Source: a virus
IMG/VR virus record: IMGVR_UViG_3300032288_005197
Location: 21,561-85,560 of that record
DNA: 64,000 bases
Reading direction: 5' to 3' (one strand)
The translations under genes and the position numbers were made by a program. Below, one piece after another: positions 1-64,000 of this stretch. Position 1 is the first letter of the stretch; every line of letters begins with the position of its first letter. Under the pieces are notes generated by a model. The model did not search any database and had not been told where the DNA came from. It was given only the letters and a program-made list of their open reading frames with translations.

Positions 1-469
1 GGTTTGAGAGAACATCTGTTGAATTTTTGCTAAAATTCCTAGCCGCTGCTGAGACTGCACCCTCGCTGTTCTGATAAAACTTGATTCTAGCTTCAATATC
101 TTTTACAAGAGCGTCCTTGCCTCTTCTAGCAGCGCTATTTTTTGCGTTTTGCAGAGCTGTTATTCTAAGTAAACTGTTTGCTTGAGACGCAGCTGTGTAT
201 TCTTGGTCAGATTTCAATTGACTTGAAAATCCAATAAAGTGCCCTTCTGCTCGATACGAGGCGCCTGCGTTTAGTGGAGCGTATTGAAACACCGTGAACT
301 TGTTCATTATTGAACTCACGTTGTGTTGTAAGAAACCTTGGTCGTTTGGAGCAAGTAAAGAGTCACTAGCTTCAAATGGAGTCTTTGCTTCCATTCCGGC
401 TAGCGCTTCCATGTAGTTGACTCCCGCGAACGCTTGTGTTATCAATAGAGAATTAATATCTGCTGCCAT
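1..469 (-). CDS. N-terminal part of a late (probably virion) protein, truncated by the window edge
   Basis: Open frame from ATG at 469 (MAADINSLLITQAFAGVNYMEALAG...) to the window start; ATAAATAA late-promoter motif at 490-497. Confidence 0.7.
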   Translation of the reverse strand, partial: MAADINSLLITQAFAGVNYMEALAGMEAKTPFEASDSLLAPNDQGFLQHNVSSIMNKFTVFQYAPLNAGASYRAEGHFIGFSSQLKSDQEYTAASQANSLLRITALQNAKNSAARRGKDALVKDIEARIKFYQNSEGAVSAAARNFSKNSTDVLSN

Positions 470-509
470 TAAATGCAAATCATTTTAGTTTATTTATCGC
501 AGAAAATAA

Positions 510-533
510 AAAAGGAAGACTTGAGGTCTTCCT
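510..533 (-). terminator. Intrinsic terminator
   Basis: AGGAAGAC-ctcaa-GTCTTCCT hairpin followed by a T-run on the minus strand, downstream of ORF 561-1112. Confidence 0.7.
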
Positions 534-560
534 ACTATCGGTATTATATGGTCAGGCGAA

Positions 561-1112
561 TTACCATCCTCCAATCGTGAACTCGTAACTAAATTGACTA
601 GCGTCAAATGACTTATTCATGTGAATTTCGACCGAAGTCGGCTCAATCGGAAAATGCTGTTTTGCATTGTCCCATTCAAATCTATCTCCGATGTTATCGT
701 CGATCATTTCAATGAAAGTGTTCACCGATTCGTCGTTAGCTTCATCCCAGGTCTCAATATCAATCACCAATTTCATTCGTTTAGGAATGAATAACATGGT
801 TTGAACACCAGAATCGTCCCACACTATTATTATATCGTATTCAAGTTCCAGTTTGTGAGCTGACACGTATTCAATCTCAGTTGCACTGGCAAATCCCATT
901 GCCCTAAGTTCAGCTTGCTCTTCCTTTGATATTCCCGGATCTTCGTTGTCTATTGTGTCAGGATTGTCATACAGGCTAACTTCACTACGCTCGAATGTCT
1001 TTTTAAAAATTTCAGGCTTTCGATATTGGTATTGCGACCACTTAAGTTGATCTGGCCCTTTATATGATTCAGTTATCAAGTAAGACCTAAATGATTCGGT
1101 TGCCTTTGACAT
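561..1112 (-). CDS. Hypothetical acidic protein with capsid-targeting-like N-terminus
   Basis: 183 aa; N-terminal ESFRSYLITE and internal ELRAMGF motifs. Confidence 0.7.
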   Translation of the reverse strand: MSKATESFRSYLITESYKGPDQLKWSQYQYRKPEIFKKTFERSEVSLYDNPDTIDNEDPGISKEEQAELRAMGFASATEIEYVSAHKLELEYDIIIVWDDSGVQTMLFIPKRMKLVIDIETWDEANDESVNTFIEMIDDNIGDRFEWDNAKQHFPIEPTSVEIHMNKSFDASQFSYEFTIGGW

Positions 1113-1456
1113 TACTTTATTAGATTTTCTCTTTTCATCAGATCCGCAAATGACATTGCGTATCTTTCATTAATTCTCTTTTTGCTAGATCTGCTTGTTT
1201 TTTCAGCAGCCGCTTTTCTGCTTTTTATCAGTTCAATATTGTCAGAATACAGACCTGGAACAACATTGATTCGTTCCCCATTGTATTCAATAGGTTCATC
1301 CAGCTCAACTTCAAATCGATCGACGTCAGGCTCGTAGTTGTTTTGATAGATCTCTGAAATGGTACCCGTAGTACCATCGACCATTTCAATGACGCCATTT
1401 TGTAGCTCTTCAGCGTCCGCCTTAATCATAATTCTGTCTCCGATTGAGAATTTCAT
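1112..1456 (-). CDS. Hypothetical protein (SH3/KOW-like N-terminus)
   Basis: MKFSIGDRIMIK...GTISEI pattern; translationally coupled to neighbours. Confidence 0.6.
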   Translation of the reverse strand: MKFSIGDRIMIKADAEELQNGVIEMVDGTTGTISEIYQNNYEPDVDRFEVELDEPIEYNGERINVVPGLYSDNIELIKSRKAAAEKTSRSSKKRINERYAMSFADLMKRENLIK

Positions 1457-1722
1457 GCTGGTTCCTTTTTAATTTTTAAAGTTAGTGTACCGGTTCCCTT
1501 AATTAGACGATGCCATTCATGTCTTGGAATCAGTATAGTATTATTTAACGAGGTCGGTAGTGCATTATCCAATTGGATCATCCAGTCCGTCTCATTTTCT
1601 GAAATTATTTCCCTAGCCTCATCATCACGGTGCCACTTTAACTCTATTGGATCAATCGTTTGAGAAAATTCTCTAATCAGAACCCCATTCTCTTCCTTGA
1701 GATTAGTGTATGGCTTTTCCAT
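1453..1722 (-). CDS. Small cupin-like phage protein
   Basis: WHRD...E and IPRHEWHRLIKG cupin-type His motifs. Confidence 0.6.
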   Translation of the reverse strand: MEKPYTNLKEENGVLIREFSQTIDPIELKWHRDDEAREIISENETDWMIQLDNALPTSLNNTILIPRHEWHRLIKGTGTLTLKIKKEPA

Positions 1723-1723
1723 A

Positions 1724-2689
1724 TTACCAAAAGCCTGGGTAAGTTTTGCCTCCCCATAAATGAGCGTATCGGTTAATTCTGCATGCCCAATAGCCAGCTT
1801 TCATTCTGTCGTTTTTTAGGTGACATTGATGTCTTGCTGCAAAACTTTTACGTGCTTTAGGATTACTTACCTTGGCAGTTAATCCTCCATGTACATCACC
1901 GAACGCGATCTTTTTAACTCTTTTTGTTTTCGGATTCATGACATACACGTAGTACTTCTTTGTTCCGCCACGCATGGGTTTTCCGATCTCGACCTTCTTT
2001 CCATTGTATTCTGCTTCAAACAAAAAATCCAATGGAACAATTTCTCCTCGATACTCACCAAATCTTCCAAGGTCGGTCTCTTCGAATAGAATCTGGTCGA
2101 TCCCAGTAAGTTCAATTTCTCCTCGGTCGTATGCCGTTCTAGCTTCAGCCAGAAGTTCAAAATGAGCTTGACTTGCAGGTCGATACACTGACTCTGCTAT
2201 TGAGATACCTTCGTTGATGTGATAAAGTAGGCTTTCAGACATCGGGTCAAGATCCGGATTTGGAATTTTATTCCATGATCTTTCAGCATTAACTCCTCTT
2301 CCTCTAGCCAGTTTAATCTCATGGGCTACTTGTTTTAGATACACTAAGGCTTCTTCATAGTCCCCACTACTCATTAATTCATCGATCTCTTCAGCCTCTT
2401 CTTTATCTAGTTTTGCCATGTAAACGACTGCATGCCTTTGAGCATTGAATTGACATCTCATTGCCATCATGCCTACCGTATGATTAAATTCCTTTGTAAC
2501 AGAATCACTATCTTCCTTTGAAATGATTCCCATGTCAAGTAGTTCAGTAGCCGCTTCCATTTCAACATCGCTCGGAGCCTTCATGAATGACTCTAGACCT
2601 TTACAATCGGCAATACCATAGTACCATTCAGCTTGTGAATTTCTAAATGATTCATTGAATTGGCCAAATGATTTTACGAGTCCTTTCAT
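1724..2689 (-). CDS. Virion-associated protein with DUF6321-like C-terminal domain
   Basis: C-terminal RKSFAARHQC...KAGYWAC motif; N-terminal KSFGQFNE motif. Confidence 0.6.
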   Translation of the reverse strand: MKGLVKSFGQFNESFRNSQAEWYYGIADCKGLESFMKAPSDVEMEAATELLDMGIISKEDSDSVTKEFNHTVGMMAMRCQFNAQRHAVVYMAKLDKEEAEEIDELMSSGDYEEALVYLKQVAHEIKLARGRGVNAERSWNKIPNPDLDPMSESLLYHINEGISIAESVYRPASQAHFELLAEARTAYDRGEIELTGIDQILFEETDLGRFGEYRGEIVPLDFLFEAEYNGKKVEIGKPMRGGTKKYYVYVMNPKTKRVKKIAFGDVHGGLTAKVSNPKARKSFAARHQCHLKNDRMKAGYWACRINRYAHLWGGKTYPGFW

Positions 2690-2694
2690 ATAGA

Positions 2695-3330
2695 TTATTC
2701 TCTAGTTAATGTACCTCCGCACTCACATAAATCGCCTTCGTTGATGACTGCTGCCTCATAAGAGATTCCACATTCATTACATTTGTAACTTCCATCGGCC
2801 ATGTATTCTGCATTACCTGGATTATCTGAGAATCTACCATTGTGCTCAGAACGCTCTTTCCCAGAAGAGTCTTTATCTTTAGGGCCAAAGTTCTTTAGTC
2901 TAGCTAAACTCTCGGCTCTTGCTTTAGGATCATAATCTCTCATAGTTCCTTTTACGTTTGTGTGAGGTGCTGATAAAATATCTCTATCATGAATACCTTC
3001 TTCAACTTCCTCAGTCATTTCACCGATTAAGAAGTTAGCAACCTCTTCCATATCGTCCTTTGAAGTAGCGATATGATCTACTGCCCAGCTGTGTCCATTC
3101 TTTAAAATTTGATCAACCTTTAACGGATCCATTTTTAACATGATCTCTGCTAATCTATGAACGGTTTCCAAGTTTCCAAAGAACATGTAGTTCTCAGTTT
3201 CATGATGATCATCATGGTCGATTTTAGCGGCTGGATGTTGCTGCATATCCGCGTTTGGTGCCTGGTGAGGCATCATGTCTTGGTCTTCATGACCATTAAA
3301 AAAACTTTCGAATGTTTTAACAATTCTCAT
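2695..3330 (-). CDS. Hypothetical protein with capsid-targeting motif and C-terminal zinc ribbon
   Basis: MRIVKTFESF start; CxxC...CxC at the C-terminus. Confidence 0.65.
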   Translation of the reverse strand: MRIVKTFESFFNGHEDQDMMPHQAPNADMQQHPAAKIDHDDHHETENYMFFGNLETVHRLAEIMLKMDPLKVDQILKNGHSWAVDHIATSKDDMEEVANFLIGEMTEEVEEGIHDRDILSAPHTNVKGTMRDYDPKARAESLARLKNFGPKDKDSSGKERSEHNGRFSDNPGNAEYMADGSYKCNECGISYEAAVINEGDLCECGGTLTRE

Positions 3331-3334
3331 TTTA

Positions 3335-4900
3335 TTATCTGTTATTTTGTTCTTTTATAAAATCTGCGAAGCCCAATACTAATGAAGATTTCTTCTTTTT
3401 CCCTTTGGTATTTCCGCCAAGCGAAACGAATTTGTCTCCTGAGCCTATCGTATTTTGAGTCGGTGGAGTTATCGGGCCCATTGATCCGATTGAACCTGGA
3501 ACCTGTGGAGTTACTCCAGGAGCTTCGCCTTCCTCAGTGACCGCTTTCGGTTTAGGTTCGTCAACTACTGACGTGTCTAGAATAAAGAGTCTAGTGAAAG
3601 CATCAGCTTTCATTTCACCTTCTCTACCCTTGACTGCTTTACCAATAGTTTTACCGACCGTATTCAAAGTTTTAGCGTACAGATCATGAACGTGTTTGCC
3701 TGTTCTGGCAAAAGCCTGACCTGTTGCCGTGTTCCCGGTAGTATCTGCTCCAAATACAAGGCCCATTAAAGCCTGTGAAGCCTTTCTGAATTTCATTATC
3801 TTTGTATCGTCAGCTATCTGCTTTCCAGTTACTGGAAGAACCGTTCTTTCGTATAAAGGTAGTTTTTTATTGAAGTCGTAATGGATTCCTTTGTATTTCT
3901 TTGTCTCAAATTCTTTGCTCTTAGCTCTTTCAATAAGACTCTTTTGAATTCCTTCTACCATTCTAGCTAAGTACTCCTTGGCTTCATCAGACACGTCTGG
4001 AAATCCATTGATGCTTACCTTTAAGGCATTCGCTTCCCTAATGATGTCCGCCTCATTTGTCCAGTTTGTGTACTGGAACTGAAAGATTCTTCTAATTATT
4101 GATGCTGTGTTTTTATTAATGAACACTCCGCTCTTAAGTTCAGCTGAGGTGCCGGTTCCTAACTTTGCATCAATTTTTTTCTCGTATTCGGTATTTGCTG
4201 CTTGAATTCCATCGGTAAGTTCATCTGACATATCGTCAGTGATTACTTCGGCCGTGTGTATTGCATTAAATACTTCTCCGGCTGCTTCTCTTTGAGCATC
4301 TTCGGTATCAGCTTGTTCAAATTTAGAGTAGGCCTGTTTTGCCTTATCTGCTGGAATTTTAACCTTTAATGAGAAAGCTTCAGCCAAATCCTCTTGAACT
4401 TGTTTAATTTTTTCATAGATTTCTCCACTGAATTCGGTGTTTCCCTTAGTGTCTAGCTTAGCATACACCTTTTCCAGAACGTGAATCCTTGAAACGAACG
4501 TGAGAATTTTACGGCTAATCTCTTCGATTTCAACCTCATTGATCTCCTTCTTAGATAGAGCCTCTTCTAGATTCTTACGAAATTCTTTGACTCTTTCGGT
4601 TAAGTAATTAAAATAACTATCTAGAACAGCCTTCATTTTTGGATTACCGAAGTACTTTTCAAATGCCGGATCGTCTAATTTTGAGTTTAGATCATCTTCT
4701 CCCATTGCAAAAAGGGCATCCAATAATCTATTCAACATTTCATTAGTATCCTCTTTCTTCTTTCCATCCTCACTTCCGGATTTCTTGTCTTTGTCCACAA
4801 GATTGTCCATCTGACCTCCGATCTGGATGATGTCAGCTTCTAGGATCAGGCTCTGAATTGCCTGCAGTCTTTTTACTTTTAAAAACATATTAGGCCTCAA
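3335..4900 (-). CDS. Large helical/coiled-coil late protein
   Basis: 521 aa, helix-rich; C-terminal LGFADFIKE motif. Confidence 0.7.
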   Translation of the reverse strand: MRPNMFLKVKRLQAIQSLILEADIIQIGGQMDNLVDKDKKSGSEDGKKKEDTNEMLNRLLDALFAMGEDDLNSKLDDPAFEKYFGNPKMKAVLDSYFNYLTERVKEFRKNLEEALSKKEINEVEIEEISRKILTFVSRIHVLEKVYAKLDTKGNTEFSGEIYEKIKQVQEDLAEAFSLKVKIPADKAKQAYSKFEQADTEDAQREAAGEVFNAIHTAEVITDDMSDELTDGIQAANTEYEKKIDAKLGTGTSAELKSGVFINKNTASIIRRIFQFQYTNWTNEADIIREANALKVSINGFPDVSDEAKEYLARMVEGIQKSLIERAKSKEFETKKYKGIHYDFNKKLPLYERTVLPVTGKQIADDTKIMKFRKASQALMGLVFGADTTGNTATGQAFARTGKHVHDLYAKTLNTVGKTIGKAVKGREGEMKADAFTRLFILDTSVVDEPKPKAVTEEGEAPGVTPQVPGSIGSMGPITPPTQNTIGSGDKFVSLGGNTKGKKKKSSLVLGFADFIKEQNNR

Positions 4901-5312
4901 ATTGTAATAAGTATTTAGTCTTGTTGACCAAATCTAAAATTTCATCAGTCAAGTTGTATAGTTCTGAATCTTTATCCCTGTCGAATAGCTCGCAGAAAGT
5001 TCCTCTGAAGGTTACTTCAACCATGTCAAAAAATTCGCCGACTGCCATTTCGTAATCGCATATTTCAATGGCTGCTTCTCCGAACTTCAGCTGGTCCTTT
5101 CCGTATTTACCGGCGATCGCTTCAACAATTATGTCCATTTGATCAATGAATCCCTCGTAAAAAGCACCATAATGGCGATGTTCTCTGTCATAACGAGTCT
5201 GCCAGTGAATTATTTTAGCCTGGTCAGCTATTTGCATCAACGATAGCATGAAATATGCAATTGATACGTTTTGAGATTCTTCAGCTTCAGGTAGTTCTTC
5301 TAATCCAAACAT
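4890..5312 (-). CDS. Ferritin/Dps-like protein (DUF5856-like)
   Basis: HWQT...H...FYE...D...E ferroxidase-type motif and NKTKYLL ending. Confidence 0.75.
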   Translation of the reverse strand: MFGLEELPEAEESQNVSIAYFMLSLMQIADQAKIIHWQTRYDREHRHYGAFYEGFIDQMDIIVEAIAGKYGKDQLKFGEAAIEICDYEMAVGEFFDMVEVTFRGTFCELFDRDKDSELYNLTDEILDLVNKTKYLLQFEA

Positions 5313-5494
5313 TATTTGTTATGTGTTTTTTGTGACTTCTGCCATTTAGAAAATGGAGTTACCCAAAAATCACGATTCACGTTCTTTTTCAAGTAATCGT
5401 AAACGTCATTTCCGGTAGGGTGCTGTAGTACCGCATTACGTAGAGGTTCTTTGCCCTTGCGGTAATTGTCCAAATTTTTAAACGTGTTTTCCAT
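5312..5494 (-). CDS. Hypothetical protein
   Basis: 60 aa ORF directly downstream of the late-promoter motif at 5500-5507. Confidence 0.6.
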   Translation of the reverse strand: MENTFKNLDNYRKGKEPLRNAVLQHPTGNDVYDYLKKNVNRDFWVTPFSKWQKSQKTHNK

Positions 5495-5597
5495 CTAGGT
5501 TATTTATTAAACGTCACCATCATTCTTTCGAGAGAGCTGGTTAAAACTTTATCGCCCGGGTAGATATAATTAATAAACATAAAAACTGTAATTACTG

Positions 5598-7169
5598 ATG
5601 AAGTTTGAAGAATTAACAAAGGAACAGGTATTACTAATTTCTGAAATTTACTGGAACAAAGAGCTAAGCTGGGACGATCGAATGAAACAGCTTAGTGACT
5701 ATTTAGACAAATCGGAAAGAACTGTTCAAAAATGGTTAGCTAAGCTTGGAATAACCGAGAGCTCTGTTCAAGAGTCTCCGCAATTAATAAAGGCTAGGGA
5801 ACGAAAGTTCGATAAGAAAAAGAAAAAATTTCTAATCACTTGGGCACAAAACGACACACCAGTTCATGAAGCTTTCGTTTGTAACTTGGAGGCCTATGCT
5901 AAAGAGATCAATGCTGACATTCATGTGATCGCCGGTCGGTACAAAAATCCAACATCGGTTTTTACCGATAAGAACTATGAAACTTGGGCTGATCGCATTT
6001 TAGATTATCTAGATGCAAATCGTCATGAACTTCATAAGCACATGTGGATCATGTCGGACGTAAAGATTCAACCGACCGCCGTTGACCCAATGACCGGTTT
6101 ACAGGGAATGAGCGGAATCAATTCCTGCGTTTTTGGCTCTCCCAAAGTACATTTAGAAACAATTCCGGTACTTGAGGGTAATTTACCAAAAATGATGTTA
6201 ACGACTGGTGCTTGCACCGTCAAGAATTACACCGACTCGAAGTCCGGTAAAAAGGGAGAGTTCCATCACACTCTTGGATTTGCAATCGTTGAAATCAAAA
6301 ACTCAGAAGTGTTTTTTGTTCGTCAAGTAACAGCAACTGAGGACGGAAATTTCTATGATCTTAACTATAGAGTTGAGTACGACACGGACTCTTTTGAGAG
6401 TGCTGTTTCTAAAAATTCAGAAGTGTCAGCTGCCATTCTTGGAGATCTCCATTACGGCCAGCACGATCAAAGAGTGATTGATAAAACTCTAAATCTTTTC
6501 AAGGTTCTAAAACCTGATCACGTAGTCCTACATGACGTGTTTGATGGGTTATCAATAAATCATCACGAAAGCAAAGATCCATTCATCCAATATCAGAGAG
6601 AAATTGACGGATCCAACCGACTGCGTTGGGAGATCGATTCAATGCTTTCCGGGCTGGAAGATTTTAAAGAGTACGACGTGACCATCGTTAGAAGTAATCA
6701 CGATGACTTTTTGGACAGATGGCTAAAGAGCACAGATTGGCGAAAAGCTACCACTCTTAAAAATTCGCTAGAGTACATGGAGTTTAGTACCCTTCTCTTA
6801 AAGGGCGAAGCTCCAAATGGAATCATACCTTACTTAATCAAGCAAAAATTTCCAAAGTTTAGGACCTTAGGCCGAAGCGATAGCTTTGTTGTTAACGGCT
6901 GGGAGCTCGGTCAACATGGAGATATTGGATCAAACGGTTCACGCGGGTCTCTGTTACAATTTAGGAAGTTAAATACTAAAGTAGTAGTTGGCCATTACCA
7001 TTCACCAGGCAGAAAGGACGGAGCATTAGCTGTCGGAACTTCAACTCTGCTGAGAGTCAATTATAACGTAGGCCCTAGCGGTTGGTTACAATCTCATGTG
7101 ATCATCCATAAGGACGGAAAAGCACAACACATAAATTTCATTAAGGGCGAATTTACGACCTTATTTTAA
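5598..7169 (+). CDS. T5 A1-like metallophosphoesterase-fold nuclease with N-terminal HTH
   Basis: GDLH, HDVFD, SNHDD and GHYHSP metallophosphoesterase motifs; AQNDTPVH, QPTAVDP and TTGACTVKNY...GKKGEFHH blocks resemble phage T5 A1. Confidence 0.7.
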   Translation: MKFEELTKEQVLLISEIYWNKELSWDDRMKQLSDYLDKSERTVQKWLAKLGITESSVQESPQLIKARERKFDKKKKKFLITWAQNDTPVHEAFVCNLEAYAKEINADIHVIAGRYKNPTSVFTDKNYETWADRILDYLDANRHELHKHMWIMSDVKIQPTAVDPMTGLQGMSGINSCVFGSPKVHLETIPVLEGNLPKMMLTTGACTVKNYTDSKSGKKGEFHHTLGFAIVEIKNSEVFFVRQVTATEDGNFYDLNYRVEYDTDSFESAVSKNSEVSAAILGDLHYGQHDQRVIDKTLNLFKVLKPDHVVLHDVFDGLSINHHESKDPFIQYQREIDGSNRLRWEIDSMLSGLEDFKEYDVTIVRSNHDDFLDRWLKSTDWRKATTLKNSLEYMEFSTLLLKGEAPNGIIPYLIKQKFPKFRTLGRSDSFVVNGWELGQHGDIGSNGSRGSLLQFRKLNTKVVVGHYHSPGRKDGALAVGTSTLLRVNYNVGPSGWLQSHVIIHKDGKAQHINFIKGEFTTLF

Positions 7170-7184
7170 ATAACCCAGCACTAA

Positions 7185-8471
7185 ATGATAGATTCATCAA
7201 ACATTCAAACTCTTGTAGGAAACCATGTAGCTCCTTACATTTACAACTCAAAAGAGTTTATTCCAGGAAAAACTCCAATTTATTACTCAGGGCCTTATTG
7301 GGACAATCGCGAAATCGAAGCTGCGATAAATGCTTTCGTAAACGGAAAATGGATAACTACTGGAGAGAATGTTTTCAAGTTCGAAAGAGCTTTTTCTCGT
7401 AGATTCAATGTGAAACATTCGCTAATGGTGAACTCAGGTTCTTCCGCTAATCTTGTGTTAATCACCGCTCTAAAAACTAGATTCGGTTGGCAAGATGAGG
7501 ATGAGGTAATCGTTTCACCAGTTGGATTTCCAACTACAATCTCTGTGCTTTACCAGAATCGACTTACCCCAGTGTTCGTTGATATTGAATGGGATACTCT
7601 TAACTTTGATGTTGATAAAATCGAAGAGAAGATCACTCCAAGAACAAAGGCAATTTTTGTTTCCCCAGTATTAGGTAATCCTCCTAACTTCGATAAACTA
7701 ATTGAACTTTGCGAAAAACACAATCTGCAACTAGTTGGAGATAATTGTGATAGCTTAGGTTCAAAATGGAAAGGTAAATATCTCAATGAGTATTATGTTG
7801 CATTTTCAAATTCATTTTATCCAGCTCACCACATTTCGACGGGTGAGGGCGGAATGGTTTGTACAAACGACGATGAACTTAAAAAGATAATGACTAGCGT
7901 TGCTTGGTGGGGTAGAGACTGCTATTGCGTAGGTTCTGCCAATCTTTTAGCGTGTGGAACTTGTGGAAAAAGATTCGATAAATGGTTGGACTCCTATGAC
8001 GGAATAATTGATCACAAGTACGTGTTCTCAAATATGGGATATAACTTAAAGCCACTAGACCTTCAAGGCGCAATCGGAACTGAGCAGTTGCTTAAGATCG
8101 ATGAGATTGAAACTAATCGTAAGGCATCAAAATCTAGACTTGAAAAAATATTTTTGGAAAATATCCCTGGGATCAAAGCAGTTGCTAGTCTAGACGACTC
8201 TGATGCTTGCTGGTTCGGAACACCTTTCATTTGTGAAGAGCCTGGACTAAAGCATCGTTTGGTTCAGTATCTAGAAGATAATAAGATCCAAACTAGAAAC
8301 TATTTTGCAGGTAATATCTTATTACACCCTGGGTACTCTCACTTGGGAGATTCCAATGATTTCCCTGAATCAAATAAAGTGCTAGACAAAGTATTCTTCA
8401 TTGGAGCAGCACCTCACTACACAGAACCGGTATTTGAATACGTTGAACAAGTCATAAAGAATTTTAAATGA
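7185..8471 (+). CDS. rfbH: CDP-6-deoxy-D-xylo-4-hexulose 3-dehydrase (RfbH/DdhC, DegT family)
   Basis: VNSGSSANL, DNCDSLGS, SFYPAHHISTGEGG (His in place of the PLP Lys), WGRDCYC...CG, DHKY. Confidence 0.85.
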   Translation: MIDSSNIQTLVGNHVAPYIYNSKEFIPGKTPIYYSGPYWDNREIEAAINAFVNGKWITTGENVFKFERAFSRRFNVKHSLMVNSGSSANLVLITALKTRFGWQDEDEVIVSPVGFPTTISVLYQNRLTPVFVDIEWDTLNFDVDKIEEKITPRTKAIFVSPVLGNPPNFDKLIELCEKHNLQLVGDNCDSLGSKWKGKYLNEYYVAFSNSFYPAHHISTGEGGMVCTNDDELKKIMTSVAWWGRDCYCVGSANLLACGTCGKRFDKWLDSYDGIIDHKYVFSNMGYNLKPLDLQGAIGTEQLLKIDEIETNRKASKSRLEKIFLENIPGIKAVASLDDSDACWFGTPFICEEPGLKHRLVQYLEDNKIQTRNYFAGNILLHPGYSHLGDSNDFPESNKVLDKVFFIGAAPHYTEPVFEYVEQVIKNFK

Positions 8472-9739
8472 TCGTAGTTTTAGGAGACGGATTACTTGCA
8501 ACTGAAATAGTCAAACAGACAGGTTGGGCCCAAATCTCTAGAAAAAAGGATGGGTTCGACATCACGGATCTTTCTACTTGGCAAAATCTACTAGACGAAG
8601 CGACTGCTATTGTTAACTGCATTGCCTACACTAATACCTATGACTCTAATAGGGAATTGAATTGGCAAGTTAATGTGGTCGGAGTAAAATCATTAATTGA
8701 TTTTTGCAATCAACGATCTATCAAGCTGATTCACATTTCGACCGATTACGTTTACTCAAATTCAGTAAGACTCGCGTCAGAAACCGATGTTCCAGTTCAT
8801 TTACCTACCTGGTACGGCTACTCTAAATTGGTTGGGGATGCTCTTGTGCAATTAGAGTCAAATGACTATTTGCTGTGTAGAGAATCTCATAAACCGTATC
8901 CATTTCCATACGATAAAGCCTGGAATGATCAATTAACTAGCGGAGATTTTGTAACCACAATCTCACGATTAATAATTGACTTGATCGACAAAGACGCGAA
9001 AGGGCTCTACAATGTTGGCACTCGGTTAAAAACGTGGTACTCATTAACCGTAAACGAATTCAATACTGAACCTATTCCTAGACCAAAACATGCCCCAGCT
9101 GATATTTCAATGAATACTTCAAAGCTCAAGAGCTTCTTATCTCAAATCGATAAAGAAGTTGTCATTGCCGCGTATGATCGAGACTATTCATGGATTAATA
9201 AACTCGATTCAAATGTCAAAAAGACGGTCTATCGAAAAGGCGATCCTGCTCTAAGTAATGAGTTCGAAATCTACCTTCCAAATAATGTCGGAAGAGACGT
9301 TCACACGTTCTTTTATCATATTGTCAACCGATACGATAGCTTATCTGATTTTACGTTTTTTTCACAAGATGACCCTTTCGATCATGTCAATAATTACATT
9401 CATTTAATTAATGGAGTCCCTAGCGATTGGACTACTTGCGCAGTTCTCAAAATCGATGAAATTTGGTTTTTTGATACTTGCTACAAACGTGTCTTAAAGA
9501 CAGATAAATTCGGAAATCCTCACCATACCGGATTGGAATTAGAACCAGTGTGGTCTCGAATATTCTCTGAGCCTTTTCCTGAGAGTCTTGACTTTGTCGC
9601 AGCTGGCCATTTTTGCGCTTCGCGCCAACAGATCCACACTAAACCAAAAGAGTTCTATGAAAAGATTCTTAGAGTTCTAGAGGATGATCCAATTTCTCCA
9701 TGGTGCATTGAACGATTTGAATCTTACATATTCACATAA
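8468..9739 (+). CDS. RmlD-like NDP-sugar reductase fused to a DUF3431-like domain
   Basis: GDGLLA, HISTDYVY, YGYSK in the N-terminal half; LPNNVGRD.HTFFYHI..YD.L...TFF.QDDPFDH and ERF in the C-terminal half. Confidence 0.75.
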   Translation: MIVVLGDGLLATEIVKQTGWAQISRKKDGFDITDLSTWQNLLDEATAIVNCIAYTNTYDSNRELNWQVNVVGVKSLIDFCNQRSIKLIHISTDYVYSNSVRLASETDVPVHLPTWYGYSKLVGDALVQLESNDYLLCRESHKPYPFPYDKAWNDQLTSGDFVTTISRLIIDLIDKDAKGLYNVGTRLKTWYSLTVNEFNTEPIPRPKHAPADISMNTSKLKSFLSQIDKEVVIAAYDRDYSWINKLDSNVKKTVYRKGDPALSNEFEIYLPNNVGRDVHTFFYHIVNRYDSLSDFTFFSQDDPFDHVNNYIHLINGVPSDWTTCAVLKIDEIWFFDTCYKRVLKTDKFGNPHHTGLELEPVWSRIFSEPFPESLDFVAAGHFCASRQQIHTKPKEFYEKILRVLEDDPISPWCIERFESYIFT

Positions 9740-9763
9740 AAAAAGCTCCCTTTGGAGCTTTTT
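9738..9763. terminator. Bidirectional intrinsic terminator
   Basis: AAAAAAGCTCC-cttt-GGAGCTTTTT between convergent genes. Confidence 0.85.
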
Positions 9764-9766
9764 CTT

Positions 9767-11635
9767 TTAATCTTCAATTTGTATTATTGGTTCTGGGTAG
9801 GATTCATTAGGTTCATCAGCCGTCACATTAGAATGATTAATACTTTCAGTTATTGATTCCATTAAATCCTTATTTAGATTATAAAATTCTGAATGGACTG
9901 ATGACGGGGTGTATTCCTTGTAGGTACCGTAATTCTTTTCTTTTATTGAGTTTAAGATTGTTTCCGATACTAAATCGTTTGGAATTTCAATTAGCTTAGT
10001 ATCTCTCTTAATGTTCAAGTTTCGTGATCTCTTTTTTGCTAATTCTAATTGTAGAGCAAGGTCCTTTATTCTGCTAGGTTCTGCTGCTATTGATAGCGGT
10101 TCGTACTGGGGTTTAATTGACTTAAGAATGCTTTCGATATTTCCATCGCTAATTACTACATGTCCTGTAATATTTTGAGTATCACTTGCTGCTAATTTAT
10201 TAAGAGCATTAGCTAATGTTTCCTTTTTAAACGGAAACCTTTTAGTTTGCTTTCCTGGATGAATACACACAAGCAAAGTGGGTACTCCAGTTTTTTCATT
10301 TAAGGTCTTTGCGGTTTTGATATGGCCTTTATGAATTGGTTGAAATTCAGATACCAATAAATTTACTTTTTTAACTTTGCGTTGCTCGTCTTGCTGTAAA
10401 TCATAGGTTTCAAAATAACCTGGGGATTTTTCATCTCCAACAAACTCATTAAACGAAGGAAAATAATTCTCGTATAGTTTTTCGCCCATTGCAACCTGAT
10501 TTAATTTTTCAATTTGAGAAATCAGGTTAGCTTTCATTGAGTCAGTGAACAGTGGAGAATTTATTTTAATTTTCTTTTTACGAAAGGTATTAATAAAAAC
10601 TCTGTATATTTCTTTGTAGTTCGGATTCTCTTGAATTATGGGTATAAGAATAGGATCGTTTATTAGATCAGTATTAATGTCAAATTCTTCACGTTTCAAG
10701 AATTCTGGCACCTGGATGTCAAGATCACTATACTTGTCTCCGTATTCATGGATGAACTCTACGAATAGATGATTAAGTAAAGATACAAATCTCTCTTCGA
10801 CGGTTTCTCCAGAAATGGTGAATGATCTTAGGTCAGAAAGTCGATAGCTCTCAATGAAATTCATCAAGTCGCTCACAATTATCCAAATGTAATCGTCGCT
10901 TTTTTTACCAACTTGAGGTTTAGGCAAGTTCTTTGAATTATCGTAAAATACCGGATCAACCAATTTTGCCAATACTGCAGAATCGTCAATTGAAGGTCCG
11001 TCGTCGTAGAATCTAAACACAACTTCGTCAATTGAACGCTCGTCAACCGGATTTTGAGAATTTTCATCAATGGTTGGGCTGAGTATTGATATGAGATGCT
11101 TAGTAAATGATTCAGTCTTGAACTTCTCTGATAACTTTTCCAAAGGGGTAAAAATGAATTCTTGGATCTTTACTTGTTGATCTTCAGAAAGCTTTCCTTG
11201 AAAAAGAATTGCTGGTTGATTAACGTTGAACGCTCCTGCCCATTTATTAAGTTCTTCTCTGTCGTGAATTACGCTAGAGGTTTGATAATTCTCATCTAAC
11301 ACCTTTATGTGACTTATCGTTAGCGGGGTCGCTCTGCCTGGAGCATAGTCAAATCCAAACACGTAGTTTTCAGGTAATGATTTTATTGCATCAATCCCAA
11401 GGCTCTCAAAATGTTTAACGCCTGGTTCATAGTACTTACTAAGAACTCGGTCGATGTAACTAATTTTGCTGTCCTTTTTAAAGAAGTTAAATTTATCTGT
11501 GCTCGCATCTCTTTTGACGCCAAAATACGCGCCTTCTATTTTTTCGTTAATGATGACGGTTTTATTAAGAAGATTCTCCAAGAACTCCTTGCCACGTTTT
11601 TCATAAACGTCTCGTAAATGTGATAGTCCTGCCAT
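9767..11635 (-). CDS. Late protein with ligase-like N-terminal domain and HIGH-motif nucleotidyltransferase C-terminal domain
   Basis: INEKIEG (ligase motif I-like), ILFQGKL, EVVFRF, LAKLVDP; C-terminal FQPIHKGH. Confidence 0.55.
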   Translation of the reverse strand: MAGLSHLRDVYEKRGKEFLENLLNKTVIINEKIEGAYFGVKRDASTDKFNFFKKDSKISYIDRVLSKYYEPGVKHFESLGIDAIKSLPENYVFGFDYAPGRATPLTISHIKVLDENYQTSSVIHDREELNKWAGAFNVNQPAILFQGKLSEDQQVKIQEFIFTPLEKLSEKFKTESFTKHLISILSPTIDENSQNPVDERSIDEVVFRFYDDGPSIDDSAVLAKLVDPVFYDNSKNLPKPQVGKKSDDYIWIIVSDLMNFIESYRLSDLRSFTISGETVEERFVSLLNHLFVEFIHEYGDKYSDLDIQVPEFLKREEFDINTDLINDPILIPIIQENPNYKEIYRVFINTFRKKKIKINSPLFTDSMKANLISQIEKLNQVAMGEKLYENYFPSFNEFVGDEKSPGYFETYDLQQDEQRKVKKVNLLVSEFQPIHKGHIKTAKTLNEKTGVPTLLVCIHPGKQTKRFPFKKETLANALNKLAASDTQNITGHVVISDGNIESILKSIKPQYEPLSIAAEPSRIKDLALQLELAKKRSRNLNIKRDTKLIEIPNDLVSETILNSIKEKNYGTYKEYTPSSVHSEFYNLNKDLMESITESINHSNVTADEPNESYPEPIIQIED

Positions 11636-11640
11636 ATTGG

Positions 11641-12249
11641 TTATTTATTAGGCTCAATGCCCAATAGCCTGCAGCATTCGTTATTAAATGAAACGACTGA
11701 GGCTTGATCAAATTGATTGAAAACAAAGCTCAGGCCATTATTTTTATCTGAGTCTGCTAGATTTTTTAATCCGGACTCAATCAATGTTGCCATTAACTGC
11801 TGTTCTTCAATTGTTGAATGCTTGCCATCCCAAGTATCTTTGACTCTGTGAGAATCACCGGTTTGACCAGCAACTGAAACAACAAGAGTCTTTGAATTCT
11901 TATAGAGATCAGAGCTTATGAGTTTAAGAAACTCTAGCTCAGCTTGACTTCGGCCCAATCGCTTTCTTAGTATTGCCCAAGTATACGCAGATATGATAGC
12001 CCTATCGAATATCCAAATCTTGTCCTTGTATTCGGGCCTCAAGTTCATTTCCATGATGGTCATGATATTTCCTAGGCTAAAGTAGTGCAGTGCTGGAGTT
12101 TCATCAAGATCGACGAGATCGAGAGCCTTTACGTGATTTGCAAAATAAAACTTGTAATACTCGATTCTTGGATCCTTGTGATTCTCAAGGAATTGATTAA
12201 TTAAAAACGTTTTGCCAGAGTGTCTGGCTCCTTCTACGAATAGTATCAT
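11641..12249 (-). CDS. P-loop nucleotide monophosphate kinase-like protein
   Basis: MILFVEGARHSGKT and IFDR motifs; start moved to ATG 12249, which overlaps the upstream stop. Confidence 0.7.
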   Translation of the reverse strand: MILFVEGARHSGKTFLINQFLENHKDPRIEYYKFYFANHVKALDLVDLDETPALHYFSLGNIMTIMEMNLRPEYKDKIWIFDRAIISAYTWAILRKRLGRSQAELEFLKLISSDLYKNSKTLVVSVAGQTGDSHRVKDTWDGKHSTIEEQQLMATLIESGLKNLADSDKNNGLSFVFNQFDQASVVSFNNECCRLLGIEPNK

Positions 12250-12776
12250 AATAATTTTAATCTTTCTGCTTCTGAAAATTCTTCCAGGGATCTTGCCGAA
12301 TCCCAATCTATTTTAATGACTCTGCTTTTGTCGACAAAAACGAAATCGACTTTACAATTAAGCCCAATATCTAAAAAGTAGGAGGTGTACTTGATGATTT
12401 CCCAAAGAGAATCCTCAAATACGGTAATTGAATCAGCGCCAGTAGTTCTTATTAGCTCAATAACGGTCTCAGCTTTATCGCTTTCTCTTCCCAAGAAATA
12501 AGTTTTGTCGAACCTAATATTATACTCAGAAAGTAGATCTAGAACCGCAGATTCGCAGGCTTTAACTCGATGAGTTATCAAGTAGTTAAGACAATCGTCT
12601 CCAGTTCTTTCAATTGTGTTTGCAATTCCCCTAATGTTGAATTTCTTTGACAAAGATTCTGGCGAATCGAACCATTGATAAGGTTCCATACCCGTTGCTT
12701 CGCTACAAGTGTATCCTGGCACCCTAAATAATGTCTCGTCAAAATCAAATATGTTAATATGTGGTCCGTTTTCCAT
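12246..12776 (-). CDS. HAD-family phosphatase (Swiss-army-knife RNA repair-like)
   Basis: IFDFDETLF motif I, LITHR, K, VFEDS. Confidence 0.7.
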   Translation of the reverse strand: MENGPHINIFDFDETLFRVPGYTCSEATGMEPYQWFDSPESLSKKFNIRGIANTIERTGDDCLNYLITHRVKACESAVLDLLSEYNIRFDKTYFLGRESDKAETVIELIRTTGADSITVFEDSLWEIIKYTSYFLDIGLNCKVDFVFVDKSRVIKIDWDSARSLEEFSEAERLKLL

Positions 12777-12827
12777 ACGATATTTTACTGATAAATAACC
12801 TAGTAGTTTTATCTAATATACCAAATA

Positions 12828-13295
12828 ATGAACAGAGTACTAAGACACACACGCGAACACATGGGCAACCGCTATCACCTGGTTAGGGAATGCGTGCAGG
12901 CTCAAAAACCTTTCGCGATCTATAATTTCACGAATTCTAAGCAATACAACCAATTTCTTTACGATTTGGACAACTACGGTAAGCTTAATTACGTTTTGCA
13001 GACCATTACATCAGTTGACATGTCCAATCGAGCTAGAAGAGTTTTTCCAAGCATTTTTGTAACAAATGAGGGAACTGAAGTTAACCTAGATCAATTCAAA
13101 GAAATGGTCAAGGGCTCAATCAAGCACTACAACTTAGACTCTATCGTATGCCTATATGACGGAGCTGTATCAGTTTTCTACAAGAACGGAGAACACCATG
13201 AAATCGGAAGTTCTCTGTACGCAAGTAGTAGCATTCAGGAATTCAATAGCGATTTCTATCAAATTGAGGGCATCTATTATTGTTTTATCAGATAA
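12828..13295 (+). CDS. Hypothetical protein
   Basis: 155 aa ORF after ATAAATAA at 12791-12798. Confidence 0.7.
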   Translation: MNRVLRHTREHMGNRYHLVRECVQAQKPFAIYNFTNSKQYNQFLYDLDNYGKLNYVLQTITSVDMSNRARRVFPSIFVTNEGTEVNLDQFKEMVKGSIKHYNLDSIVCLYDGAVSVFYKNGEHHEIGSSLYASSSIQEFNSDFYQIEGIYYCFIR

Positions 13296-13327
13296 AACTT
13301 CGGTCAATATCTTGATAAAATATAAAG

Positions 13328-13768
13328 ATGGAAGAAACTACTCAAAAAAGAACGATTGCCGAAGTATTTAGAGATAAGCGAGAGCTCTTCTCCGGCGAAA
13401 TCTATACAGGAATCAAGTTACTTGAAAACGTACGTAAGATTCCAGAAGCCCAGGTCACTTTCCTGAGCTTGAGACAGAGAATGTTGGAAGAAAACCACAC
13501 TCTAATCGAACACTTTACTCAATTGAAAAAGACCTATCGTGAGAAAAAGGGAGAAGAGTGGATTGATGCTTCAAAAAGTCATCAAGTTCGATACAATTCC
13601 AATGAAAAGAATACAATAGTCGACGGTAAAACTGCCTCAATCAAGGAAAAACTTGAACAGGTTGAAAATCAAATAGGGTTCTATGCAGAATCAATCAAAA
13701 CAATAGACGCAGTACTGTTTGGGATTAAAACTCGTCTAGACGTTCAAAAGCTCCTTGACGGACATTAA
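13328..13768 (+). CDS. uvsY: UvsY-like recombination mediator
   Basis: Helical 146 aa protein directly upstream of uvsW; C-terminal IKTID...FGIKTR resembles UvsY. Confidence 0.55.
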   Translation: MEETTQKRTIAEVFRDKRELFSGEIYTGIKLLENVRKIPEAQVTFLSLRQRMLEENHTLIEHFTQLKKTYREKKGEEWIDASKSHQVRYNSNEKNTIVDGKTASIKEKLEQVENQIGFYAESIKTIDAVLFGIKTRLDVQKLLDGH

Positions 13769-13784
13769 AATTACTGATACTTGA

Positions 13785-15317
13785 TTGTTAACATTTAAAG
13801 TCACAGAGGACAGACGTCATCTACAATTAGTCTCTCACGACCTAAAGGGCGAGCTCAAGGACCTGCAGCTTTATTTTAGAAAGAGGCAAAAGGGCTATCA
13901 TTTCAATAAGCTTTATAAAAGAAAACTTTGGGACGGCTTTGACAAATTCATTGATCCTGAACTAAAAATAGGGGTCGGTTTGTGGAAAGAGGTCATTAAT
14001 TTCGGCAAGAAATACGATTATGAGATCAATATTGAGGGCCTTGAGGATCTACTTAACCTAAAATTCACCAAGGAGCAGCTTGACAAATTTGCTTCAGTTT
14101 TACTAGATGGAACTGGAATTGACATGCGCGACTATCAGTTAGAAGCAGCCCATCGTGCTCTAAAATACAAGTTCTGTTCTCAAGAACTTGCAACATCCGC
14201 CGGTAAAACCTTGATTCTCTATATTTACCTCTCGTTTTTGAAACGTAAGGGCATCATTACTACTGACAAGAAAGCCTTGATTGTTGTTCCAAACATTTCG
14301 TTAGTCGGTCAGACCGCTGAGAAATTCGAAAAGGATTATGCGACAGGTTTAATCAACTACAATGTGCTCTCTATTGGAGGAACGAATAAGTATTCTGACA
14401 AGAAATTCGATGAGGCCGACTTAATCATATCGACTTATCAGAGTTTAAAGAACAAGGATGCTGAATTCTTCAAGAAGTTTTCAGTTTTGTGTATTGATGA
14501 ATGTCACACGAGCCGAGGCGACTCAATCAAGAACATTTTACTTTCATCAACTAACGTAGAATATAAATTGGGCTTATCTGGTACAATCAAAATCGAGGAG
14601 CAATACTCGGATTTCTTCAAGATTCAAGAATACTTGGGGCCGCTAAGCATGACCCTAAAGTCAAGCTTCTTAATCGATCAGCAACACTCTCCTAACGTCT
14701 ATATTAAAATGATTAACCTACAGTATCCAGATAGCGAACCTTTCGTTAATCAATACAAAGCTTTGCGAGAATCAGGTCAAGCAGGTAAACAGTTATTTGA
14801 TGCTGAGCGAGCTTTCATTGTGAGTTATGAACCTAGAGTTCAATTCATCTCTCAATTCGTTAGGAAACTTGGAGGAAATACGCTAATCCTATTCATTAAT
14901 GTTAAGGATCAATACGGCCAGCGTATTTGCGATAAGATTAGGGAATGGAATGACCATGCGTATTACATCGACGGTGGAGTGGATGGAGACGACCGTGCTG
15001 ACTACAAGGAGGCAATGGAACGTGAGGAAGGAGCCGTCATTGTGGCAAGTTACGGAACGTTCTCAACTGGAATCGACCTCAAGAAGGTCAATAATATAAT
15101 ATTCGCTGAAAGTTATAAATCTGAAATCACGATCCGTCAATCGATAGGTCGTGGAATGCGTAAGCTTGCTGGAAAGCATGAAGTCACGGTGTACGATCTA
15201 ATTGACGATCTTGACGGATACATCGTGAAACACGGAAAAGTCCGCGAAGCAATTTATCTTAAGGAAAAATTCATTGTGTCAAAACACAGTTACGATCTAA
15301 GTAAGCTTAAGGGTTAA
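13785..15317 (+). CDS. uvsW: UvsW-like SF2 DNA helicase
   Basis: RDYQ, ATSAGKT, DECH, GLSGT, ASYGTFSTGI, QSIGRGMR. Confidence 0.9.
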   Translation: MLTFKVTEDRRHLQLVSHDLKGELKDLQLYFRKRQKGYHFNKLYKRKLWDGFDKFIDPELKIGVGLWKEVINFGKKYDYEINIEGLEDLLNLKFTKEQLDKFASVLLDGTGIDMRDYQLEAAHRALKYKFCSQELATSAGKTLILYIYLSFLKRKGIITTDKKALIVVPNISLVGQTAEKFEKDYATGLINYNVLSIGGTNKYSDKKFDEADLIISTYQSLKNKDAEFFKKFSVLCIDECHTSRGDSIKNILLSSTNVEYKLGLSGTIKIEEQYSDFFKIQEYLGPLSMTLKSSFLIDQQHSPNVYIKMINLQYPDSEPFVNQYKALRESGQAGKQLFDAERAFIVSYEPRVQFISQFVRKLGGNTLILFINVKDQYGQRICDKIREWNDHAYYIDGGVDGDDRADYKEAMEREEGAVIVASYGTFSTGIDLKKVNNIIFAESYKSEITIRQSIGRGMRKLAGKHEVTVYDLIDDLDGYIVKHGKVREAIYLKEKFIVSKHSYDLSKLKG

Positions 15318-16035
15318 CTAGCTTTATCGTAAAGTCACGAGCATCTCCGAATTCAGAAGAAGACCAGGTGCTAACGTAAACGTCCAACTTTCCTACCTTG
15401 ATGGGGTTTTGTTCAAAACCTTCTCCCCAACCGTCAGAGTATTGACCGGATAACCATTCTTTCATTTCTTCAACTGACAAATCCGATGTTGCGTTAACCT
15501 CAACTCTAAACATTCCGTCATCGGTTACCTCAACCGCTTTGATTGACTCAACTCCTGGAATTTCACAAAACTGAACAAGATCAGTCTCATTGAAATCTTC
15601 AATCATTTCATCAGCTATATCAGCTGGATCAATACTGGTGTATTGAAGAGGTTGCGGACGATTGCTAGATTGACGACTCATGCTCTGAATTTCGCTCCAA
15701 ACATCATCAAAGAATTCATCATCAGTTATTTCTTCATCTTGAAATTGTTTGTATTGCCATTCGAACTCTGCTTCATACCCAATTTCTCCCATTGCTTGCA
15801 TGAATTGGTTCGGATCTCCCCATTGCATTGCATTTTCAGCGTATGCCTCAATGTCTTCTCTAATATAGATTGGCGATTCAAATATGAACGCGTGAGTTGT
15901 TGGAAAACCCATTGTCCCAAGTTCACGAGTTGAAGTATCATCCATCGTGGGAGTGTCAGTTTCAGAATTACGATCAAAATCGAATTCTAACTGTTTTTCA
16001 GTTGTGAACTGTTCGAATAGTTTAATGTGTTTCAT
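15307..16035 (-). CDS. Hypothetical acidic protein with capsid-targeting motif
   Basis: MKHIKLFEQFTTE start; ELGTMGF; GQYSDGWGEGFEQ. Confidence 0.7.
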   Translation of the reverse strand: MKHIKLFEQFTTEKQLEFDFDRNSETDTPTMDDTSTRELGTMGFPTTHAFIFESPIYIREDIEAYAENAMQWGDPNQFMQAMGEIGYEAEFEWQYKQFQDEEITDDEFFDDVWSEIQSMSRQSSNRPQPLQYTSIDPADIADEMIEDFNETDLVQFCEIPGVESIKAVEVTDDGMFRVEVNATSDLSVEEMKEWLSGQYSDGWGEGFEQNPIKVGKLDVYVSTWSSSEFGDARDFTIKLVNP

Positions 16036-16051
16036 TTATCTTTGCTTTATT

Positions 16052-16813
16052 TTATGAGTAAATATCGGTAATCCAATCATAGAAAAGATCTTCAGCCTTT
16101 TCTCTAAATCTTTCAATTTCTTCTGTTATGACTGCCAGGTCTTCCTTGATTTCAGTAAGTTCAGCGAGTTCCTTATTGACCCAGTTTAGCAAGTCTTGCC
16201 TAGATTTCATTGCCTCTTGACCATTCTCAAGCTCATCAGCGCTAATCAAGCCCATATCGGCAAGCTCCTTAATGTCTGGATTGCTCACCAAATTCTTAAT
16301 TAGTTCAAGATCAGAATCGCCGTTGATGTAGTTCAAATAGTCTTCTATTTGATAACTTGCATCGTCTTCAATATTATCATGAGTCGCTTCAGGGTAAATT
16401 AACAACCAACCTCCGCTCTTACCGCCTGCTCCAACATCTTTTATCCATGAAAATGATTGTTTGTAGTCTTCAGCGTGCACTTCGTAAGTTCCTTCCATGT
16501 ATCTAGCCCAGTCTTCATACATCATTTCATCATTAACATCCTCCAAGTCGTCTTCTCCTCTTGCTCGTGCCCATTTCGCTAAGTCTGGGTATTCATGAAT
16601 TTTCATGTTCAACGCGTAGTGAGCTCTACCGCCCTCTCTTTCATACCAGTACTTGTTCTCCAGATCATTCAGCGCATTAGATAGTTCTTCTAATTTACCA
16701 ATGACTTCAGTATCTTGCAGTTGATCTAACTTATTTAAGTAATACGAGCCAACATCTCGATTCGCTCTTTCCAATATGAATTGTGAAAACGTAAATATTC
16801 TATTACCTAGCAT
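16052..16813 (-). CDS. Hypothetical acidic protein with capsid-targeting motif
   Basis: IFTFSQFILE; ELADMGL. Confidence 0.7.
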   Translation of the reverse strand: MLGNRIFTFSQFILERANRDVGSYYLNKLDQLQDTEVIGKLEELSNALNDLENKYWYEREGGRAHYALNMKIHEYPDLAKWARARGEDDLEDVNDEMMYEDWARYMEGTYEVHAEDYKQSFSWIKDVGAGGKSGGWLLIYPEATHDNIEDDASYQIEDYLNYINGDSDLELIKNLVSNPDIKELADMGLISADELENGQEAMKSRQDLLNWVNKELAELTEIKEDLAVITEEIERFREKAEDLFYDWITDIYS

Positions 16814-17204
16814 TCCTCGCTTTACTTATTTCAATCGCCTGTAATTGCTTTACTGCTTTTTTACGGCTTGAGTGAGTTCCCAATACCTTGGTCCCCTTTT
16901 TGTTCTTTACTTCCCATTTATCTCCGTGCTTAACGATTTTTTCGTTCATCTCGCTAAACTCTGAAAAACTATGAACCTTATTTTCCTGAATCGCTAATTC
17001 CAGCTGTTTGACCTGTGCAACCGCGACTGGTTCTGATTCGGTACCGCAATTGCCAAAGGCAGCTGCGCAGGTTTCAACTTTTTTGACTATCTCGGCTACC
17101 TTATCTTTAATAACCTCAAGCTTTTGAACTTGAACTGTCGTTAATTCAGTCGTATTTTCTTCGATCATGTACAGATACTCAAGAAACTGGTCAATTTTTT
17201 CCAT
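16803..17204 (-). CDS. Hypothetical virion protein
   Basis: HSFSEFSEMNE followed by a basic IVKHGDKWEV...LGTHSSRKKAVKQLQAIE module. Confidence 0.65.
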   Translation of the reverse strand: MEKIDQFLEYLYMIEENTTELTTVQVQKLEVIKDKVAEIVKKVETCAAAFGNCGTESEPVAVAQVKQLELAIQENKVHSFSEFSEMNEKIVKHGDKWEVKNKKGTKVLGTHSSRKKAVKQLQAIEISKARNAR

Positions 17205-17762
17205 TTACAGTGATATTTTTGAGGCAATTACGATGCCGAGTATTAATTTAGCGTAAACTAATTTAAAGTGAAAGTAGGTGAATATGATGTTTAAATTCTC
17301 CTTTGAGACAGAGATCACGCCTTTTTTCGTGTACATCTTGTTCACCGAGTTTATTACCGAAACTGCTTCAGCTAAAGGTTTTCCTCCAAGTAGAGACTGT
17401 ATGACTTCGTTAAAGGTTTCCTTGCTTAGTGATGCAGATCGGTCTTTGATTTGATGGAGCCATGCTTCTGCCTCCATTGCAATATCTCTCTTAAGGAAAA
17501 TGTCCCTAGTCTTAAGGCCCTTGTCTAATCTCTTTGCAATTTTGTCTAGGCTTCGAATCGAGTCAGCAACATTACCTATCCATTCAAGCTCGTCAGAGTA
17601 CATCGATATCACCATAGTTGATGGTGATCCGATATGGGTAAAATTTATTAAATTAGGGTTCGACTTTTTAAAAGTTGAAAAGTCTTCGTCAAACATCATG
17701 GCCATGACCGGCGGCGATGCTACTTCCATTGCAAATTCATCCCCAAAAGGAAAATTCTTCAT
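17205..17762 (-). CDS. Hypothetical protein
   Basis: Long ORF; start is likely ATG 17762 or GTG 17813, downstream of the late motif at 17833-17840. Confidence 0.6.
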   Translation of the reverse strand: MKNFPFGDEFAMEVASPPVMAMMFDEDFSTFKKSNPNLINFTHIGSPSTMVISMYSDELEWIGNVADSIRSLDKIAKRLDKGLKTRDIFLKRDIAMEAEAWLHQIKDRSASLSKETFNEVIQSLLGGKPLAEAVSVINSVNKMYTKKGVISVSKENLNIIFTYFHFKLVYAKLILGIVIASKISL

Positions 17763-17884
17763 AAATGGAAACGCCCTGTTAATCTTGGTTCTCTCAGTAG
17801 TGACTTCTCTCACCTGGCAACAAGCTTTTTGGTTATTTATTTGGTAAATTAAACCAAATTGTGTATTTAAAGTACAACAAGTAT

Positions 17885-19510
17885 ATGTCAAAACAACTCG
17901 AACAACAAATCAAATCTCTAGATCTAAAGCAGAATGCAATAAAGATCTTGATTAATTCATTTTACGGCGCCTTCGGCAATAGATACTTCTATTTTCACAA
18001 TAATGATATTGCCCAGTCAATCACTTTGCAGGGACAAGACCTGATCAAGTTCTCGATCAAAGCGGTCAACCACTATTTCACTCACAAGTGGCATTTGGAT
18101 ACTGAACTTCACGAAAAGCTTGGAATTTCTGGCATGAAGGTCAATCAAATTGAAAGAGAAGCAGCCGTTTACACTGATACTGATTCGGTTTATCTGTGTT
18201 TTGATTTTGCAGTTCAATCGGTTGAAGGCCTGAATTTATCCGACCGTGAAGCTCTTGAATTTTGCTTGGGAATCAATCGCCATCGATTGAAACACTATTT
18301 TGAACAGGCTTTTGAAAAGTACGCATCTCATTTCAACACAGATAACCGTCAAAACTTTGAGCTTGAAAATCTTTCGCGTGCAGGCATTTGGCTCGCAAAG
18401 AAAAAATACGTGCTAAAAGTTTCTTATAAGGACAATAAACATGAGCGTCTTCTAGACAAAGAATCTCTAATCATCAAGGGGCTTGAAGCAATTCAAGCAT
18501 CATATCCAATTTGGGCACGTAAACATTTACAAGATCTTTACTGGGAACTCTTAGATTTGGGATATAGTTTAGATCTTGAAAGAGACCTAATCCCAAGGCT
18601 CATGTCTCTCAAAGAAGAGTGCAGTCAACTCACGATTGATGAGATAGCCTTCAACTTCTCAGTTAGAGTTTACGAAGATTACGTTAAGAAACTAAATCCT
18701 CTTGAACTCGAAACTGGCATGCCAATTTACGGAAGAGCAGCAGCTTACCATAACCACCTAATTAAAAAGACAAATAATCAAAAGTACAATCTAATTCGTA
18801 GCGGTTCAAAGATTAAGTTCTACTATGCTGCTGCTAATGAACATAATTTTGATATTTTCGCCTATGCGCCAGGAGCCTTTCCTGAAGAATTCGCAATGCC
18901 TATGGATAGAGATCAACAGTTCTTTAGATTAATCGTTGAACCTATTAATAAGCTATTAGTAGCAATGGGATATTCTGAGTTGACCCCAAGTCTTGCCCGA
19001 AAGGTTGACATAATCAAATCAAGAAGCCGCAGTAAGGAGTTCACTCCAGAAGAAACATTCCCATTGTACGCAGTCAGCTCAGTCACTCTAGAATACGCTG
19101 AGATTCCAGAAAGCTGTCAAGATTTCATCGGTAATCCTGATCTGCAGGTTCCTCCAGCAATTTTTCCAATCTATATTTCATCAATTTCAAAATTTGGATT
19201 GAATACCGTAATTGTTCCAAAACATGAACTTAAGAAGTATCGAGATCGAGTTGCAAAAAAATTAGGAATTGAAGTAGAAGATCCTTTTGCGATTTCAATT
19301 GAAACGATGCAAGACTACTTAAGACAAAACGGGTGGACTGAAATCATTGATAGCCCAAGCGGAGGTTCATGGTTGCAAACTGAAAAGTATGAAAAGGCGC
19401 TTAAGAGCGGAAAGGATGTTTACAAAATGGGGTATGATTTAGAAAAAGCCTACAAGAGTGCAATAAAGCCAAAACCTGTTAAAAAATCCGAAACGGTAGA
19501 ATCCGAATGA
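17885..19510 (+). CDS. Family B DNA polymerase, C-terminal subunit of a split enzyme
   Basis: KILINSFYGAFGN (region III), YTDTDSVY (region I), KKKY, KGLE; no exonuclease or region II motifs. Confidence 0.85.
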   Translation: MSKQLEQQIKSLDLKQNAIKILINSFYGAFGNRYFYFHNNDIAQSITLQGQDLIKFSIKAVNHYFTHKWHLDTELHEKLGISGMKVNQIEREAAVYTDTDSVYLCFDFAVQSVEGLNLSDREALEFCLGINRHRLKHYFEQAFEKYASHFNTDNRQNFELENLSRAGIWLAKKKYVLKVSYKDNKHERLLDKESLIIKGLEAIQASYPIWARKHLQDLYWELLDLGYSLDLERDLIPRLMSLKEECSQLTIDEIAFNFSVRVYEDYVKKLNPLELETGMPIYGRAAAYHNHLIKKTNNQKYNLIRSGSKIKFYYAAANEHNFDIFAYAPGAFPEEFAMPMDRDQQFFRLIVEPINKLLVAMGYSELTPSLARKVDIIKSRSRSKEFTPEETFPLYAVSSVTLEYAEIPESCQDFIGNPDLQVPPAIFPIYISSISKFGLNTVIVPKHELKKYRDRVAKKLGIEVEDPFAISIETMQDYLRQNGWTEIIDSPSGGSWLQTEKYEKALKSGKDVYKMGYDLEKAYKSAIKPKPVKKSETVESE

Positions 19511-19725
19511 TAGTTCAGTTAAATCCAACAATACCATTAACTACACCGAAGGGAGAGGGTTATGCTATTGCCGTGATAGACTATGGTGAAGATCATGACC
19601 TAAAGTGGGTGGTCATTCAGACCGAAACTGGCGAGATCTGGACTTGGAATAACGGTGATGTCCGTGGAGTCAAGAACATTACTAACGGGAGAGTTAACAT
19701 AAGTAAAATTAAGAATGAAGATTGA
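19507..19725 (+). CDS. Hypothetical phage protein
   Basis: 72 aa, coupled to both neighbours. Confidence 0.65.
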   Translation: MIVQLNPTIPLTTPKGEGYAIAVIDYGEDHDLKWVVIQTETGEIWTWNNGDVRGVKNITNGRVNISKIKNED

Positions 19726-20836
19726 GGAAGTAGCGGCCTTTTTAGAAATTCTCTTACGCAAGAGGTTTCATGATGTACCGGAAAAACAAAAGATTGAAGA
19801 GCACAGCTCACGTAAGTTAAATTTTGCGTGTCCAATATGCGGCGACTCTGAGAAAAAGGTCTCCAAAAAACGTGGTAACCTCTACTTGGATACTGGGGCT
19901 TACAAATGCTTCAATGACGGCTGCATGGCCTACTTGCCAATAGGTGAGTTCATTGCCCGAATGAGTAAGGAACATGGTATCATGTTGCCGAGCTTCTTAT
20001 TAGATGGCGATTATCAACCTGTGAAAGTAAAAAGGGTTGAGAACCAGCTTTTGAGATTCTTAACCTCTGATACAAGCCAACTCGTAACCATCACCGACAT
20101 CATTAACCGGTTCTCATTAAAGAGGCTAGACCTTGTTCCGGAAACATCGACCGCATTTCAATACATCAAGTCCAGGGATCTTAACTTAATCGAGGATTTT
20201 GGTGATTGCCTCTATACTGATGCAAGCGATAATAAGGTTTACATATTTAATTTTGATCGCAAGTCAGGTAGATTATTAGGCTTTGCAATTCGCAGCCTGG
20301 ACCCTAATTCTGATCGAAAGTATATCATCAAGTCCTACACCGATCTCTCTATTATTTTCGCTCAGCGTGGATTGAGCAAGGAATTGGTTGAGGATGCTAA
20401 CTTCTTGAACAATTACTTTAATATCTTGAACGTTGATTTCACCAAGCCGATTCTAATGACTGAAGGCCAGTTCGATTCACTGTTGCTGGAGAATTGTATT
20501 GCAACTTCCGGTGCTTCAAAGGCTCGTAGCATTCTTGCAAACTTGGGAGCAAAGGGAGCTACTCGAGTGGTGTTTGATCGTGATAAAGCCGGCAAAACCC
20601 AAATGATGAATTTCATCAAGCAAGGCTACTCAGTTTTTCTATGGAACAAGGCAATCGACTTTCTAAAAAAGAAATACTCTTCAATTGATGAACTAAAAGA
20701 GATTCAAAGAATCAAGGACATCAATGATATGTACTCATTCATTCATTCCAAGGACTCCGAGTACAGTCCGCGTGATTTTAATCAATGGATCAATAGCTAT
20801 TTTAGCGAAACCGTGTTTGACATGGCGTACCTATAA
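19715..20836 (+). CDS. DNA primase (T4 gp61-like)
   Basis: CPICGDS...RG...YKCFNDGC zinc finger; TEGQFDS and FDRDKAG TOPRIM motifs. Confidence 0.9.
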   Translation: MKIEEVAAFLEILLRKRFHDVPEKQKIEEHSSRKLNFACPICGDSEKKVSKKRGNLYLDTGAYKCFNDGCMAYLPIGEFIARMSKEHGIMLPSFLLDGDYQPVKVKRVENQLLRFLTSDTSQLVTITDIINRFSLKRLDLVPETSTAFQYIKSRDLNLIEDFGDCLYTDASDNKVYIFNFDRKSGRLLGFAIRSLDPNSDRKYIIKSYTDLSIIFAQRGLSKELVEDANFLNNYFNILNVDFTKPILMTEGQFDSLLLENCIATSGASKARSILANLGAKGATRVVFDRDKAGKTQMMNFIKQGYSVFLWNKAIDFLKKKYSSIDELKEIQRIKDINDMYSFIHSKDSEYSPRDFNQWINSYFSETVFDMAYL

Positions 20837-20840
20837 ATAA
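20832..20840 (+). promoter_or_regulatory. T4-type late promoter TATAAATAA (representative of at least 14 copies)
   Basis: ATAAATAA shortly upstream of structural and capsid-motif genes: 490, 5500, 11641, 12791, 17833, 20833, 26412, 27948, 38002, 41699, 45631, 54126, 56718, 62925. Confidence 0.75.
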
Positions 20841-20844
20841 CTAT

Positions 20845-21351
20845 ATGAAACCTAAAGAGCAGAAGAGCATCAAGACCTTCTTAAAACCACGAGCCGGATC
20901 AATCAGACAGGGCTATTTTAAACCAGCATTTCCTGAAAAATACGTCGGCGATCCAACCCAAATCATATTTAGATCAAGTTGGGAATTCAAGTTTCTTAAG
21001 TGGTGTGATCACAGCCCAACCGTAATCAAGTATTCAAGCGAACCCGTTGGAATTCCCTATTACAGCCCGTTGGACAAAAGGGGCCACACCTATTACATTG
21101 ATTTTTACGTTGTGACAAAGGATAATGAAGGTCGAGAACAGGCATGGCTCATTGAGATTAAGCCTGACAAGTACACTAAGCCCCCAACCGCACCTGAGCG
21201 AATGACTAATAAACAGACCGCAAACTATGTTTATGCTGCAAAGCAGTACATTGTTAACCAGGCCAAATTTGAAGCAGCAAAAGAATTTGCATCAGTTAGG
21301 GGATTAAAATTCGGAATAATTACCGAAAACTTTCTGTTCAAATCAATATAA
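20845..21351 (+). CDS. Head completion nuclease (T4 gp4 / TnsA-like)
   Basis: PEKYVGDP..I.FRSSWE..F..WCD, SSE...IPY, YYIDF, EIKP. Confidence 0.85.
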   Translation: MKPKEQKSIKTFLKPRAGSIRQGYFKPAFPEKYVGDPTQIIFRSSWEFKFLKWCDHSPTVIKYSSEPVGIPYYSPLDKRGHTYYIDFYVVTKDNEGREQAWLIEIKPDKYTKPPTAPERMTNKQTANYVYAAKQYIVNQAKFEAAKEFASVRGLKFGIITENFLFKSI

Positions 21352-21360
21352 AAGATAGTA

Positions 21361-21993
21361 ATGGCAATACAGCAAATAAAGGACTACATCGAAACCGGCA
21401 GGGTCGAGAACTTCGCTCAACCAGGTCCAAATTATCGGTTCTCTGAGGAATCGATACAAGTACCTTTCCTGATTCCAGGTCATGTCTATACGTTTGTTGC
21501 AAAGACCATCAAAGGAAATGATGGATTGCCTAGCCTAGATGACTACACAACAGGCCAGAGCAAAGGAACTAAACCTTATGTTGACAATTATCCAATCTTC
21601 ATTTCATTAGGAAGTAGCGGGCCGATTGAATTTGGTCTGAACATCAAAGTAATGCCTCAGCAACTAAGACGAAGATTCATTCAGACCTACTTAAATCGGA
21701 TTCTACCTGTGCTGTCTAACCTAACTGATGACAAGGGAGAATTTATAGAATACCAAAAAAGAATCAGGCAACCAGAAATGAATCCGTTCGGCTCGGTGAA
21801 TAAGAACTTTGTAATGAGCATCAGCCCGTATTCAGGTATTAAATTTGAGTTCCTGGTTGATAAATATAACAGAGACGAAATGAGATACTTGAGCTTGATA
21901 GATTGGCCGAATGTGCCAAAGGTCGGGGAGATTAACTACTCTCGTGATGAATCTATTGCGACAAGATCACAAATTTCAGACTTTTTGAAATAA
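21361..21993 (+). CDS. DNA end-protector-like protein (T4 gp2-like)
   Basis: PG.VYTF, YVDNYPIF, GLNIKVMP...R pattern; next to the gp4-like gene. Confidence 0.55.
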   Translation: MAIQQIKDYIETGRVENFAQPGPNYRFSEESIQVPFLIPGHVYTFVAKTIKGNDGLPSLDDYTTGQSKGTKPYVDNYPIFISLGSSGPIEFGLNIKVMPQQLRRRFIQTYLNRILPVLSNLTDDKGEFIEYQKRIRQPEMNPFGSVNKNFVMSISPYSGIKFEFLVDKYNRDEMRYLSLIDWPNVPKVGEINYSRDESIATRSQISDFLK

Positions 21994-22007
21994 CATAACA
22001 TAAATAA

Positions 22008-23693
22008 ATGGCAGGATTTTTAGATAGCAATCCAGTAAGAGGACTTAGATCAGGTTTAACAGCACTCAGCCGATTCGGTATGAAGTACGATGATCTACTC
22101 GTTAAGAATTCCCAAGCAATCGGTTACATTGAGGGCCAGCTAACGGGATTCAACAATTCGTTGGGCGACGACCTAATGAAAGCAACCCTTGCTCTATCGG
22201 ACACTACGTCTTCACTCAAGAACAAATCAATTGCATTCTTTCAATTGGACTACGTTCAAAAAAGAGAACGTCTTCGTGATCTTGCATCAAACGGCGAGAT
22301 TGAATTCATTATTGAAACGATCGCGGACGATGCAATCGTCTTCGACCAAGATAATCGATTCTGTTATCCAAACGATCTAGTTGGGGAAATCAACTATCGT
22401 GGAAAGAACAAGGACGAAAGATTGAACTACCAGCAAAAAATCTTGGACAAGTACCAAGAAAATTTCGAAAAGATCTATAACGCATGGGGATTTGATCGAG
22501 GTATTTCCGCCTGGCAGTATTTCTATCAATGGTTGATTGAAGGTCACTTGGCCTTTGAAATCATCTACGATAATTTGACGAATCCTAAGGACATTATTGG
22601 TTTCAAGGAGTTGGACCCATCGACACTCTATCCTGAAGTTAAAAAGGACTCAAGTGGTCGTATTTACCTACAGTGGGCTCAACGCGATCCAGTCAATCGA
22701 ATGAATCGTACCCTAACTGATTCGCAGATCATCTATATCTCGTATTCAAATGAATTTAGAACAAAAAGAGTTAGTTTTGTTGAGCGTCTGATTCGTTCGT
22801 TTAATCTATTGCGCCTGATCGAGCACTCAAAGGTCATTTGGCACACAATGAACGCTCCAATTCGTTTGAAGACGACTGTTCCAGTTGGAACCAAGTCAAT
22901 GCAAAAGGCGAAAGAGGATGTTCGTGAATTCACAAATACTCTAAAAGAAGACATCACGTTTGACGGCAGCTCAGGAGAATTAATGGTGGACGGTAAGCCC
23001 AACATCTTGTTCTACAAGAACTACGTTTTACCAAAGAATGATCGTGGCGAAGCAATCGATATTGAGGCGCTCGAGTATCCAGGACCAAACTTATCAGGTT
23101 CTGAACTCTTGAAGTACTTCCAAGATAAGTTAAAACTTGATTCTAAATTGCCGTATTCTCGTTGGTCCGAGAATCAAGGTTCCTACACAATGAACGCTGA
23201 AGGAATCTCAAGGGAGGAAATTCGATACAATAAATTTGTCAAGCGTTTGCGCTCAGCTTTTAAAGAGCTTGTTACCAAACCTCTTTACTTGCAAATGTGT
23301 TTGGACGTGAAGGACCTTAAGTCCGATCACCGATTCGCGAATGCGGTTGGTTTAACGTGGCACGATGATAACGTATTTGAGGAAATCAAGACTCAAGAGC
23401 TACTTAACAAGCGCCTTGCGACACTTAATGCAATGAAAGCCGTTGTTAACGATGAAAATAAACCTTACTTCTCAACCGAGTACCTGATCAAGGAATACTT
23501 AAAATTGAGTGATGAAGATATTGCCAAGAACAAGAGTTATCAAGCTACTTCTGAAGGCGAAGCCGCTGCTGGAGCAGCAGGTGGAGCCGGGTCAGCCGCT
23601 GCTCCAGCAGGAGGCGCCGCTGCTACACCAGCTGGAGAAACTCCGGCTTCTGGAGAAACTTCATCAGAAGTAGGAACTAAGGGACAATTGTAA
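22008..23693 (+). CDS. Portal vertex protein (T4 gp20-like)
   Basis: W.I.G.L.FE, LDP, NLLRLIE, AP.R, Y.LP, YF..KL...K.P.SR, ISREEIRY.KFV.RLR. Confidence 0.9.
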   Translation: MAGFLDSNPVRGLRSGLTALSRFGMKYDDLLVKNSQAIGYIEGQLTGFNNSLGDDLMKATLALSDTTSSLKNKSIAFFQLDYVQKRERLRDLASNGEIEFIIETIADDAIVFDQDNRFCYPNDLVGEINYRGKNKDERLNYQQKILDKYQENFEKIYNAWGFDRGISAWQYFYQWLIEGHLAFEIIYDNLTNPKDIIGFKELDPSTLYPEVKKDSSGRIYLQWAQRDPVNRMNRTLTDSQIIYISYSNEFRTKRVSFVERLIRSFNLLRLIEHSKVIWHTMNAPIRLKTTVPVGTKSMQKAKEDVREFTNTLKEDITFDGSSGELMVDGKPNILFYKNYVLPKNDRGEAIDIEALEYPGPNLSGSELLKYFQDKLKLDSKLPYSRWSENQGSYTMNAEGISREEIRYNKFVKRLRSAFKELVTKPLYLQMCLDVKDLKSDHRFANAVGLTWHDDNVFEEIKTQELLNKRLATLNAMKAVVNDENKPYFSTEYLIKEYLKLSDEDIAKNKSYQATSEGEAAAGAAGGAGSAAAPAGGAAATPAGETPASGETSSEVGTKGQL

Positions 23694-23711
23694 CCTTTTA
23701 ATATTTTATAA

Positions 23712-24629
23712 ATGCTAATAAGAAAAGTAACAGTGATAGGTGGGGCCGGATTCATCGGATCTCACCTAGTCGAACTATTGATAGAGAAAGGCTTCTTTCC
23801 AGTCGTCATCGATAATTTTTCAACAGGCAAAAGATCTAATTTGCCAAATTCAGGTATTGATGTAATAGATCTCGACATTACTGAGGATCCCCAGAGGATC
23901 GCTGAGATGATACATGGATCAGAATGCGTATTCCATTTAGCCGCATTAACCTCTGTCCAGGAGTCATTAGATCACCCTGACCGATATACTAAAGTTAACG
24001 TCGTTGGTACAGCAAATGTTCTTGAAGCCTGTAGAATCGCAGGAGTAAAAAAGCTCGTGTTTAGTTCGACCAGCGCGATTTACGGAAACACTGCAAAGTT
24101 CCCGACAGTTGAGACTCAATCGCCTGATCCAATCTCAGCCTATGCTCTATCTAAATTAGTCGGTGAAACTTATGCAAGGTATTATGCCGAAACTACTGAC
24201 GTTACGACCACATGCTTAAGGTATTTCAACGTGTTCGGCGAAAGAACCAATCCCAGCAGTTCATACCGCTCAGTCATTCCAATCTTTTTAGACCAATTTA
24301 AAAACGGAAAACCGTTAACGATCACCAATGACGGCCTTCAACAAAGGGATTTTGTCTATGTGAAAGACGTTGCTCTTGCAAACTTAAAGGCAATGAATCA
24401 CACTCGAAGATTCGATGTTATTAACATCGGCGCCGGTAGAACATGGGCAGTCAATCAAATCGCTGACATGATTTCAAAACGTCGAGAAAATATTGGATTT
24501 AGGTTGGAACCAAAGATTAGTTTAGCTGATGTAAGTAGAGCTCAGTCCGTTTTAGATTGGACAGCTTCCACCGATTTAGAAGTGTGGATTAAAGATCAAA
24601 TAGCGTCGCGAACGCTGACTGGCCGTTAA
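23712..24629 (+). CDS. NAD-dependent epimerase/dehydratase (GalE-like)
   Basis: GGAGFIGSH, YALSK, LRYFNVFG, RDFVYVKDV. Confidence 0.9.
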   Translation: MLIRKVTVIGGAGFIGSHLVELLIEKGFFPVVIDNFSTGKRSNLPNSGIDVIDLDITEDPQRIAEMIHGSECVFHLAALTSVQESLDHPDRYTKVNVVGTANVLEACRIAGVKKLVFSSTSAIYGNTAKFPTVETQSPDPISAYALSKLVGETYARYYAETTDVTTTCLRYFNVFGERTNPSSSYRSVIPIFLDQFKNGKPLTITNDGLQQRDFVYVKDVALANLKAMNHTRRFDVINIGAGRTWAVNQIADMISKRRENIGFRLEPKISLADVSRAQSVLDWTASTDLEVWIKDQIASRTLTGR

Positions 24630-24981
24630 TCTTAATATCAAGGCCTAGTCCAACTTTGTAAGGATCAGCGATATCGTCAAGTGTGAATACTTTAGCGTCT
24701 ATATTATAAGGCTTTGATAGCAAAACAAATTCTGATATTTGAGAATTCGCCTCTGCTTCCATCTCTGATAAATTGGAAAATTCAAACTCGAAAAGGTATT
24801 TTTCAGCATTGAATCCAATGTCTTCACCCAAAACTTCACCTGATCTAGTCAGCAACACCATTCTAACCTGTTGAATAGCGTTTTCCAGTGAATCATTTGA
24901 TTCAAGGGTATCAGCCGTGTAGTTAGGATCCCCTGGCGATCTTAAATATAAATCTTTTCCAATAGGTTGAATAGTTACCAT
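24589..24981 (-). CDS. Baseplate wedge protein (gp25-like)
   Basis: IQQVRMVLLTRSGEVLG..IG.....LFE pattern. Confidence 0.7.
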   Translation of the reverse strand: MVTIQPIGKDLYLRSPGDPNYTADTLESNDSLENAIQQVRMVLLTRSGEVLGEDIGFNAEKYLFEFEFSNLSEMEAEANSQISEFVLLSKPYNIDAKVFTLDDIADPYKVGLGLDIKINGQSAFATLFDL

Positions 24982-24988
24982 ACGTTAA

Positions 24989-25729
24989 TTACCATCTAGC
25001 GAAGAACAAAAAGTCCGCTGTATTTTCTCCCTTCATCATCTCAATTACCTGGTTAAGCTCATTTTCAGCTTTAGTAACGAGATTCGTGTAGTTGGGCTTT
25101 ATTCCACCCGGTAAATTATAGTCAAATGTCGTCAATAGATCGCCCAATCTTAATTTAGCCTTGGCTCTTACGTATCTTTGAAATAATTCGTCGTTATAGA
25201 GATCGTCCGATGGAACTTTTTTTGCAATTTGTAAAACAACTGATGAGGTTCTTGGCGTTCTACCCAAAATCATCAGTTTTCGAGTATTCTTATTGTAGTC
25301 ATAGGCTAGAGTATCGATCGTAAATCCTTTAACTAAATCTAAAAACGAGAACACTACTGTTCTGTACATAATTGATTCACCAATGAACGGCGTTAAGAAT
25401 ACTTCAGAGCCAATGAATTTATTGTCAGCGAAATCGACGTCCATTGTTCCAAACATCGAGGTTGTGCCCTTTGCTTCTTTTACTTCATGTACGAATGCAA
25501 CGCAATCCGGTAATTGAATCGTTCTCTCCTTTTTGAAAAGCGGGTGGTTGAACACAGCAGAAGGAATCACCATGTATCTTGCCTCAACTGCATGTCTCCA
25601 ATTGTCATGAAAATATCTTTCAGCATTGGTGATAATACGCTGTATTTCCTTTTCCGGAATTGAGTAAGGTAGCGCTTTTGCAAATGTCAATTCCTCCTGT
25701 ATGTCGAGTACTAATTCGTCTAAAGTCAT
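24989..25729 (-). CDS. Neck protein (gp13-like)
   Basis: I..A..YF, LP..V..V, Y..AKAK..LG..L..F...LPGGI..N. Confidence 0.7.
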   Translation of the reverse strand: MTLDELVLDIQEELTFAKALPYSIPEKEIQRIITNAERYFHDNWRHAVEARYMVIPSAVFNHPLFKKERTIQLPDCVAFVHEVKEAKGTTSMFGTMDVDFADNKFIGSEVFLTPFIGESIMYRTVVFSFLDLVKGFTIDTLAYDYNKNTRKLMILGRTPRTSSVVLQIAKKVPSDDLYNDELFQRYVRAKAKLRLGDLLTTFDYNLPGGIKPNYTNLVTKAENELNQVIEMMKGENTADFLFFARW

Positions 25730-25744
25730 TTGACTTGTGTATTT

Positions 25745-26125
25745 TTAGATAGCTTTGCTAGCCTTGTTCTTTTGCTCTATTTGCTGTTGAACCTGCTTGA
25801 TTCGGCTCAAGATAGAAAGACGTTTGTCATCCGTGTCAGCATTCGCTAACTCTTTTCTAAGTTCGCGAGTTGCAGTGATTGCATCCATCTCAGATTGAGT
25901 ATCCGCTGAACTTTCCTTGATCGGCTCAGTTACCGTTTTTGTGTAATCCGGTTCAGTCGCCTTTATTCCAGTAGACAGGCTTGCTCGCTTGACCTGATCA
26001 ATTGATTTCTCCTTTTTTACTGGAGCTGCAGCTTTAACATCAAGCGCAGTTTTCGGATCTTCAAGTTTCGGACCCTTTACGAATGAATCGAAGTTTAAAA
26101 TTTTGTTACTCATAGTATTTGTCAA
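25745..26125 (-). CDS. Hypothetical protein with capsid-targeting motif
   Basis: ILNFDSFVK. Confidence 0.65.
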   Translation of the reverse strand: MTNTMSNKILNFDSFVKGPKLEDPKTALDVKAAAPVKKEKSIDQVKRASLSTGIKATEPDYTKTVTEPIKESSADTQSEMDAITATRELRKELANADTDDKRLSILSRIKQVQQQIEQKNKASKAI

Positions 26126-26131
26126 TTTTTA

Positions 26132-26407
26132 TTATTTATCGCTGCTCTGATCTGGTTCAAATATTCCATCCACGAATTCGTTGAACGTTAGTACCTTTTT
26201 GGTCTTTGGGTTGACTCCTATTCCTGGAGTATTGTTCATTTTCATGTCCCTTCTTGAAATCGGCTGGGTCGCTAACCAATGATTCGGAATTCCACCCATG
26301 TGAATATTAATCGGAGTCGGTTGAATATTTGGATCATTACTCTGGGTGAAAGCTGCTGCGGGTACTGACCCTGTGCTATTTGCCATATTTTTAGCGTGTT
26401 CTTTCAT
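26132..26407 (-). CDS. Hypothetical late protein
   Basis: Late motif at 26412-26419; C-terminal VLTFNEFV. Confidence 0.65.
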   Translation of the reverse strand: MKEHAKNMANSTGSVPAAAFTQSNDPNIQPTPINIHMGGIPNHWLATQPISRRDMKMNNTPGIGVNPKTKKVLTFNEFVDGIFEPDQSSDK

Positions 26408-26436
26408 AGGATTATTTATTCGGGTCTAACCAAAAT

Positions 26437-26459
26437 AAAAAAGCCCGATTTCTCGGGCT
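26437..26459 (-). terminator. Intrinsic terminator
   Basis: AGCCCGA-gaaa-TCGGGCT followed by a T-run on the minus strand. Confidence 0.8.
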
Positions 26460-26481
26460 CATTCACTTAATTAATTCTATA

Positions 26482-27927
26482 TTAGTATTCTGGGCTCCAG
26501 TTACGATCTCCGCAATTAGAACATCTCATTCTAGGATTCTCTGCAATCTCTTCGTGTTCTGCACGTTCTCCGCACGTATCACAAGAGTACGCAGTAGATT
26601 CATTAACGTTTAAATTTTCAACGGTGACTTTAAAAATCACCTTATCCATATTTAATTCCCATGTACCGGTATTTTGCATGCGGGATGCTCCAATATTAAC
26701 CGGCTTGCTATAAGTCTCGGTTTTACCACCGTTCATGAAAGTAACCTTTGTTCCGTTTGAGGAAAACGTTCCGTTTTTTGCAGCAGGGCCTAGTTTGTGA
26801 CTAATCCAACTAGCTAAAGCATGGTCCATCACCGAGTATTGATTACCTGGACCAGTTGCAGGCTTTCCCTCAGTAACACGTAGGTTTGCAGCAGCTTCCA
26901 TCATGCACTCTGTCATGTAAGAACCGCATTCATTCAAATACGATTCGTAAGTGTGCATTGGATCCTTGTCCTCATCGCACATTTGAGCCTCTTTAATCAA
27001 AATTTCTTCGCAAATCGTCTTAACAGCTCTCTTTGCCTCTTCTGACATTGCTAGATTGTAGCCTTCTTCCATTGGATTCCAACACTCATTCACGAAACTC
27101 TGAAAAGACTCAACGACCTTTGTTGATTTGCTTTTTCTTAGCAATTCAAAATCATTTTTGTCCAACTTACCGTTTTTATTCTTATCAAGTTTCTTTTGAC
27201 CCTTAGTTAATTTTTCAGAAACAGGTTCAATCATTGGACCTGGTACAGGCTTACGAAGTTCTTCGTGTCTAACTTTATCTACGAATCTAACTAATCGGCG
27301 TTGAATGTTATCTGGAAACTGCCCAGTCTTGTCAACTCGACCGTCTGAATATATTACAATTCTTGCAAAAATTCCACGAGCTTCGTGAAACTCTATTGAA
27401 ATCGACTGTTGATAATCATCAGAACTACCCATTCCGGTCTTTTTGACCTCAGCTGTAACATCATCTCCGAACATGCTTGCGATTGATTGAGCTTCTCTCT
27501 TGATTTCTGGGCTAATATGAGTTTCAAAAGAACGTGCTTGTTGCAATACTTTATTACGTCTGAATCCCTCTTTTTCTGGATCAAGCTCCTTTTCTTTATC
27601 CCAAGCTTTTATGAAAGCACTACGTTTAACCGCATTAGAAATCTCGTCAACTTGGCTAGATTCTTCCATGCCAGAAACGATTTCAACCTCAACTGGAATT
27701 GAGTACTCGTGATCGCCGTGTTGAGCGATCAACATTCCGTCACCGTCATAGTCAAATCTCAACTCAACTTCTTGACCGTCGTGTGTTTTTATTAGGATCA
27801 TGGCATGATCATCACCATGTCCACTTAATGATAATATTTCTGGATGAATTGATCTTCCCTCGTGTGATTCTGGAATGGGCTCTCCCATCATGAATTTAGG
27901 TATTCTCTTGTTACCGAACTTTCCCAT
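26482..27927 (-). CDS. Multi-module late/virion protein
   Basis: Late motif at 27948-27955; LDKNKNGKLDKNDF (EF-hand-like), ESFQSFVNE, C-terminal zinc ribbon. Confidence 0.7.
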   Translation of the reverse strand: MGKFGNKRIPKFMMGEPIPESHEGRSIHPEILSLSGHGDDHAMILIKTHDGQEVELRFDYDGDGMLIAQHGDHEYSIPVEVEIVSGMEESSQVDEISNAVKRSAFIKAWDKEKELDPEKEGFRRNKVLQQARSFETHISPEIKREAQSIASMFGDDVTAEVKKTGMGSSDDYQQSISIEFHEARGIFARIVIYSDGRVDKTGQFPDNIQRRLVRFVDKVRHEELRKPVPGPMIEPVSEKLTKGQKKLDKNKNGKLDKNDFELLRKSKSTKVVESFQSFVNECWNPMEEGYNLAMSEEAKRAVKTICEEILIKEAQMCDEDKDPMHTYESYLNECGSYMTECMMEAAANLRVTEGKPATGPGNQYSVMDHALASWISHKLGPAAKNGTFSSNGTKVTFMNGGKTETYSKPVNIGASRMQNTGTWELNMDKVIFKVTVENLNVNESTAYSCDTCGERAEHEEIAENPRMRCSNCGDRNWSPEY

Positions 27928-27951
27928 TTAATTATGGATATTTTTGGTTAT

Positions 27952-28719
27952 TTATATGGACAAGTCAACCGAAACGACGCCCTTATGTGAAACCGCTTCG
28001 CCCGCGCATTGATTTGCGAACTTAATTGACTCTAAGATGTCACCGGTTTTGGCGTATTTTGCCACCAGGCCGGCTAAAAATGTGTCCCCTGCGCCAGAAA
28101 CGTCCTTAACCTCAACTCTTTTTGTTTGCATCACTTTAATTTTGCCTAAGTCCGCACCCTCTTCTCCCCTAGTGACTATGATCTTATCTAAACTAGAGCT
28201 AATGAAGTCTTTATCGTGCTCGGGATTTGCGAACTCCTTTTTATTGATCTTAATGTAGTCAAATTCCTCTGCCCATTTGCTCAAAGGCTTCTTTGTGTCA
28301 ATAAAACTGATCTTTGCTATGCATGCAATATCCGATAAATCATCCTCCGTTAAGAAACCTTTGTTGTAATCTGATACAACCACAATGTCAGCCTCATGTA
28401 TCATGGAAATCACATCAGGGGTTAGCCTGAATGGATCAACTGGCCCATCCTTATCGACTCTCAATATAATATAATTGGAAGCGGTGTCGACGAACCTATG
28501 CTTAATGATATCGCCGGCGAATTGATGAAGGAAGCTGATTTGCCAAGAGTTTGGGCAAATTTTGGTTAGATTTGTGTATACGTTACCTGCCATTCCACGA
28601 TTCTGTATCACTTGATTTGATACGAAAACCGGTGTTGGGGCTTCTGGATTAAGTCGAGTGCAAATCCCGTACTCAAATATGTCAGTGCAGTCCTCGCCTA
28701 TAACTAATATGTTAGCCAT
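27952..28719 (-). CDS. Heptose-7-phosphate kinase (HldE/RfaE domain I, PfkB family)
   Basis: RLNPEAPTPV, GMAGNV, SDYNKG, DVSGAGDTF. Confidence 0.85.
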   Translation of the reverse strand: MANILVIGEDCTDIFEYGICTRLNPEAPTPVFVSNQVIQNRGMAGNVYTNLTKICPNSWQISFLHQFAGDIIKHRFVDTASNYIILRVDKDGPVDPFRLTPDVISMIHEADIVVVSDYNKGFLTEDDLSDIACIAKISFIDTKKPLSKWAEEFDYIKINKKEFANPEHDKDFISSSLDKIIVTRGEEGADLGKIKVMQTKRVEVKDVSGAGDTFLAGLVAKYAKTGDILESIKFANQCAGEAVSHKGVVSVDLSI

Positions 28720-29104
28720 GAGTCTTTAGTATTTTTGAAGTCGATAGATCTTCGAATCTATCAAAATATTTTACTTCGTCAGCCCATTCGGATCCGATTA
28801 CTCTTTTGCCTAGATAATCTGACCCTACTACCATCACTGCTGGTTTAAACGATTTAATGTGTTCAATTAGTTCGTTATCGGTTCCAAAGGTTACGACCGA
28901 ATCCACGTACTTGATGGATTTTAAAAAGTCAATTCGATATTGACAATTATTTATGGGTCTTGGAGAGCCCTTTAATTCAGTAACTCGATGATCGCGATCG
29001 ATTCCGACCACTAGTACATCACCGAGACCCTTTGCGAATTCTAGGAGTTTGATATGACCCATGTGCATCACATCAAATGTTCCGTTAACCCACACAACTT
29101 TCAT
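28712..29104 (-). CDS. Heptose-1-phosphate adenylyltransferase (HldE domain II / RfaE2)
   Basis: NGTFDVMHMGH, LKG..RPIN, GSDY, STSKI. Confidence 0.85.
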   Translation of the reverse strand: MKVVWVNGTFDVMHMGHIKLLEFAKGLGDVLVVGIDRDHRVTELKGSPRPINNCQYRIDFLKSIKYVDSVVTFGTDNELIEHIKSFKPAVMVVGSDYLGKRVIGSEWADEVKYFDRFEDLSTSKILKTHG

Positions 29105-29406
29105 ATTTCTTCGATTCTTTTTGATTTATCGCAAATGAGAAGATCATAATGAGGTTTATGATTCATTTTAAGCTCATGAAATTTGCAGCCCCACTCATGC
29201 AACTGAACTAGAGTTAGAACACTCCAATCCTTTTTGGAAACTTGACCTCTGGCTGTGTAATAAATGATCTCATGACCCTCATCGAAGAGTCGATTGATCT
29301 TTGCGATATTTTCAGATATTGGTTTAGCACGACTATACTCTGACTCTTGAGTACAGATGGTGCCATCAATATCAACGTAAATTATTTTTGACTGTCTCCC
29401 TTCCAT
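29101..29406 (-). CDS. Small HAD phosphatase (capsule-biosynthesis type)
   Basis: VDIDGTIC, YTARG, KP.YD..ICDK. Confidence 0.75.
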   Translation of the reverse strand: MEGRQSKIIYVDIDGTICTQESEYSRAKPISENIAKINRLFDEGHEIIYYTARGQVSKKDWSVLTLVQLHEWGCKFHELKMNHKPHYDLLICDKSKRIEEI

Positions 29407-29759
29407 ACTCTATAAGAATCTTCGTCAAAATGTTGAGTTGATACTTCAAATACAACTCCATCCTCAAGCGCTTCAAGCTGATGAGGTTGTCCAGGCCTCT
29501 GCCTAACCACATCTCCAGATTTTAAAACCTGTTCGTGTACTTCAGCGTTTACAGTATCAATCCATCTGTAAACAAATGAGCCTTTGTCAACGTACCAAGT
29601 TTCATCCTTAATCATGTGATAGTGCATTGAAAACTTGAAACCCTTTTTAAAGATCAAGAGCTTTCCGCAGTACTTTTCGTTATTTTCAATTATGATCTCT
29701 TCTCCCCAACCTTTCGGCACTCTGCACCCTTCACAAACCGTTGGCTTAATTCTCTCCAT
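29382..29759 (-). CDS. Cupin-fold sugar isomerase
   Basis: KGWGEE, SMHYH..KDETWYV, H, FEVSTQH..EDSYR. Confidence 0.75.
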   Translation of the reverse strand: MERIKPTVCEGCRVPKGWGEEIIIENNEKYCGKLLIFKKGFKFSMHYHMIKDETWYVDKGSFVYRWIDTVNAEVHEQVLKSGDVVRQRPGQPHQLEALEDGVVFEVSTQHFDEDSYRVWKGDSQK

Positions 29760-30579
29760 CTTGTTCTGATTTTTTTAAGTAGTCCAGGTATTCTGGAACC
29801 CCAGTATCGATATTGTGCTTTGGTGTCCATCCGCTAAGCCATTCATTTGAGTTACTAACCGTAAAGAATTGATAGCCTTCAGGTATTTGAGACTCGTCCG
29901 CATATTCAAAAGGAATCTGCATAAGATTAAGCACATCTTCAAAAGATCTACTTTCTCCACTACCTACATCGAAGTGATTACCTTTAAAGTACTCGTAATG
30001 AGCCCATGCGTGCATGTTAGCATAGACTATATCATCAACATGAACAAAGTCTCTGGTTGGATTCTTTGGAAATAGAATCACTCTTTCTCCTGCTTTGTGT
30101 TTTAAGTACGATTGATATGCAACTGATGCCATTCGACCTTTATGTTCTTCGCCTGGCCCATAAACGTTAAAGTATCTCAATGCAACTCCTCCAGTCAAAG
30201 TCACAACGTCTTCTGCTGCATACTTACTCCAACCATATAGATTCGAAGGATGCTTTCCATCACTTCCGTAATTCGCAGCTGATGAAGAATAAATGAGCTT
30301 GCACTCAGTATAACTGCAGTAACTGGCAAGAATCTTAGTAGATTCATAATTGAGCTTCATCATGTAATTGACATCCTTCTCTAGAGTATCGGAACATGCA
30401 CCAACATGGAATATTACGTCTGGTGAAAGGTCGGCAACAATACTTGCAAGTTCTTTCTGCCAGTCTTCAGAGTTCATGAAGTCGTCCACATCAATTCCGA
30501 ATACTGTAAAATTGCGGTCTAATTTTGAAATGAGTCTTTTTGCAATAAATCCGTTATCGCCAGTTACTAGTATCTTCAT
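29746..30579 (-). CDS. hldD: ADP-L-glycero-D-manno-heptose 6-epimerase
   Basis: FHVGACSDT, YSSSAANYG, YGWSK, LRYFNVYGPGEEHKGRMASV. Confidence 0.85.
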   Translation of the reverse strand: MKILVTGDNGFIAKRLISKLDRNFTVFGIDVDDFMNSEDWQKELASIVADLSPDVIFHVGACSDTLEKDVNYMMKLNYESTKILASYCSYTECKLIYSSSAANYGSDGKHPSNLYGWSKYAAEDVVTLTGGVALRYFNVYGPGEEHKGRMASVAYQSYLKHKAGERVILFPKNPTRDFVHVDDIVYANMHAWAHYEYFKGNHFDVGSGESRSFEDVLNLMQIPFEYADESQIPEGYQFFTVSNSNEWLSGWTPKHNIDTGVPEYLDYLKKSEQDGEN

Positions 30580-32558
30580 TACTTAATCGATAATTTTTCG
30601 TCCTTTGATTTACATGTGATTACTAAATGATCACCGTCCTTGATGTTACCGTCAATGTAGGCTTCAGCGATTAGGTCCTCAACGTAAGTTTGAATTGCTC
30701 TTTTTAGAGGTCGAGCTCCGAATTTTTCGTCATAACCTTTTTCAATCAAGAATTCTTTTGCCTGTTTAGTTAATTCAACAGAGTATCCGTTTTCTTTGAC
30801 TCTTGAGTAGAGATCAACTAATTCAGTCTCAACGATTTTAGCGATATCTTCCCTCTTTAGAGATTCGAATATGATAATGTCGTCCAAACGATTTATGAAT
30901 TCCGGTGCGAACTGTTTGCTAACAGCTTTTCTTAAAACACCGGCCGCGATTTCTTTCTGCTTCTCATAGTTATTACCAGTCGCAAAGCCTATTCCATTTC
31001 CAAACTCCTGTAACTCTTTAACTCCAAGATTTGAGGTCATAATGATCACTGTATTCTTGAAATCGATCTTGCGACCAAGTCCATCAGTCATGTGACCTTC
31101 ATCCAATACTTGTAGTAGAGTGTGGAAAATATCAGGGTGAGCTTTTTCAACTTCATCCAATAGAACGACTGAGTAAGGCTTACGTTTTACGCGCTCAGTC
31201 AATTGACCTCCCTCTTCGTATCCAACGTAACCCGGAGGAGCTCCCAATAATTTAGTAGCATTGAACTTTTCTCCGTATTCTGACATATCAATTCGGATCA
31301 TTGCATCCTCTGAATCGAACATGAATTTGGAAAGTTGTTTTGCCAATTCTGTTTTGCCTACTCCAGTTGGGCCCAAGAACATGAACGTTCCCACAGGTCT
31401 CTTTTTGGATTTTAGACCAGCTCTAGAGCGCTGAATTGCTTTAGTTAATTTAAGCACAGCTTCTGACTGACCAATTATTCTTGATTCCAACCATTTTGCC
31501 ATGCTCGCAAGCCTTTCCAATTCCGATCCAGTTAATCTAGTGATCGGGATACCTGTCATTGTTGAGATCACTTGTGCAATATCGTCTTCCGTTACAGTCA
31601 ATCGATTGACCTTCAAAGACTCTTCCCACTTGATTTTTTCTTCATCGATTTCCTTCTGCACGGAGAGAGCGTCATCTCTTAGTCGAGCAGCGGCTTCGTA
31701 TTGTTGAGAATCCACTGCTTTTTGTTTTCTTGCAGTCGCTTCAACCAGCTTTTCTTCAAGTTTCTTAATTAAATCGGGTACTACGACGCCGTTGATGTGA
31801 ACGCTTGAACCAGCTTCATCCATTAAGTCAATCGCTTTGTCCGGCAAGAACCTATCCTGTAAATATCGATCGCTATAGCTAACGCATGCATCAAGTGCAG
31901 CGTCCGTGTACTTAACTGAGTGATGATCTTCGTATTTAGATCGAATATTCTCGATGATCTGGCGTGATTGTTCCGGAGTTGATGGTTCTACCATCACTTG
32001 CTGAAAACGGCGATTCAGAGCACCATCCTTTTCAATTGAACCTCTGAACTCATCAAGAGTAGTTGCTCCCAAACACTGAATCTCTCCACGAGAAAGAGCC
32101 GGTTTTAGAATATTTGCTGCGTCCAACGAACCGCTCGCAGAACCTGCTCCAATCAAGGTGTGAATTTCATCGATGAATAGAATGATGTTTGGATTCTGTT
32201 GAACCTCATCAATGATCTGTTCCATTCTCTCTTCGAATTGGCCTCTATACTTTGTGCCAGCTACAAGATTCGCAAGCTCAAGCGAAACTATCTTTTTATC
32301 AAAAAGAACTCGAGGACAGGTTCTGTCCACTATCATTTTTGCTAAACCTTCAACTATCGCTGTCTTACCTACACCAGGTTCGCCAATCAATATTGGATTG
32401 TTCTTTTTTCTGCGAGCTAGAATTTGACTGCATCGCTTAATTTCCTTTTCTCTACCAACTACTGGATCTAGCTTACCTTCAATTGCTAATTGAGTTAGGT
32501 CTTTGCCGTATGAATCCAACATTGGAGTCTTTCCTGGTTTATTCACTTGTTTTGCCAT
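30579..32558 (-). CDS. clpC: ClpC/ClpA-type AAA+ unfoldase lacking the N-domain
   Basis: Two AAA modules ([16 protein letters not shown]), UVR coiled coil, ClpP-binding GIGF loop. Confidence 0.9.
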
Positions 32559-32579
32559 ATATTATTATTATACCATACT

Positions 32580-33218
32580 TTAGTCCCACCATCCTCGAAT
32601 CCCGCTGCCGTCAAAATGACTATCCCAATCGTAATCTTCACGCTTTTTAATATTTTCGTAGTCCTGGCCCTTTAGTATTTCCCAAAGCTCAGCCCACTCA
32701 GTCTCTCCCAGCTCACGGGCTCTTTCAAAAACCTTACGATTGTGTTGCTTTTCTTCGGGCGTATCCTTATCGACCATTTGATAATACGACGGATGGTCTG
32801 GAGCCGGCTCAAATTCAATGTCATGTAGCACTAACTCGCCAAGCTCAGCCTCTGCCATGTCTATGTACAGATCATCATTGTAATTCCGGATAAGCTGTGA
32901 AGCTCTACGCATTTTAGCAACCTTCTTTAGTCGACTCTCGTCAACCTCAATACCTTGAGATTCGATTTTGTCCGCCATTTGATCTAATGCGATTTGCAGA
33001 TGCATCAGTGGACCGTGATGATCCCACCAATAAGTATTCCATAGAGATTTCCTAAATAACCAAACATTCCTAATGAACCTAGGAATGTCGTATCGGATTG
33101 TCTCGTAAGTTTTATACCACCAAGTGTTGTGGAGGATCAGCGTCTTTATACTCTTCGCAAAAGAGTCTGCAAATTTAATTTCCATTTGTAATGTGTGAAT
33201 CTTTTTGAATTGAGTCAA
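32580..33218 (-). CDS. Hypothetical phage protein
   Basis: 212 aa ORF ending GWWD. Confidence 0.7.
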   Translation of the reverse strand: MTQFKKIHTLQMEIKFADSFAKSIKTLILHNTWWYKTYETIRYDIPRFIRNVWLFRKSLWNTYWWDHHGPLMHLQIALDQMADKIESQGIEVDESRLKKVAKMRRASQLIRNYNDDLYIDMAEAELGELVLHDIEFEPAPDHPSYYQMVDKDTPEEKQHNRKVFERARELGETEWAELWEILKGQDYENIKKREDYDWDSHFDGSGIRGWWD

Positions 33219-33492
33219 TTCGTGTCAATGATTGACTTTTGCTTATGATTAGAGCGTTATCACAATGCCGTCTTGAACATGGAACCTCAATTCGGATTGT
33301 GTCACGAACAACACGCTCAACTACTCTTTCAATCCTAACTGTGTCCGCTCGGTCAATAGAATCCTGTATTTGTACTATAGGTCGATTCTCAATTGCCTGT
33401 TTTATTCCAAAATAGAGCATGGAAGAGCCAAGTACAATAAGTCCAATCACTATGGTTGAACCCAAGAGAGTGAGTCGCGTAAACTTATTCAT
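33175..33492 (-). CDS. Hypothetical membrane-anchored protein
   Basis: N-terminal hydrophobic helix. Confidence 0.6.
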   Translation of the reverse strand: MNKFTRLTLLGSTIVIGLIVLGSSMLYFGIKQAIENRPIVQIQDSIDRADTVRIERVVERVVRDTIRIEVPCSRRHCDNALIISKSQSLTRIDSIQKDSHITNGN

Positions 33493-33967
33493 CGATTTTT
33501 ACCAATATTGTTTTTAAAGAGTGCTTAACGTTTTCTTTGAAACTTACTTCCATTTCAAGCCTGCGTTTTTCAAGCTCAATATTGAAAGCCTCATTCAATG
33601 ATTTGTTAGTTTTTTGAGAAATACGAATGTTGTAACTAAATACATGATTGATCACAGTCAATTCAGTGTTGTCTAAAATTAGCAAAATTCGCTTTTCATC
33701 GTTTCTAACGTATTGCTTTTGAGAAATTGGACTCATTAACAGTTCGCTTTCTTGGCATTTAATCATCTTTCTAAAAATGACTGATGCATCTTTCTCTGCT
33801 TCGCCTGACCGAGTTTCGGATCGATCGGTTGGGTCCAACATTCGATGGACTTTGATGCTGATCTTTTTAGAAAGCCTCTTAAATTTATGAATCGACCTTT
33901 TGGTTCCTTCTGAAAATTCCTTTGTAAGTTCCATTTTTATTAATAAATTACCTTTAACTTTTTCCAT
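33485..33967 (-). CDS. Hypothetical protein
   Basis: Coupled ORF in a minus-strand gene train. Confidence 0.65.
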   Translation of the reverse strand: MEKVKGNLLIKMELTKEFSEGTKRSIHKFKRLSKKISIKVHRMLDPTDRSETRSGEAEKDASVIFRKMIKCQESELLMSPISQKQYVRNDEKRILLILDNTELTVINHVFSYNIRISQKTNKSLNEAFNIELEKRRLEMEVSFKENVKHSLKTILVKIDE

Positions 33968-34346
33968 TGAAAAACCCTCCCATTAGATTAATTATGAAGT
34001 TCTCATCAACCTCCTTGGGTTCAGGAAGTTCATACTCGACAAAATCGTCCGCGCATCTAAGTTCTTCAACGCATTTCCATAGGCTTGGAATATCATAGCA
34101 AATCTCATTGCCGTCCTTGTCCCAAGCTTGTAAAATCTCTCCGCTAAAGCTTTCTTTTTCGTAAAGATACCAGCTTATCCAGTCCTCACCGTCTTTTCCG
34201 TAGTATGCTCTCAACAACAAAGTTATTACGGCCGCGTAAGAATCATCGTAGTTGATTAGATCAACTCCCATCTCCGCCAGCTTAAAACTCCGATCGTTGT
34301 GTTCCTTAATTAGAGTTATTATCTTTTCGAATACTTCCAGTTTCAT
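33954..34346 (-). CDS. Hypothetical protein
   Basis: 130 aa; DWISWYLYE motif. Confidence 0.65.
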   Translation of the reverse strand: MKLEVFEKIITLIKEHNDRSFKLAEMGVDLINYDDSYAAVITLLLRAYYGKDGEDWISWYLYEKESFSGEILQAWDKDGNEICYDIPSLWKCVEELRCADDFVEYELPEPKEVDENFIINLMGGFFNGKS

Positions 34347-34539
34347 TTATGATTATCTTTGATTGATTTTCGACCTCAATAACGTACTCTTCTAGAGCAG
34401 TTTCTATCCCGGATGCTATTAGTACAGTAAGTTCTTCCTGAGAAGAAACCATTCCCATTTGTTGGGCTAGCGCCAGTGCCTGTACTGTTTCTTCAGCGGC
34501 TTCTCTTGCGATTTTTTCAATTAGTCCTTGAGTTTCCAT
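34306..34539 (-). CDS. Hypothetical protein
   Basis: ORF directly after the GTATAATAA motif at 34551-34559. Confidence 0.55.
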   Translation of the reverse strand: METQGLIEKIAREAAEETVQALALAQQMGMVSSQEELTVLIASGIETALEEYVIEVENQSKIIINETGSIRKDNNSN

Positions 34540-34550
34540 GTTTCTTTTAG

Positions 34551-34560
34551 TTATTATACT
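34551..34560 (-). promoter_or_regulatory. Second promoter class GTATA(A/T)TA (representative)
   Basis: Recurs upstream of non-structural genes and tRNAs near 32565, 34551, 37195, 41002, 41929, 42591, 49383, 52783, 55814, 58636, 61314. Confidence 0.6.
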
Positions 34561-34564
34561 ACGT

Positions 34565-35161
34565 TTATTGTAAAAATTTCAAAATTTTATCCTTGACTCC
34601 ACTTTGTTTGATTCCCTCCAATGATTTTGGAGTTAACACAAAATTCGTAAGACCCCAATCCCTTTCGGTTTCTCCCCAATGCTTGTCCTTATAGTGAAAT
34701 CCCATGTTCAAATCATCAATTGCGACCCAATGAGTAACTTCCGGATGATCATGTAAATACTGCTTGATTTGAACCGCTCTACACTGTTCAAGATCCCAGT
34801 CCTTGGACCAGATAAAGACTTGGTCTAGGTGAGATGTGCAGTCCTTTAGATCTGGAGTGAATGCAATGGGTCTCTTCACAATGCCCTTCATCTCATAATA
34901 GTCACCCATCTCCTCGACAGTTGCCCATCTTGTCCAATCCGAACTTACGACGATTTCGGCGCCGGTCTCTTCAATGATTGAGTTAAGAACTGAGATAGCT
35001 TTTCTATTGAAATTATCGAATCTAACATCAACTGGTCCATTCTGAGCAAGCCCCTGTCTGGGATTAGCTTCGGTGAAGTATGCTCGCTGTTTTTTGTATC
35101 TGCTACCCCATTCAGTTGAGAGGCAAATCACTCCATCATGATCCAGAAATATTACTTTCAT
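34565..35161 (-). CDS. HAD-family protein (Swiss-army-knife RNA repair-like)
   Basis: IFLDHDGV, IVVSSDW, WVAIDD. Confidence 0.75.
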   Translation of the reverse strand: MKVIFLDHDGVICLSTEWGSRYKKQRAYFTEANPRQGLAQNGPVDVRFDNFNRKAISVLNSIIEETGAEIVVSSDWTRWATVEEMGDYYEMKGIVKRPIAFTPDLKDCTSHLDQVFIWSKDWDLEQCRAVQIKQYLHDHPEVTHWVAIDDLNMGFHYKDKHWGETERDWGLTNFVLTPKSLEGIKQSGVKDKILKFLQ

Positions 35162-35402
35162 AGTCTTTCTTGATTTGATTGATTAGATCCTGAGGAGCCT
35201 CAATCAATTCGAATTTTTGGTCAACGAGCCCAAATTCTGGATTCTCGGTCAATTCCTTTAATAGGGAATCGTAATCAGCTGCGCTAGGTTTTTCAAAATA
35301 CCCACAAAAGTGTAGCACATCGATTCCTTGTGAATCACCAATTCGCTTTACTGCAGCAATGCCGTGAGTAATGTCCATTATGGTTTTATCGTCTGATCTC
35401 AT
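35136..35402 (-). CDS. Hypothetical protein
   Basis: Coupled ORF. Confidence 0.55.
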   Translation of the reverse strand: MRSDDKTIMDITHGIAAVKRIGDSQGIDVLHFCGYFEKPSAADYDSLLKELTENPEFGLVDQKFELIEAPQDLINQIKKDYESNISGS

Positions 35403-35721
35403 ATACTGAATTTTCTGTTTTGAATCTAATTAGCTCGTAATAACCTTCATCGTCCTTTTTCTCTTCAACTATTTCAGTTACTTTAGTAGTTAGCCAATAG
35501 TCTTGAGCCGAGTAGCTTCGAGCTGTGACTGATCCGACTAATAATGAACAGCCGACTACTGGCTTGGAATCAACGATCTCTTTGAAAGTACCGTCTTCAT
35601 TCCATGCAATTGCTTCGACCCTTTGGCCTTGCTCTTTAATTTCCTCGCGGCCGTCTTTGTGTATTTTAATTAGAGTTGGCATCTTCTTGTATTTTATGAA
35701 GTCGTGTGTAAACCTTTTCAT
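35386..35721 (-). CDS. Hypothetical protein
   Basis: Coupled ORF; WLTTKVTEI...FKTENSVY. Confidence 0.6.
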   Translation of the reverse strand: MKRFTHDFIKYKKMPTLIKIHKDGREEIKEQGQRVEAIAWNEDGTFKEIVDSKPVVGCSLLVGSVTARSYSAQDYWLTTKVTEIVEEKKDDEGYYELIRFKTENSVYEIRR

Positions 35722-35944
35722 CTAAAAGGTTTCTTAGCTTTCTAGAGTACAAGGAATAGGCTCCCTTACCGTCTCTTAGTAGGCGCTCTTCAAAGAGCCT
35801 TAATAATTTTCTAGCAGTAATCTCCTGTTGCGGAGTTTCGCAAGAGTTGATTACCTTTTCTATCCAGATTCCAACGTCGCCGTCGTGATTACTTGTTGCT
35901 GCCATGTAATTTAGTTTTTTTACGGTTATTAAATACGGCCTCAC
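35666..35944 (-). CDS. Hypothetical protein
   Basis: WIEKVINSCETPQQ motif. Confidence 0.55.
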   Translation of the reverse strand: MRPYLITVKKLNYMAATSNHDGDVGIWIEKVINSCETPQQEITARKLLRLFEERLLRDGKGAYSLYSRKLRNLLDEKVYTRLHKIQEDANSN

Positions 35945-36218
35945 TGCGATCGATGGTTGACTGTCTGAATTGAACGCCCTTATCTGTTAACCATACTGAG
36001 CAGATCATGTTCTTATCTACCTGAAGGATCCATGCAGAACAATTCTCTTCGCCAGCTTTAGTTAACAGAGCCACCGCATTATCTAGTGAATCTATTTGAA
36101 ATACGTGGCCAGTTTCATAAACCAACCATCTTCCAGGTACGCTGATCTCAGCAACCTTTGTTTGTGCGTTCAATGTAAGTGCAATCAAACACGCAATTAT
36201 TAATATTAAATTTTTCAT
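35889..36218 (-). CDS. Hypothetical secreted protein
   Basis: N-terminal signal peptide. Confidence 0.6.
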   Translation of the reverse strand: MKNLILIIACLIALTLNAQTKVAEISVPGRWLVYETGHVFQIDSLDNAVALLTKAGEENCSAWILQVDKNMICSVWLTDKGVQFRQSTIDRSEAVFNNRKKTKLHGSNK

Positions 36219-36415
36219 GATTTTTCGTCAATTATTTTAAGTTCAAGATCATCGTTTACCTGCTGTATTCCCATTTTAAACATCCATGTTTGTAGCACAG
36301 GGCCGGCATTGAATTCAAGATACTCGATCACAGGCTTACCTTCGTGATTTTCAATGTAATCCAGAGCTCTCGCTCGGATACACTCGGTGTACAGCTCCTT
36401 ATCGCTTTTCCACAT
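36215..36415 (-). CDS. Hypothetical protein
   Basis: Coupled ORF. Confidence 0.5.
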   Translation of the reverse strand: MWKSDKELYTECIRARALDYIENHEGKPVIEYLEFNAGPVLQTWMFKMGIQQVNDDLELKIIDEKS

Positions 36416-36647
36416 ACTGATAGTATCTATAGGTTATTGTATCTTGAGGTCTTGTAGTTCCGGTAACTGGAACAATATCGCCATTATCTAGAACGGCATA
36501 GTATCTTGGTGAAATTTCGTCGTGAATGCTGACCGGTCGCTTTTTAAAGACGCTCACAATCACGTGTTTTTCGACTTTTACAGAAGATGGGCCTGCGCAG
36601 CTTGCAATCAGGCCTAAGACCAATGTTAATATGATTAAATTTCTCAT
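36399..36647 (-). CDS. Hypothetical lipoprotein
   Basis: Signal peptide with IASC lipobox. Confidence 0.6.
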   Translation of the reverse strand: MRNLIILTLVLGLIASCAGPSSVKVEKHVIVSVFKKRPVSIHDEISPRYYAVLDNGDIVPVTGTTRPQDTITYRYYQYVEKR

Positions 36648-37057
36648 ACGAAAGATTCTTTTGTTATTGCAGCAATTCGGGCTTTTTGCTCGTTAGTTAA
36701 CAACCAACGGTCTTCCCAAAGTTTATGTAATACAGTACCAAATTCCTGTTCAGAATAGGTTCCGCCAGAGAAAAGCTCTTCGGGAGTTTTTGGCGAATCA
36801 TCGTCATCTCCAAATTCCTCCTTTAAATCTTCGTACATTCGCTGCTTGTCCCATGAGCTTGCTTCCCAAAGTATGTCATCAATATCGACATAGGTGGAGG
36901 CTTCTAGATTTCTGGGATGATACTCTCCATCGGGAATTGGAGTGCCGAACTCTTCTTCCATATCCTCCCTTAAGTATTCAACCAGTTTTCGTTTTTCATT
37001 TAGGTTCAGATCGTCAACCAATTCGGTGACATCGACTGTGACTCTTATGTCTGACAT
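36644..37057 (-). CDS. Hypothetical acidic protein with an internal repeat
   Basis: VDVTELVDDL...K..LVEYLREDM repeated as VDIDDILWEA...K..MYEDLKEEF. Confidence 0.6.
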   Translation of the reverse strand: MSDIRVTVDVTELVDDLNLNEKRKLVEYLREDMEEEFGTPIPDGEYHPRNLEASTYVDIDDILWEASSWDKQRMYEDLKEEFGDDDDSPKTPEELFSGGTYSEQEFGTVLHKLWEDRWLLTNEQKARIAAITKESFV

Positions 37058-37214
37058 GATAGTATTGTTATTTGTTTAATTTACTTGTTAATACTGATGG
37101 ATTCATCCGCCTAGCACGTCTATGACAACTATGTCAATTAAACTTGCTACTATTTTAAGTCTTTTACCGGATCTTATCATCATTAATATTTAGGTTATTA
37201 TACTCAATAAAAAC

Positions 37215-37238
37215 AAAAAAGTCCCCAATTGGGGACTT
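37215..37238 (-). terminator. Intrinsic terminator
   Basis: AAGTCCCC-aatt-GGGGACTT plus a T-run. Confidence 0.8.
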
Positions 37239-37266
37239 AATTAAATAGTGGTCGTAAAAATTAGCT

Positions 37267-37662
37267 TTACACAGATTTAAAAACTATGCTAACTAGTATG
37301 CCGGCAACTGCTGTGAATAGAATCCACAGAATTTTGGTTACCGTGCTCTTCCATGACATTAATTCCTTGTGTTCGTCAATGATGTTTTGAAAAGTCTTTT
37401 CGGACTCCTCTTTTCTTTTACGAAATTCGGTGTTCTTATTAACTCTGACAACGATTCCGTCCTCTGGATCTAATAGTTGCTTTTTGATCTGTCTCAGATC
37501 TTCATGCATGTCCTCTTGAGCAGATTCAATATTCTCAATCTTGTCCTGTATTGACTTGATCTCGCCGTTTGGCATCTTGTCCTTGATCACATCAAGGGCA
37601 TCAAGAATGTCATTCATCATAGAGTCAATATCGTGATTGACTTCTCTGCGTCTTCCGCTCAT
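37267..37662 (-). CDS. Coiled-coil protein with C-terminal transmembrane helix
   Basis: Heptad-rich body ending ILWILFTAVAGILVSIVF. Confidence 0.65.
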   Translation of the reverse strand: MSGRRREVNHDIDSMMNDILDALDVIKDKMPNGEIKSIQDKIENIESAQEDMHEDLRQIKKQLLDPEDGIVVRVNKNTEFRKRKEESEKTFQNIIDEHKELMSWKSTVTKILWILFTAVAGILVSIVFKSV

Positions 37663-37672
37663 CTAGGAAAAA

Positions 37673-37981
37673 TTAGTCTTTTTTAGGCTCGTCATCCATC
37701 ATGACGTTTGCATCAACGACAGGGGCATTAGCTTCTCCGTTTTCGTCATCCGTCATGTGAACTGCTGCGTCCGCTTCAGGCTCATCATCAATAGGCTCTT
37801 GAGCTGGAACTGGCATATCGTCACCAGTCGGCTCATCGCTAATTGGCTCGTCCATTACAGTAGGCAGTTCGTCTTGCATTGGCTCAATTTCAGAAGCTGG
37901 CATCTCTGGGCCAACTTGACCTTGTGCATTCTGCTTCACGAAATCCTCAAAGCTTAAGATTGTACTGTTATTAGTCTCCAT
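37673..37981 (-). CDS. Acidic low-complexity late protein with capsid-targeting motif
   Basis: ILSFEDFVKQ; late motif at 38002-38009. Confidence 0.65.
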   Translation of the reverse strand: METNNSTILSFEDFVKQNAQGQVGPEMPASEIEPMQDELPTVMDEPISDEPTGDDMPVPAQEPIDDEPEADAAVHMTDDENGEANAPVVDANVMMDDEPKKD

Positions 37982-38016
37982 TTTAGTGAAATAATTTGAG
38001 TTTATTTATCTGGGAA

Positions 38017-38908
38017 ATTGGAACAATTTGAGCCTCGCTCTAGGCTAATTGTTATTCTGAGACTGGGGTTCCGCAATTAGGACAGAACTTCCAGCTTGAT
38101 TTTTTGTGACGGGTGCCACAGCCTGTGCAGTACGAGCGGATTTCTCCCATCTCGACAGGTTTTTTGCTCTCGGGCAAGATTTGCCACTCGGAGGTGACGC
38201 TAGCCCAATCGCTAAAGTTGCCGTAACCGTTTGAGAACTCCTGTTTTGAATCGGAGCCCTGCTCAACTCGACCAGTTTCAAAGGACCCGGCAATACTTGA
38301 ATTGCAGTAGTTCAAGCTAGCTCCAATTGAGCTTGTGAAAGTCGCTGGGCTTGATGAGTATGTGATTGTGCTTGGATAAAGCTGCCAGTTGGTCGTGCCT
38401 GAATTGCTTTTCCAGGCTGGAGAGATCTCGTCGTAAAAGAACACTTTGATCTTACCATTGTTTGCAACTGCTGCTTTCGCTTCAGCCGAATCCTCAACCT
38501 CGTAAGTTTCAAAGACAAGTTTCTTTGCTACGTCAATGAACCTTTCAAGATAAACTCGTTGGCCTGGTTTCAGGATGATGCCTGCTTCCGAAAGCCATTG
38601 ACCATTCACCATGATCTTTGCAAGTACTTGGGTTGTTTTTGGATTAAAGAGCTCAATTTCGAAATTTGAACCCGTTTTTAAGTAGACCGTGTGGCCGTAT
38701 GCCTTTAGTCTTCCTCTGCTCTTTGTGATGTGAGCGGTTGGTTGTGGTTGACTGTTAAAAGTATTGAATACTGCAGTCGAACCACCTAGTGTGATTGTTT
38801 GTTGGTACATAGTAGTTATGTTATTTTTGCGCATCTCATCGTAACCTTTAGCGATTACTCAAGGGCTCGTAAACCCGAGACGAACAGAGCGAGGCTCTAT
38901 GTTCCAAT
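38017..38908. repeat. Long-range inverted repeat bracketing the 38052-38834 gene
   Basis: ATTGGAACA-attt-GAGCCTCGCTCT (38017-38041) is complementary to AGAGCGAGGCTC-ta-TGTTCCAAT (38886-38908). Confidence 0.8.
38052..38834 (-). CDS. Hypothetical beta-rich protein with C-terminal zinc ribbon
   Basis: ETGRVEQGS..Q.F and YCTGCG...WKFCPNCG. Confidence 0.75.
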   Translation of the reverse strand: MRKNNITTMYQQTITLGGSTAVFNTFNSQPQPTAHITKSRGRLKAYGHTVYLKTGSNFEIELFNPKTTQVLAKIMVNGQWLSEAGIILKPGQRVYLERFIDVAKKLVFETYEVEDSAEAKAAVANNGKIKVFFYDEISPAWKSNSGTTNWQLYPSTITYSSSPATFTSSIGASLNYCNSSIAGSFETGRVEQGSDSKQEFSNGYGNFSDWASVTSEWQILPESKKPVEMGEIRSYCTGCGTRHKKSSWKFCPNCGTPVSE

Positions 38909-38939
38909 AATATTTAACTAAGTTCCCTAAAAAAGTTTT

Positions 38940-39335
38940 TTACTTTCGTATCCACTTATTTTCAGAGGTTAGAGTAAAACTGCCAATGAAGCAGTCTGCT
39001 TTGCCCCATTCCTGAGGTGATATGAGGCTCAGTGTGTTCGTTCCATCAAAATCATATAAATGATAGGTTTTTCCAACGATTGGATCAAACGATATTTTAG
39101 ATTCCCAAACCATTAGCGAATCGTTGAATTCAGTTGTTAGTTTCGCAGCTCTTTCAATTAGCTCAACCCGTTCTCTCTCAAAAACGTCCATCATCTTTTT
39201 GGACGACTCTGTTCGAATTAATGATACGTTGGGTAATTTGAATGCCGGGGCACCAATATTGGTTGGATAGGGCTTAAGATTTGCATCGTATCCATTTTCT
39301 TCTGACCAAACAACTAAATCGGGTTTTTTACTCAT
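38940..39335 (-). CDS. DUF2452-like protein
   Basis: PYPT..GAPAF and FDPIVGKTYHLY...LSLISPQEW. Confidence 0.6.
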   Translation of the reverse strand: MSKKPDLVVWSEENGYDANLKPYPTNIGAPAFKLPNVSLIRTESSKKMMDVFERERVELIERAAKLTTEFNDSLMVWESKISFDPIVGKTYHLYDFDGTNTLSLISPQEWGKADCFIGSFTLTSENKWIRK

Positions 39336-39352
39336 ATCATTTTTACTCTACT

Positions 39353-39700
39353 TTAATATTTCACCACTTTGACGCTAAGCCCAGCCTTTTTCGCCAGCTC
39401 AATCATGTGGCCTGTGCCCTTGCTTTGACCGTCCCAGAAACATATACAGGAGTCAGCGTACTGAGCCATTTCAGCATTTCTCTTGAATCCAGCAGCCTTT
39501 CCGAATCTTTCCCAATCCGCTGGAAATCTTTTGACTGGCAGGTCCTTATCGATTGCATAATGCTCTCCCAGAAGATCAGCACCCTTTGCTCCACCCGACA
39601 CAATCTCAACTCCTGGAACTCCTGAGATTAGCTTGCCCACTTCCTCGCATAACAAATCGTAGTTAACGAAATTTCTGCCTCCTGCAATTATGAGTTTCAT
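39353..39700 (-). CDS. SLOG-family protein (YspA/DUF2493-like)
   Basis: IIAGGR, IVSGGAKGAD, AG..RN..M, FWDGQSKGT.HMI. Confidence 0.85.
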   Translation of the reverse strand: MKLIIAGGRNFVNYDLLCEEVGKLISGVPGVEIVSGGAKGADLLGEHYAIDKDLPVKRFPADWERFGKAAGFKRNAEMAQYADSCICFWDGQSKGTGHMIELAKKAGLSVKVVKY

Positions 39701-39933
39701 CCTTGCTCTTTCATTAGATGTTGAGGTAGTTCCGATTCATTGAACGCTCGACATAGCCCAAAGTGGATCCATCGATTAATGAAATCGGTTGAATACTCGT
39801 TGGCATCAGTAATGACCTTTCCTTTGATTGGGTCAGATGATGCCTTAACAATCCTTTCCTGACGTTTGCCTTCCGCAAACACAAGAACCATTCCTTTTTT
39901 CAGTTTCATTTGTATTAGTGTTTTCTGATCCAA
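39697..39933 (-). CDS. Hypothetical protein
   Basis: Coupled ORF; start may be the second Met. Confidence 0.5.
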   Translation of the reverse strand: MDQKTLIQMKLKKGMVLVFAEGKRQERIVKASSDPIKGKVITDANEYSTDFINRWIHFGLCRAFNESELPQHLMKEQG

Positions 39934-40033
39934 AATACAATCTTCTAACCTTCTCTCCTAGTTCCATGTCATTTGGAATCGTTTGGATAAGCTCAATAAC
40001 TTTTTTGCTGAAGACTTCGTCGATTTTGCTCAT
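39845..40033 (-). CDS. Hypothetical protein
   Basis: PNDMELGEKVR motif. Confidence 0.55.
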   Translation of the reverse strand: MSKIDEVFSKKVIELIQTIPNDMELGEKVRRLYFGSENTNTNETEKRNGSCVCGRQTSGKDC

Positions 40034-40061
40034 AGTTTAATCGATTATTTTATGCAATATT

Positions 40062-40265
40062 TTACCCAAATTTTGCAATACTTTTATATTTCTTTTTAAT
40101 ATCGTCGATCTCTTTCATGGCCTCGTTAAACTTATCCTTGATCTCATCGTTAACTGTAAAATCCAATATCGTTTGACAGTTAGGACAGACTGAAACTGGA
40201 TGTTTCATTATGAATTGTAGGTCTATGCCTAGGGGTGTTCTGCATGCTGGACAAGGTAATGCCAT
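40062..40265 (-). CDS. Zinc-ribbon protein
   Basis: CPAC...CPNC followed by a helix; follows the DUF2589-like pair. Confidence 0.65.
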   Translation of the reverse strand: MALPCPACRTPLGIDLQFIMKHPVSVCPNCQTILDFTVNDEIKDKFNEAMKEIDDIKKKYKSIAKFG

Positions 40266-40266
40266 A

Positions 40267-40980
40267 CTAAGAAGTTTTGTCAGTATGACTTACATCATCT
40301 AATTTTTGAATCAACATTTCGACTAATCGAGAAACGGCTTCCGGCTTTTCGTCCTTCTTGAATTTAACTTTCACAGTTGCCATACCTGCTTTACTTTCTG
40401 AATTTGGTGCATTACTGTCAACTGCAATATTAGTTACAGTATGAGTGTAATCCGACGCAGTTGAGACTCCAAGTAGTTTACAAGTTGCATCATCCGCTTC
40501 TCCAGTTTGAGGTATCTTGTGTTTTGCTTGGTAAATCTTTAGGGCTTCTCTACATTTAGGCCCAATCACTCCATCCACTCCGTTCTTGTTGGCTCCAGTT
40601 TTTCCAAGTAAAGTCTTATAAGGCTCTCCCAGTTTAACTAGGGCTTCTTGAACTCCACGGATAGTTTGAACCTCAATCTTCTTAAATATGGGTAAAACAT
40701 TTTCTTTAAGACTCGATGGAGTCCTATCGTCTGAAGCTAACAACCTAATATCGAAATTAATATCGAGTTCTTCTAGTCCCATTGAAGAATGGTCAGCTAG
40801 AATGTAGAGAGGAATGTCTATCTCCTTATCGCCGATTAGAAATTTTTTAGTAAGTGGTGTACCGTCCGGCGTAAAGTACTTTGAAATAGTATTTATGTGT
40901 TGTCTTTCCTGAATACCGAGAACGATTAATGCTGCTTCTTGTAGACCTCCCAGTAATTCTTCTAGATTAATTTTAGCCAT
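40267..40980 (-). CDS. DUF2589-like protein with an inserted peptidoglycan-binding domain
   Basis: IPLYILADH..M.LEELDI.F and PEAVSRLVE flank VQEALVKLG...VDGVIGPKCREALKIYQAKHKIPQTGEAD. Confidence 0.65.
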   Translation of the reverse strand: MAKINLEELLGGLQEAALIVLGIQERQHINTISKYFTPDGTPLTKKFLIGDKEIDIPLYILADHSSMGLEELDINFDIRLLASDDRTPSSLKENVLPIFKKIEVQTIRGVQEALVKLGEPYKTLLGKTGANKNGVDGVIGPKCREALKIYQAKHKIPQTGEADDATCKLLGVSTASDYTHTVTNIAVDSNAPNSESKAGMATVKVKFKKDEKPEAVSRLVEMLIQKLDDVSHTDKTS

Positions 40981-41032
40981 AGGTATGCGATTTTATTAAA
41001 AATTATACTAATTAAGTGCAATTGGTTTAAAC

Positions 41033-41061
41033 AAAAAGAGACCAGCTAAACTGGTCTCTTT
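41033..41061. terminator. Intrinsic terminator
   Basis: AAAGAGACCAG-ctaaa-CTGGTCTCTTT. Confidence 0.8.
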
Positions 41062-41084
41062 ATGATTTAATATCAAACTATCGA

Positions 41085-41681
41085 TTACTTAGTTGGATCA
41101 ACAGTAAGAGGAATTAAAGAAGGCTCTAACATTTGAGTCAAATAGTCAGAAAGCTTCAACATACCTTCAGTTGCAGGTAACTGCTCAGCGTGAACTTTTA
41201 CGTTATACTTTGCTGAGTTATCCGTGCTACGAGTGTTCTCTTTGTGAGTTGCAACTTTACCAGCCATGCTCACCGAGTATTTCATACCCCAGAATCCGCC
41301 AGACGCAGAAGCTGAAAAAGATCCCTCTTTGTCTTCGCTTGATTTATCTACTTCTGAAGTTTTTACTTCCATCGTGAATTCGATATCAGCTGAAGTGATA
41401 GCCAATGAAGGAAGTGGAACCAAAGGTAACATAGGAACCTTTGAGTATAGAGTTTGAACTGATTGTTCACCAGTCGTACCGTCAGTAACAACGCGGTTCA
41501 TTTGGACGTCCAAAGAACGAGCTTCAGTTTTACCTTCGTCATTTTTTACGAATGCAACCTCAGAGATATATTTCCAAGTTACATCGTTTAGTTTTGCCTG
41601 ACCTTTGGCCATGCCTACAATTGGAGATACTATTAGATCTTCAATCGGTAATCCAGCAAATTGTTGTGCTATGTCTGCCAT
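41085..41681 (-). CDS. DUF2589-like protein
   Basis: F.GLPIEDLI.SP....AKGQ..L, VPMLPLVPLPSLAI....I.F.MEV, STDNSAKY.V.V.A.Q.P..EG. Confidence 0.75.
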   Translation of the reverse strand: MADIAQQFAGLPIEDLIVSPIVGMAKGQAKLNDVTWKYISEVAFVKNDEGKTEARSLDVQMNRVVTDGTTGEQSVQTLYSKVPMLPLVPLPSLAITSADIEFTMEVKTSEVDKSSEDKEGSFSASASGGFWGMKYSVSMAGKVATHKENTRSTDNSAKYNVKVHAEQLPATEGMLKLSDYLTQMLEPSLIPLTVDPTK

Positions 41682-41761
41682 TATTCTTGATTTTTTTATT
41701 ATTTATCTAGGCAGTCTACTCCGAGTCGATGAAAATTACAGCTTGTTAATATTCAGTTAAT

Positions 41762-41838
41762 TGGTACACCCGGAGAGATTCGAACTCCCAACCCCTTCGT
41801 CCGTAGCGAAGTGCTCTAATCCGTTGAGCTACGGGTGC
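41762..41838 (-). tRNA. tRNA-Arg(ACG)
   Basis: Cloverleaf; anticodon arm CTTCG-CT-ACG-GA-CGAAG; encoded CCA. Confidence 0.95.
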
Positions 41839-41843
41839 AAAAT

Positions 41844-41920
41844 TGGTGATCCCGACAGGGCTCGAACCTGTAACCCCCAGCTTAGAAGGCTGGTGCTCTA
41901 TCCAGTTGAGCTACGGGACC
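41844..41920 (-). tRNA. tRNA-Arg(TCT)
   Basis: Anticodon arm CCAGC-CT-TCT-AA-GCTGG; encoded CCA. Confidence 0.95.
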
Positions 41921-41943
41921 ATTTTTTGTTATTATACTAAATC

Positions 41944-42032
41944 TGGCGGAGAGCGGAGGGATCGAACCTCATACGTTTTACCGTACGTCGCGCTTAGCAG
42001 GCGGACCCACTCGCCGTTGTGGATCACTCTCC
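41944..42032 (-). tRNA. tRNA-Ser(GCT)
   Basis: GGAGAG acceptor, CT-GCT-AA loop, long variable arm, GCCA end; C:C mismatch in the anticodon stem. Confidence 0.85.
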
Positions 42033-42033
42033 A

Positions 42034-42121
42034 TGGTACCTCAGGCCGGACTCGAACCGGCACGGACCTTACGGTCCACTAGATTTTAAGTCTAGCGTGG
42101 CTACCTTTACACCACTGAGGC
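42034..42121 (-). tRNA. tRNA-Leu(TAA)
   Basis: CTAGA-CT-TAA-AA-TCTAG, long variable arm, ACCA end. Confidence 0.95.
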
Positions 42122-42126
42122 ATTCG

Positions 42127-42207
42127 TACCCAGAGTCGGACTCGAACCGACACGTCTTTCGACACTAGTTCCTAAGACTAGCGCGGCTACCATTACGCCA
42201 TCTGGGC
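42127..42207 (-). tRNA. tRNA-Leu(TAG), no encoded CCA
   Basis: CTAGT-CT-TAG-GA-ACTAG; ends ...GGGTA-CGA. Confidence 0.92.
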
Positions 42208-42210
42208 AGA

Positions 42211-42288
42211 TGGGGTGACCGATGGGAATCGAACCCACGACCTCTTGAACCACAATCAAGCGCTCTAACCAACTGAGCTACGGCCAAC
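42211..42288 (-). tRNA. tRNA-His(GTG)
   Basis: CTTGA-TT-GTG-GT-TCAAG; G-1 and C73-CCA. Confidence 0.92.
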
Positions 42289-42289
42289 G

Positions 42290-42372
42290 CGGAAGAAGAG
42301 GGAATCGAACCCCCAAGGCTTTTACACCCAGCTGTTTTCAAGACAGTTTCCTCGTCCATTCGGACTCCTTCC
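42290..42372 (-). tRNA. tRNA-Ser(TGA), no encoded CCA
   Basis: CTGT-CT-TGA-AA-ACAG, long variable arm, G73. Confidence 0.92.
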
Positions 42373-42381
42373 AATTTTTCG

Positions 42382-42451
42382 AGGTCAGTGTTGGAATCGA
42401 ACCAACTCCGCAGATTTTGCAGACCTGCCGGCCTCCACGACCGAACTGACC
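42382..42451 (-). tRNA. tRNA-Cys(GCA), no encoded CCA
   Basis: GCAGGT-CT-GCA-AA-ATCTGC region, GTTCGATTCC T-arm, U73; short D-arm. Confidence 0.85.
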
Positions 42452-42488
42452 AAAAACAAAAAAGGCTTAAACGTTAGTCTAAGCCTTT
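42452..42488 (-). terminator. Intrinsic terminator (attenuator) directly upstream of the tRNA array
   Basis: AAAGGCTTAGAC-taac-GTTTAAGCCTTT followed by TTTGTTTTT, ending at the 5' base of tRNA-Cys. Confidence 0.85.
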
Positions 42489-42527
42489 ATCTGTAATAGT
42501 TCCTTACTTTACATCACGGCTTAGACT
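42476..42527 (-). promoter_or_regulatory. Antiterminator helix
   Basis: AGTCTAAGCC in leader codons 20-23 (42518-42527) is perfectly complementary to GGCTTAGACT in the terminator 5' arm (42476-42485). Confidence 0.8.
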
Positions 42528-42585
42528 TGTCAAGACTTAGTCTTAACGAGCGTAAACAAAGTGAATGTAAAGATAGTGTTTTCAT
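42514..42585 (-). CDS. Attenuator leader peptide MKTLSLHSLCLRSLRLSLDKSKP
   Basis: ATG AAA ACA CTA TCT TTA CAT TCA CTT TGT TTA CGC TCG TTA AGA CTA AGT CTT GAC AAG TCT AAG CCG TGA, directly after the promoter-like GTATATTA. Confidence 0.8.
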   Translation of the reverse strand: MKTLSLHSLCLRSLRLSLDKSKP

Positions 42586-42619
42586 GCTAATAATATACTA
42601 TAAAAGTGGTATTCGGTTT

Positions 42620-43402
42620 TTATTTATCTTTTCTTTTTGCTAATTTTCGTTTAACCGCTTCTCTGGTTGATTCCATCTTCTTTGCATACGACGGATTCTT
42701 TCTCTTGTTGAAGTTGATTTGTTGGTTTAGCGAACCTGTGATCTTTTGCATATTACCACCCCTAGTACGGATTAACCAGTCAGCGAGTTTTTGAACTCCA
42801 AGTTCCTTGAATTTACCCTTTGCATCGGGTGCATCACTGTGATGAAACTTAAGTTTCTTCTTTTCTGATACATCATCATCCTCTTCTTCATCATCCCAAC
42901 GATCGTACTGTTCAGCAAGCTTATTACTAATGATTTCCCTAATTTTATCGAAATATCCAGCCATATCTTCGTATCCTATGATCGCATTCATTGCCAGATC
43001 AATCTCTTCTGCAACCTCGTCAGTTTGCATTGAACTAGGATCCCCATTTTGGAAAAACCAACCCCAATCTAGATCGTCTAGCTCGAATGTTTCCCAAAGA
43101 TCTAGGTCCTTTTGGTTGATGGACCCTTCTGCTTTAATCGTTGAATTATCGAAATCTATTGAAATCGTGATCTCATTCCAAAATTTTCTTGTAACATCCT
43201 GGTACTTTTCAGAATCTATTCCATAATCATCAAGGTTCATGTCCCATTCTGCTACAAGTTTGAGCACGCTACCTTCAACTGCGCCATTGAATCTTTTTGC
43301 TAACTGATCAAGATCAATCGAGCTAAATCCCATCGATCTAAGTTCAGCTGAGTCGTCATTGCTTAGATTTTCAATTACGAATTGTTTAAATGTCTTTATC
43401 AT
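42620..43402 (-). CDS. Hypothetical late protein with capsid-targeting motif
   Basis: MIKTFKQFVIEN, AELRSMGF; basic C-terminal module. Confidence 0.7.
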   Translation of the reverse strand: MIKTFKQFVIENLSNDDSAELRSMGFSSIDLDQLAKRFNGAVEGSVLKLVAEWDMNLDDYGIDSEKYQDVTRKFWNEITISIDFDNSTIKAEGSINQKDLDLWETFELDDLDWGWFFQNGDPSSMQTDEVAEEIDLAMNAIIGYEDMAGYFDKIREIISNKLAEQYDRWDDEEEDDDVSEKKKLKFHHSDAPDAKGKFKELGVQKLADWLIRTRGGNMQKITGSLNQQINFNKRKNPSYAKKMESTREAVKRKLAKRKDK

Positions 43403-43415
43403 AGTTTACTTATTT

Positions 43416-43988
43416 TTATCCAGGAAAGTGAGCGTACAGAGTGTCAACCTTTTCTCTGTAGCCCGGCGCGATTGTTATAAGCACGTCAGCCAGCAGCGAG
43501 TATAGAGAAACAAGTTCAGAGTACTCACGGTACTCACTAGTCGAGTTATCGTTTCTGAATAGTGCCATTACGTCAATCAAGATTTCCTCAAGCAGCTCAT
43601 AAATTTTTTCAGCATCAACCTTTGCCGCGAATTCCTCATCGGATTCAACGTACTCAGATTCGGTCTTTAAGTAATCATAGTAGTCTTGAGCAGAGTTCAA
43701 TAGCGACTGCAGATCAGCTTGAGTGTCTCTAACTTTATGAGATTCAATCTCACTCTTGTCAATCTTCTCGACTGAGAATAACGGAACGGTTGCTATGTTC
43801 TCTTTTGAGTTGTGCAGTTTTACCTTTGCATATTCTCCCTCAATTGCGACAACTTCTCCCATTCCTCTGTAGGATTTTACTGAATCTCCAACCTGAATGT
43901 TGTTTGGATTCGGCTCCTCTTTTCTGTCAGGTCGATAAGATATTTCGAAGTTGTCTTCGAAGTCCTCAAATAGTTTAATGTATTTCAT
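43416..43988 (-). CDS. Hypothetical late protein with SH3-like domain
   Basis: MKYIKLFEDF; IQVGDSVK..RGMGEVVAIEG. Confidence 0.7.
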   Translation of the reverse strand: MKYIKLFEDFEDNFEISYRPDRKEEPNPNNIQVGDSVKSYRGMGEVVAIEGEYAKVKLHNSKENIATVPLFSVEKIDKSEIESHKVRDTQADLQSLLNSAQDYYDYLKTESEYVESDEEFAAKVDAEKIYELLEEILIDVMALFRNDNSTSEYREYSELVSLYSLLADVLITIAPGYREKVDTLYAHFPG

Positions 43989-44385
43989 TGTATTTGATAA
44001 TTAATTCTCCCAATACTTCAATCGTACCGACTATCCTCTGAAATTCCATCTGTTTTAATTTAATGGCTTTAGTTGAACCGTCAATCGTCTTTAAGTGTTC
44101 GGCTAATTCTTTTTTTGCATCAGCGACGTCAAATTTCCCAGCCGCTGCTTTTTTATAGTAAGGAAATTTTACCTTAAAGTGTTGATACGTAAGTAGAGCG
44201 TCTCCGCCCTTTTCCTTTGCATTCTGTGCGATCTTTGAAGCACCGACTAGGCGAATCTTTGCAAATTCTTCCAATGATTCGTTTTTCTTTGCTTCATTGA
44301 TGACGAACTCCTGGAAGCTGAATTCTGTCTTTATTTCTGAGTTTCCTCTAAGTTTTTGGTGTAAATCCCAATTGATTATTGACAT
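43975..44385 (-). CDS. Hypothetical late protein
   Basis: FSFQEFVINE motif. Confidence 0.65.
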   Translation of the reverse strand: MSIINWDLHQKLRGNSEIKTEFSFQEFVINEAKKNESLEEFAKIRLVGASKIAQNAKEKGGDALLTYQHFKVKFPYYKKAAAGKFDVADAKKELAEHLKTIDGSTKAIKLKQMEFQRIVGTIEVLGELIIKYNEIH

Positions 44386-45626
44386 TATAATATATTTGCA
44401 TTTTTAGCCGCAGATTTGATCATATTGACCGTGAATTCAACTCTGTCTTCCTCAGGCTTTGCGGACTCCTTTCGGTTCTCAGAGTCTACCATGGACTTTA
44501 ACAGTTTATCAAGATCCACATTTGACTGTTTAGCTCCTCTACTCGCGTCTCTGAATATCTGCAAGCTACGAGCATCGATTTCTTTTTGCTTGGCCTTTTT
44601 TGCTTTTAACTTTTCAGCGGCAGCCTTTGAGCGTTCTTCCTTTTGTTCTGGAGAATCCTCAGCCCTTCCACTGTACTTAAGTAGAGAGTATGTTGAAATG
44701 TATTTTGCGTAATCCTTTAAATTTTCGTCTGTAAGCTTTGCAGCGATGTTATCAATGATTCCCTTTAGTGTAGTTCCACCGACTAGCATATCGTCAACTA
44801 CCATGAAATATGGAGTTCCTGCAGTGATCACACTACTAATCTTATTATAATTAGGATTTCTCATCAACTCTTGATAGGCTTCAGCCGATGATTTGAATGC
44901 ATTAATTATGTAATCATCAACATGGTGCCCAGGATTCAAGAGACGTCTTGATCCTGACCTAAGTCCTGATGACTTCTTAATGAACCCTGTAAAATCAGTG
45001 CTCTGTGAAGTTTTAGAGTTTTCCATTCCCGGCCATTCCTGAATCGGTTGGCCTGTGCGTTTTGACCAAGCCATTGCGGCTGGACCGTTCCAATATCCAG
45101 CAACGTGATTCTTTAGATAAGAATCTAATTGCTCTCTTGTAATAGTATCTGCTTTTGCATAGGCTTCCCAATTAACGATTGCTAATGGGTCTGCGTAAAA
45201 ACGTTTCATCACGTCTATTACTTTTGCATTAGGATAGTAAAGTTCTTTGATTGTGTTAGCTATTCTAAGCGCCAACGGAGAAGATGATCCAGCTGGAATG
45301 ATAACGTCGACTTTTCGACCTACTAGGTTGGCTGGATAGGTTAATTCAATCAACCTAGTTAGCTCTTCATCGGTTACTGCATCAGGTTTCTTAAGAGCAT
45401 CCATTAGTTGGACTTTTGTTGCTCCGTCCGCCCTTTCCATAGCGTATCCACTGTACATTGCTACCTTCGCGTCAGCTACTTTATAATTAGTGGATTCTGC
45501 AGGTTTTGCACTAGCCAATTTGACAATATCGTCAGGCGAATCTGAATCAAAATCTATGCTCGGTCTTCCGTTAACGAGTTTAATACCCTCAGTTAAAAAC
45601 TGGGAAAAATTCATCAAATGCTTCAT
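44385..45626 (-). CDS. Type I phosphoribosyltransferase-fold protein with capsid-targeting motif
   Basis: VVDDMLVGGTTL PRPP-binding loop; IIPAGSSSPL; MKHLMNFSQFLTE start; late motif at 45631-45638. Confidence 0.65.
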   Translation of the reverse strand: MKHLMNFSQFLTEGIKLVNGRPSIDFDSDSPDDIVKLASAKPAESTNYKVADAKVAMYSGYAMERADGATKVQLMDALKKPDAVTDEELTRLIELTYPANLVGRKVDVIIPAGSSSPLALRIANTIKELYYPNAKVIDVMKRFYADPLAIVNWEAYAKADTITREQLDSYLKNHVAGYWNGPAAMAWSKRTGQPIQEWPGMENSKTSQSTDFTGFIKKSSGLRSGSRRLLNPGHHVDDYIINAFKSSAEAYQELMRNPNYNKISSVITAGTPYFMVVDDMLVGGTTLKGIIDNIAAKLTDENLKDYAKYISTYSLLKYSGRAEDSPEQKEERSKAAAEKLKAKKAKQKEIDARSLQIFRDASRGAKQSNVDLDKLLKSMVDSENRKESAKPEEDRVEFTVNMIKSAAKNANIL

Positions 45627-45630
45627 AGAG

Positions 45631-47367
45631 TTATTTATACTCTATTCGGATCCTTGACTTAAATTCTTGTGGAAATTGATCGCCTGCGGACTTCATGAGA
45701 TCCGCAAAGCACCCGTCCAAGAAATAGGTCACTGCCCAATCTTCCGGAGTTCTAATCGATCGACCGACTCCTTGCAAAACTGCAATAGAGGTCTTCCAGT
45801 TGTACCATTTTTGACTGTACTCCAGCTTTGCAGCAACGTACTTATCGCCAAGGTGAGGATACGGCACCTTTAGGAATATTTGGAATCTGCTATGATCATC
45901 GACCATGTTCAGACCCTCTAGAATGGAAGGCCCCATTAGGACCATGCCCTTCTTTTTAATCATTTTCTTTAGCGCAAGTTCCTTTTCTCCTGAGCCTTTA
46001 TAGAGCAGAATGCGTTTCTTAACATCCTTGGGAAGACCGTTAAAAATCTTAGTATTCAATTCATACGAACCTGAATGGATGATCCCAGAGTCCTCAGAGT
46101 GCTCACGAATGATTCTGGTCACAGTATCGATTGCCCATTGTAAATTATCGTTCAAGAATCTAGCTGACATTTTCTTACCCGGGTAAAAAATAATTGGAGA
46201 TCTCTCCCAGTTGAAGTGACTTTCGATCTTGAAGTACTTGGCCTTCTTGATTCCATGATTTCTCATGAAGTCTCCGGCACTACCCATCGTAGCCGTCATC
46301 AATAATTTGAATCCAAATTTCGTAAAGAAGTGCTTTTGTAGCAGGTAGTACTCATCAATGCAGTTAAAAGTGATTGATTTCTCTCCGGGGTTCTTCACAA
46401 GCTTTTCAAGGCCGACCTTGTCAATAATATCGCAGTAATCTTCCAACTTACAGTGGACGTCCTTCACCCAATCTGCTAAGTTAAAAACTGCAAGCCATTC
46501 TAGTGGAATGTTCTCCTCTACGAATTCTTCACCTGCGTTTTCTCTAAGAGGAGCAGCCGACTGCACAAGCACAGATAGTAACTTAGTGACCTCTCTTAAA
46601 AGTTTAAGTAGGGTCGAGTGATCCTCATGCTCGTAAATCAGGTTAATTGCTCTCTCTAATCTCTTAAAATTAACATCTGGTGCTTTTTTACCAATGTCCT
46701 CAAGGCCTTCGGCCAGCTTTTGAGCCTTGCTAACTATTTCAATTGAAACTATTGGGCTAAAATGGCTCTGTACAATGTCTAGAAGCTTGTGAGCCTCATC
46801 ACAGACGACAAAATCTCTTTGCGGAAAAGGCGAGCCTCTTCCAGTACCCTGCTGTTGGGCCTCAACGTAATTTCTTTGAATCAGAGCATAGGGATAGGTA
46901 AGTAGAGCAATAGGCGATTTAATAGCCTTTTTACGTGAGGTTAAGTAGCCGCAGTGCTTAAAGCAAGGCAAAGATTCCGCTGCTTCATAGGTTGTGCCCT
47001 TGTTCTTACACTCACCAACTGAGAATTTCTCACCATTCACCGCACATGTGTAATTATCAACTCCCTTGATGTTGCCCCAATTCCAGAGCTGCATTTTACG
47101 AAAGTCCTTTACGTACTGTTCATGCAAAGAAAGATCAGACGCTAAGATGTAGCCTCGATTACCCTTGAATGCCAAAAAATCCGCGAACAACATTGCAATA
47201 ACTGACTTACCTGAACCGGTTGGAGCATCAAGTAGATAGATTCCGTTTGGATCCTCCTCATAGGCTTCAATAATATCAATGATTGCCTCTTGCTGTTGCG
47301 GTCTGAACTCCAATCCTGGATGCTTGCCCTTCACGAACTGTTCAAACTCTGCTTTTAGTTTACCCAT
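45631..47367 (-). CDS. DinG/YoaA-family helicase
   Basis: FRPQQ, DAPTGSGKS, DEAH, MTAT, EGLN, KVPYP, QGVGRSIR..EDW. Confidence 0.9.
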   Translation of the reverse strand: MGKLKAEFEQFVKGKHPGLEFRPQQQEAIIDIIEAYEEDPNGIYLLDAPTGSGKSVIAMLFADFLAFKGNRGYILASDLSLHEQYVKDFRKMQLWNWGNIKGVDNYTCAVNGEKFSVGECKNKGTTYEAAESLPCFKHCGYLTSRKKAIKSPIALLTYPYALIQRNYVEAQQQGTGRGSPFPQRDFVVCDEAHKLLDIVQSHFSPIVSIEIVSKAQKLAEGLEDIGKKAPDVNFKRLERAINLIYEHEDHSTLLKLLREVTKLLSVLVQSAAPLRENAGEEFVEENIPLEWLAVFNLADWVKDVHCKLEDYCDIIDKVGLEKLVKNPGEKSITFNCIDEYYLLQKHFFTKFGFKLLMTATMGSAGDFMRNHGIKKAKYFKIESHFNWERSPIIFYPGKKMSARFLNDNLQWAIDTVTRIIREHSEDSGIIHSGSYELNTKIFNGLPKDVKKRILLYKGSGEKELALKKMIKKKGMVLMGPSILEGLNMVDDHSRFQIFLKVPYPHLGDKYVAAKLEYSQKWYNWKTSIAVLQGVGRSIRTPEDWAVTYFLDGCFADLMKSAGDQFPQEFKSRIRIEYK

Positions 47368-47731
47368 TTTTCAATTCTACCGCTTTTATTAATAAACTTG
47401 CCGTTGCGTAGTTGGTTGCAATCGGAATGTTGTGAACGTTACATAAGCGCAACAGCATTTGCACATCGACCTCATGCGGATGTGATGAAAGCGGATCGAT
47501 GAAGAAGATTACTCCGTCCACCTTGCCTTCCACTAGCTCTGCTGCGATCTGCGCATCTCCGCCCTGAGGGCCTGAGAATTTTCTTTGTACGCTAAGCCCT
47601 GCATGTTCAATGTGAGCGCCGGTCGTTCCAGTCGCAACGATGCTATGCTGCTTAAAAAATTCAAGGCGTTTCATGATGAATGCCACCATGTCCGCCTTTT
47701 TATTATCATGTGATATTACTGCTATTCTCAT
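47360..47731 (-). CDS. mgsA: Methylglyoxal synthase
   Basis: IAVISHDNKK, ATGTTG, SGPQGGDAQI, FFIDPL...PHEVDV..LLRLC.V.NIP.ATN. Confidence 0.92.
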   Translation of the reverse strand: MRIAVISHDNKKADMVAFIMKRLEFFKQHSIVATGTTGAHIEHAGLSVQRKFSGPQGGDAQIAAELVEGKVDGVIFFIDPLSSHPHEVDVQMLLRLCNVHNIPIATNYATASLLIKAVELKNG

Positions 47732-47734
47732 ATT

Positions 47735-48055
47735 CTATTCTTCTAATTCCCATCCGTCTTCTGAGTGCATGTACTCGCAGCACGGATATTCTCTGCCCCT
47801 TTCATCAAGGTGGGTCCAAGTGTGGTCATCGATCCATTTAATCGGCTCGTCTTTTGGTCCTGGAACCATCGGATTACTATCAACATCCCCTGGCGGAAAG
47901 TAATCCTCTCTTCTAATTGAGTAGTAATTACACTCGCAACCTCTTGGTACGCAGTCATCGCATGAATTGGGATTTCCTCCGTCCAAGTATCCTGGCATAT
48001 AGCACCAGGTCGCGATCTTTCCACAATCGCATAGTTCCTTACCAGCTATCGACAT
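47735..48055 (-). CDS. Cys-rich hypothetical protein
   Basis: CDCGK.A.W.YMP...CDDCVPRGCECN...GREYPCCEY. Confidence 0.65.
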   Translation of the reverse strand: MSIAGKELCDCGKIATWCYMPGYLDGGNPNSCDDCVPRGCECNYYSIRREDYFPPGDVDSNPMVPGPKDEPIKWIDDHTWTHLDERGREYPCCEYMHSEDGWELEE

Positions 48056-48314
48056 CAGTTAAGTCTATTTTTACCCTTGCAGTATGTGAGTATACTTCAA
48101 TACCCTCTCCGATTCCATTCGGTGTAATCGACCAGGTTAGGAGTCCAATCTCTCCATAAATGGCTTTGATGTGAGTGCACCACTTATCAAACTTCTTTTG
48201 CTGCTTGTTGTTTAGCTCGAGTGTTATTACTTTGTTTGCCATTGTACTGTTTAAAAATTTTACTGAACTTCTTTTCCCAGGTTTTAATTCCCTTGAGTTT
48301 ATCCATTCCATCAT
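48039..48314 (-). CDS. Hypothetical protein
   Basis: ITPNGIG...IDLTDVDSW motif; start probably MANKV. Confidence 0.6.
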   Translation of the reverse strand: MMEWINSRELKPGKRSSVKFLNSTMANKVITLELNNKQQKKFDKWCTHIKAIYGEIGLLTWSITPNGIGEGIEVYSHTARVKIDLTDVDSW

Positions 48315-48921
48315 GCAGACCGGTCGCTAAATAGGCTTGAGTCTCGTCAGCCAGCACCTTTTCTGGATAACCTTCCTTGATTAAGAATTCATTTAATGCC
48401 TCGGTCAGCTTGGTCGGCACCTGCTTCAGCAGACCGGTCATGGCCGCTTTGTATTCTGGATCGGTAAAGAACCTTGCATGCGCCATCTCGTGATCCATTA
48501 CCCATGAATCCAATGAGTCGACTCCAAGTAGGTAAAAATTACCTCTTCGTTGGTGTTGACGAATTTGCCACAAGATGTTCATCATGTGTTCGTCGTACGG
48601 CGTGACCATGTCAACGTCATAGTCTAACTGATCGTAACAGCCTTCGACCTCATTACTTGGCACATTGTAACCTGACCAATCCGCGGGATAGGAAAAATGA
48701 TCCTTGCCCCAGTGCTTTCTGTATCGATTCATGTAGGCAAAAATATTGAAGTTACGACCTCTAAAATCCGAAAAAGCGGATTCATAATATTCTTGAGCTC
48801 TCAAGAAGAGCATTGCTCGATCGTAATCATCGGTCACTTGGACCGCGTAAATCTTGGGTGCAACCTCGTACAGTGAGTACGTTATGATTGGCAAATCTTC
48901 GGTGTGAGATAATAATTTCAT
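48187..48921 (-). CDS. Hypothetical protein (possible zincin-like HExxH)
   Basis: HEMAH and DETQAY motifs. Confidence 0.6.
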   Translation of the reverse strand: MKLLSHTEDLPIITYSLYEVAPKIYAVQVTDDYDRAMLFLRAQEYYESAFSDFRGRNFNIFAYMNRYRKHWGKDHFSYPADWSGYNVPSNEVEGCYDQLDYDVDMVTPYDEHMMNILWQIRQHQRRGNFYLLGVDSLDSWVMDHEMAHARFFTDPEYKAAMTGLLKQVPTKLTEALNEFLIKEGYPEKVLADETQAYLATGLHDGMDKLKGIKTWEKKFSKIFKQYNGKQSNNTRAKQQAAKEV

Positions 48922-48956
48922 TTTACAGATTAGTAGCGTTTTAGTTTACACATTAT

Positions 48957-48981
48957 AAAAAAGGCAACCATTAGGCTGCCT
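48957..48981 (-). terminator. Intrinsic terminator
   Basis: AGGCAGCC-taat-GGTTGCCT plus a T-run. Confidence 0.75.
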
Positions 48982-48983
48982 CT

Positions 48984-49133
48984 CTATAATCTTCCAGTCA
49001 ATACATAATAGATGGAGATCAGTCCAACGGCAACAGCAGTTACAACTATTATCCATGAAATGATTTTAGCTGTGTCCTCGACTTGTTTACGAGTTCGACC
49101 TTGCCATTGATTTCTATCCCATCCGTTTTCCAT
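48984..49133 (-). CDS. Small membrane protein (49 aa, absent from the ORF track)
   Basis: MENGWDRNQWQGRTRKQVEDTAKIISWIIVVTAVAVGLISIYYVLTGRL. Confidence 0.6.
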   Translation of the reverse strand: MENGWDRNQWQGRTRKQVEDTAKIISWIIVVTAVAVGLISIYYVLTGRL

Positions 49134-49193
49134 GAACTAGAATTTTTAACCTAAAACGTCTTCTATTATAATTTCCATTTTATAAATTTAAAA

Positions 49194-49268
49194 AGAAGAG
49201 GGAGGAATCCAACCCACCGTCACGGCCATTATGGCTTGCTCTCATTGGTGTCACTGAGCTACTCTTCT
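49194..49268 (-). ncRNA. tRNA-like element with collapsed anticodon loop
   Basis: AGAAGAG/CTCTTCT acceptor, TAGCTC..GAGC D-arm, GCCA-TAA-TGGC hairpin, degenerate T-arm. Confidence 0.55.
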
Positions 49269-49353
49269 TGGTGCGGATGAAGGGACTCGAACCCCCACGT
49301 CGTGAAACACTAGATCCTAAGTCTAGCGCGGCTACCAATTACGCCACATCCGC
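49269..49353 (-). tRNA. tRNA-Leu(TAG), second copy
   Basis: CTAGA-CT-TAG-GA-TCTAG; ACCA end. Confidence 0.95.
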
Positions 49354-49394
49354 ATTTTAAAGAACTATTTTTTATTTAAGGCTATTATACCCAA

Positions 49395-49874
49395 TTAAAC
49401 GGTGTGCGGTATCTGAATTCTCACACAAGTTTGAGGTTGATGCTCATTCATCAAGAAATTATTGATGTAGCCCATAATATTGGCTGCTCCAATCGGATTC
49501 GCCGAGTGCACATAAACCTGTGGAAATCTAATCTGTAGGCCAATCTTTCTAAGTCTTGAGGTATCCAGCGCTTCTGGGTACAAATCATAGAAATAATTAA
49601 CCAACCATTTAGCACAATCGTATCCAGTTTTCTCCTTGATATTATTATAGTCAAGAGTGTAGTTGGGACTCACATTATTGAAGTACTCTGACATTGCTGA
49701 GTCACCTAGGTCGTGATCCAATGAGATCATGTGAATGTTATCTAATCCAAGTTCTTTCACCTTGTCAACGAACTCCTGATAGCTTCTAACCACTATCCAA
49801 TCTCCGCCGGCTGGATCAAGTTTCGGTGTACGTACATCATCCAAGTAGATGCGAACTAATTTATTCTCCTCCAT
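49395..49874 (-). CDS. Cyclic-phosphate-processing receiver domain protein
   Basis: IYLDDVR.P, W..VRSY.EF, ISLDHDLG, TGYDCAKWL, VHSANPIG. Confidence 0.8.
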   Translation of the reverse strand: MEENKLVRIYLDDVRTPKLDPAGGDWIVVRSYQEFVDKVKELGLDNIHMISLDHDLGDSAMSEYFNNVSPNYTLDYNNIKEKTGYDCAKWLVNYFYDLYPEALDTSRLRKIGLQIRFPQVYVHSANPIGAANIMGYINNFLMNEHQPQTCVRIQIPHTV

Positions 49875-50937
49875 TTAGTAAAAATTTATTTGAAATTGCT
49901 TTAAACGAAATTTTTCGATCGTGACTTCTGATAACAACTCCCTCTCTATCAAAATTTGGATTAAGCGTTGATTTTGCATCAGCGTACTCAAGCAATTGAT
50001 CTATTGTATCAGGCAAAGTGAATTCGGTTTCAACGATTGGAACAATTGGTAAACCCAATCCCAAGATTAATTTAGTAAACTCTTCAAATCCCAAGTATTC
50101 TTGAGTATCAATATTGAATGCATTAAAGAAGTAAACAGCTTGACCTCTTAATTTATACGGGTTCTTTTGAATTCCCTCACCTACCAATTCTCCTTGAATG
50201 CAGATATTGTAGCCAACTGACTCTAATTTAGACTTAAGCTCCATTTCTCTAGCGACTTTCCAAAAAGTATTTTCATCAGTCTCAAGCAGTTCCAAATTAC
50301 GGGAACAGGCTCCAAACTCTCCGTCCTTTAGGTAGAAAGTTGCGGAAGAACCGTCTAGTTTCTCAGTTACGTAAAATGACCGATCTTTCCAACTTTCATA
50401 ATTGTCGGTTAAGTTTTGTACACGCTCCTCATCAGTCTTGTGAATGAATGATGGGAACATACCTTTAACCTTACCTGCTAATTCAGCTGGAATTGGAGGC
50501 TCGTACTTAAGCACGCACATGTACTCTGTAACGTCAGATCCTTCTTCGATAACTATTGCATCATCATACGGGCCAAGCTGAAGCTGGTCTCCCCAAGGTT
50601 GCTTGCTGATTCCAATCTTCATCTCATCTTCCTTTTCCAGAATACTTAACGGTAAACATAGCCCTTGCGAAACCTGCCCTCTAAGCTTAATCGTTTTTAA
50701 TCTGAATCCCTCTAAGTCTCCCATCTTTTTATACGAGGATTTTCTTAGGAATTCAAAATCCTTCTCCATCGGTAGAAACGAATCTATTTCAAAATAGACG
50801 CAGAGGTCGCCCTCTTTGAATTCACCTTTTTTTGCAACGACGTTCCAGCTATTGATCTGAACTACTTCGATTGCATCAGCTCCATCAATCGGTTTGATTG
50901 CACGGACTCTTTGAATGCTTGCTAATTTTCTTTCCAT
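49861..50937 (-). CDS. RNA ligase, DRB0094/Rnl5 family
   Basis: N-terminal OB-like ADAIE...YFEIDS...LRGQVSQGL; KTDEERVQN, TEKLDGSS, QGELVG, REGVV, FKAISNKFL. Confidence 0.9.
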   Translation of the reverse strand: MERKLASIQRVRAIKPIDGADAIEVVQINSWNVVAKKGEFKEGDLCVYFEIDSFLPMEKDFEFLRKSSYKKMGDLEGFRLKTIKLRGQVSQGLCLPLSILEKEDEMKIGISKQPWGDQLQLGPYDDAIVIEEGSDVTEYMCVLKYEPPIPAELAGKVKGMFPSFIHKTDEERVQNLTDNYESWKDRSFYVTEKLDGSSATFYLKDGEFGACSRNLELLETDENTFWKVAREMELKSKLESVGYNICIQGELVGEGIQKNPYKLRGQAVYFFNAFNIDTQEYLGFEEFTKLILGLGLPIVPIVETEFTLPDTIDQLLEYADAKSTLNPNFDREGVVIRSHDRKISFKAISNKFLLNGGE

Positions 50938-50940
50938 TTT

Positions 50941-51243
50941 TTAATCTTTTATTTTTAAAATTAAGGTACCCCAACCGAGGCCAATCCAAAATTTGAACCA
51001 AATGACTTCTACACCAATCATTAAGTTTGGTGAGTGCGTATCCTTCCATAACCACTTAGGCAAACCTTTGGTTGAACCCACCGTTCGGTACGTCTTCCAC
51101 CAAATTCCCAATCTTCTCTCAAGCGTCCACTTTCGTTTGTTCCACCAATTATGGTCAGTTTCCTCCTCCCATTGGTGTCTGAGTACTAGGTCGATCTTAA
51201 GTTGACCCAGGCTAGCGTGAAGGCCGTGATTACTCTTTCTCAT
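50941..51243 (-). CDS. Hypothetical protein
   Basis: Trp-rich coupled ORF. Confidence 0.55.
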   Translation of the reverse strand: MRKSNHGLHASLGQLKIDLVLRHQWEEETDHNWWNKRKWTLERRLGIWWKTYRTVGSTKGLPKWLWKDTHSPNLMIGVEVIWFKFWIGLGWGTLILKIKD

Positions 51244-51463
51244 GGCTTGAGTTTTTGATTATTGTGTAGGTTCCGCATACTGTTACTACTTGCGGATCTC
51301 CACCGCAATTGCACTCGTTCTTGAACACAATGCAACCGTTCGCGTCCTTTGTATAGGAATTTGTCATGTATTGACCGCCTTCGCCGTTAATCGTGTACTT
51401 TGCCCGTTTTCCGCAGCTTGCAAAAATTGAAGCTACGAATAATAAAATTATTATCTTTTTCAT
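51230..51463 (-). CDS. Hypothetical lipoprotein
   Basis: FASC lipobox. Confidence 0.6.
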   Translation of the reverse strand: MKKIIILLFVASIFASCGKRAKYTINGEGGQYMTNSYTKDANGCIVFKNECNCGGDPQVVTVCGTYTIIKNSSHEKE

Positions 51464-51464
51464 A

Positions 51465-52037
51465 TTAATCGTTAAATAAATTCACTAAGTAACTAAACAT
51501 TTCAAAATAGGGATGAGTGTTAGTATCATCGTATCCTAATTTTAGCATGAAGTTATCATTCTCTTTCCGATACATCTCGTGCATTCGACTGCCAGTCATC
51601 TTTGAGTACTGCACATTAGCGATACGATCGCATAACTTAACGAACACCGCTCCAGGCGTATTTCGGATTCCTTCATAGTACTTGTCATTCGCACGCTCAT
51701 TACGGTTTTTACCTTTCTCATTAGTAACAGCATAGACGATATCAGCAGCCTCTTGACCAAGTACATGCTTTACGTCATTGTAGGAAACTCGACAATCCTC
51801 TATTAAATCATGACCCCATGCTGCTCGCAAGCAGGCGGATCTTAGCGTAACTGTCCTATCATTTCCACGATCGATCACACGAACTCCTGTGAAGTAGTCG
51901 ACCTTATCGTCTAACAGGTGCCTGTACTTATCCGCAACATGAGCTACCATTCGTAAATGGAACTCGTAAGGTAGGTAAGTATCGTACATGTGATTTGTTT
52001 CTGTGTGCTGATTAATGCACCATTGTGATGTGTTCAT
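51465..52037 (-). CDS. HD-domain phosphohydrolase (Mesh1/SpoT hydrolase-like)
   Basis: H...Y...PY.FHL..V, HDLIED, VT..KG.NR, VKLCDRIAN. Confidence 0.8.
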   Translation of the reverse strand: MNTSQWCINQHTETNHMYDTYLPYEFHLRMVAHVADKYRHLLDDKVDYFTGVRVIDRGNDRTVTLRSACLRAAWGHDLIEDCRVSYNDVKHVLGQEAADIVYAVTNEKGKNRNERANDKYYEGIRNTPGAVFVKLCDRIANVQYSKMTGSRMHEMYRKENDNFMLKLGYDDTNTHPYFEMFSYLVNLFND

Positions 52038-52038
52038 A

Positions 52039-52776
52039 TTATTCCTCCATTGTCGGTTTTAACCAAATCTTTGTCATAAAAATGTATTCAAATAGAGCTG
52101 GATACCTCATCAACACTTTGAGAGTTTCGGCAGTATCGTGCTTGAAGCATTTGAGTAATTCTTCCCGGATTCTCTCAGCTGATACGACTGCCATGAAGAC
52201 TTCATAATCGAAGTGCTTGATGTGCTGATGCATTTCGGCTGTGATTACAAATCCTTTAGTAATCATGAATCTGACCGCTCTTAAGATTCTCAACGGATCG
52301 TCCTTGAAAGTAACTTCACAAGGTAAAGGTGTTCTAAGAACTCCGTTTTTCAAATCCTCAATTCCGTTGAATGGGTCAATCAACGCGCCGTTCTCGTCCT
52401 TGGCTATTGCATTGAGCGTGAAGTCACGTCTTTCCAAGTCATCGAATAGAGTTCCTGGCTTGACGATCGGTGTTCTACTAAAAGGCACGTACCCAATCTC
52501 TTTTCTGGCCATTACGAAATCCGCAACTCCCTGGTACTTGTGACCTTCTGGAAATTTAGCCCTGATCGTATAACACTCTGTAGTTACCAAAAAGATCTGA
52601 AACTTCTCACGAGTCAAATAGTCAACCAGAACTTCAAATAGGTCAGCTGCTTCCGGAAATTCTTCAATTAAAGAATCCTTGGGAACGGCAACGAAATCGA
52701 CGTCCTTTGACTGGATTCCAAGAATCTCGTCCCTGACCTTTCCACCAACTTCATAAAATTTAAAAAACGGTTTCAT
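52039..52776 (-). CDS. cca: tRNA nucleotidyltransferase (CCA-adding enzyme family)
   Basis: VGGKVRD.ILG...KDVDF, DLERRDFTLNAIA, DPFNG..DL, F.DDPLRILRAVRF, VSAERIREEL. Confidence 0.85.
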   Translation of the reverse strand: MKPFFKFYEVGGKVRDEILGIQSKDVDFVAVPKDSLIEEFPEAADLFEVLVDYLTREKFQIFLVTTECYTIRAKFPEGHKYQGVADFVMARKEIGYVPFSRTPIVKPGTLFDDLERRDFTLNAIAKDENGALIDPFNGIEDLKNGVLRTPLPCEVTFKDDPLRILRAVRFMITKGFVITAEMHQHIKHFDYEVFMAVVSAERIREELLKCFKHDTAETLKVLMRYPALFEYIFMTKIWLKPTMEE

Positions 52777-52793
52777 ATTTTTTAATATACTAA

Positions 52794-53462
52794 TTATCGA
52801 CCCTCATTTGTTTCATGATGATCGTTTGGTAAAACTAAACACCTAATTGGGCGATCTCTCATGATCTTTGCGATCTCTTGTAGAGAGTAAGGACTTAGCT
52901 CATTACCGTCCATGCCAACGTCCATGGCCTTACCCTCATGCAGTTTATTCTCTGGGCCCAAGTGAACGTGACCGTGCAGGTGAATGACTCCACGATTCAT
53001 GTCGTGCCAGCTTGCAATCGGATAATGACACATGACTAAGGTCTTTTTAATGACCTCGCCTGGGTTTATTGAATTGGGTTCGTTTGGAATCGTAAGCTCA
53101 AGTCTCAAGTACTCGTTTACCGAACTGAATAACTTTCGGATTCCTCCCTTGTCCCTCTCGATGTGATGGTCGTGATTTCCTAGCAGGAGATGAATGTTCT
53201 TACACAAGATTCTCTCCCTAAACTCTGCTATATTCTCGTATCCTCCGAATGACCAGTCTCCCAAGTGGAATAGAATATCCTCTTCCCTAACTAGGTGATT
53301 GATGTTATTGATTATTGCCTCATTCATCTGCTCCAAGGTATCGAAATCTCTGGTCTTACTTGACTCAGGCCAGTTAGAGGTTCCCCTACAGATATTTGAG
53401 TGTTTATAGTGAGTGTCCGATGTAAACCATATACGTTGATGCGGTTGTAGTGTAATTTTCAT
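52794..53462 (-). CDS. Calcineurin-like metallophosphoesterase
   Basis: SDTH, HLGD, GNHD, HYP, HGHVH, DVGMD. Confidence 0.85.
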   Translation of the reverse strand: MKITLQPHQRIWFTSDTHYKHSNICRGTSNWPESSKTRDFDTLEQMNEAIINNINHLVREEDILFHLGDWSFGGYENIAEFRERILCKNIHLLLGNHDHHIERDKGGIRKLFSSVNEYLRLELTIPNEPNSINPGEVIKKTLVMCHYPIASWHDMNRGVIHLHGHVHLGPENKLHEGKAMDVGMDGNELSPYSLQEIAKIMRDRPIRCLVLPNDHHETNEGR

Positions 53463-53496
53463 GAAGTTAATTTACCAAAACTTTTTCTAGCCTAAT

Positions 53497-53523
53497 AAAA
53501 AAAGCAATCTTTCGATTGCTTTC
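53497..53523. terminator. Intrinsic terminator
   Basis: AAAAGCAATC-tttc-GATTGCTTTT. Confidence 0.8.
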
Positions 53524-53543
53524 AGTATAGCTATTTGCTAGAG

Positions 53544-54113
53544 TTATTTCTTTCGTATTGGTATCTTAACTGTCTTTGTTAAAAAGCAGCCATGATCGTC
53601 TTCTATTTTGATGCTATAGGTTCCTGCTCTTATGTTGTCAGTCCAATTCATGTAAGGATGACTGTCTCTATTCAGTGTAGATCCGTCGCTAGCGTACCAA
53701 GTGATTAGATATGGCTGCAGTTCAGCAGTTCCGCCGGTTACTTCAACTGCAGCGATCGCGAGGTCGTCCCTTGTTGCTGGATATTTTTCAATCACGAACC
53801 TAAGCTTAAGCGCTTTAGGTTCAGTCACCGTCACCTTAGTCGATTTGAATGTTTTGCCATCACGAGTTGCTGAAACTTTATAGACTCCGGGTTCCAATCC
53901 TCTGAAAAAACCAGATGGGTTAGAGTCATTAAATTTGCCTCTAGTGATTACATACTTGTAATCTCCTTCTGGGGAACAAGTCGCTTGAATCGAACCATCA
54001 TTGTTTCCTTTACATGAAACTGTCTGATCAAGGAAAGCTCTAAATTCAAAATCTTGAGAATTTGCTTTAATCGTAGTGAATGCAATCAAAATCAATAGTA
54101 TAAATTTTCTCAT
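53544..54113 (-). CDS. Secreted SprB-repeat-like protein
   Basis: Signal peptide; VSCKGNNDGSI, GLEPGVY.V, GGT...PY...W, AGTY...I.D..GC. Confidence 0.7.
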   Translation of the reverse strand: MRKFILLILIAFTTIKANSQDFEFRAFLDQTVSCKGNNDGSIQATCSPEGDYKYVITRGKFNDSNPSGFFRGLEPGVYKVSATRDGKTFKSTKVTVTEPKALKLRFVIEKYPATRDDLAIAAVEVTGGTAELQPYLITWYASDGSTLNRDSHPYMNWTDNIRAGTYSIKIEDDHGCFLTKTVKIPIRKK

Positions 54114-54212
54114 AAAGTTTTATTGTTATTTATTGATTTTTCATACACAATGAACCGAATTGATCATTTTTAACCGGTCATTAACTAACCGTGAATTACT
54201 GTCTCAAAAATT

Positions 54213-54467
54213 TTAAATTCCATGTTCCGTACAATACCTTAAGTAGATAGCCTGCTGCCTGATTCCAAATTCCCTAGTTAATAAATTAGCCGGAGCTCCT
54301 TCATTGACGACTAGGCTTACGTAGCCTGACATTCGTTGAGAATCAAATTCCTTTACTCGACCTTGCACTTTTCCAGTTTCCGGATCAGCTATTAATTTGA
54401 TCGCATTTGTCAAATCTTCAACAGTTTCGCAAAGATTGACCGCTCTAAATTTTTCTAGTTCTGTCAT
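54213..54467 (-). CDS. Hypothetical protein
   Basis: LTREFGIRQQAIY motif. Confidence 0.6.
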   Translation of the reverse strand: MTELEKFRAVNLCETVEDLTNAIKLIADPETGKVQGRVKEFDSQRMSGYVSLVVNEGAPANLLTREFGIRQQAIYLRYCTEHGI

Positions 54468-54479
54468 TTTATTATGTTA

Positions 54480-54899
54480 TTAGTTAATGTATTTAATTTT
54501 GGTTTTCATGATTGCATGAAGCCGAGTTAGTTCCTGAATCTGCGGGCCGCCCTGACACTTCTTTCTTAGATCTTGGAACTCATTGTTGAATATTGATGTC
54601 AATTCGTCCTTGGTCTTTGCAACATCAATTAGCTCTTCAACCGTTTCTGCATAGATCCAAAAAATCGTAGTTTTCCTCATCATTGACACCATGAGCATGG
54701 CCATCATGCCGAACAACAGGCCTGACATTGCTCCGATCTTCAAGCAGGCTTCGCCAGTTATGACTAGCTCTGGAGAGGTCGCGTCAATCTTTTGAAGAAA
54801 ATAGAACAGTGAGGCAATCAACGTGCCAGTTAGGAACCAGCAAATAATATACACTTGCCATAAAGGCGATTTATCGAAGAATTGATTTATCTTGTTCAT
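54480..54899 (-). CDS. Hypothetical membrane protein
   Basis: Two hydrophobic helices. Confidence 0.6.
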   Translation of the reverse strand: MNKINQFFDKSPLWQVYIICWFLTGTLIASLFYFLQKIDATSPELVITGEACLKIGAMSGLLFGMMAMLMVSMMRKTTIFWIYAETVEELIDVAKTKDELTSIFNNEFQDLRKKCQGGPQIQELTRLHAIMKTKIKYIN

Positions 54900-54932
54900 G
54901 AGTATTAATGTACTATAAAAACAAAAAACTGA

Positions 54933-55451
54933 CTACTTAGTGTAGTCAGTGTTCATGATCTCAGTTGCATAAGAATTTACTATCGGTTGACCTGTATTGT
55001 AACAACCGAGCGCGACTTCCCAGCTACCGTATCTCTTTTTCAAGTAGGAGAGCAACTTCATTGAGGTCTCAACGTTGAGATCCAGATCGTTTAGTAGTTT
55101 TTTTGCCGTAATCTTTTTCTTACCGATCCAAATGAAATTTGCGGTTGGAACCTGAATCTGCATTGCCCCGTATGCTTGGGCGGAAGATGTTAACTTTGGA
55201 TTGTAATTCCAATCGAATGGGCCAGAGTAACGTGTTTCCTTGTGAGCGACGCCCATTGCGATTCTAAAGGGTACTCCGTATTTGTCTGAATACTTCTTTA
55301 GATAGTCGTACATCTGGATACACGGTGGAGCGTGTTGAATGTCCATCGCTCCATCCGGTAGTCCATTTGATTTCTGACGCATTTCATAGCTCCACACAGC
55401 TCCAAACAGCATGACGCAGAAAAGGATTAATATGGCTCTTAATGAAAACAT
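54933..55451 (-). CDS. Lytic transglycosylase (SLT domain) with N-terminal anchor
   Basis: Catalytic ET, AYGAMQI...TA, AL..YNTG. Confidence 0.85.
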   Translation of the reverse strand: MFSLRAILILFCVMLFGAVWSYEMRQKSNGLPDGAMDIQHAPPCIQMYDYLKKYSDKYGVPFRIAMGVAHKETRYSGPFDWNYNPKLTSSAQAYGAMQIQVPTANFIWIGKKKITAKKLLNDLDLNVETSMKLLSYLKKRYGSWEVALGCYNTGQPIVNSYATEIMNTDYTK

Positions 55452-55457
55452 CTGAAA

Positions 55458-55790
55458 CTACTTTTGTGCAGAAACTGCCTGTTTGTAAATACGATTCGCG
55501 TAGAGATTGAAGATGACCATACCAACAGAATCTTGATAGATTGAGTAGATACCGGTCTTACGATCAATCACTAACAGTTCGTTGCGCTCATTGATTGCAA
55601 CTGATGTTGAGGTCAACGGTTTGATGTTGTCCCATTGAGTTTTATCAACCTTGGTTGTCATTACCCAGTAATAGTAACCAATGAAGAATCCTGCAACAAG
55701 TGCAATCACCAGCATTAATAAATTACCGAGTTTTTTTGCGAACGCGCTCACTTTATCAAGTGCAGCTGTCAAAATTTGCTTTTTATCCAT
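55458..55790 (-). CDS. Membrane protein next to the transglycosylase
   Basis: Single TM helix LLMLVIALVAGFFIGYYYW. Confidence 0.6.
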   Translation of the reverse strand: MDKKQILTAALDKVSAFAKKLGNLLMLVIALVAGFFIGYYYWVMTTKVDKTQWDNIKPLTSTSVAINERNELLVIDRKTGIYSIYQDSVGMVIFNLYANRIYKQAVSAQK

Positions 55791-55838
55791 AACTTAAGTT
55801 TTTGGGTTCTAGGTTAATATACCCAAATCTGGGCCAGA

Positions 55839-56699
55839 TTAGTGGCCGTTTGTGACGAGGTTATAAAATACCAAGCCTGTGACGTTAGTCGTCTTTGTAA
55901 TAGTAGGCGTGGAGTAGCTAAATGTTAGGACGTCTCCTCCGCCGTTTTCACCGAATTGGATTCTAACCGGATAGTAAGTTCCAGCAGTTAAAGCGATTGA
56001 TCCTGACTTTTCGGTGGTTCCATGAAGTCCTCCGTTATTTACAGTCGCATTAGCTGTACTGAAGCCAGTCGTCGCTGAACTGCCTATCCACATGTATGAG
56101 GCATCATCACTTGAAGTAAAGAAAGTGTAGGTTTCAGAAGTATTTGGCTTGAAATATCCCAACCATTGACAGCTAAAAAGAGAACCGTCGTCCGTTCCAG
56201 CTTCTGAAATGGCAGTAGTCTGCACGGACTTTTCCGGATTACTGCCGAATGCCTGAGACGTAGCCGTAGCAAAGAAGTTAACGTTATCTAAACTAGCGTT
56301 TCCGCTTATTGATCCAAAATAACCAGCATAAGTTGTCTTATATAGACCCGCTGCATAAGGTTGAAATGTTGTGTAATATCCATTTGCGGTTAACCAAGTA
56401 TAAGCATCAGAAGCGGATGCGAATGGGCTAGTGCCAAATCTTCTAGATAGACTATTAGCTAGGCTCAGAAAAGCTGGGTCGGTTTTAGCAGTCGACCTCC
56501 AGAATGAAGGATCTGAGCCGTTCTGCTTCACAATTAAATAGCCTACATCCTCGTCGGGTCCCATTCTCCAAGTTACCGAACCTGGTCGATTTGACCAAAT
56601 AGTAGTCGGAGTACCGGTTCCAATCGCAAAGTTACCAGTTTGGGTTGTTCCGGTAATTGCTGAACCTAAGTTTATAGCGTAAGGTCTATGAGTTGGCAT
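55839..56699 (-). CDS. Virion surface protein with PA14/GLEYA lectin domain
   Basis: FS..W.GYF.P...ETYTF...SDDASYMWIG, YYPVRIQFGENGGG; late motif at 56718-56725. Confidence 0.75.
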   Translation of the reverse strand: MPTHRPYAINLGSAITGTTQTGNFAIGTGTPTTIWSNRPGSVTWRMGPDEDVGYLIVKQNGSDPSFWRSTAKTDPAFLSLANSLSRRFGTSPFASASDAYTWLTANGYYTTFQPYAAGLYKTTYAGYFGSISGNASLDNVNFFATATSQAFGSNPEKSVQTTAISEAGTDDGSLFSCQWLGYFKPNTSETYTFFTSSDDASYMWIGSSATTGFSTANATVNNGGLHGTTEKSGSIALTAGTYYPVRIQFGENGGGDVLTFSYSTPTITKTTNVTGLVFYNLVTNGH

Positions 56700-56744
56700 T
56701 GGTCTGGGTGCTTTCGATTATTTATTAGAAGAGCACCCAACCTG

Positions 56745-57734
56745 CTAGGCTTTGTATAATTCAAGCCAGTGCTGAATCATTTCGTCCAGCATTGTTTCAA
56801 ACGTGTAATCATGAGACCACCCGGTGGCTCTTACTAATTTGCTAGGATCGCCCTTTAAGTCATGCAATTCTTCAGGTCTAAGAAACTTCTCGTCAGTTTT
56901 GACCCAGTCTTTCCAATTCAGGTCCAGTTTAGCAAAGACATACTCGCATAGATCCCTAACCGAATGAGATACGCCGGTCGCACAAACATAATCTCCAGGC
57001 TCGTTTAACTGTAGGATTTCCCACATTGCTCTAACGTAATCTTTGGCATGACCCCAATCTCTAGTCGCGTCTAAATTTCCTAACTTAAGTTCGGTTGAAA
57101 GTCCTAATTTAATTTTAACTGCCTCCTTGCACACTTTATTAGTAACGAAATTAGTACCGCGTCTTGGAGACTCGTGATTGAATAGGATTCCATTTGACAC
57201 GTACATGCCGTAAGAATTTCTATAATTTCTTGAAATGTTATATGAAAAGACTTTGGCACAACCGTACGGAGAGACCGGTGTCATTTGAGTAGTTTCGCGC
57301 TGGTACCCGTCCCGGTCAATTGAGTTTCCGAACATTTCAGAAGAAGACGCTTGATAGATTCTAGCATCAGGTTTAATTAGTCTCACAGCCTCCAACAAAT
57401 TCAGCGTGCTGAGACCGGTTGCATGCGCGGTGTAAATCGGCTGATCAAAAGAAATTCGGACATGCGACTGCGCTGCTAAGTTATAGACCTCGTCAGGCAT
57501 GATTTCTTGAACCACTCTGATCAAAGAGGATAGATCAGTAACGTCAGCGTAATGCAGCTTGACCTTTGAGTAAACCGAGTCAGTCAATCGAGCCGTTTGA
57601 TTCTCAGAGATTGAATTTCTTTTTAGGGTTCCGTGTACTTCGTATCCCTTATCCAATAGGAATTCTGCTAAGTACGAACCGTCTTGTCCGTTTATTCCGG
57701 TGATTAGTGCTTTTTTATTTTCTTGCTGTTTCAT
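56745..57734 (-). CDS. gmd: GDP-mannose 4,6-dehydratase
   Basis: ALITGINGQDGSYLAE, NLAAQSHVRISF, QASSSE, SPYGCAK, GILFNHESPRRG. Confidence 0.95.
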   Translation of the reverse strand: MKQQENKKALITGINGQDGSYLAEFLLDKGYEVHGTLKRNSISENQTARLTDSVYSKVKLHYADVTDLSSLIRVVQEIMPDEVYNLAAQSHVRISFDQPIYTAHATGLSTLNLLEAVRLIKPDARIYQASSSEMFGNSIDRDGYQRETTQMTPVSPYGCAKVFSYNISRNYRNSYGMYVSNGILFNHESPRRGTNFVTNKVCKEAVKIKLGLSTELKLGNLDATRDWGHAKDYVRAMWEILQLNEPGDYVCATGVSHSVRDLCEYVFAKLDLNWKDWVKTDEKFLRPEELHDLKGDPSKLVRATGWSHDYTFETMLDEMIQHWLELYKA

Positions 57735-58617
57735 AATTGTCTATAAACCATTTTACTGTTTCCTTAAGACCTTCCTCAATTGGAGTGAATTTAAAATCCG
57801 GTAGATAACTCTTTAACTTTGAATTATCTGAAGGTTTTCGGTGTTGGCCGTTTGGTTTTGTCGTATCGAATCTTACTGCACCTTTAAAATTGAATGCATC
57901 CACTAGGAGCTCAACAACCTCCGCTATTGAAATTTCTTCGGATGTGCTAAGTATCAGAGGTTCAGCCTCATCGTAATTGTCCACCGCCCATTCAGCAAGT
58001 CTAGCAACATCCTTTGAGTATATGAATTCTCTAAGAGGCGATCCGTCTCCCCAAATAAAGAGCTCGCTATTGTTCTGTTGTGCCTGATAAATCTTGTACA
58101 TCAACATTGGAATGACATGTCCATGAGTCATTGAAAAATTATCGTTTGGCCCATAAATGTTACATGGAATTACTGAAGTGTATTTCACGCCGTACTGTTC
58201 GCGATACGCTCTGATCTGAATGTCTGACATTCTCTTTGCATAGGCATAGGGATAGTTAGATGAGTGAGGTTCGCCTAGATGAATTTTCTTTTCCGTTAAT
58301 GGATACTCAATTGAGTCCGGAAAAACACAAGTGGAGAGAAAGGCTACTAGATTAGTAACTCCTGCTTTACGAGCCTCCTCAATGACATTTGTGTTAATCA
58401 TCAAGTTATCATAGAAGTATTCCCCCTTGTAATTCATGTTGCCCCCAAGTCCTCCAACTTTACCTGCGCAATGAATGACGTGCGTAGGTTTATGAAGGTC
58501 AAAGGCAGTTTGGGTTTGAGCAGAACTGGTTAAGTCAAATTCTCTACCGATCTTAACGTCCGCCTCTATGGCTGACCCGACTAGACCATTTCCGCCGGTC
58601 ACTAGTAATTTACGCAT
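57715..58617 (-). CDS. fcl: GDP-L-fucose synthase
   Basis: TGGNGLVG, AGKVGG, LSTCVFP, YAYAKR, PCNIYGPNDNF, HVIP, WGDGSPLREF. Confidence 0.92.
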   Translation of the reverse strand: MRKLLVTGGNGLVGSAIEADVKIGREFDLTSSAQTQTAFDLHKPTHVIHCAGKVGGLGGNMNYKGEYFYDNLMINTNVIEEARKAGVTNLVAFLSTCVFPDSIEYPLTEKKIHLGEPHSSNYPYAYAKRMSDIQIRAYREQYGVKYTSVIPCNIYGPNDNFSMTHGHVIPMLMYKIYQAQQNNSELFIWGDGSPLREFIYSKDVARLAEWAVDNYDEAEPLILSTSEEISIAEVVELLVDAFNFKGAVRFDTTKPNGQHRKPSDNSKLKSYLPDFKFTPIEEGLKETVKWFIDNYETARK

Positions 58618-58644
58618 ATTAGATTGAGTTTTTATATTATACTC

Positions 58645-59730
58645 TCAATCAGCTGAATGGTTCCAAAAAGGTTTTTGGTATTCTGGGCGAATCATTCGCC
58701 AAATAGTTTGATCGTAATTCTTATCTTGTAACATTGAGAACACAAGGCCTTGGTACTCCTTTGGGCAATTTGCTTGAATCCACAGGGCGTCCTCCTTCTT
58801 AGTGTTAAGAGGTTGGCTCAGTAATTCTGCCAAGATCTTTTTAGCCTCAAGTTCTTTCATTACGAACGCGAACTTAAGAGCCCTAATCCAGTCTCTAACC
58901 CATGAATCAAATTCGTCCGGCACGCTCTCAAGGTAATCACTTAGCCCGTCGCCATTTCGTAAGCATTCCCAAATATCTAGATTTGAAAAGTTAGTCAACA
59001 GTCGGTGTAGTCTAATGTACTCATCGAACTTGATCTTAACTCGATAATTAGATGGGTGAAATCGTAGGACGAAACCTTCCTTATCGGATTCATTAAGATT
59101 CTTATATCGTTTAAAAATATTCTCAGTAATGGTATCCATCGCCGTCCAAACAATATCCTCGTCAAGGATTCCAGATGAGTGAAATAGAGCTTTAGCCGTT
59201 CCCCAATTTACTTCACGCCCTTCCATGACGGCTGACAGAAACATGAGCTTTTCTTCCGCATAATCAACGACTATTCTGTTTTCAGGATAGATGATCTCAC
59301 AAATGTAACAAACGGTTGGATGAAACTTTCCAAGATCGTACTTCTTTTTTAGAATCTCTAGTCCCGCTTTGGCTTGATCGGATTCAAATGATCCGCGCGT
59401 TGCCATGTGCCAATCGTTGCTGTAATGGAATAAGATTCCCAACGAGCCGTCCATTTTTTCTTGCACATAAACATATTCGTCATTCACCGGAATCTCTCCC
59501 TTATTCTCGACCTCTTCATAATTAAAGAACTTATTGAAGCCTCTAGCTACTATTCGATTCTCATGATCAAGTATTAATCCCCTGCACTGTAGAGTCACTT
59601 GGTCCCAACGTTGTTCGAACTGACATTCTCTTGAATAATTATAAATGGTGAGTGGAAGCTTGGGATGATCCTTTGCTTCCACTAATCCGTTATCAACGTA
59701 AGGTTGTATGATTTCTCTAGTTAGGATCAT
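58645..59730 (-). CDS. RNA ligase 1 (T4 Rnl1/RnlA family)
   Basis: CRGLI, KFFNYEE, EKMDGSLG, ATRGSF, EIIYPENRIVVDY, EGFVL, KIKFDEY..LH; start placed at MILTRE. Confidence 0.9.
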   Translation of the reverse strand: MILTREIIQPYVDNGLVEAKDHPKLPLTIYNYSRECQFEQRWDQVTLQCRGLILDHENRIVARGFNKFFNYEEVENKGEIPVNDEYVYVQEKMDGSLGILFHYSNDWHMATRGSFESDQAKAGLEILKKKYDLGKFHPTVCYICEIIYPENRIVVDYAEEKLMFLSAVMEGREVNWGTAKALFHSSGILDEDIVWTAMDTITENIFKRYKNLNESDKEGFVLRFHPSNYRVKIKFDEYIRLHRLLTNFSNLDIWECLRNGDGLSDYLESVPDEFDSWVRDWIRALKFAFVMKELEAKKILAELLSQPLNTKKEDALWIQANCPKEYQGLVFSMLQDKNYDQTIWRMIRPEYQKPFWNHSAD

Positions 59731-59911
59731 AGTCTTTAGTTTTTTCGATTTGATGCCACATGATTCCGTCGAAACCTTCAATCACGTAACGGTTTACGAT
59801 TTTATAAACGGCCATAATGTCTCTAAGCGCATTGAGGCTCGGTGAGAAAGTTACTCCATTCGAAAATCCTTTAAATTCTCGATACTGCGCTCTATATTCT
59901 ATGAAAATCAT
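59717..59911 (-). CDS. Hypothetical protein
   Basis: 64 aa ORF overlapping both neighbours. Confidence 0.45.
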   Translation of the reverse strand: MIFIEYRAQYREFKGFSNGVTFSPSLNALRDIMAVYKIVNRYVIEGFDGIMWHQIEKTKDYDPN

Positions 59912-60228
59912 GCGGTTAGTAATTGAATAAGCGAATAGGACAATTTGTAACCGGTGAATGCTCCAAGAGCGGAAGGAATCGGAAATACTATCAGCTTGCC
60001 TAAATGAGTTACGTATTTAGGTCTATTCACGATTGTGCCCATGTAAAAGTAATAGGCAATGTATCCAAGCAGTACAGCAACGTCAGTCTTGGTCGCAATG
60101 AATACTACAAGAGTCGCGCCTATGAAACCGAACGTGAAGTTGTCTCGGATACCTTCCCAAACTTCAGCAGCAGTTGCCTCATTCCAGTCCTTTACTATTT
60201 GTCTAAATGTTGCTTTTTGTCTTCTCAT
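59908..60228 (-). CDS. Hypothetical membrane protein
   Basis: Three hydrophobic segments. Confidence 0.6.
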   Translation of the reverse strand: MRRQKATFRQIVKDWNEATAAEVWEGIRDNFTFGFIGATLVVFIATKTDVAVLLGYIAYYFYMGTIVNRPKYVTHLGKLIVFPIPSALGAFTGYKLSYSLIQLLTA

Positions 60229-60641
60229 AATTTAACTTCAAAACGGTCTCTCATCTCCTGTACCTTCTCATCAGGTACTCCGTGCACGTTCTTGCCACCA
60301 TGGCGATTCTCAACTATCAAAGAAACTACATGATACTCGAATTGTTTTGCTAAATCCAAGTATGCCTGCATCTCCCATTCTCTGGTGAATGTGTTTGACA
60401 CTATGATTTCTGGATAGTACTGACCTGCGCTTAGGTGATTTTGTTCCATTGCCTCCTGTACTGATCGACGACACCATTCATGGGCTTCTTTTAATTTCGA
60501 GCCATCGAATCGGTACATACCGTCCTCATCATAGAAGAATTTATCTGCTTCAAACACGACTCCGCTTGACCACATGTGATTAGCAAAGGTGCTCTTACCT
60601 GAACCTGGAACTCCACGTAGGAGAATTAATACTCTACTCAT
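60225..60641 (-). CDS. P-loop polynucleotide kinase-like protein (AAA_33 type)
   Basis: LLRGVPGSGKST, EAD, AH.WC, VSNTF...WEM..Y, NVHGVP. Confidence 0.85.
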   Translation of the reverse strand: MSRVLILLRGVPGSGKSTFANHMWSSGVVFEADKFFYDEDGMYRFDGSKLKEAHEWCRRSVQEAMEQNHLSAGQYYPEIIVSNTFTREWEMQAYLDLAKQFEYHVVSLIVENRHGGKNVHGVPDEKVQEMRDRFEVKL

Positions 60642-61309
60642 TACTTTGCCTTCTTTAATATTACTTGATCAATCACACCGTATTTCACAGCTTCTTCGGC
60701 GGTCAACCAAAAATCTCGAGTTGCGTCCTTTTTTACCTGTTCGGGTTTTTTGCCACAGTACTTGCCTAGCAGAATAAAGAGCTCATCATTGATCTTCTTC
60801 CACTCTTCCATATCAACTTCTGCATCCTGGATATTTCCGCTAAAACCGCCGCTGGATTGGTGTAGCATTGTTCTTGAGTGTTTTAGCGAGAATCTCTTGC
60901 CTTTAGTTCCAGCTCCAAGAAGAACTGATCCCATCGATGCGGCCATTCCAGTATTAACAGTAATGATGTCTGCATTGATGTAGTCCATCACATCGACCAT
61001 TGAGAGTCCTGACTTGACTGATCCTCCTGGAGAGTCAATGTGCATTGTGATATCTGCTCCACCGACCGAATCAAGAAACATCAATTGAGCTTGGACGATT
61101 GTTGACATGTAATCATTCACTGGCCCAGCGACCCATAGGATACGGTCACGCATTAAACGGGAGAAAATGTCCATTTGAGTAACACGTAGCTCGCGTTCCT
61201 CTAGGATATAAGGCGTCATTGACGCTTCAACTTGTTTTTGATAATTATGCAAATTCAGCGATGACACACCGTGCTCGCTCATTGCGTACTTTTGGAATTC
61301 ATTCATCAT
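60641..61309 (-). CDS. clpP: ATP-dependent Clp protease proteolytic subunit
   Basis: MDIFSRLMRDRI, DSPGGSV, GMAASMG, MLHQ, RDFWLTAEEA. Confidence 0.95.
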   Translation of the reverse strand: MMNEFQKYAMSEHGVSSLNLHNYQKQVEASMTPYILEERELRVTQMDIFSRLMRDRILWVAGPVNDYMSTIVQAQLMFLDSVGGADITMHIDSPGGSVKSGLSMVDVMDYINADIITVNTGMAASMGSVLLGAGTKGKRFSLKHSRTMLHQSSGGFSGNIQDAEVDMEEWKKINDELFILLGKYCGKKPEQVKKDATRDFWLTAEEAVKYGVIDQVILKKAK

Positions 61310-61347
61310 GGTATTAATATACCAAAGAATTAAGGGCTCAAGTCTAA

Positions 61348-62904
61348 TTAGAGTCCGAATCTTGATTTAGTAGTATTCCACTTCTGAGAAATGGTGGTTG
61401 CGTCGATTGCCTTATCGTATATGTTAACGATCGCAAGACGTCCTCCCCAAAATCCTCCCGGAGGATCATCCCAACGTCTCATTAAAACTATTCCATCCTG
61501 TCCGCTAACGACACTACCTGTATAGCTTGTGCTCTGAACTAGAGTATTATTGACGTACAATTTAATAGTAGTACCGTCATAGGTACCGACTATGTGATAC
61601 CAGTTATTGGCAGTTAGAGTGTAACCGGTTGGCGTAGCTCTCCATCCGCCGTTAAAGAACGCTGCTGATAAATTAGGATTATTATCCGCAACCGATCCTA
61701 GTGTGTAGTTGATGTTACCTCCGGAGTTTGGCCATTTTTCAGTCACAATGCAAGGTGACAAACCTGTATTTGTTCCATTGTAGTAGTGCCATACCTCAAC
61801 CGTCCATTTGCCTAACGATGATAAACTGGTAGAGGACCTAGCATATTGTCCGCTTGATGGATCAAACGTGAAGTTACCACCATTTTCTGGAGCCCAAACT
61901 GGGTTATTGTAGAGAGTAAAACTCTTGTTATTGACGATGTCCGTCCAAGTACTGCCTGATCCTGAATAGGTTGCTGCGTCTAGCGCAAGGACTGGCGCAG
62001 AATAAGAACTCCAAAATCCGTTAGTGTCCAACCATGTCTTTGCGAGGATTGCTGTTGCAAAAGTTTGAGGAGTTGCAAACTTTGTCGATACGTACTCGGC
62101 CAAGTCGATGAATTCCGAATCAGTTAAGTTTTTGGTTCGGTTAAATCCAACTGAAGCAAGAGTCTGCCCCAAGAAAGTAAATCCGCCGGGTACTGTGTAG
62201 GTTGAAGTAGTCAATAGCGTTGCTTGCCCGCCATACGGCGTCACTGCTGCATATAAATCAATCAATCCACCTGCTGGGACACCATTGGTTCCGGCACTAG
62301 GGTCGGCTGCTGGATTACCGTTCCAATTACCGCCATTTACTCTAACCCAGGCTAAGTTACCGTCTACTGCGACATCGACTATATCGTTTAGAGATCCCCA
62401 GGTTGGCAAGCCTGACACTTGAGTAGAGCCTCCCAAAAGATAAGTCCCATCCGCTCCAAACCCAATGCTCTTTCCATCAGGTCCACCAACATAACTGTTG
62501 TAATCCATATCCGATTTTCCAAATCCAACGTATCCTCCAGTAATGATTGAATCGTCCACTCTAATGCTGAACATTGCTCTTTCACTTGAAATAATCTTTC
62601 TATTTGCAACCGCTGATGCAAAGACAGCCTGGCCGTCAGCGGTTAGATCATCATTGGTCAAGATGATGCCAGTACCTATTTTGAAACTATCCCAAATCAT
62701 CTTTAGCGGCGTGATTTGAGTTTTCGGGTCAACCTCATGGGCGATCACGAACCCGATTTCCTCGTCCGGACCCATCCACCATAATTCTCCAGAAGGAGGA
62801 GCGGCCGGTACGTATTGAGTATTTCCTACTGCAAGATTACCTATTTGGGTGGTTCCGCTTATCGCCGAGCCTGTATTTAATACAAATGGTCTGGTTGTTG
62901 CCAT
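61348..62904 (-). CDS. Virion surface protein with SPRY-like and LamG/concanavalin domains
   Basis: W.RVNGGNWNG.P.ADP (SPRY-like); LALDAA.YSGSG.TW.D and WYHIVGTYDGTTIKLYVN (LamG); late motif at 62925-62932. Confidence 0.75.
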   Translation of the reverse strand: MATTRPFVLNTGSAISGTTQIGNLAVGNTQYVPAAPPSGELWWMGPDEEIGFVIAHEVDPKTQITPLKMIWDSFKIGTGIILTNDDLTADGQAVFASAVANRKIISSERAMFSIRVDDSIITGGYVGFGKSDMDYNSYVGGPDGKSIGFGADGTYLLGGSTQVSGLPTWGSLNDIVDVAVDGNLAWVRVNGGNWNGNPAADPSAGTNGVPAGGLIDLYAAVTPYGGQATLLTTSTYTVPGGFTFLGQTLASVGFNRTKNLTDSEFIDLAEYVSTKFATPQTFATAILAKTWLDTNGFWSSYSAPVLALDAATYSGSGSTWTDIVNNKSFTLYNNPVWAPENGGNFTFDPSSGQYARSSTSLSSLGKWTVEVWHYYNGTNTGLSPCIVTEKWPNSGGNINYTLGSVADNNPNLSAAFFNGGWRATPTGYTLTANNWYHIVGTYDGTTIKLYVNNTLVQSTSYTGSVVSGQDGIVLMRRWDDPPGGFWGGRLAIVNIYDKAIDATTISQKWNTTKSRFGL

Positions 62905-62951
62905 TTAATGGAAGCTATTTGAGGTTATTTATTTCCCTATCCAATTCACAT

Positions 62952-62975
62952 AAAAAAACCGGCCAGAGCCGGTTT
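62952..62975 (-). terminator. Intrinsic terminator ending the ncRNA cluster
   Basis: AAACCGGC-tctg-GCCGGTTT followed by TTTT. Confidence 0.85.
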
Positions 62976-62981
62976 AAGTAT

Positions 62982-63126
62982 TAGTGACGAGTATGGTGAA
63001 CAGAGTGTAGTTGTTTATTTCTGATTATTAGTCAGACGACTTATCCACTTGTCTAATTCGCCCAGTGGGCAAATATAGGATTCGAACCTATGTTTTGAAG
63101 TAACTCTAGATCTTGCTACGTCGCTA
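62982..63126 (-). ncRNA. Y RNA (YrlA)-like RNA 1, permuted tRNA in the order T-arm, acceptor hairpin, D-arm, anticodon arm (AAT)
   Basis: Terminal stem TAGCGACG/CGTCACTA; TAGCAA..GTTACTTC motif; ATAGG-TTCGAAT-CCTAT; TCTGA-CT-AAT-AA-TCAGA. Confidence 0.7.
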
Positions 63127-63145
63127 TTGTTTTATTTATAAGTTT

Positions 63146-63283
63146 AGGTAAAGAAAGTTTCCAACGGAAATGTAGGTGCTCTAACCACTGAGCTACCGAC
63201 GGGCAGTTAGCGCCGCCAGATGGGATTCGAACCCACGACCACCCGGTTAATAGCCGAAGTAACCGTTTAGATTGCTATTACCT
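63146..63283 (-). ncRNA. Y RNA (YrlA)-like RNA 2, permuted tRNA in the order anticodon arm (ATT), T-arm, acceptor hairpin, D-arm
   Basis: Terminal stem AGGTAA/TTACCT; TAGCAAT..GGTTACTTC; GTGGG-TTCGAAT-CCCAT precedes TAGCTCAGTGGTTAGAGC. Confidence 0.7.
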
Positions 63284-63291
63284 TAATATTA

Positions 63292-63416
63292 TTGGGAGAA
63301 AGTTGTAAAGGTGTAACGCTTTCGCGCCTCTGTGGGGGTCGAACCCACTACCCATTTTGTTGAAGAAAATTGCTCTACCAATTGAGCTAAGAAGTAACCC
63401 TTACATTGCTACCCAA
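63292..63416 (-). ncRNA. Y RNA (YrlA)-like RNA 3, embedded unpermuted tRNA body with TCA anticodon
   Basis: Terminal stem TTGGG/CCCAA; TAGCAAT..GGTTACTTC; TAGCTCAATTGGTAGAGC, ATTTT-CT-TCA-AC-AAAAT, GTGGG-TTCGACC-CCCAC. Confidence 0.7.
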
Positions 63417-63439
63417 ATATTTTAATTCAAAGAACTTAA

Positions 63440-63900
63440 AAATCAAAGAGTGAAGTATCGTCGCTGGCCCAATCAGCTTCACTCTTCTATCTCCATCGTT
63501 CAGCTAAATAAGTAGCTTCCGGATTTTGATGGTTATAGTCTTGGACTCAAGAGTATCCCTTTGCCGTATTCTCAAGACACGTTGAGACGTAGTAACCGTC
63601 CAGGCAAGGTCTATTGTACTCTACTCGAACATCCAATCTAAGTGTGTCATGGACTCTTTGAGTATTTCCTCACGACTTTCTTCCTTACCCTACCGCTAAA
63701 GTTACGTAGCAGTCTTGCTCGAAGGCTGAGCAACCGCAATATCATAAAGCCGCTAAACGATATTGCTTGTAGTCTTGTCGCCCCGATTTACCATTGCTGG
63801 CAGTGTCGAAACTTTACAACATAAAGTCTACAAATGTTGGCATTTCTAAGTAGTAGCTGCGAAATAACTCTTCAGTACTAGGAATTCGCTAAATGCTTAA
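63440..63900 (-). ncRNA. Candidate large structured non-coding RNA
   Basis: About 460 nt with no credible ORF and many helices (AAGAGTGAAG/CTTCACTCTT, GCAATATC/GATATTGC, TTGCTC/GAGCAA, TCTCAA/TTGAGA); lies between tRNA-like genes; strand inferred from neighbours. Confidence 0.5.
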
Positions 63901-63910
63901 GACGAATTTT

Positions 63911-64000
63911 GTGATCAGGGCCGGACTCGAACCGGATACCGTGCTAGACGGAGTAGACGACCTTACCTCTTTCAAGTTGGGGATTCGGAACCGTTCCTCA
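63911..64000 (-). ncRNA. 3' part of a tRNA-like RNA with a large insertion (truncated by the window)
   Basis: CCGG-TTCGAGT-CCGG-CCCTGATC-AC T-arm and acceptor 3' strand; no normal anticodon arm within the next 60 nt. Confidence 0.5.

Follow-up and report, generated by a model that had tools for sequence, protein, structure and literature searches.

What stands in front of the tRNA genes of a giant phage? In the window analyzed here (the whole stretch of 64,000 nucleotides from one viral record), the minus strand carries an array of eight tRNA genes—Cys-GCA, Ser-TGA, His-GTG, Leu-TAG, Leu-TAA, Ser-GCT, Arg-TCT, and Arg-ACG (41762..42451)—and ARAGORN agrees with the order and anticodons given in an initial annotation made from the letters alone. 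The promoter-like site, the 23-codon open reading frame (ORF), and the terminator that this annotation had placed ahead of the array were likewise found there, on the same strand. The ORF (42514..42585, minus strand) reads MKTLSLHSLCLRSLRLSLDKSKP followed by TGA. The predicted intrinsic terminator (42452..42488, minus strand) consists of a hairpin of 12 pairs with a loop of 4 (42488..42461) and a T run that abuts tRNA-Cys; the run ends at 42452 and the first base of tRNA-Cys is 42451, so that no promoter lies between them. A gene for an RNA ligase is found 7 kb from the leader and array.

Codons 4–18 of the ORF (42532..42576, minus strand) are CTA TCT TTA CAT TCA CTT TGT TTA CGC TCG TTA AGA CTA AGT CTT. 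As had been claimed, a codon count finds that all 15 encode Leu, Ser, His, Cys, or Arg, a set that makes up 22% of the codons in the long ORFs of this phage. Among 127,912 overlapping 15-codon windows in the six frames of the 64-kb window, this run alone scores 15 of 15; a score of 14 is reached by two others, both overlapping the run, and the next-best score outside it is 13 (11 windows). Under standard wobble, the array anticodons can decode 12 of the 15 codons, while TCT and CTT (the latter present twice) require U34 to decode U, applying textbook wobble rules. Synonymous codon choice in the leader follows general phage usage, and no preference for array-read codons was seen.

Two promoter-like sites precede this leader ORF on the minus strand. 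The motif ATAAATAA (42620..42627), a putative promoter that we take to resemble the T4 late promoter, shares bases with the stop codon of the gene upstream. It is part of a block (..AAATAAAACC..) kept in all six lineages compared below, even where the upstream gene is a different one, and many genes of the 64-kb window have it 5–35 nt ahead of their starts. The −10-like hexamer TATATT (42592..42597) lies 6 nt before the leader ATG, a leaderless-type arrangement; its position is kept in 6/6 lineages (as TATAAT in L112), and four long ORFs of the window (starts 32558, 52776, 54899, and 61309) have such a hexamer 6–8 nt before their ATG. No TTGACA-like −35 element was found with the hexamer before the leader, and for this reason we call its promoter function putative. 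The leader ORF has no Shine-Dalgarno sequence, nor do most genes of this phage. Transcription of the leader would presumably start from these adjacent sites. We rejected a TTGACA-16-TAAAGT match (42533..42506), whose start would fall within the leader hairpin and which is one of seven such matches where 4.9 are expected. Read-through of the leader TGA by the "tRNA-SeC(tca)" that ARAGORN reports at 63324 was also rejected: The extended frame is unconserved, stopping 9 codons on in the window and, judged by eye, running on through the terminator in L005.

Conservation of the leader in diverged lineages

How well is this arrangement maintained among relatives? We compared six diverged lineages of related phages of ∼250–270 kb: the window itself, L003, L005, L112, L102, and L232. 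The upstream protein is only 58–88% identical among them, or a different gene stands there. The leader module accompanies the array in all six lineages that have the array, and it is absent from L004/L010, where a homologous upstream gene is found with no array. The leader frame is open for 23 codons in 6/6 lineages, and the other two frames contain one to three stops each. The run retains 15/15 codons of the set in L003, L005, and L112 and 14/15 in L102 and L232, with eight or more codons differing; in L102 and L232, this composition persists even though 14–15 of 22 codons differ from the window. Between the window and L005, changes in frame 0 are mostly synonymous (7 synonymous to 2 nonsynonymous); the other two frames give ratios of 3:6 and 1:7. 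The peptide sequence thus drifts between lineages, and its composition is retained.

Could the ORF simply be a gene? A basic, Leu/Ser-rich peptide of 23 residues might have a function and a terminator of its own, with the tRNAs expressed by leak-through. Such a gene would account for the peptide start MKTLSLH, whose seven residues are invariant in 6/6 lineages and whose codons vary synonymously, and for the constant ORF length. Residues 8–23, however, are unconserved between clades—the window and L102 differ at 11 nonsynonymous codons—and only composition is kept there. A micro-protein also leaves aside that the ORF sits in pairings mutually exclusive with the terminator and that unrelated ORFs of the same architecture stand before other arrays (both described below). 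We therefore regard it as very improbable.

Alternative pairings in the leader RNA

The 171 nt of the leader fold at −51.4 kcal/mol (z = −5.83), and 0/200 shuffles were equally stable. RNAalifold applied to the six lineages returned a leader hairpin and the terminator; of their 41 pairs, 7 show double-sided changes. The consensus leader hairpin (alignment columns 59–124) overlaps the ORF, spanning codons 5–23 and the stop, and itself includes double-sided changes; at columns 60/123, the pair is UA, CG, or AU, depending on the lineage. In the conserved terminator, three pairs are changed on both sides. All on the minus strand, region 1 is the 5′ half of the leader hairpin (42540..42572, alignment columns 59–91 of the RNAalifold consensus), region 2 is its 3′ half (42507..42536 in the consensus fold), containing the putative antiterminator strand AGTCTAAGCC (42527..42518) and the stop codon, and region 3 is GGCTTAGACT (42476..42485), which can pair either with region 2, forming an antiterminator, or with region 4, forming the terminator.

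The complementarity on which the initial annotation had built its case is perfect over 10 nt: AGTCTAAGCC, in codons 20–23, matches GGCTTAGACT in the terminator 5′ arm. In the window, the duplex of ORF and arm has an energy of −17.6 kcal/mol; shuffled ORFs average −7.8, and none of them (0/500) reached the value of the window. Loss of the ORF and of the complementarity at homologous loci had been named beforehand as evidence against the idea; we found the 23-codon frame, the leader hairpin, the terminator, and eight core pairs of the antiterminator in 6/6 lineages. Two of the antiterminator pairs are compensatory (UA to CG and CG to UA) at places where the terminator 3′ arm remains UU, a change that was probably a single event. 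Across the alignment, 91.7% of antiterminator cells are paired vs. 5–55% when the partner is slid by 1–3 columns. The shuffle control on the six sequences is not decisive, with 78/500 shuffles reaching the paired percentage and 48/500 the covariation score, and the ORF-to-arm duplex was no better than in shuffles for L102 (p = 0.15) and for a further relative, G009 (p = 0.32).

The TGA starts 2 nt after the antiterminator strand, and the distance from stop to terminator is 23–27 nt in six modules belonging to four leader classes. With a mask of 27 nt as the assumed ribosome footprint, a ribosome whose A site has reached codon 19 or beyond blocks the 2:3 pairing in 6/6 lineages, and one that has come no further than codon 17 leaves it free. 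Folding with and without the mask, which the initial annotation had proposed as a check, divided the lineages: At equilibrium, the mask shifted the fold toward the antiterminator only in the window and L112 (P up to 0.86), while in L005, L102, and L232 the terminator stayed at P = 1.00. If region 4 is left out, as in a truncated transcript, the antiterminator forms even without a ribosome (P 0.56–1.0); the switch would thus have to be kinetic.

Does a leader of this kind have to be translated? As an untranslated structure, it might act as a constitutive brake, as an insulator from the upstream gene, or as an element for the processing or stability of the tRNA precursor, and RNA structure would have produced the open frame and its composition as side effects. 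That structure is itself clearly selected, all seven synonymous changes between the window and L005 are transitions that helices can tolerate through G-U pairs, and the missing Shine-Dalgarno sequence points the same way. Structure does not explain, however, why the run is unique among all the 15-codon windows, nor why a frame of constant length stays open in 6/6 lineages with stops in the other frames; furthermore, the unpaired stretch varies at two sites, codons 3 and 4, and each time synonymously. Together with the leaders of other arrays, to which we now turn, these observations make an untranslated leader quite unlikely.

Leaders of other tRNA arrays

Do other tRNA arrays in these phages have leaders of their own? 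In the relatives G001, G004, and G005, a second array lies behind a 43-codon ORF and a terminator. Codons 2–34 of this second leader (leader 2) include all 14 amino acids that its array serves, and L, R, H, and C are missing from them; the leader folds with z = −5.98, and 8 nt within the ORF are complementary to the terminator arm. Sorting the codons of leader 1 and leader 2 of G001 by array set yields the table [14, 1; 2, 30] (Fisher p = 5e-9). In G007, a single array of 20 tRNAs follows a 34-codon ORF with 19 different amino acids, which lacks only Thr, as does the array. Over eight leader–array pairs, the share of array amino acids that the matching leader encodes is 5/5, 4/4, 4/4, 14/14, 11/12, 15/15, 18/18, and 15/18, or 86/90 when summed. 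The exceptions include N, P, and Y, which are present in the array of G009 and missing from its leader. That these unrelated leaders encode the amino acids of the arrays behind them is a further point that RNA structure alone would not explain.

Two relatives bear on translation in opposite ways. G003 has kept both terminators and lost both leader ORFs, with part of array 2 behind a bare terminator, as an untranslated leader would allow. In contrast, leader 2 of G004 differs from that of G001 at three consecutive codons and still has 43 codons (MAFFT introduces no gap), a difference that reads like paired indels.

The expectation of the initial annotation that leader codons would covary with array anticodons was borne out for whole modules, different arrays having leaders that match their own amino-acid sets, and only partly at a finer scale, where Ser, Lys, and Asn codons persist without tRNAs. 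Array 2 of G005 lacks the Lys and Asn tRNAs, and its leader retains both codons; the arrays of L102 and L232 lack both Ser tRNAs, and their leaders retain 4–5 Ser codons; the L102 array is also without Arg-ACG, and its leader has a CGA codon.

This mismatch is what one would expect if the translated leader were a general gauge—of ribosome availability, translation speed, or the coupling of transcription and translation, as affected by host shut-off, infection stage, or antibiotics, for example—with no response to the specific tRNAs, and its composition reflected only weak or historical selection. Leaders that sample 14–19 amino acids would also react to nearly any slowdown, and in Anabaena general translational stress elicits a response of the tRNA array (PMC8421152). 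The complementary partition of leaders seen here would be superfluous for a general gauge, however: Leader 1 is confined to five amino acids, and codons 2–34 of leader 2, in the same genome, avoid four of these (L, R, H, and C). In addition, 86 of 90 array amino acids are represented over the eight pairs. We consider such a gauge unlikely.

How widespread is the module? Small groups of tRNA genes in L037, L048, and L059 have no leader-plus-terminator in front, and the module is thus not universal. When the region was compared by blastn with 50,697 phage records, only tRNA-to-tRNA matches resulted, none covering at least 80% of the query, and thus no close cultured relative emerged. In a metagenome pattern scan (at least 119 stretches), 100 of the 120 matches listed headed ORFs of 40 codons or fewer; outside the pattern itself, none of the matches listed was leader-like, and in no case among them did a tRNA array follow directly. 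A different pattern search also hit L098, L103/L109, L106, and L107; these were rejected as leaders, being unrelated genes with the −10-plus-ATG arrangement. The best hit to leader 2 in the window's own record has E = 0.04, nothing above chance; as this record is a 32%-complete fragment, the miss says nothing about absence. Weak support for the module comes from RNA libraries of four riverine studies, in which contigs from a relative ∼92% alike span the leader, the terminator, and tRNA-Cys, with DNA carry-over a possible source. At 88% likeness, four RNA runs gave almost no cover of 41000–41736 (one small contig in run X2) and none of 42675–43000; runs X5 and X7–X20, with small word shares, were set aside as evidence.

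A candidate attenuator of tRNA supply

The conserved ORF, leader hairpin, terminator, and antiterminator support the reading of the initial annotation, attenuation of the his/trp/ilv type. From these sequence features, we consider it likely that the locus is a ribosome-mediated leader-peptide transcription attenuator of the trp/his type, coupling transcription of the tRNAs to decoding speed; the leader ORF and switchable terminator probably let the giant phage make these tRNAs only when ribosomes run short of them. Promoter, leader translation, kinetic fold choice, and physiological trigger are putative parts of this attenuator.

How would it work? Transcription would begin just upstream of the leader ATG or at it. 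In one fold, the leader hairpin (1:2) and the terminator (3:4) would form, and polymerase would be halted by the T run, a single base short of tRNA-Cys; in the other, the antiterminator (2:3) would let polymerase proceed into the eight tRNA genes. A fast ribosome would reach the TGA and either mask region 2 or free it to re-pair with region 1, giving the terminator. A ribosome slowed in codons 4–17, which would draw on the tRNAs for just these five amino acids (Leu, Ser, His, Cys, and Arg), would open region 1, and the free region 2 would capture region 3, so that tRNAs are made. By this negative feedback, the supply of these tRNAs would follow the demand of decoding over the course of an infection. 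The −10-like motif occurs a second time, as TAGTATAATA (41930..41939, minus strand, from a motif search), inside the array before tRNA-Arg-TCT; this copy may supply a separate start for the two Arg tRNAs, bypassing the switch.

Cleavage by host anticodon nucleases as the trigger is speculation. It is conceivable, and we put it forward as a tentative idea only, that giant phages run a modular, RNA-only control of tRNA supply, in which each array is gated by a near-pangram leader serving as a codon-by-codon test strip; the failing subset of tRNAs would be sensed (e.g., upon anticodon-nuclease cleavage or host shut-off) and exactly that subset replaced on demand, with the nearby RNA ligase and repair genes as a second arm.

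Among known systems, the closest in design include the multivalent leader-peptide attenuators of the enterobacterial amino-acid operons ilvGMEDA (Ile/Val/Leu) and thr (Thr/Ile). The phage module shares with them a short multi-amino-acid leader ORF, the 1:2, 2:3, and 3:4 pairings, a terminator before the regulated genes, and a stop codon beside region 2. Unlike them, it regulates tRNAs rather than biosynthetic enzymes; its leader samples five amino acids (14–19 in the sister modules), mostly 1–4 times each and without long runs; the T run of its terminator abuts the first tRNA; and it has no Shine-Dalgarno sequence and possibly a leaderless transcript. The pheST attenuator, with its pheM leader, controls an aminoacyl-tRNA synthetase and senses one amino acid. 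It resembles the phage module as leader-peptide attenuation of a gene of the translation apparatus that reports on the charged tRNA pool, and differs in that its output is a synthetase and not tRNA genes. T-box riboswitches bind uncharged tRNA directly, without translation; they too sense tRNA status and choose between terminator and antiterminator, but the sensor in the phage module is an ORF, and a T-box covariance model gave no match at E up to 10 in 42380–42700.

The phage leader also has its switch logic in common with the trp, his, leu, and pheA attenuators (for pheL, PMC3082878), from which it differs in sensing several amino acids and in its output. In Rfam, no family was found for the leader: The sub-threshold likeness to Phe_leader (17.6 bits, E = 1.6; gathering 55) and to the trpB motif (23.3 bits, E = 0.39; gathering 59) involves whole models on the right strand, with scores so far below gathering that the leader is not a member of either family.

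A parallel outside phages is the trn operon of Anabaena sp. PCC 7120, an accessory tRNA array that is silent and induced by impaired translation and with which the RNA ligase gene rtcB is coregulated, according to PMC8421152 and PMC10272220. The ligase gene near the phage array recalls this pairing. The Anabaena operon is a cellular element, however, and its control acts on the promoter by way of direct repeats and the TrcR repressor, unlike the phage module; the words "attenuat," "leader," and "terminator" have 0 occurrences in PMC8421152. The initial annotation knew of no attenuator controlling a tRNA operon, and our search of a literature collection likewise found no description of a leader-peptide attenuator on tRNA genes.

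What would such a switch mean for phage biology? The finding bears on why phages carry tRNA genes and on how the expression of these genes is timed. The usual reasons given for phage tRNA genes are compensation for codon usage and escape from defences that target tRNAs. If our reading is true, the phage gauges decoding speed at the very codons that its tRNAs read, a direct feedback between tRNA demand and supply. Classical attenuation, whose textbook targets are genes of amino-acid biosynthesis (pheST being an exception), would be extended to the decoding machinery, and the sensor of an attenuator would span up to 18 amino acids at once. The module would also offer a signature for regulated tRNA operons in metagenomic phages—a promoter, a short ORF that spells out the array, a complement of the terminator arm within that ORF, and a terminator 23–27 nt past its stop—and a small natural part with which tRNA shortage could be sensed in synthetic circuits.

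Leader, terminator, and tRNA array in the window

What lies ahead of the tRNA array? The initial annotation described a promoter-like site, a 23-codon open reading frame (ORF), an intrinsic terminator, and eight tRNAs, and every detail of that anatomy proved correct. On the minus strand, the 260-codon upstream gene, which belongs to no known family, ends at 42620, and a ATAAATAA motif occupies 42627..42620. A −10-like TATATT (42597..42592), with an ATG six bases on, precedes the 23-codon leader ORF, MKTLSLHSLCLRSLRLSLDKSKP (42585..42514; stop TGA). Then come a 12-pair hairpin (42488..42461), a T run ending at 42452, and, from 42451, tRNA-Cys, followed by tRNAs Ser-TGA, His, Leu-TAG, Leu-TAA, Ser-GCT, Arg-TCT, and Arg-ACG (array 1). 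The gap between terminator and array is too short for any promoter. A TAGTATAATA motif identical to the one before the leader is found at 41930-41939 (minus strand), between tRNA-Ser-GCT and tRNA-Arg-TCT, where it could give the final two tRNAs an internal start.

Every codon from 4 to 18 of the leader specifies Leu, Ser, His, Cys, or Arg; across the long ORFs of the phage, these five account for 22% of codons. Among 127,912 overlapping 15-codon windows in the six frames of the window, the leader run alone scores 15/15; the two that score 14/15 both overlap it, and the highest score after them is 13. The sequence AGTCTAAGCC in codons 20 to 23 is, as had been claimed, a perfect complement of the terminator 5' arm; the resulting ORF-to-arm duplex (−17.6 kcal/mol) was reached by 0/500 shuffled ORFs. 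The leader also folds far better than shuffles (z = −5.83), into a single long hairpin spanning the ORF, together with the terminator.

A Shine-Dalgarno sequence is missing from most genes of this phage; they bear a (T)ATAAATAA(C) motif 5 to 35 nt before the start codon (e.g., upstream of 44385..45626, 20845..21351, 26482..27927, and 61348..62904), which we take to resemble a T4-late-type promoter motif. Four long ORFs, starting at 32558, 52776, 54899, and 61309 on the minus strand, have, like the leader, a −10-like hexamer (TATAAT, TATATT, or TACATT) 6 to 8 nt before the ATG, a spacing that suggests leaderless or nearly leaderless mRNAs. The position of the leader hexamer is kept in all six module sequences compared below (as TATAAT in L112, a related IMG/VR locus), and we infer that a promoter is used and that translation is leaderless at this site. 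Contigs from the RNA libraries of four riverine studies contain a version about 92% alike. Those in X2, X3, and X6 join the leader to the terminator and tRNA-Cys, and those in X1 join the terminator to tRNA-Cys. Because they show neither ends nor strand and DNA carry-over is possible, they hint only weakly at transcription through the region.

The source record is an 85.6-kb IMG/VR virus record, rated 32% complete by CheckV, of which the window is a piece; relatives of this phage measure about 250 to 270 kb. Read with table 11, the long ORFs in the window stay open. Directly 3' of the array are two DUF2589 paralogues (40267-40980 and 41085-41681, minus strand), one with an inserted peptidoglycan-binding domain and the other 80 to 96% identical across 80 IMG/VR loci. 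A second tRNA-Leu-TAG (49269-49353, minus strand) is solitary, without a leader, and adjoins an RNA ligase gene (49861-50937, minus strand; Pfam RNA_ligase, 1.3e-27; PHROG 968, 5.9e-89). Near the record end, ARAGORN calls a "tRNA-SeC" with anticodon TCA (63324-63396, minus strand).

Conservation and predicted switching of the leader

Searches of IMG/VR with neighboring proteins and DNA patterns recovered five more distinct module versions: L003, L005 (identical in five contigs), L112, L102 (in the relative phage genome G005), and L232 (in genome G001). The upstream flanking protein is 88% to 58% identical in relatives and is a different gene entirely in L112 and L232. The module is present in all six lineages having array 1, regardless of upstream gene, and is absent 3' of the homologous upstream gene in L004/L010 (genome G003), where no array follows. 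Elsewhere in G003 (L262), the same terminator precedes a chimeric tRNA-Cys/Ser-type remnant, without the ORF.

Array 1 holds four tRNAs in G005 (Cys, His, Leu-TAA, and Arg-TCT) and those four plus Arg-ACG in G001. ARAGORN calls neither Ser tRNA in L005 or L112; nevertheless, tRNA-Ser-TGA and tRNA-Ser-GCT both have homologues there whose anticodon loops are intact, at L005:5036-5118 and ~5410-5500 and at homologous places on the L112 reverse strand, and therefore four lineages carry all eight tRNAs. Rfam scores one of these homologues as tRNA-Sec (47.9 bits) and also misses Cys and Ser-GCT within the window's own array. In L003, from a phage otherwise near-identical to the window across the array, about 715 nt (5187-5903) are inserted between tRNA-His and tRNA-Leu-TAG.

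The initial annotation had staked its proposal on homologous loci keeping the ORF and its complementarity, and both are there. In 6/6 sequences, exactly 23 open codons precede a TGA stop, with one to three stops in each of the other two frames, and eight core pairs of the antiterminator (region 2:3) are kept in all six. Between the window and L005, codon differences are seven synonymous and two nonsynonymous in the leader frame, as against 3:6 and 1:7 in the others. In the L102/L232 clade, 14 to 15 of 22 codons differ, so that the peptide is unlike that of the window from residue 8 on; 14/15 codons at positions 4 to 18 still belong to the five-amino-acid set. Composition kept while sequence drifts is what a codon sensor, and not a functional peptide, would be predicted to give.

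RNAalifold on the six sequences predicts the leader hairpin (region 1:2; columns 59-124, starting at codon 5 and reaching eight bases beyond the stop) and the terminator (region 3:4), with both-sided changes in 7/41 pairs; Ser codon 5, for instance, pairs through its wobble base with a post-stop base as U-A, C-G, or A-U. Two adjacent antiterminator pairs, U-A and C-G, become C-G and U-A in the L102/L232 clade, and the terminator 3' arm stays UU opposite them, wobble-pairing both ways; this double change is probably one evolutionary event. Sliding the antiterminator partner by one to three columns lowers pairing from 92% to 5 to 55%. Shuffles, with six sequences only, are not decisive: 78/500 reach the paired percentage and 12/500 the count of doubly changed cells.

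Would a ribosome on the leader switch the folds? With a mask of 27 nt around the A site, an assumed footprint on which the outcome depends, a ribosome at codon 19 or later, including the stop, prevents antiterminator pairing in 6/6 sequences. The antiterminator is free when the ribosome is at codon 17 or earlier and partly free (P 0.02-0.98) when it is at codon 18; the Leu/Ser/His/Cys/Arg run overshoots this limit by one codon. The shift to the antiterminator that stalling was proposed to cause appears at equilibrium, with the full leader, in the window (stall codons 7 to 13) and in L112 (from about codon 6 on; part of the output), whereas L005, L102, and L232 remain folded as the terminator; these five are all versions but L003. 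Transcripts without region 4 form the antiterminator even without a ribosome, and the choice between folds would have to be kinetic, as it is in classical attenuators.

Leaders of other tRNA arrays

Other arrays with other leaders are the strongest test of the tRNA-sensing idea. In G001 (253 kb, 94% complete, 24 tRNAs), a second array comprises 17 tRNAs for F, K, I, M, W, Q, D, E, A, T, G, P, N, and Y. Ahead of it are TGGTATAAT and TATAAATAA motifs, a GTG-started 43-codon ORF (leader 2), and a terminator ending about ten bases before tRNA-Phe. Codons 2 to 34 of leader 2 cover all 14 array-2 amino acids, with 30/33 codons in that set and zero Leu, Arg, His, or Cys; full coverage with at least 29 in-set codons occurs in 58 of 506,078 G001 windows, at 11 places including this ORF. 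The counts for the two G001 leaders by the two amino-acid sets are [[14,1],[2,30]] (Fisher P = 5e-9). Leader 2 folds into a long hairpin plus the terminator (z = −5.98), and its ORF holds an 8-nt complement of the terminator arm, a duplex reached by 0/500 shuffles. It is conserved in genomes G004 and G005; in G004, three consecutive codons differ, a pattern suggestive of paired indels, yet the length stays 43 codons. G001 (L233-L245) also encodes a tmRNA (247539-247907; tag GNTNFWSLVNAGVSTPVTEELLAA).

The only array of genome G007 comprises 20 tRNAs and serves 18 amino acids, Thr not among them; its 34-codon leader ORF uses 19 different amino acids, Thr alone being absent. All 18 array amino acids occur within codons 1 to 24, and codons 26 to 29 contain a 9-nt complement of the terminator arm. 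At least 19 different residues in 24 stop-free codons were found in 9/154,612 windows, with G001 as the null genome. A fourth class, in genome G009, fits more poorly: 15/18 array amino acids are represented, with two extra, and its complementarity to the terminator does not exceed chance. Over eight leader-array pairs, the array amino acids represented in their own leader are 5/5, 4/4, 4/4, 14/14, 11/12, 15/15, 18/18, and 15/18, and the stop codon lies 23 to 27 nt from the terminator stem in 6/6 modules measured. A TC(C/T)TTTGACATATTGG motif recurs 10 to 25 nt before the following tRNA (L256 in G007, L095, L097, and L248), this being tRNA-Cys after the leader terminator and tRNA-Val inside the G003 array.

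The expected co-variation of leader codons with array tRNAs thus holds by module, the leaders of other arrays matching their own sets, but is loose for single tRNAs. Array 1 of G001 and G005 is without both Ser tRNAs, and their leaders retain four to five Ser codons; G001 has a Ser-TGA tRNA elsewhere. G005 array 1 is without Arg-ACG, and its leader has a CGA codon. Conversely, CTN Leu codons within positions 4 to 18 go from four in the window to none in G005 and one in G001, a clade whose array lacks Leu-TAG. Missing from array 2 of G005 are the tRNAs for Lys and Asn and two with a CAT anticodon; the sole ATA and the sole ATG codon are gone from its leader, in which two Lys and five Asn codons persist. 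At L248 in G003, the leader-2 ORF is gone and tRNA-Phe is truncated, but the promoter-like site, the terminator, and the remaining intact tRNAs are kept; overall, this genome keeps both leader terminators and has lost both leader ORFs.

Relation to known attenuators

At the sequence level, the module has the complete anatomy of leader-peptide attenuators; among these, the multivalent leaders of ilvGMEDA and thr, together with that of pheST, come closest. An Rfam search places it outside all Rfam leader families and the T-box family. A full-text literature search, conducted mostly at the level of abstracts, returned no attenuator controlling tRNA genes. The nearest published case is the Anabaena trn array, which is induced under translational stress; unlike the module, it is controlled via the repressor TrcR and repeats at the promoter, and the passages covered mention neither a leader nor a terminator (PMC8421152, PMC10272220). 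That a host anticodon nuclease triggers the switch is speculation. The best-supported reading, which we consider likely, is that the leader would act as a tRNA-demand-sensing attenuator through which ribosomes may control transcription of the phage tRNA operon.
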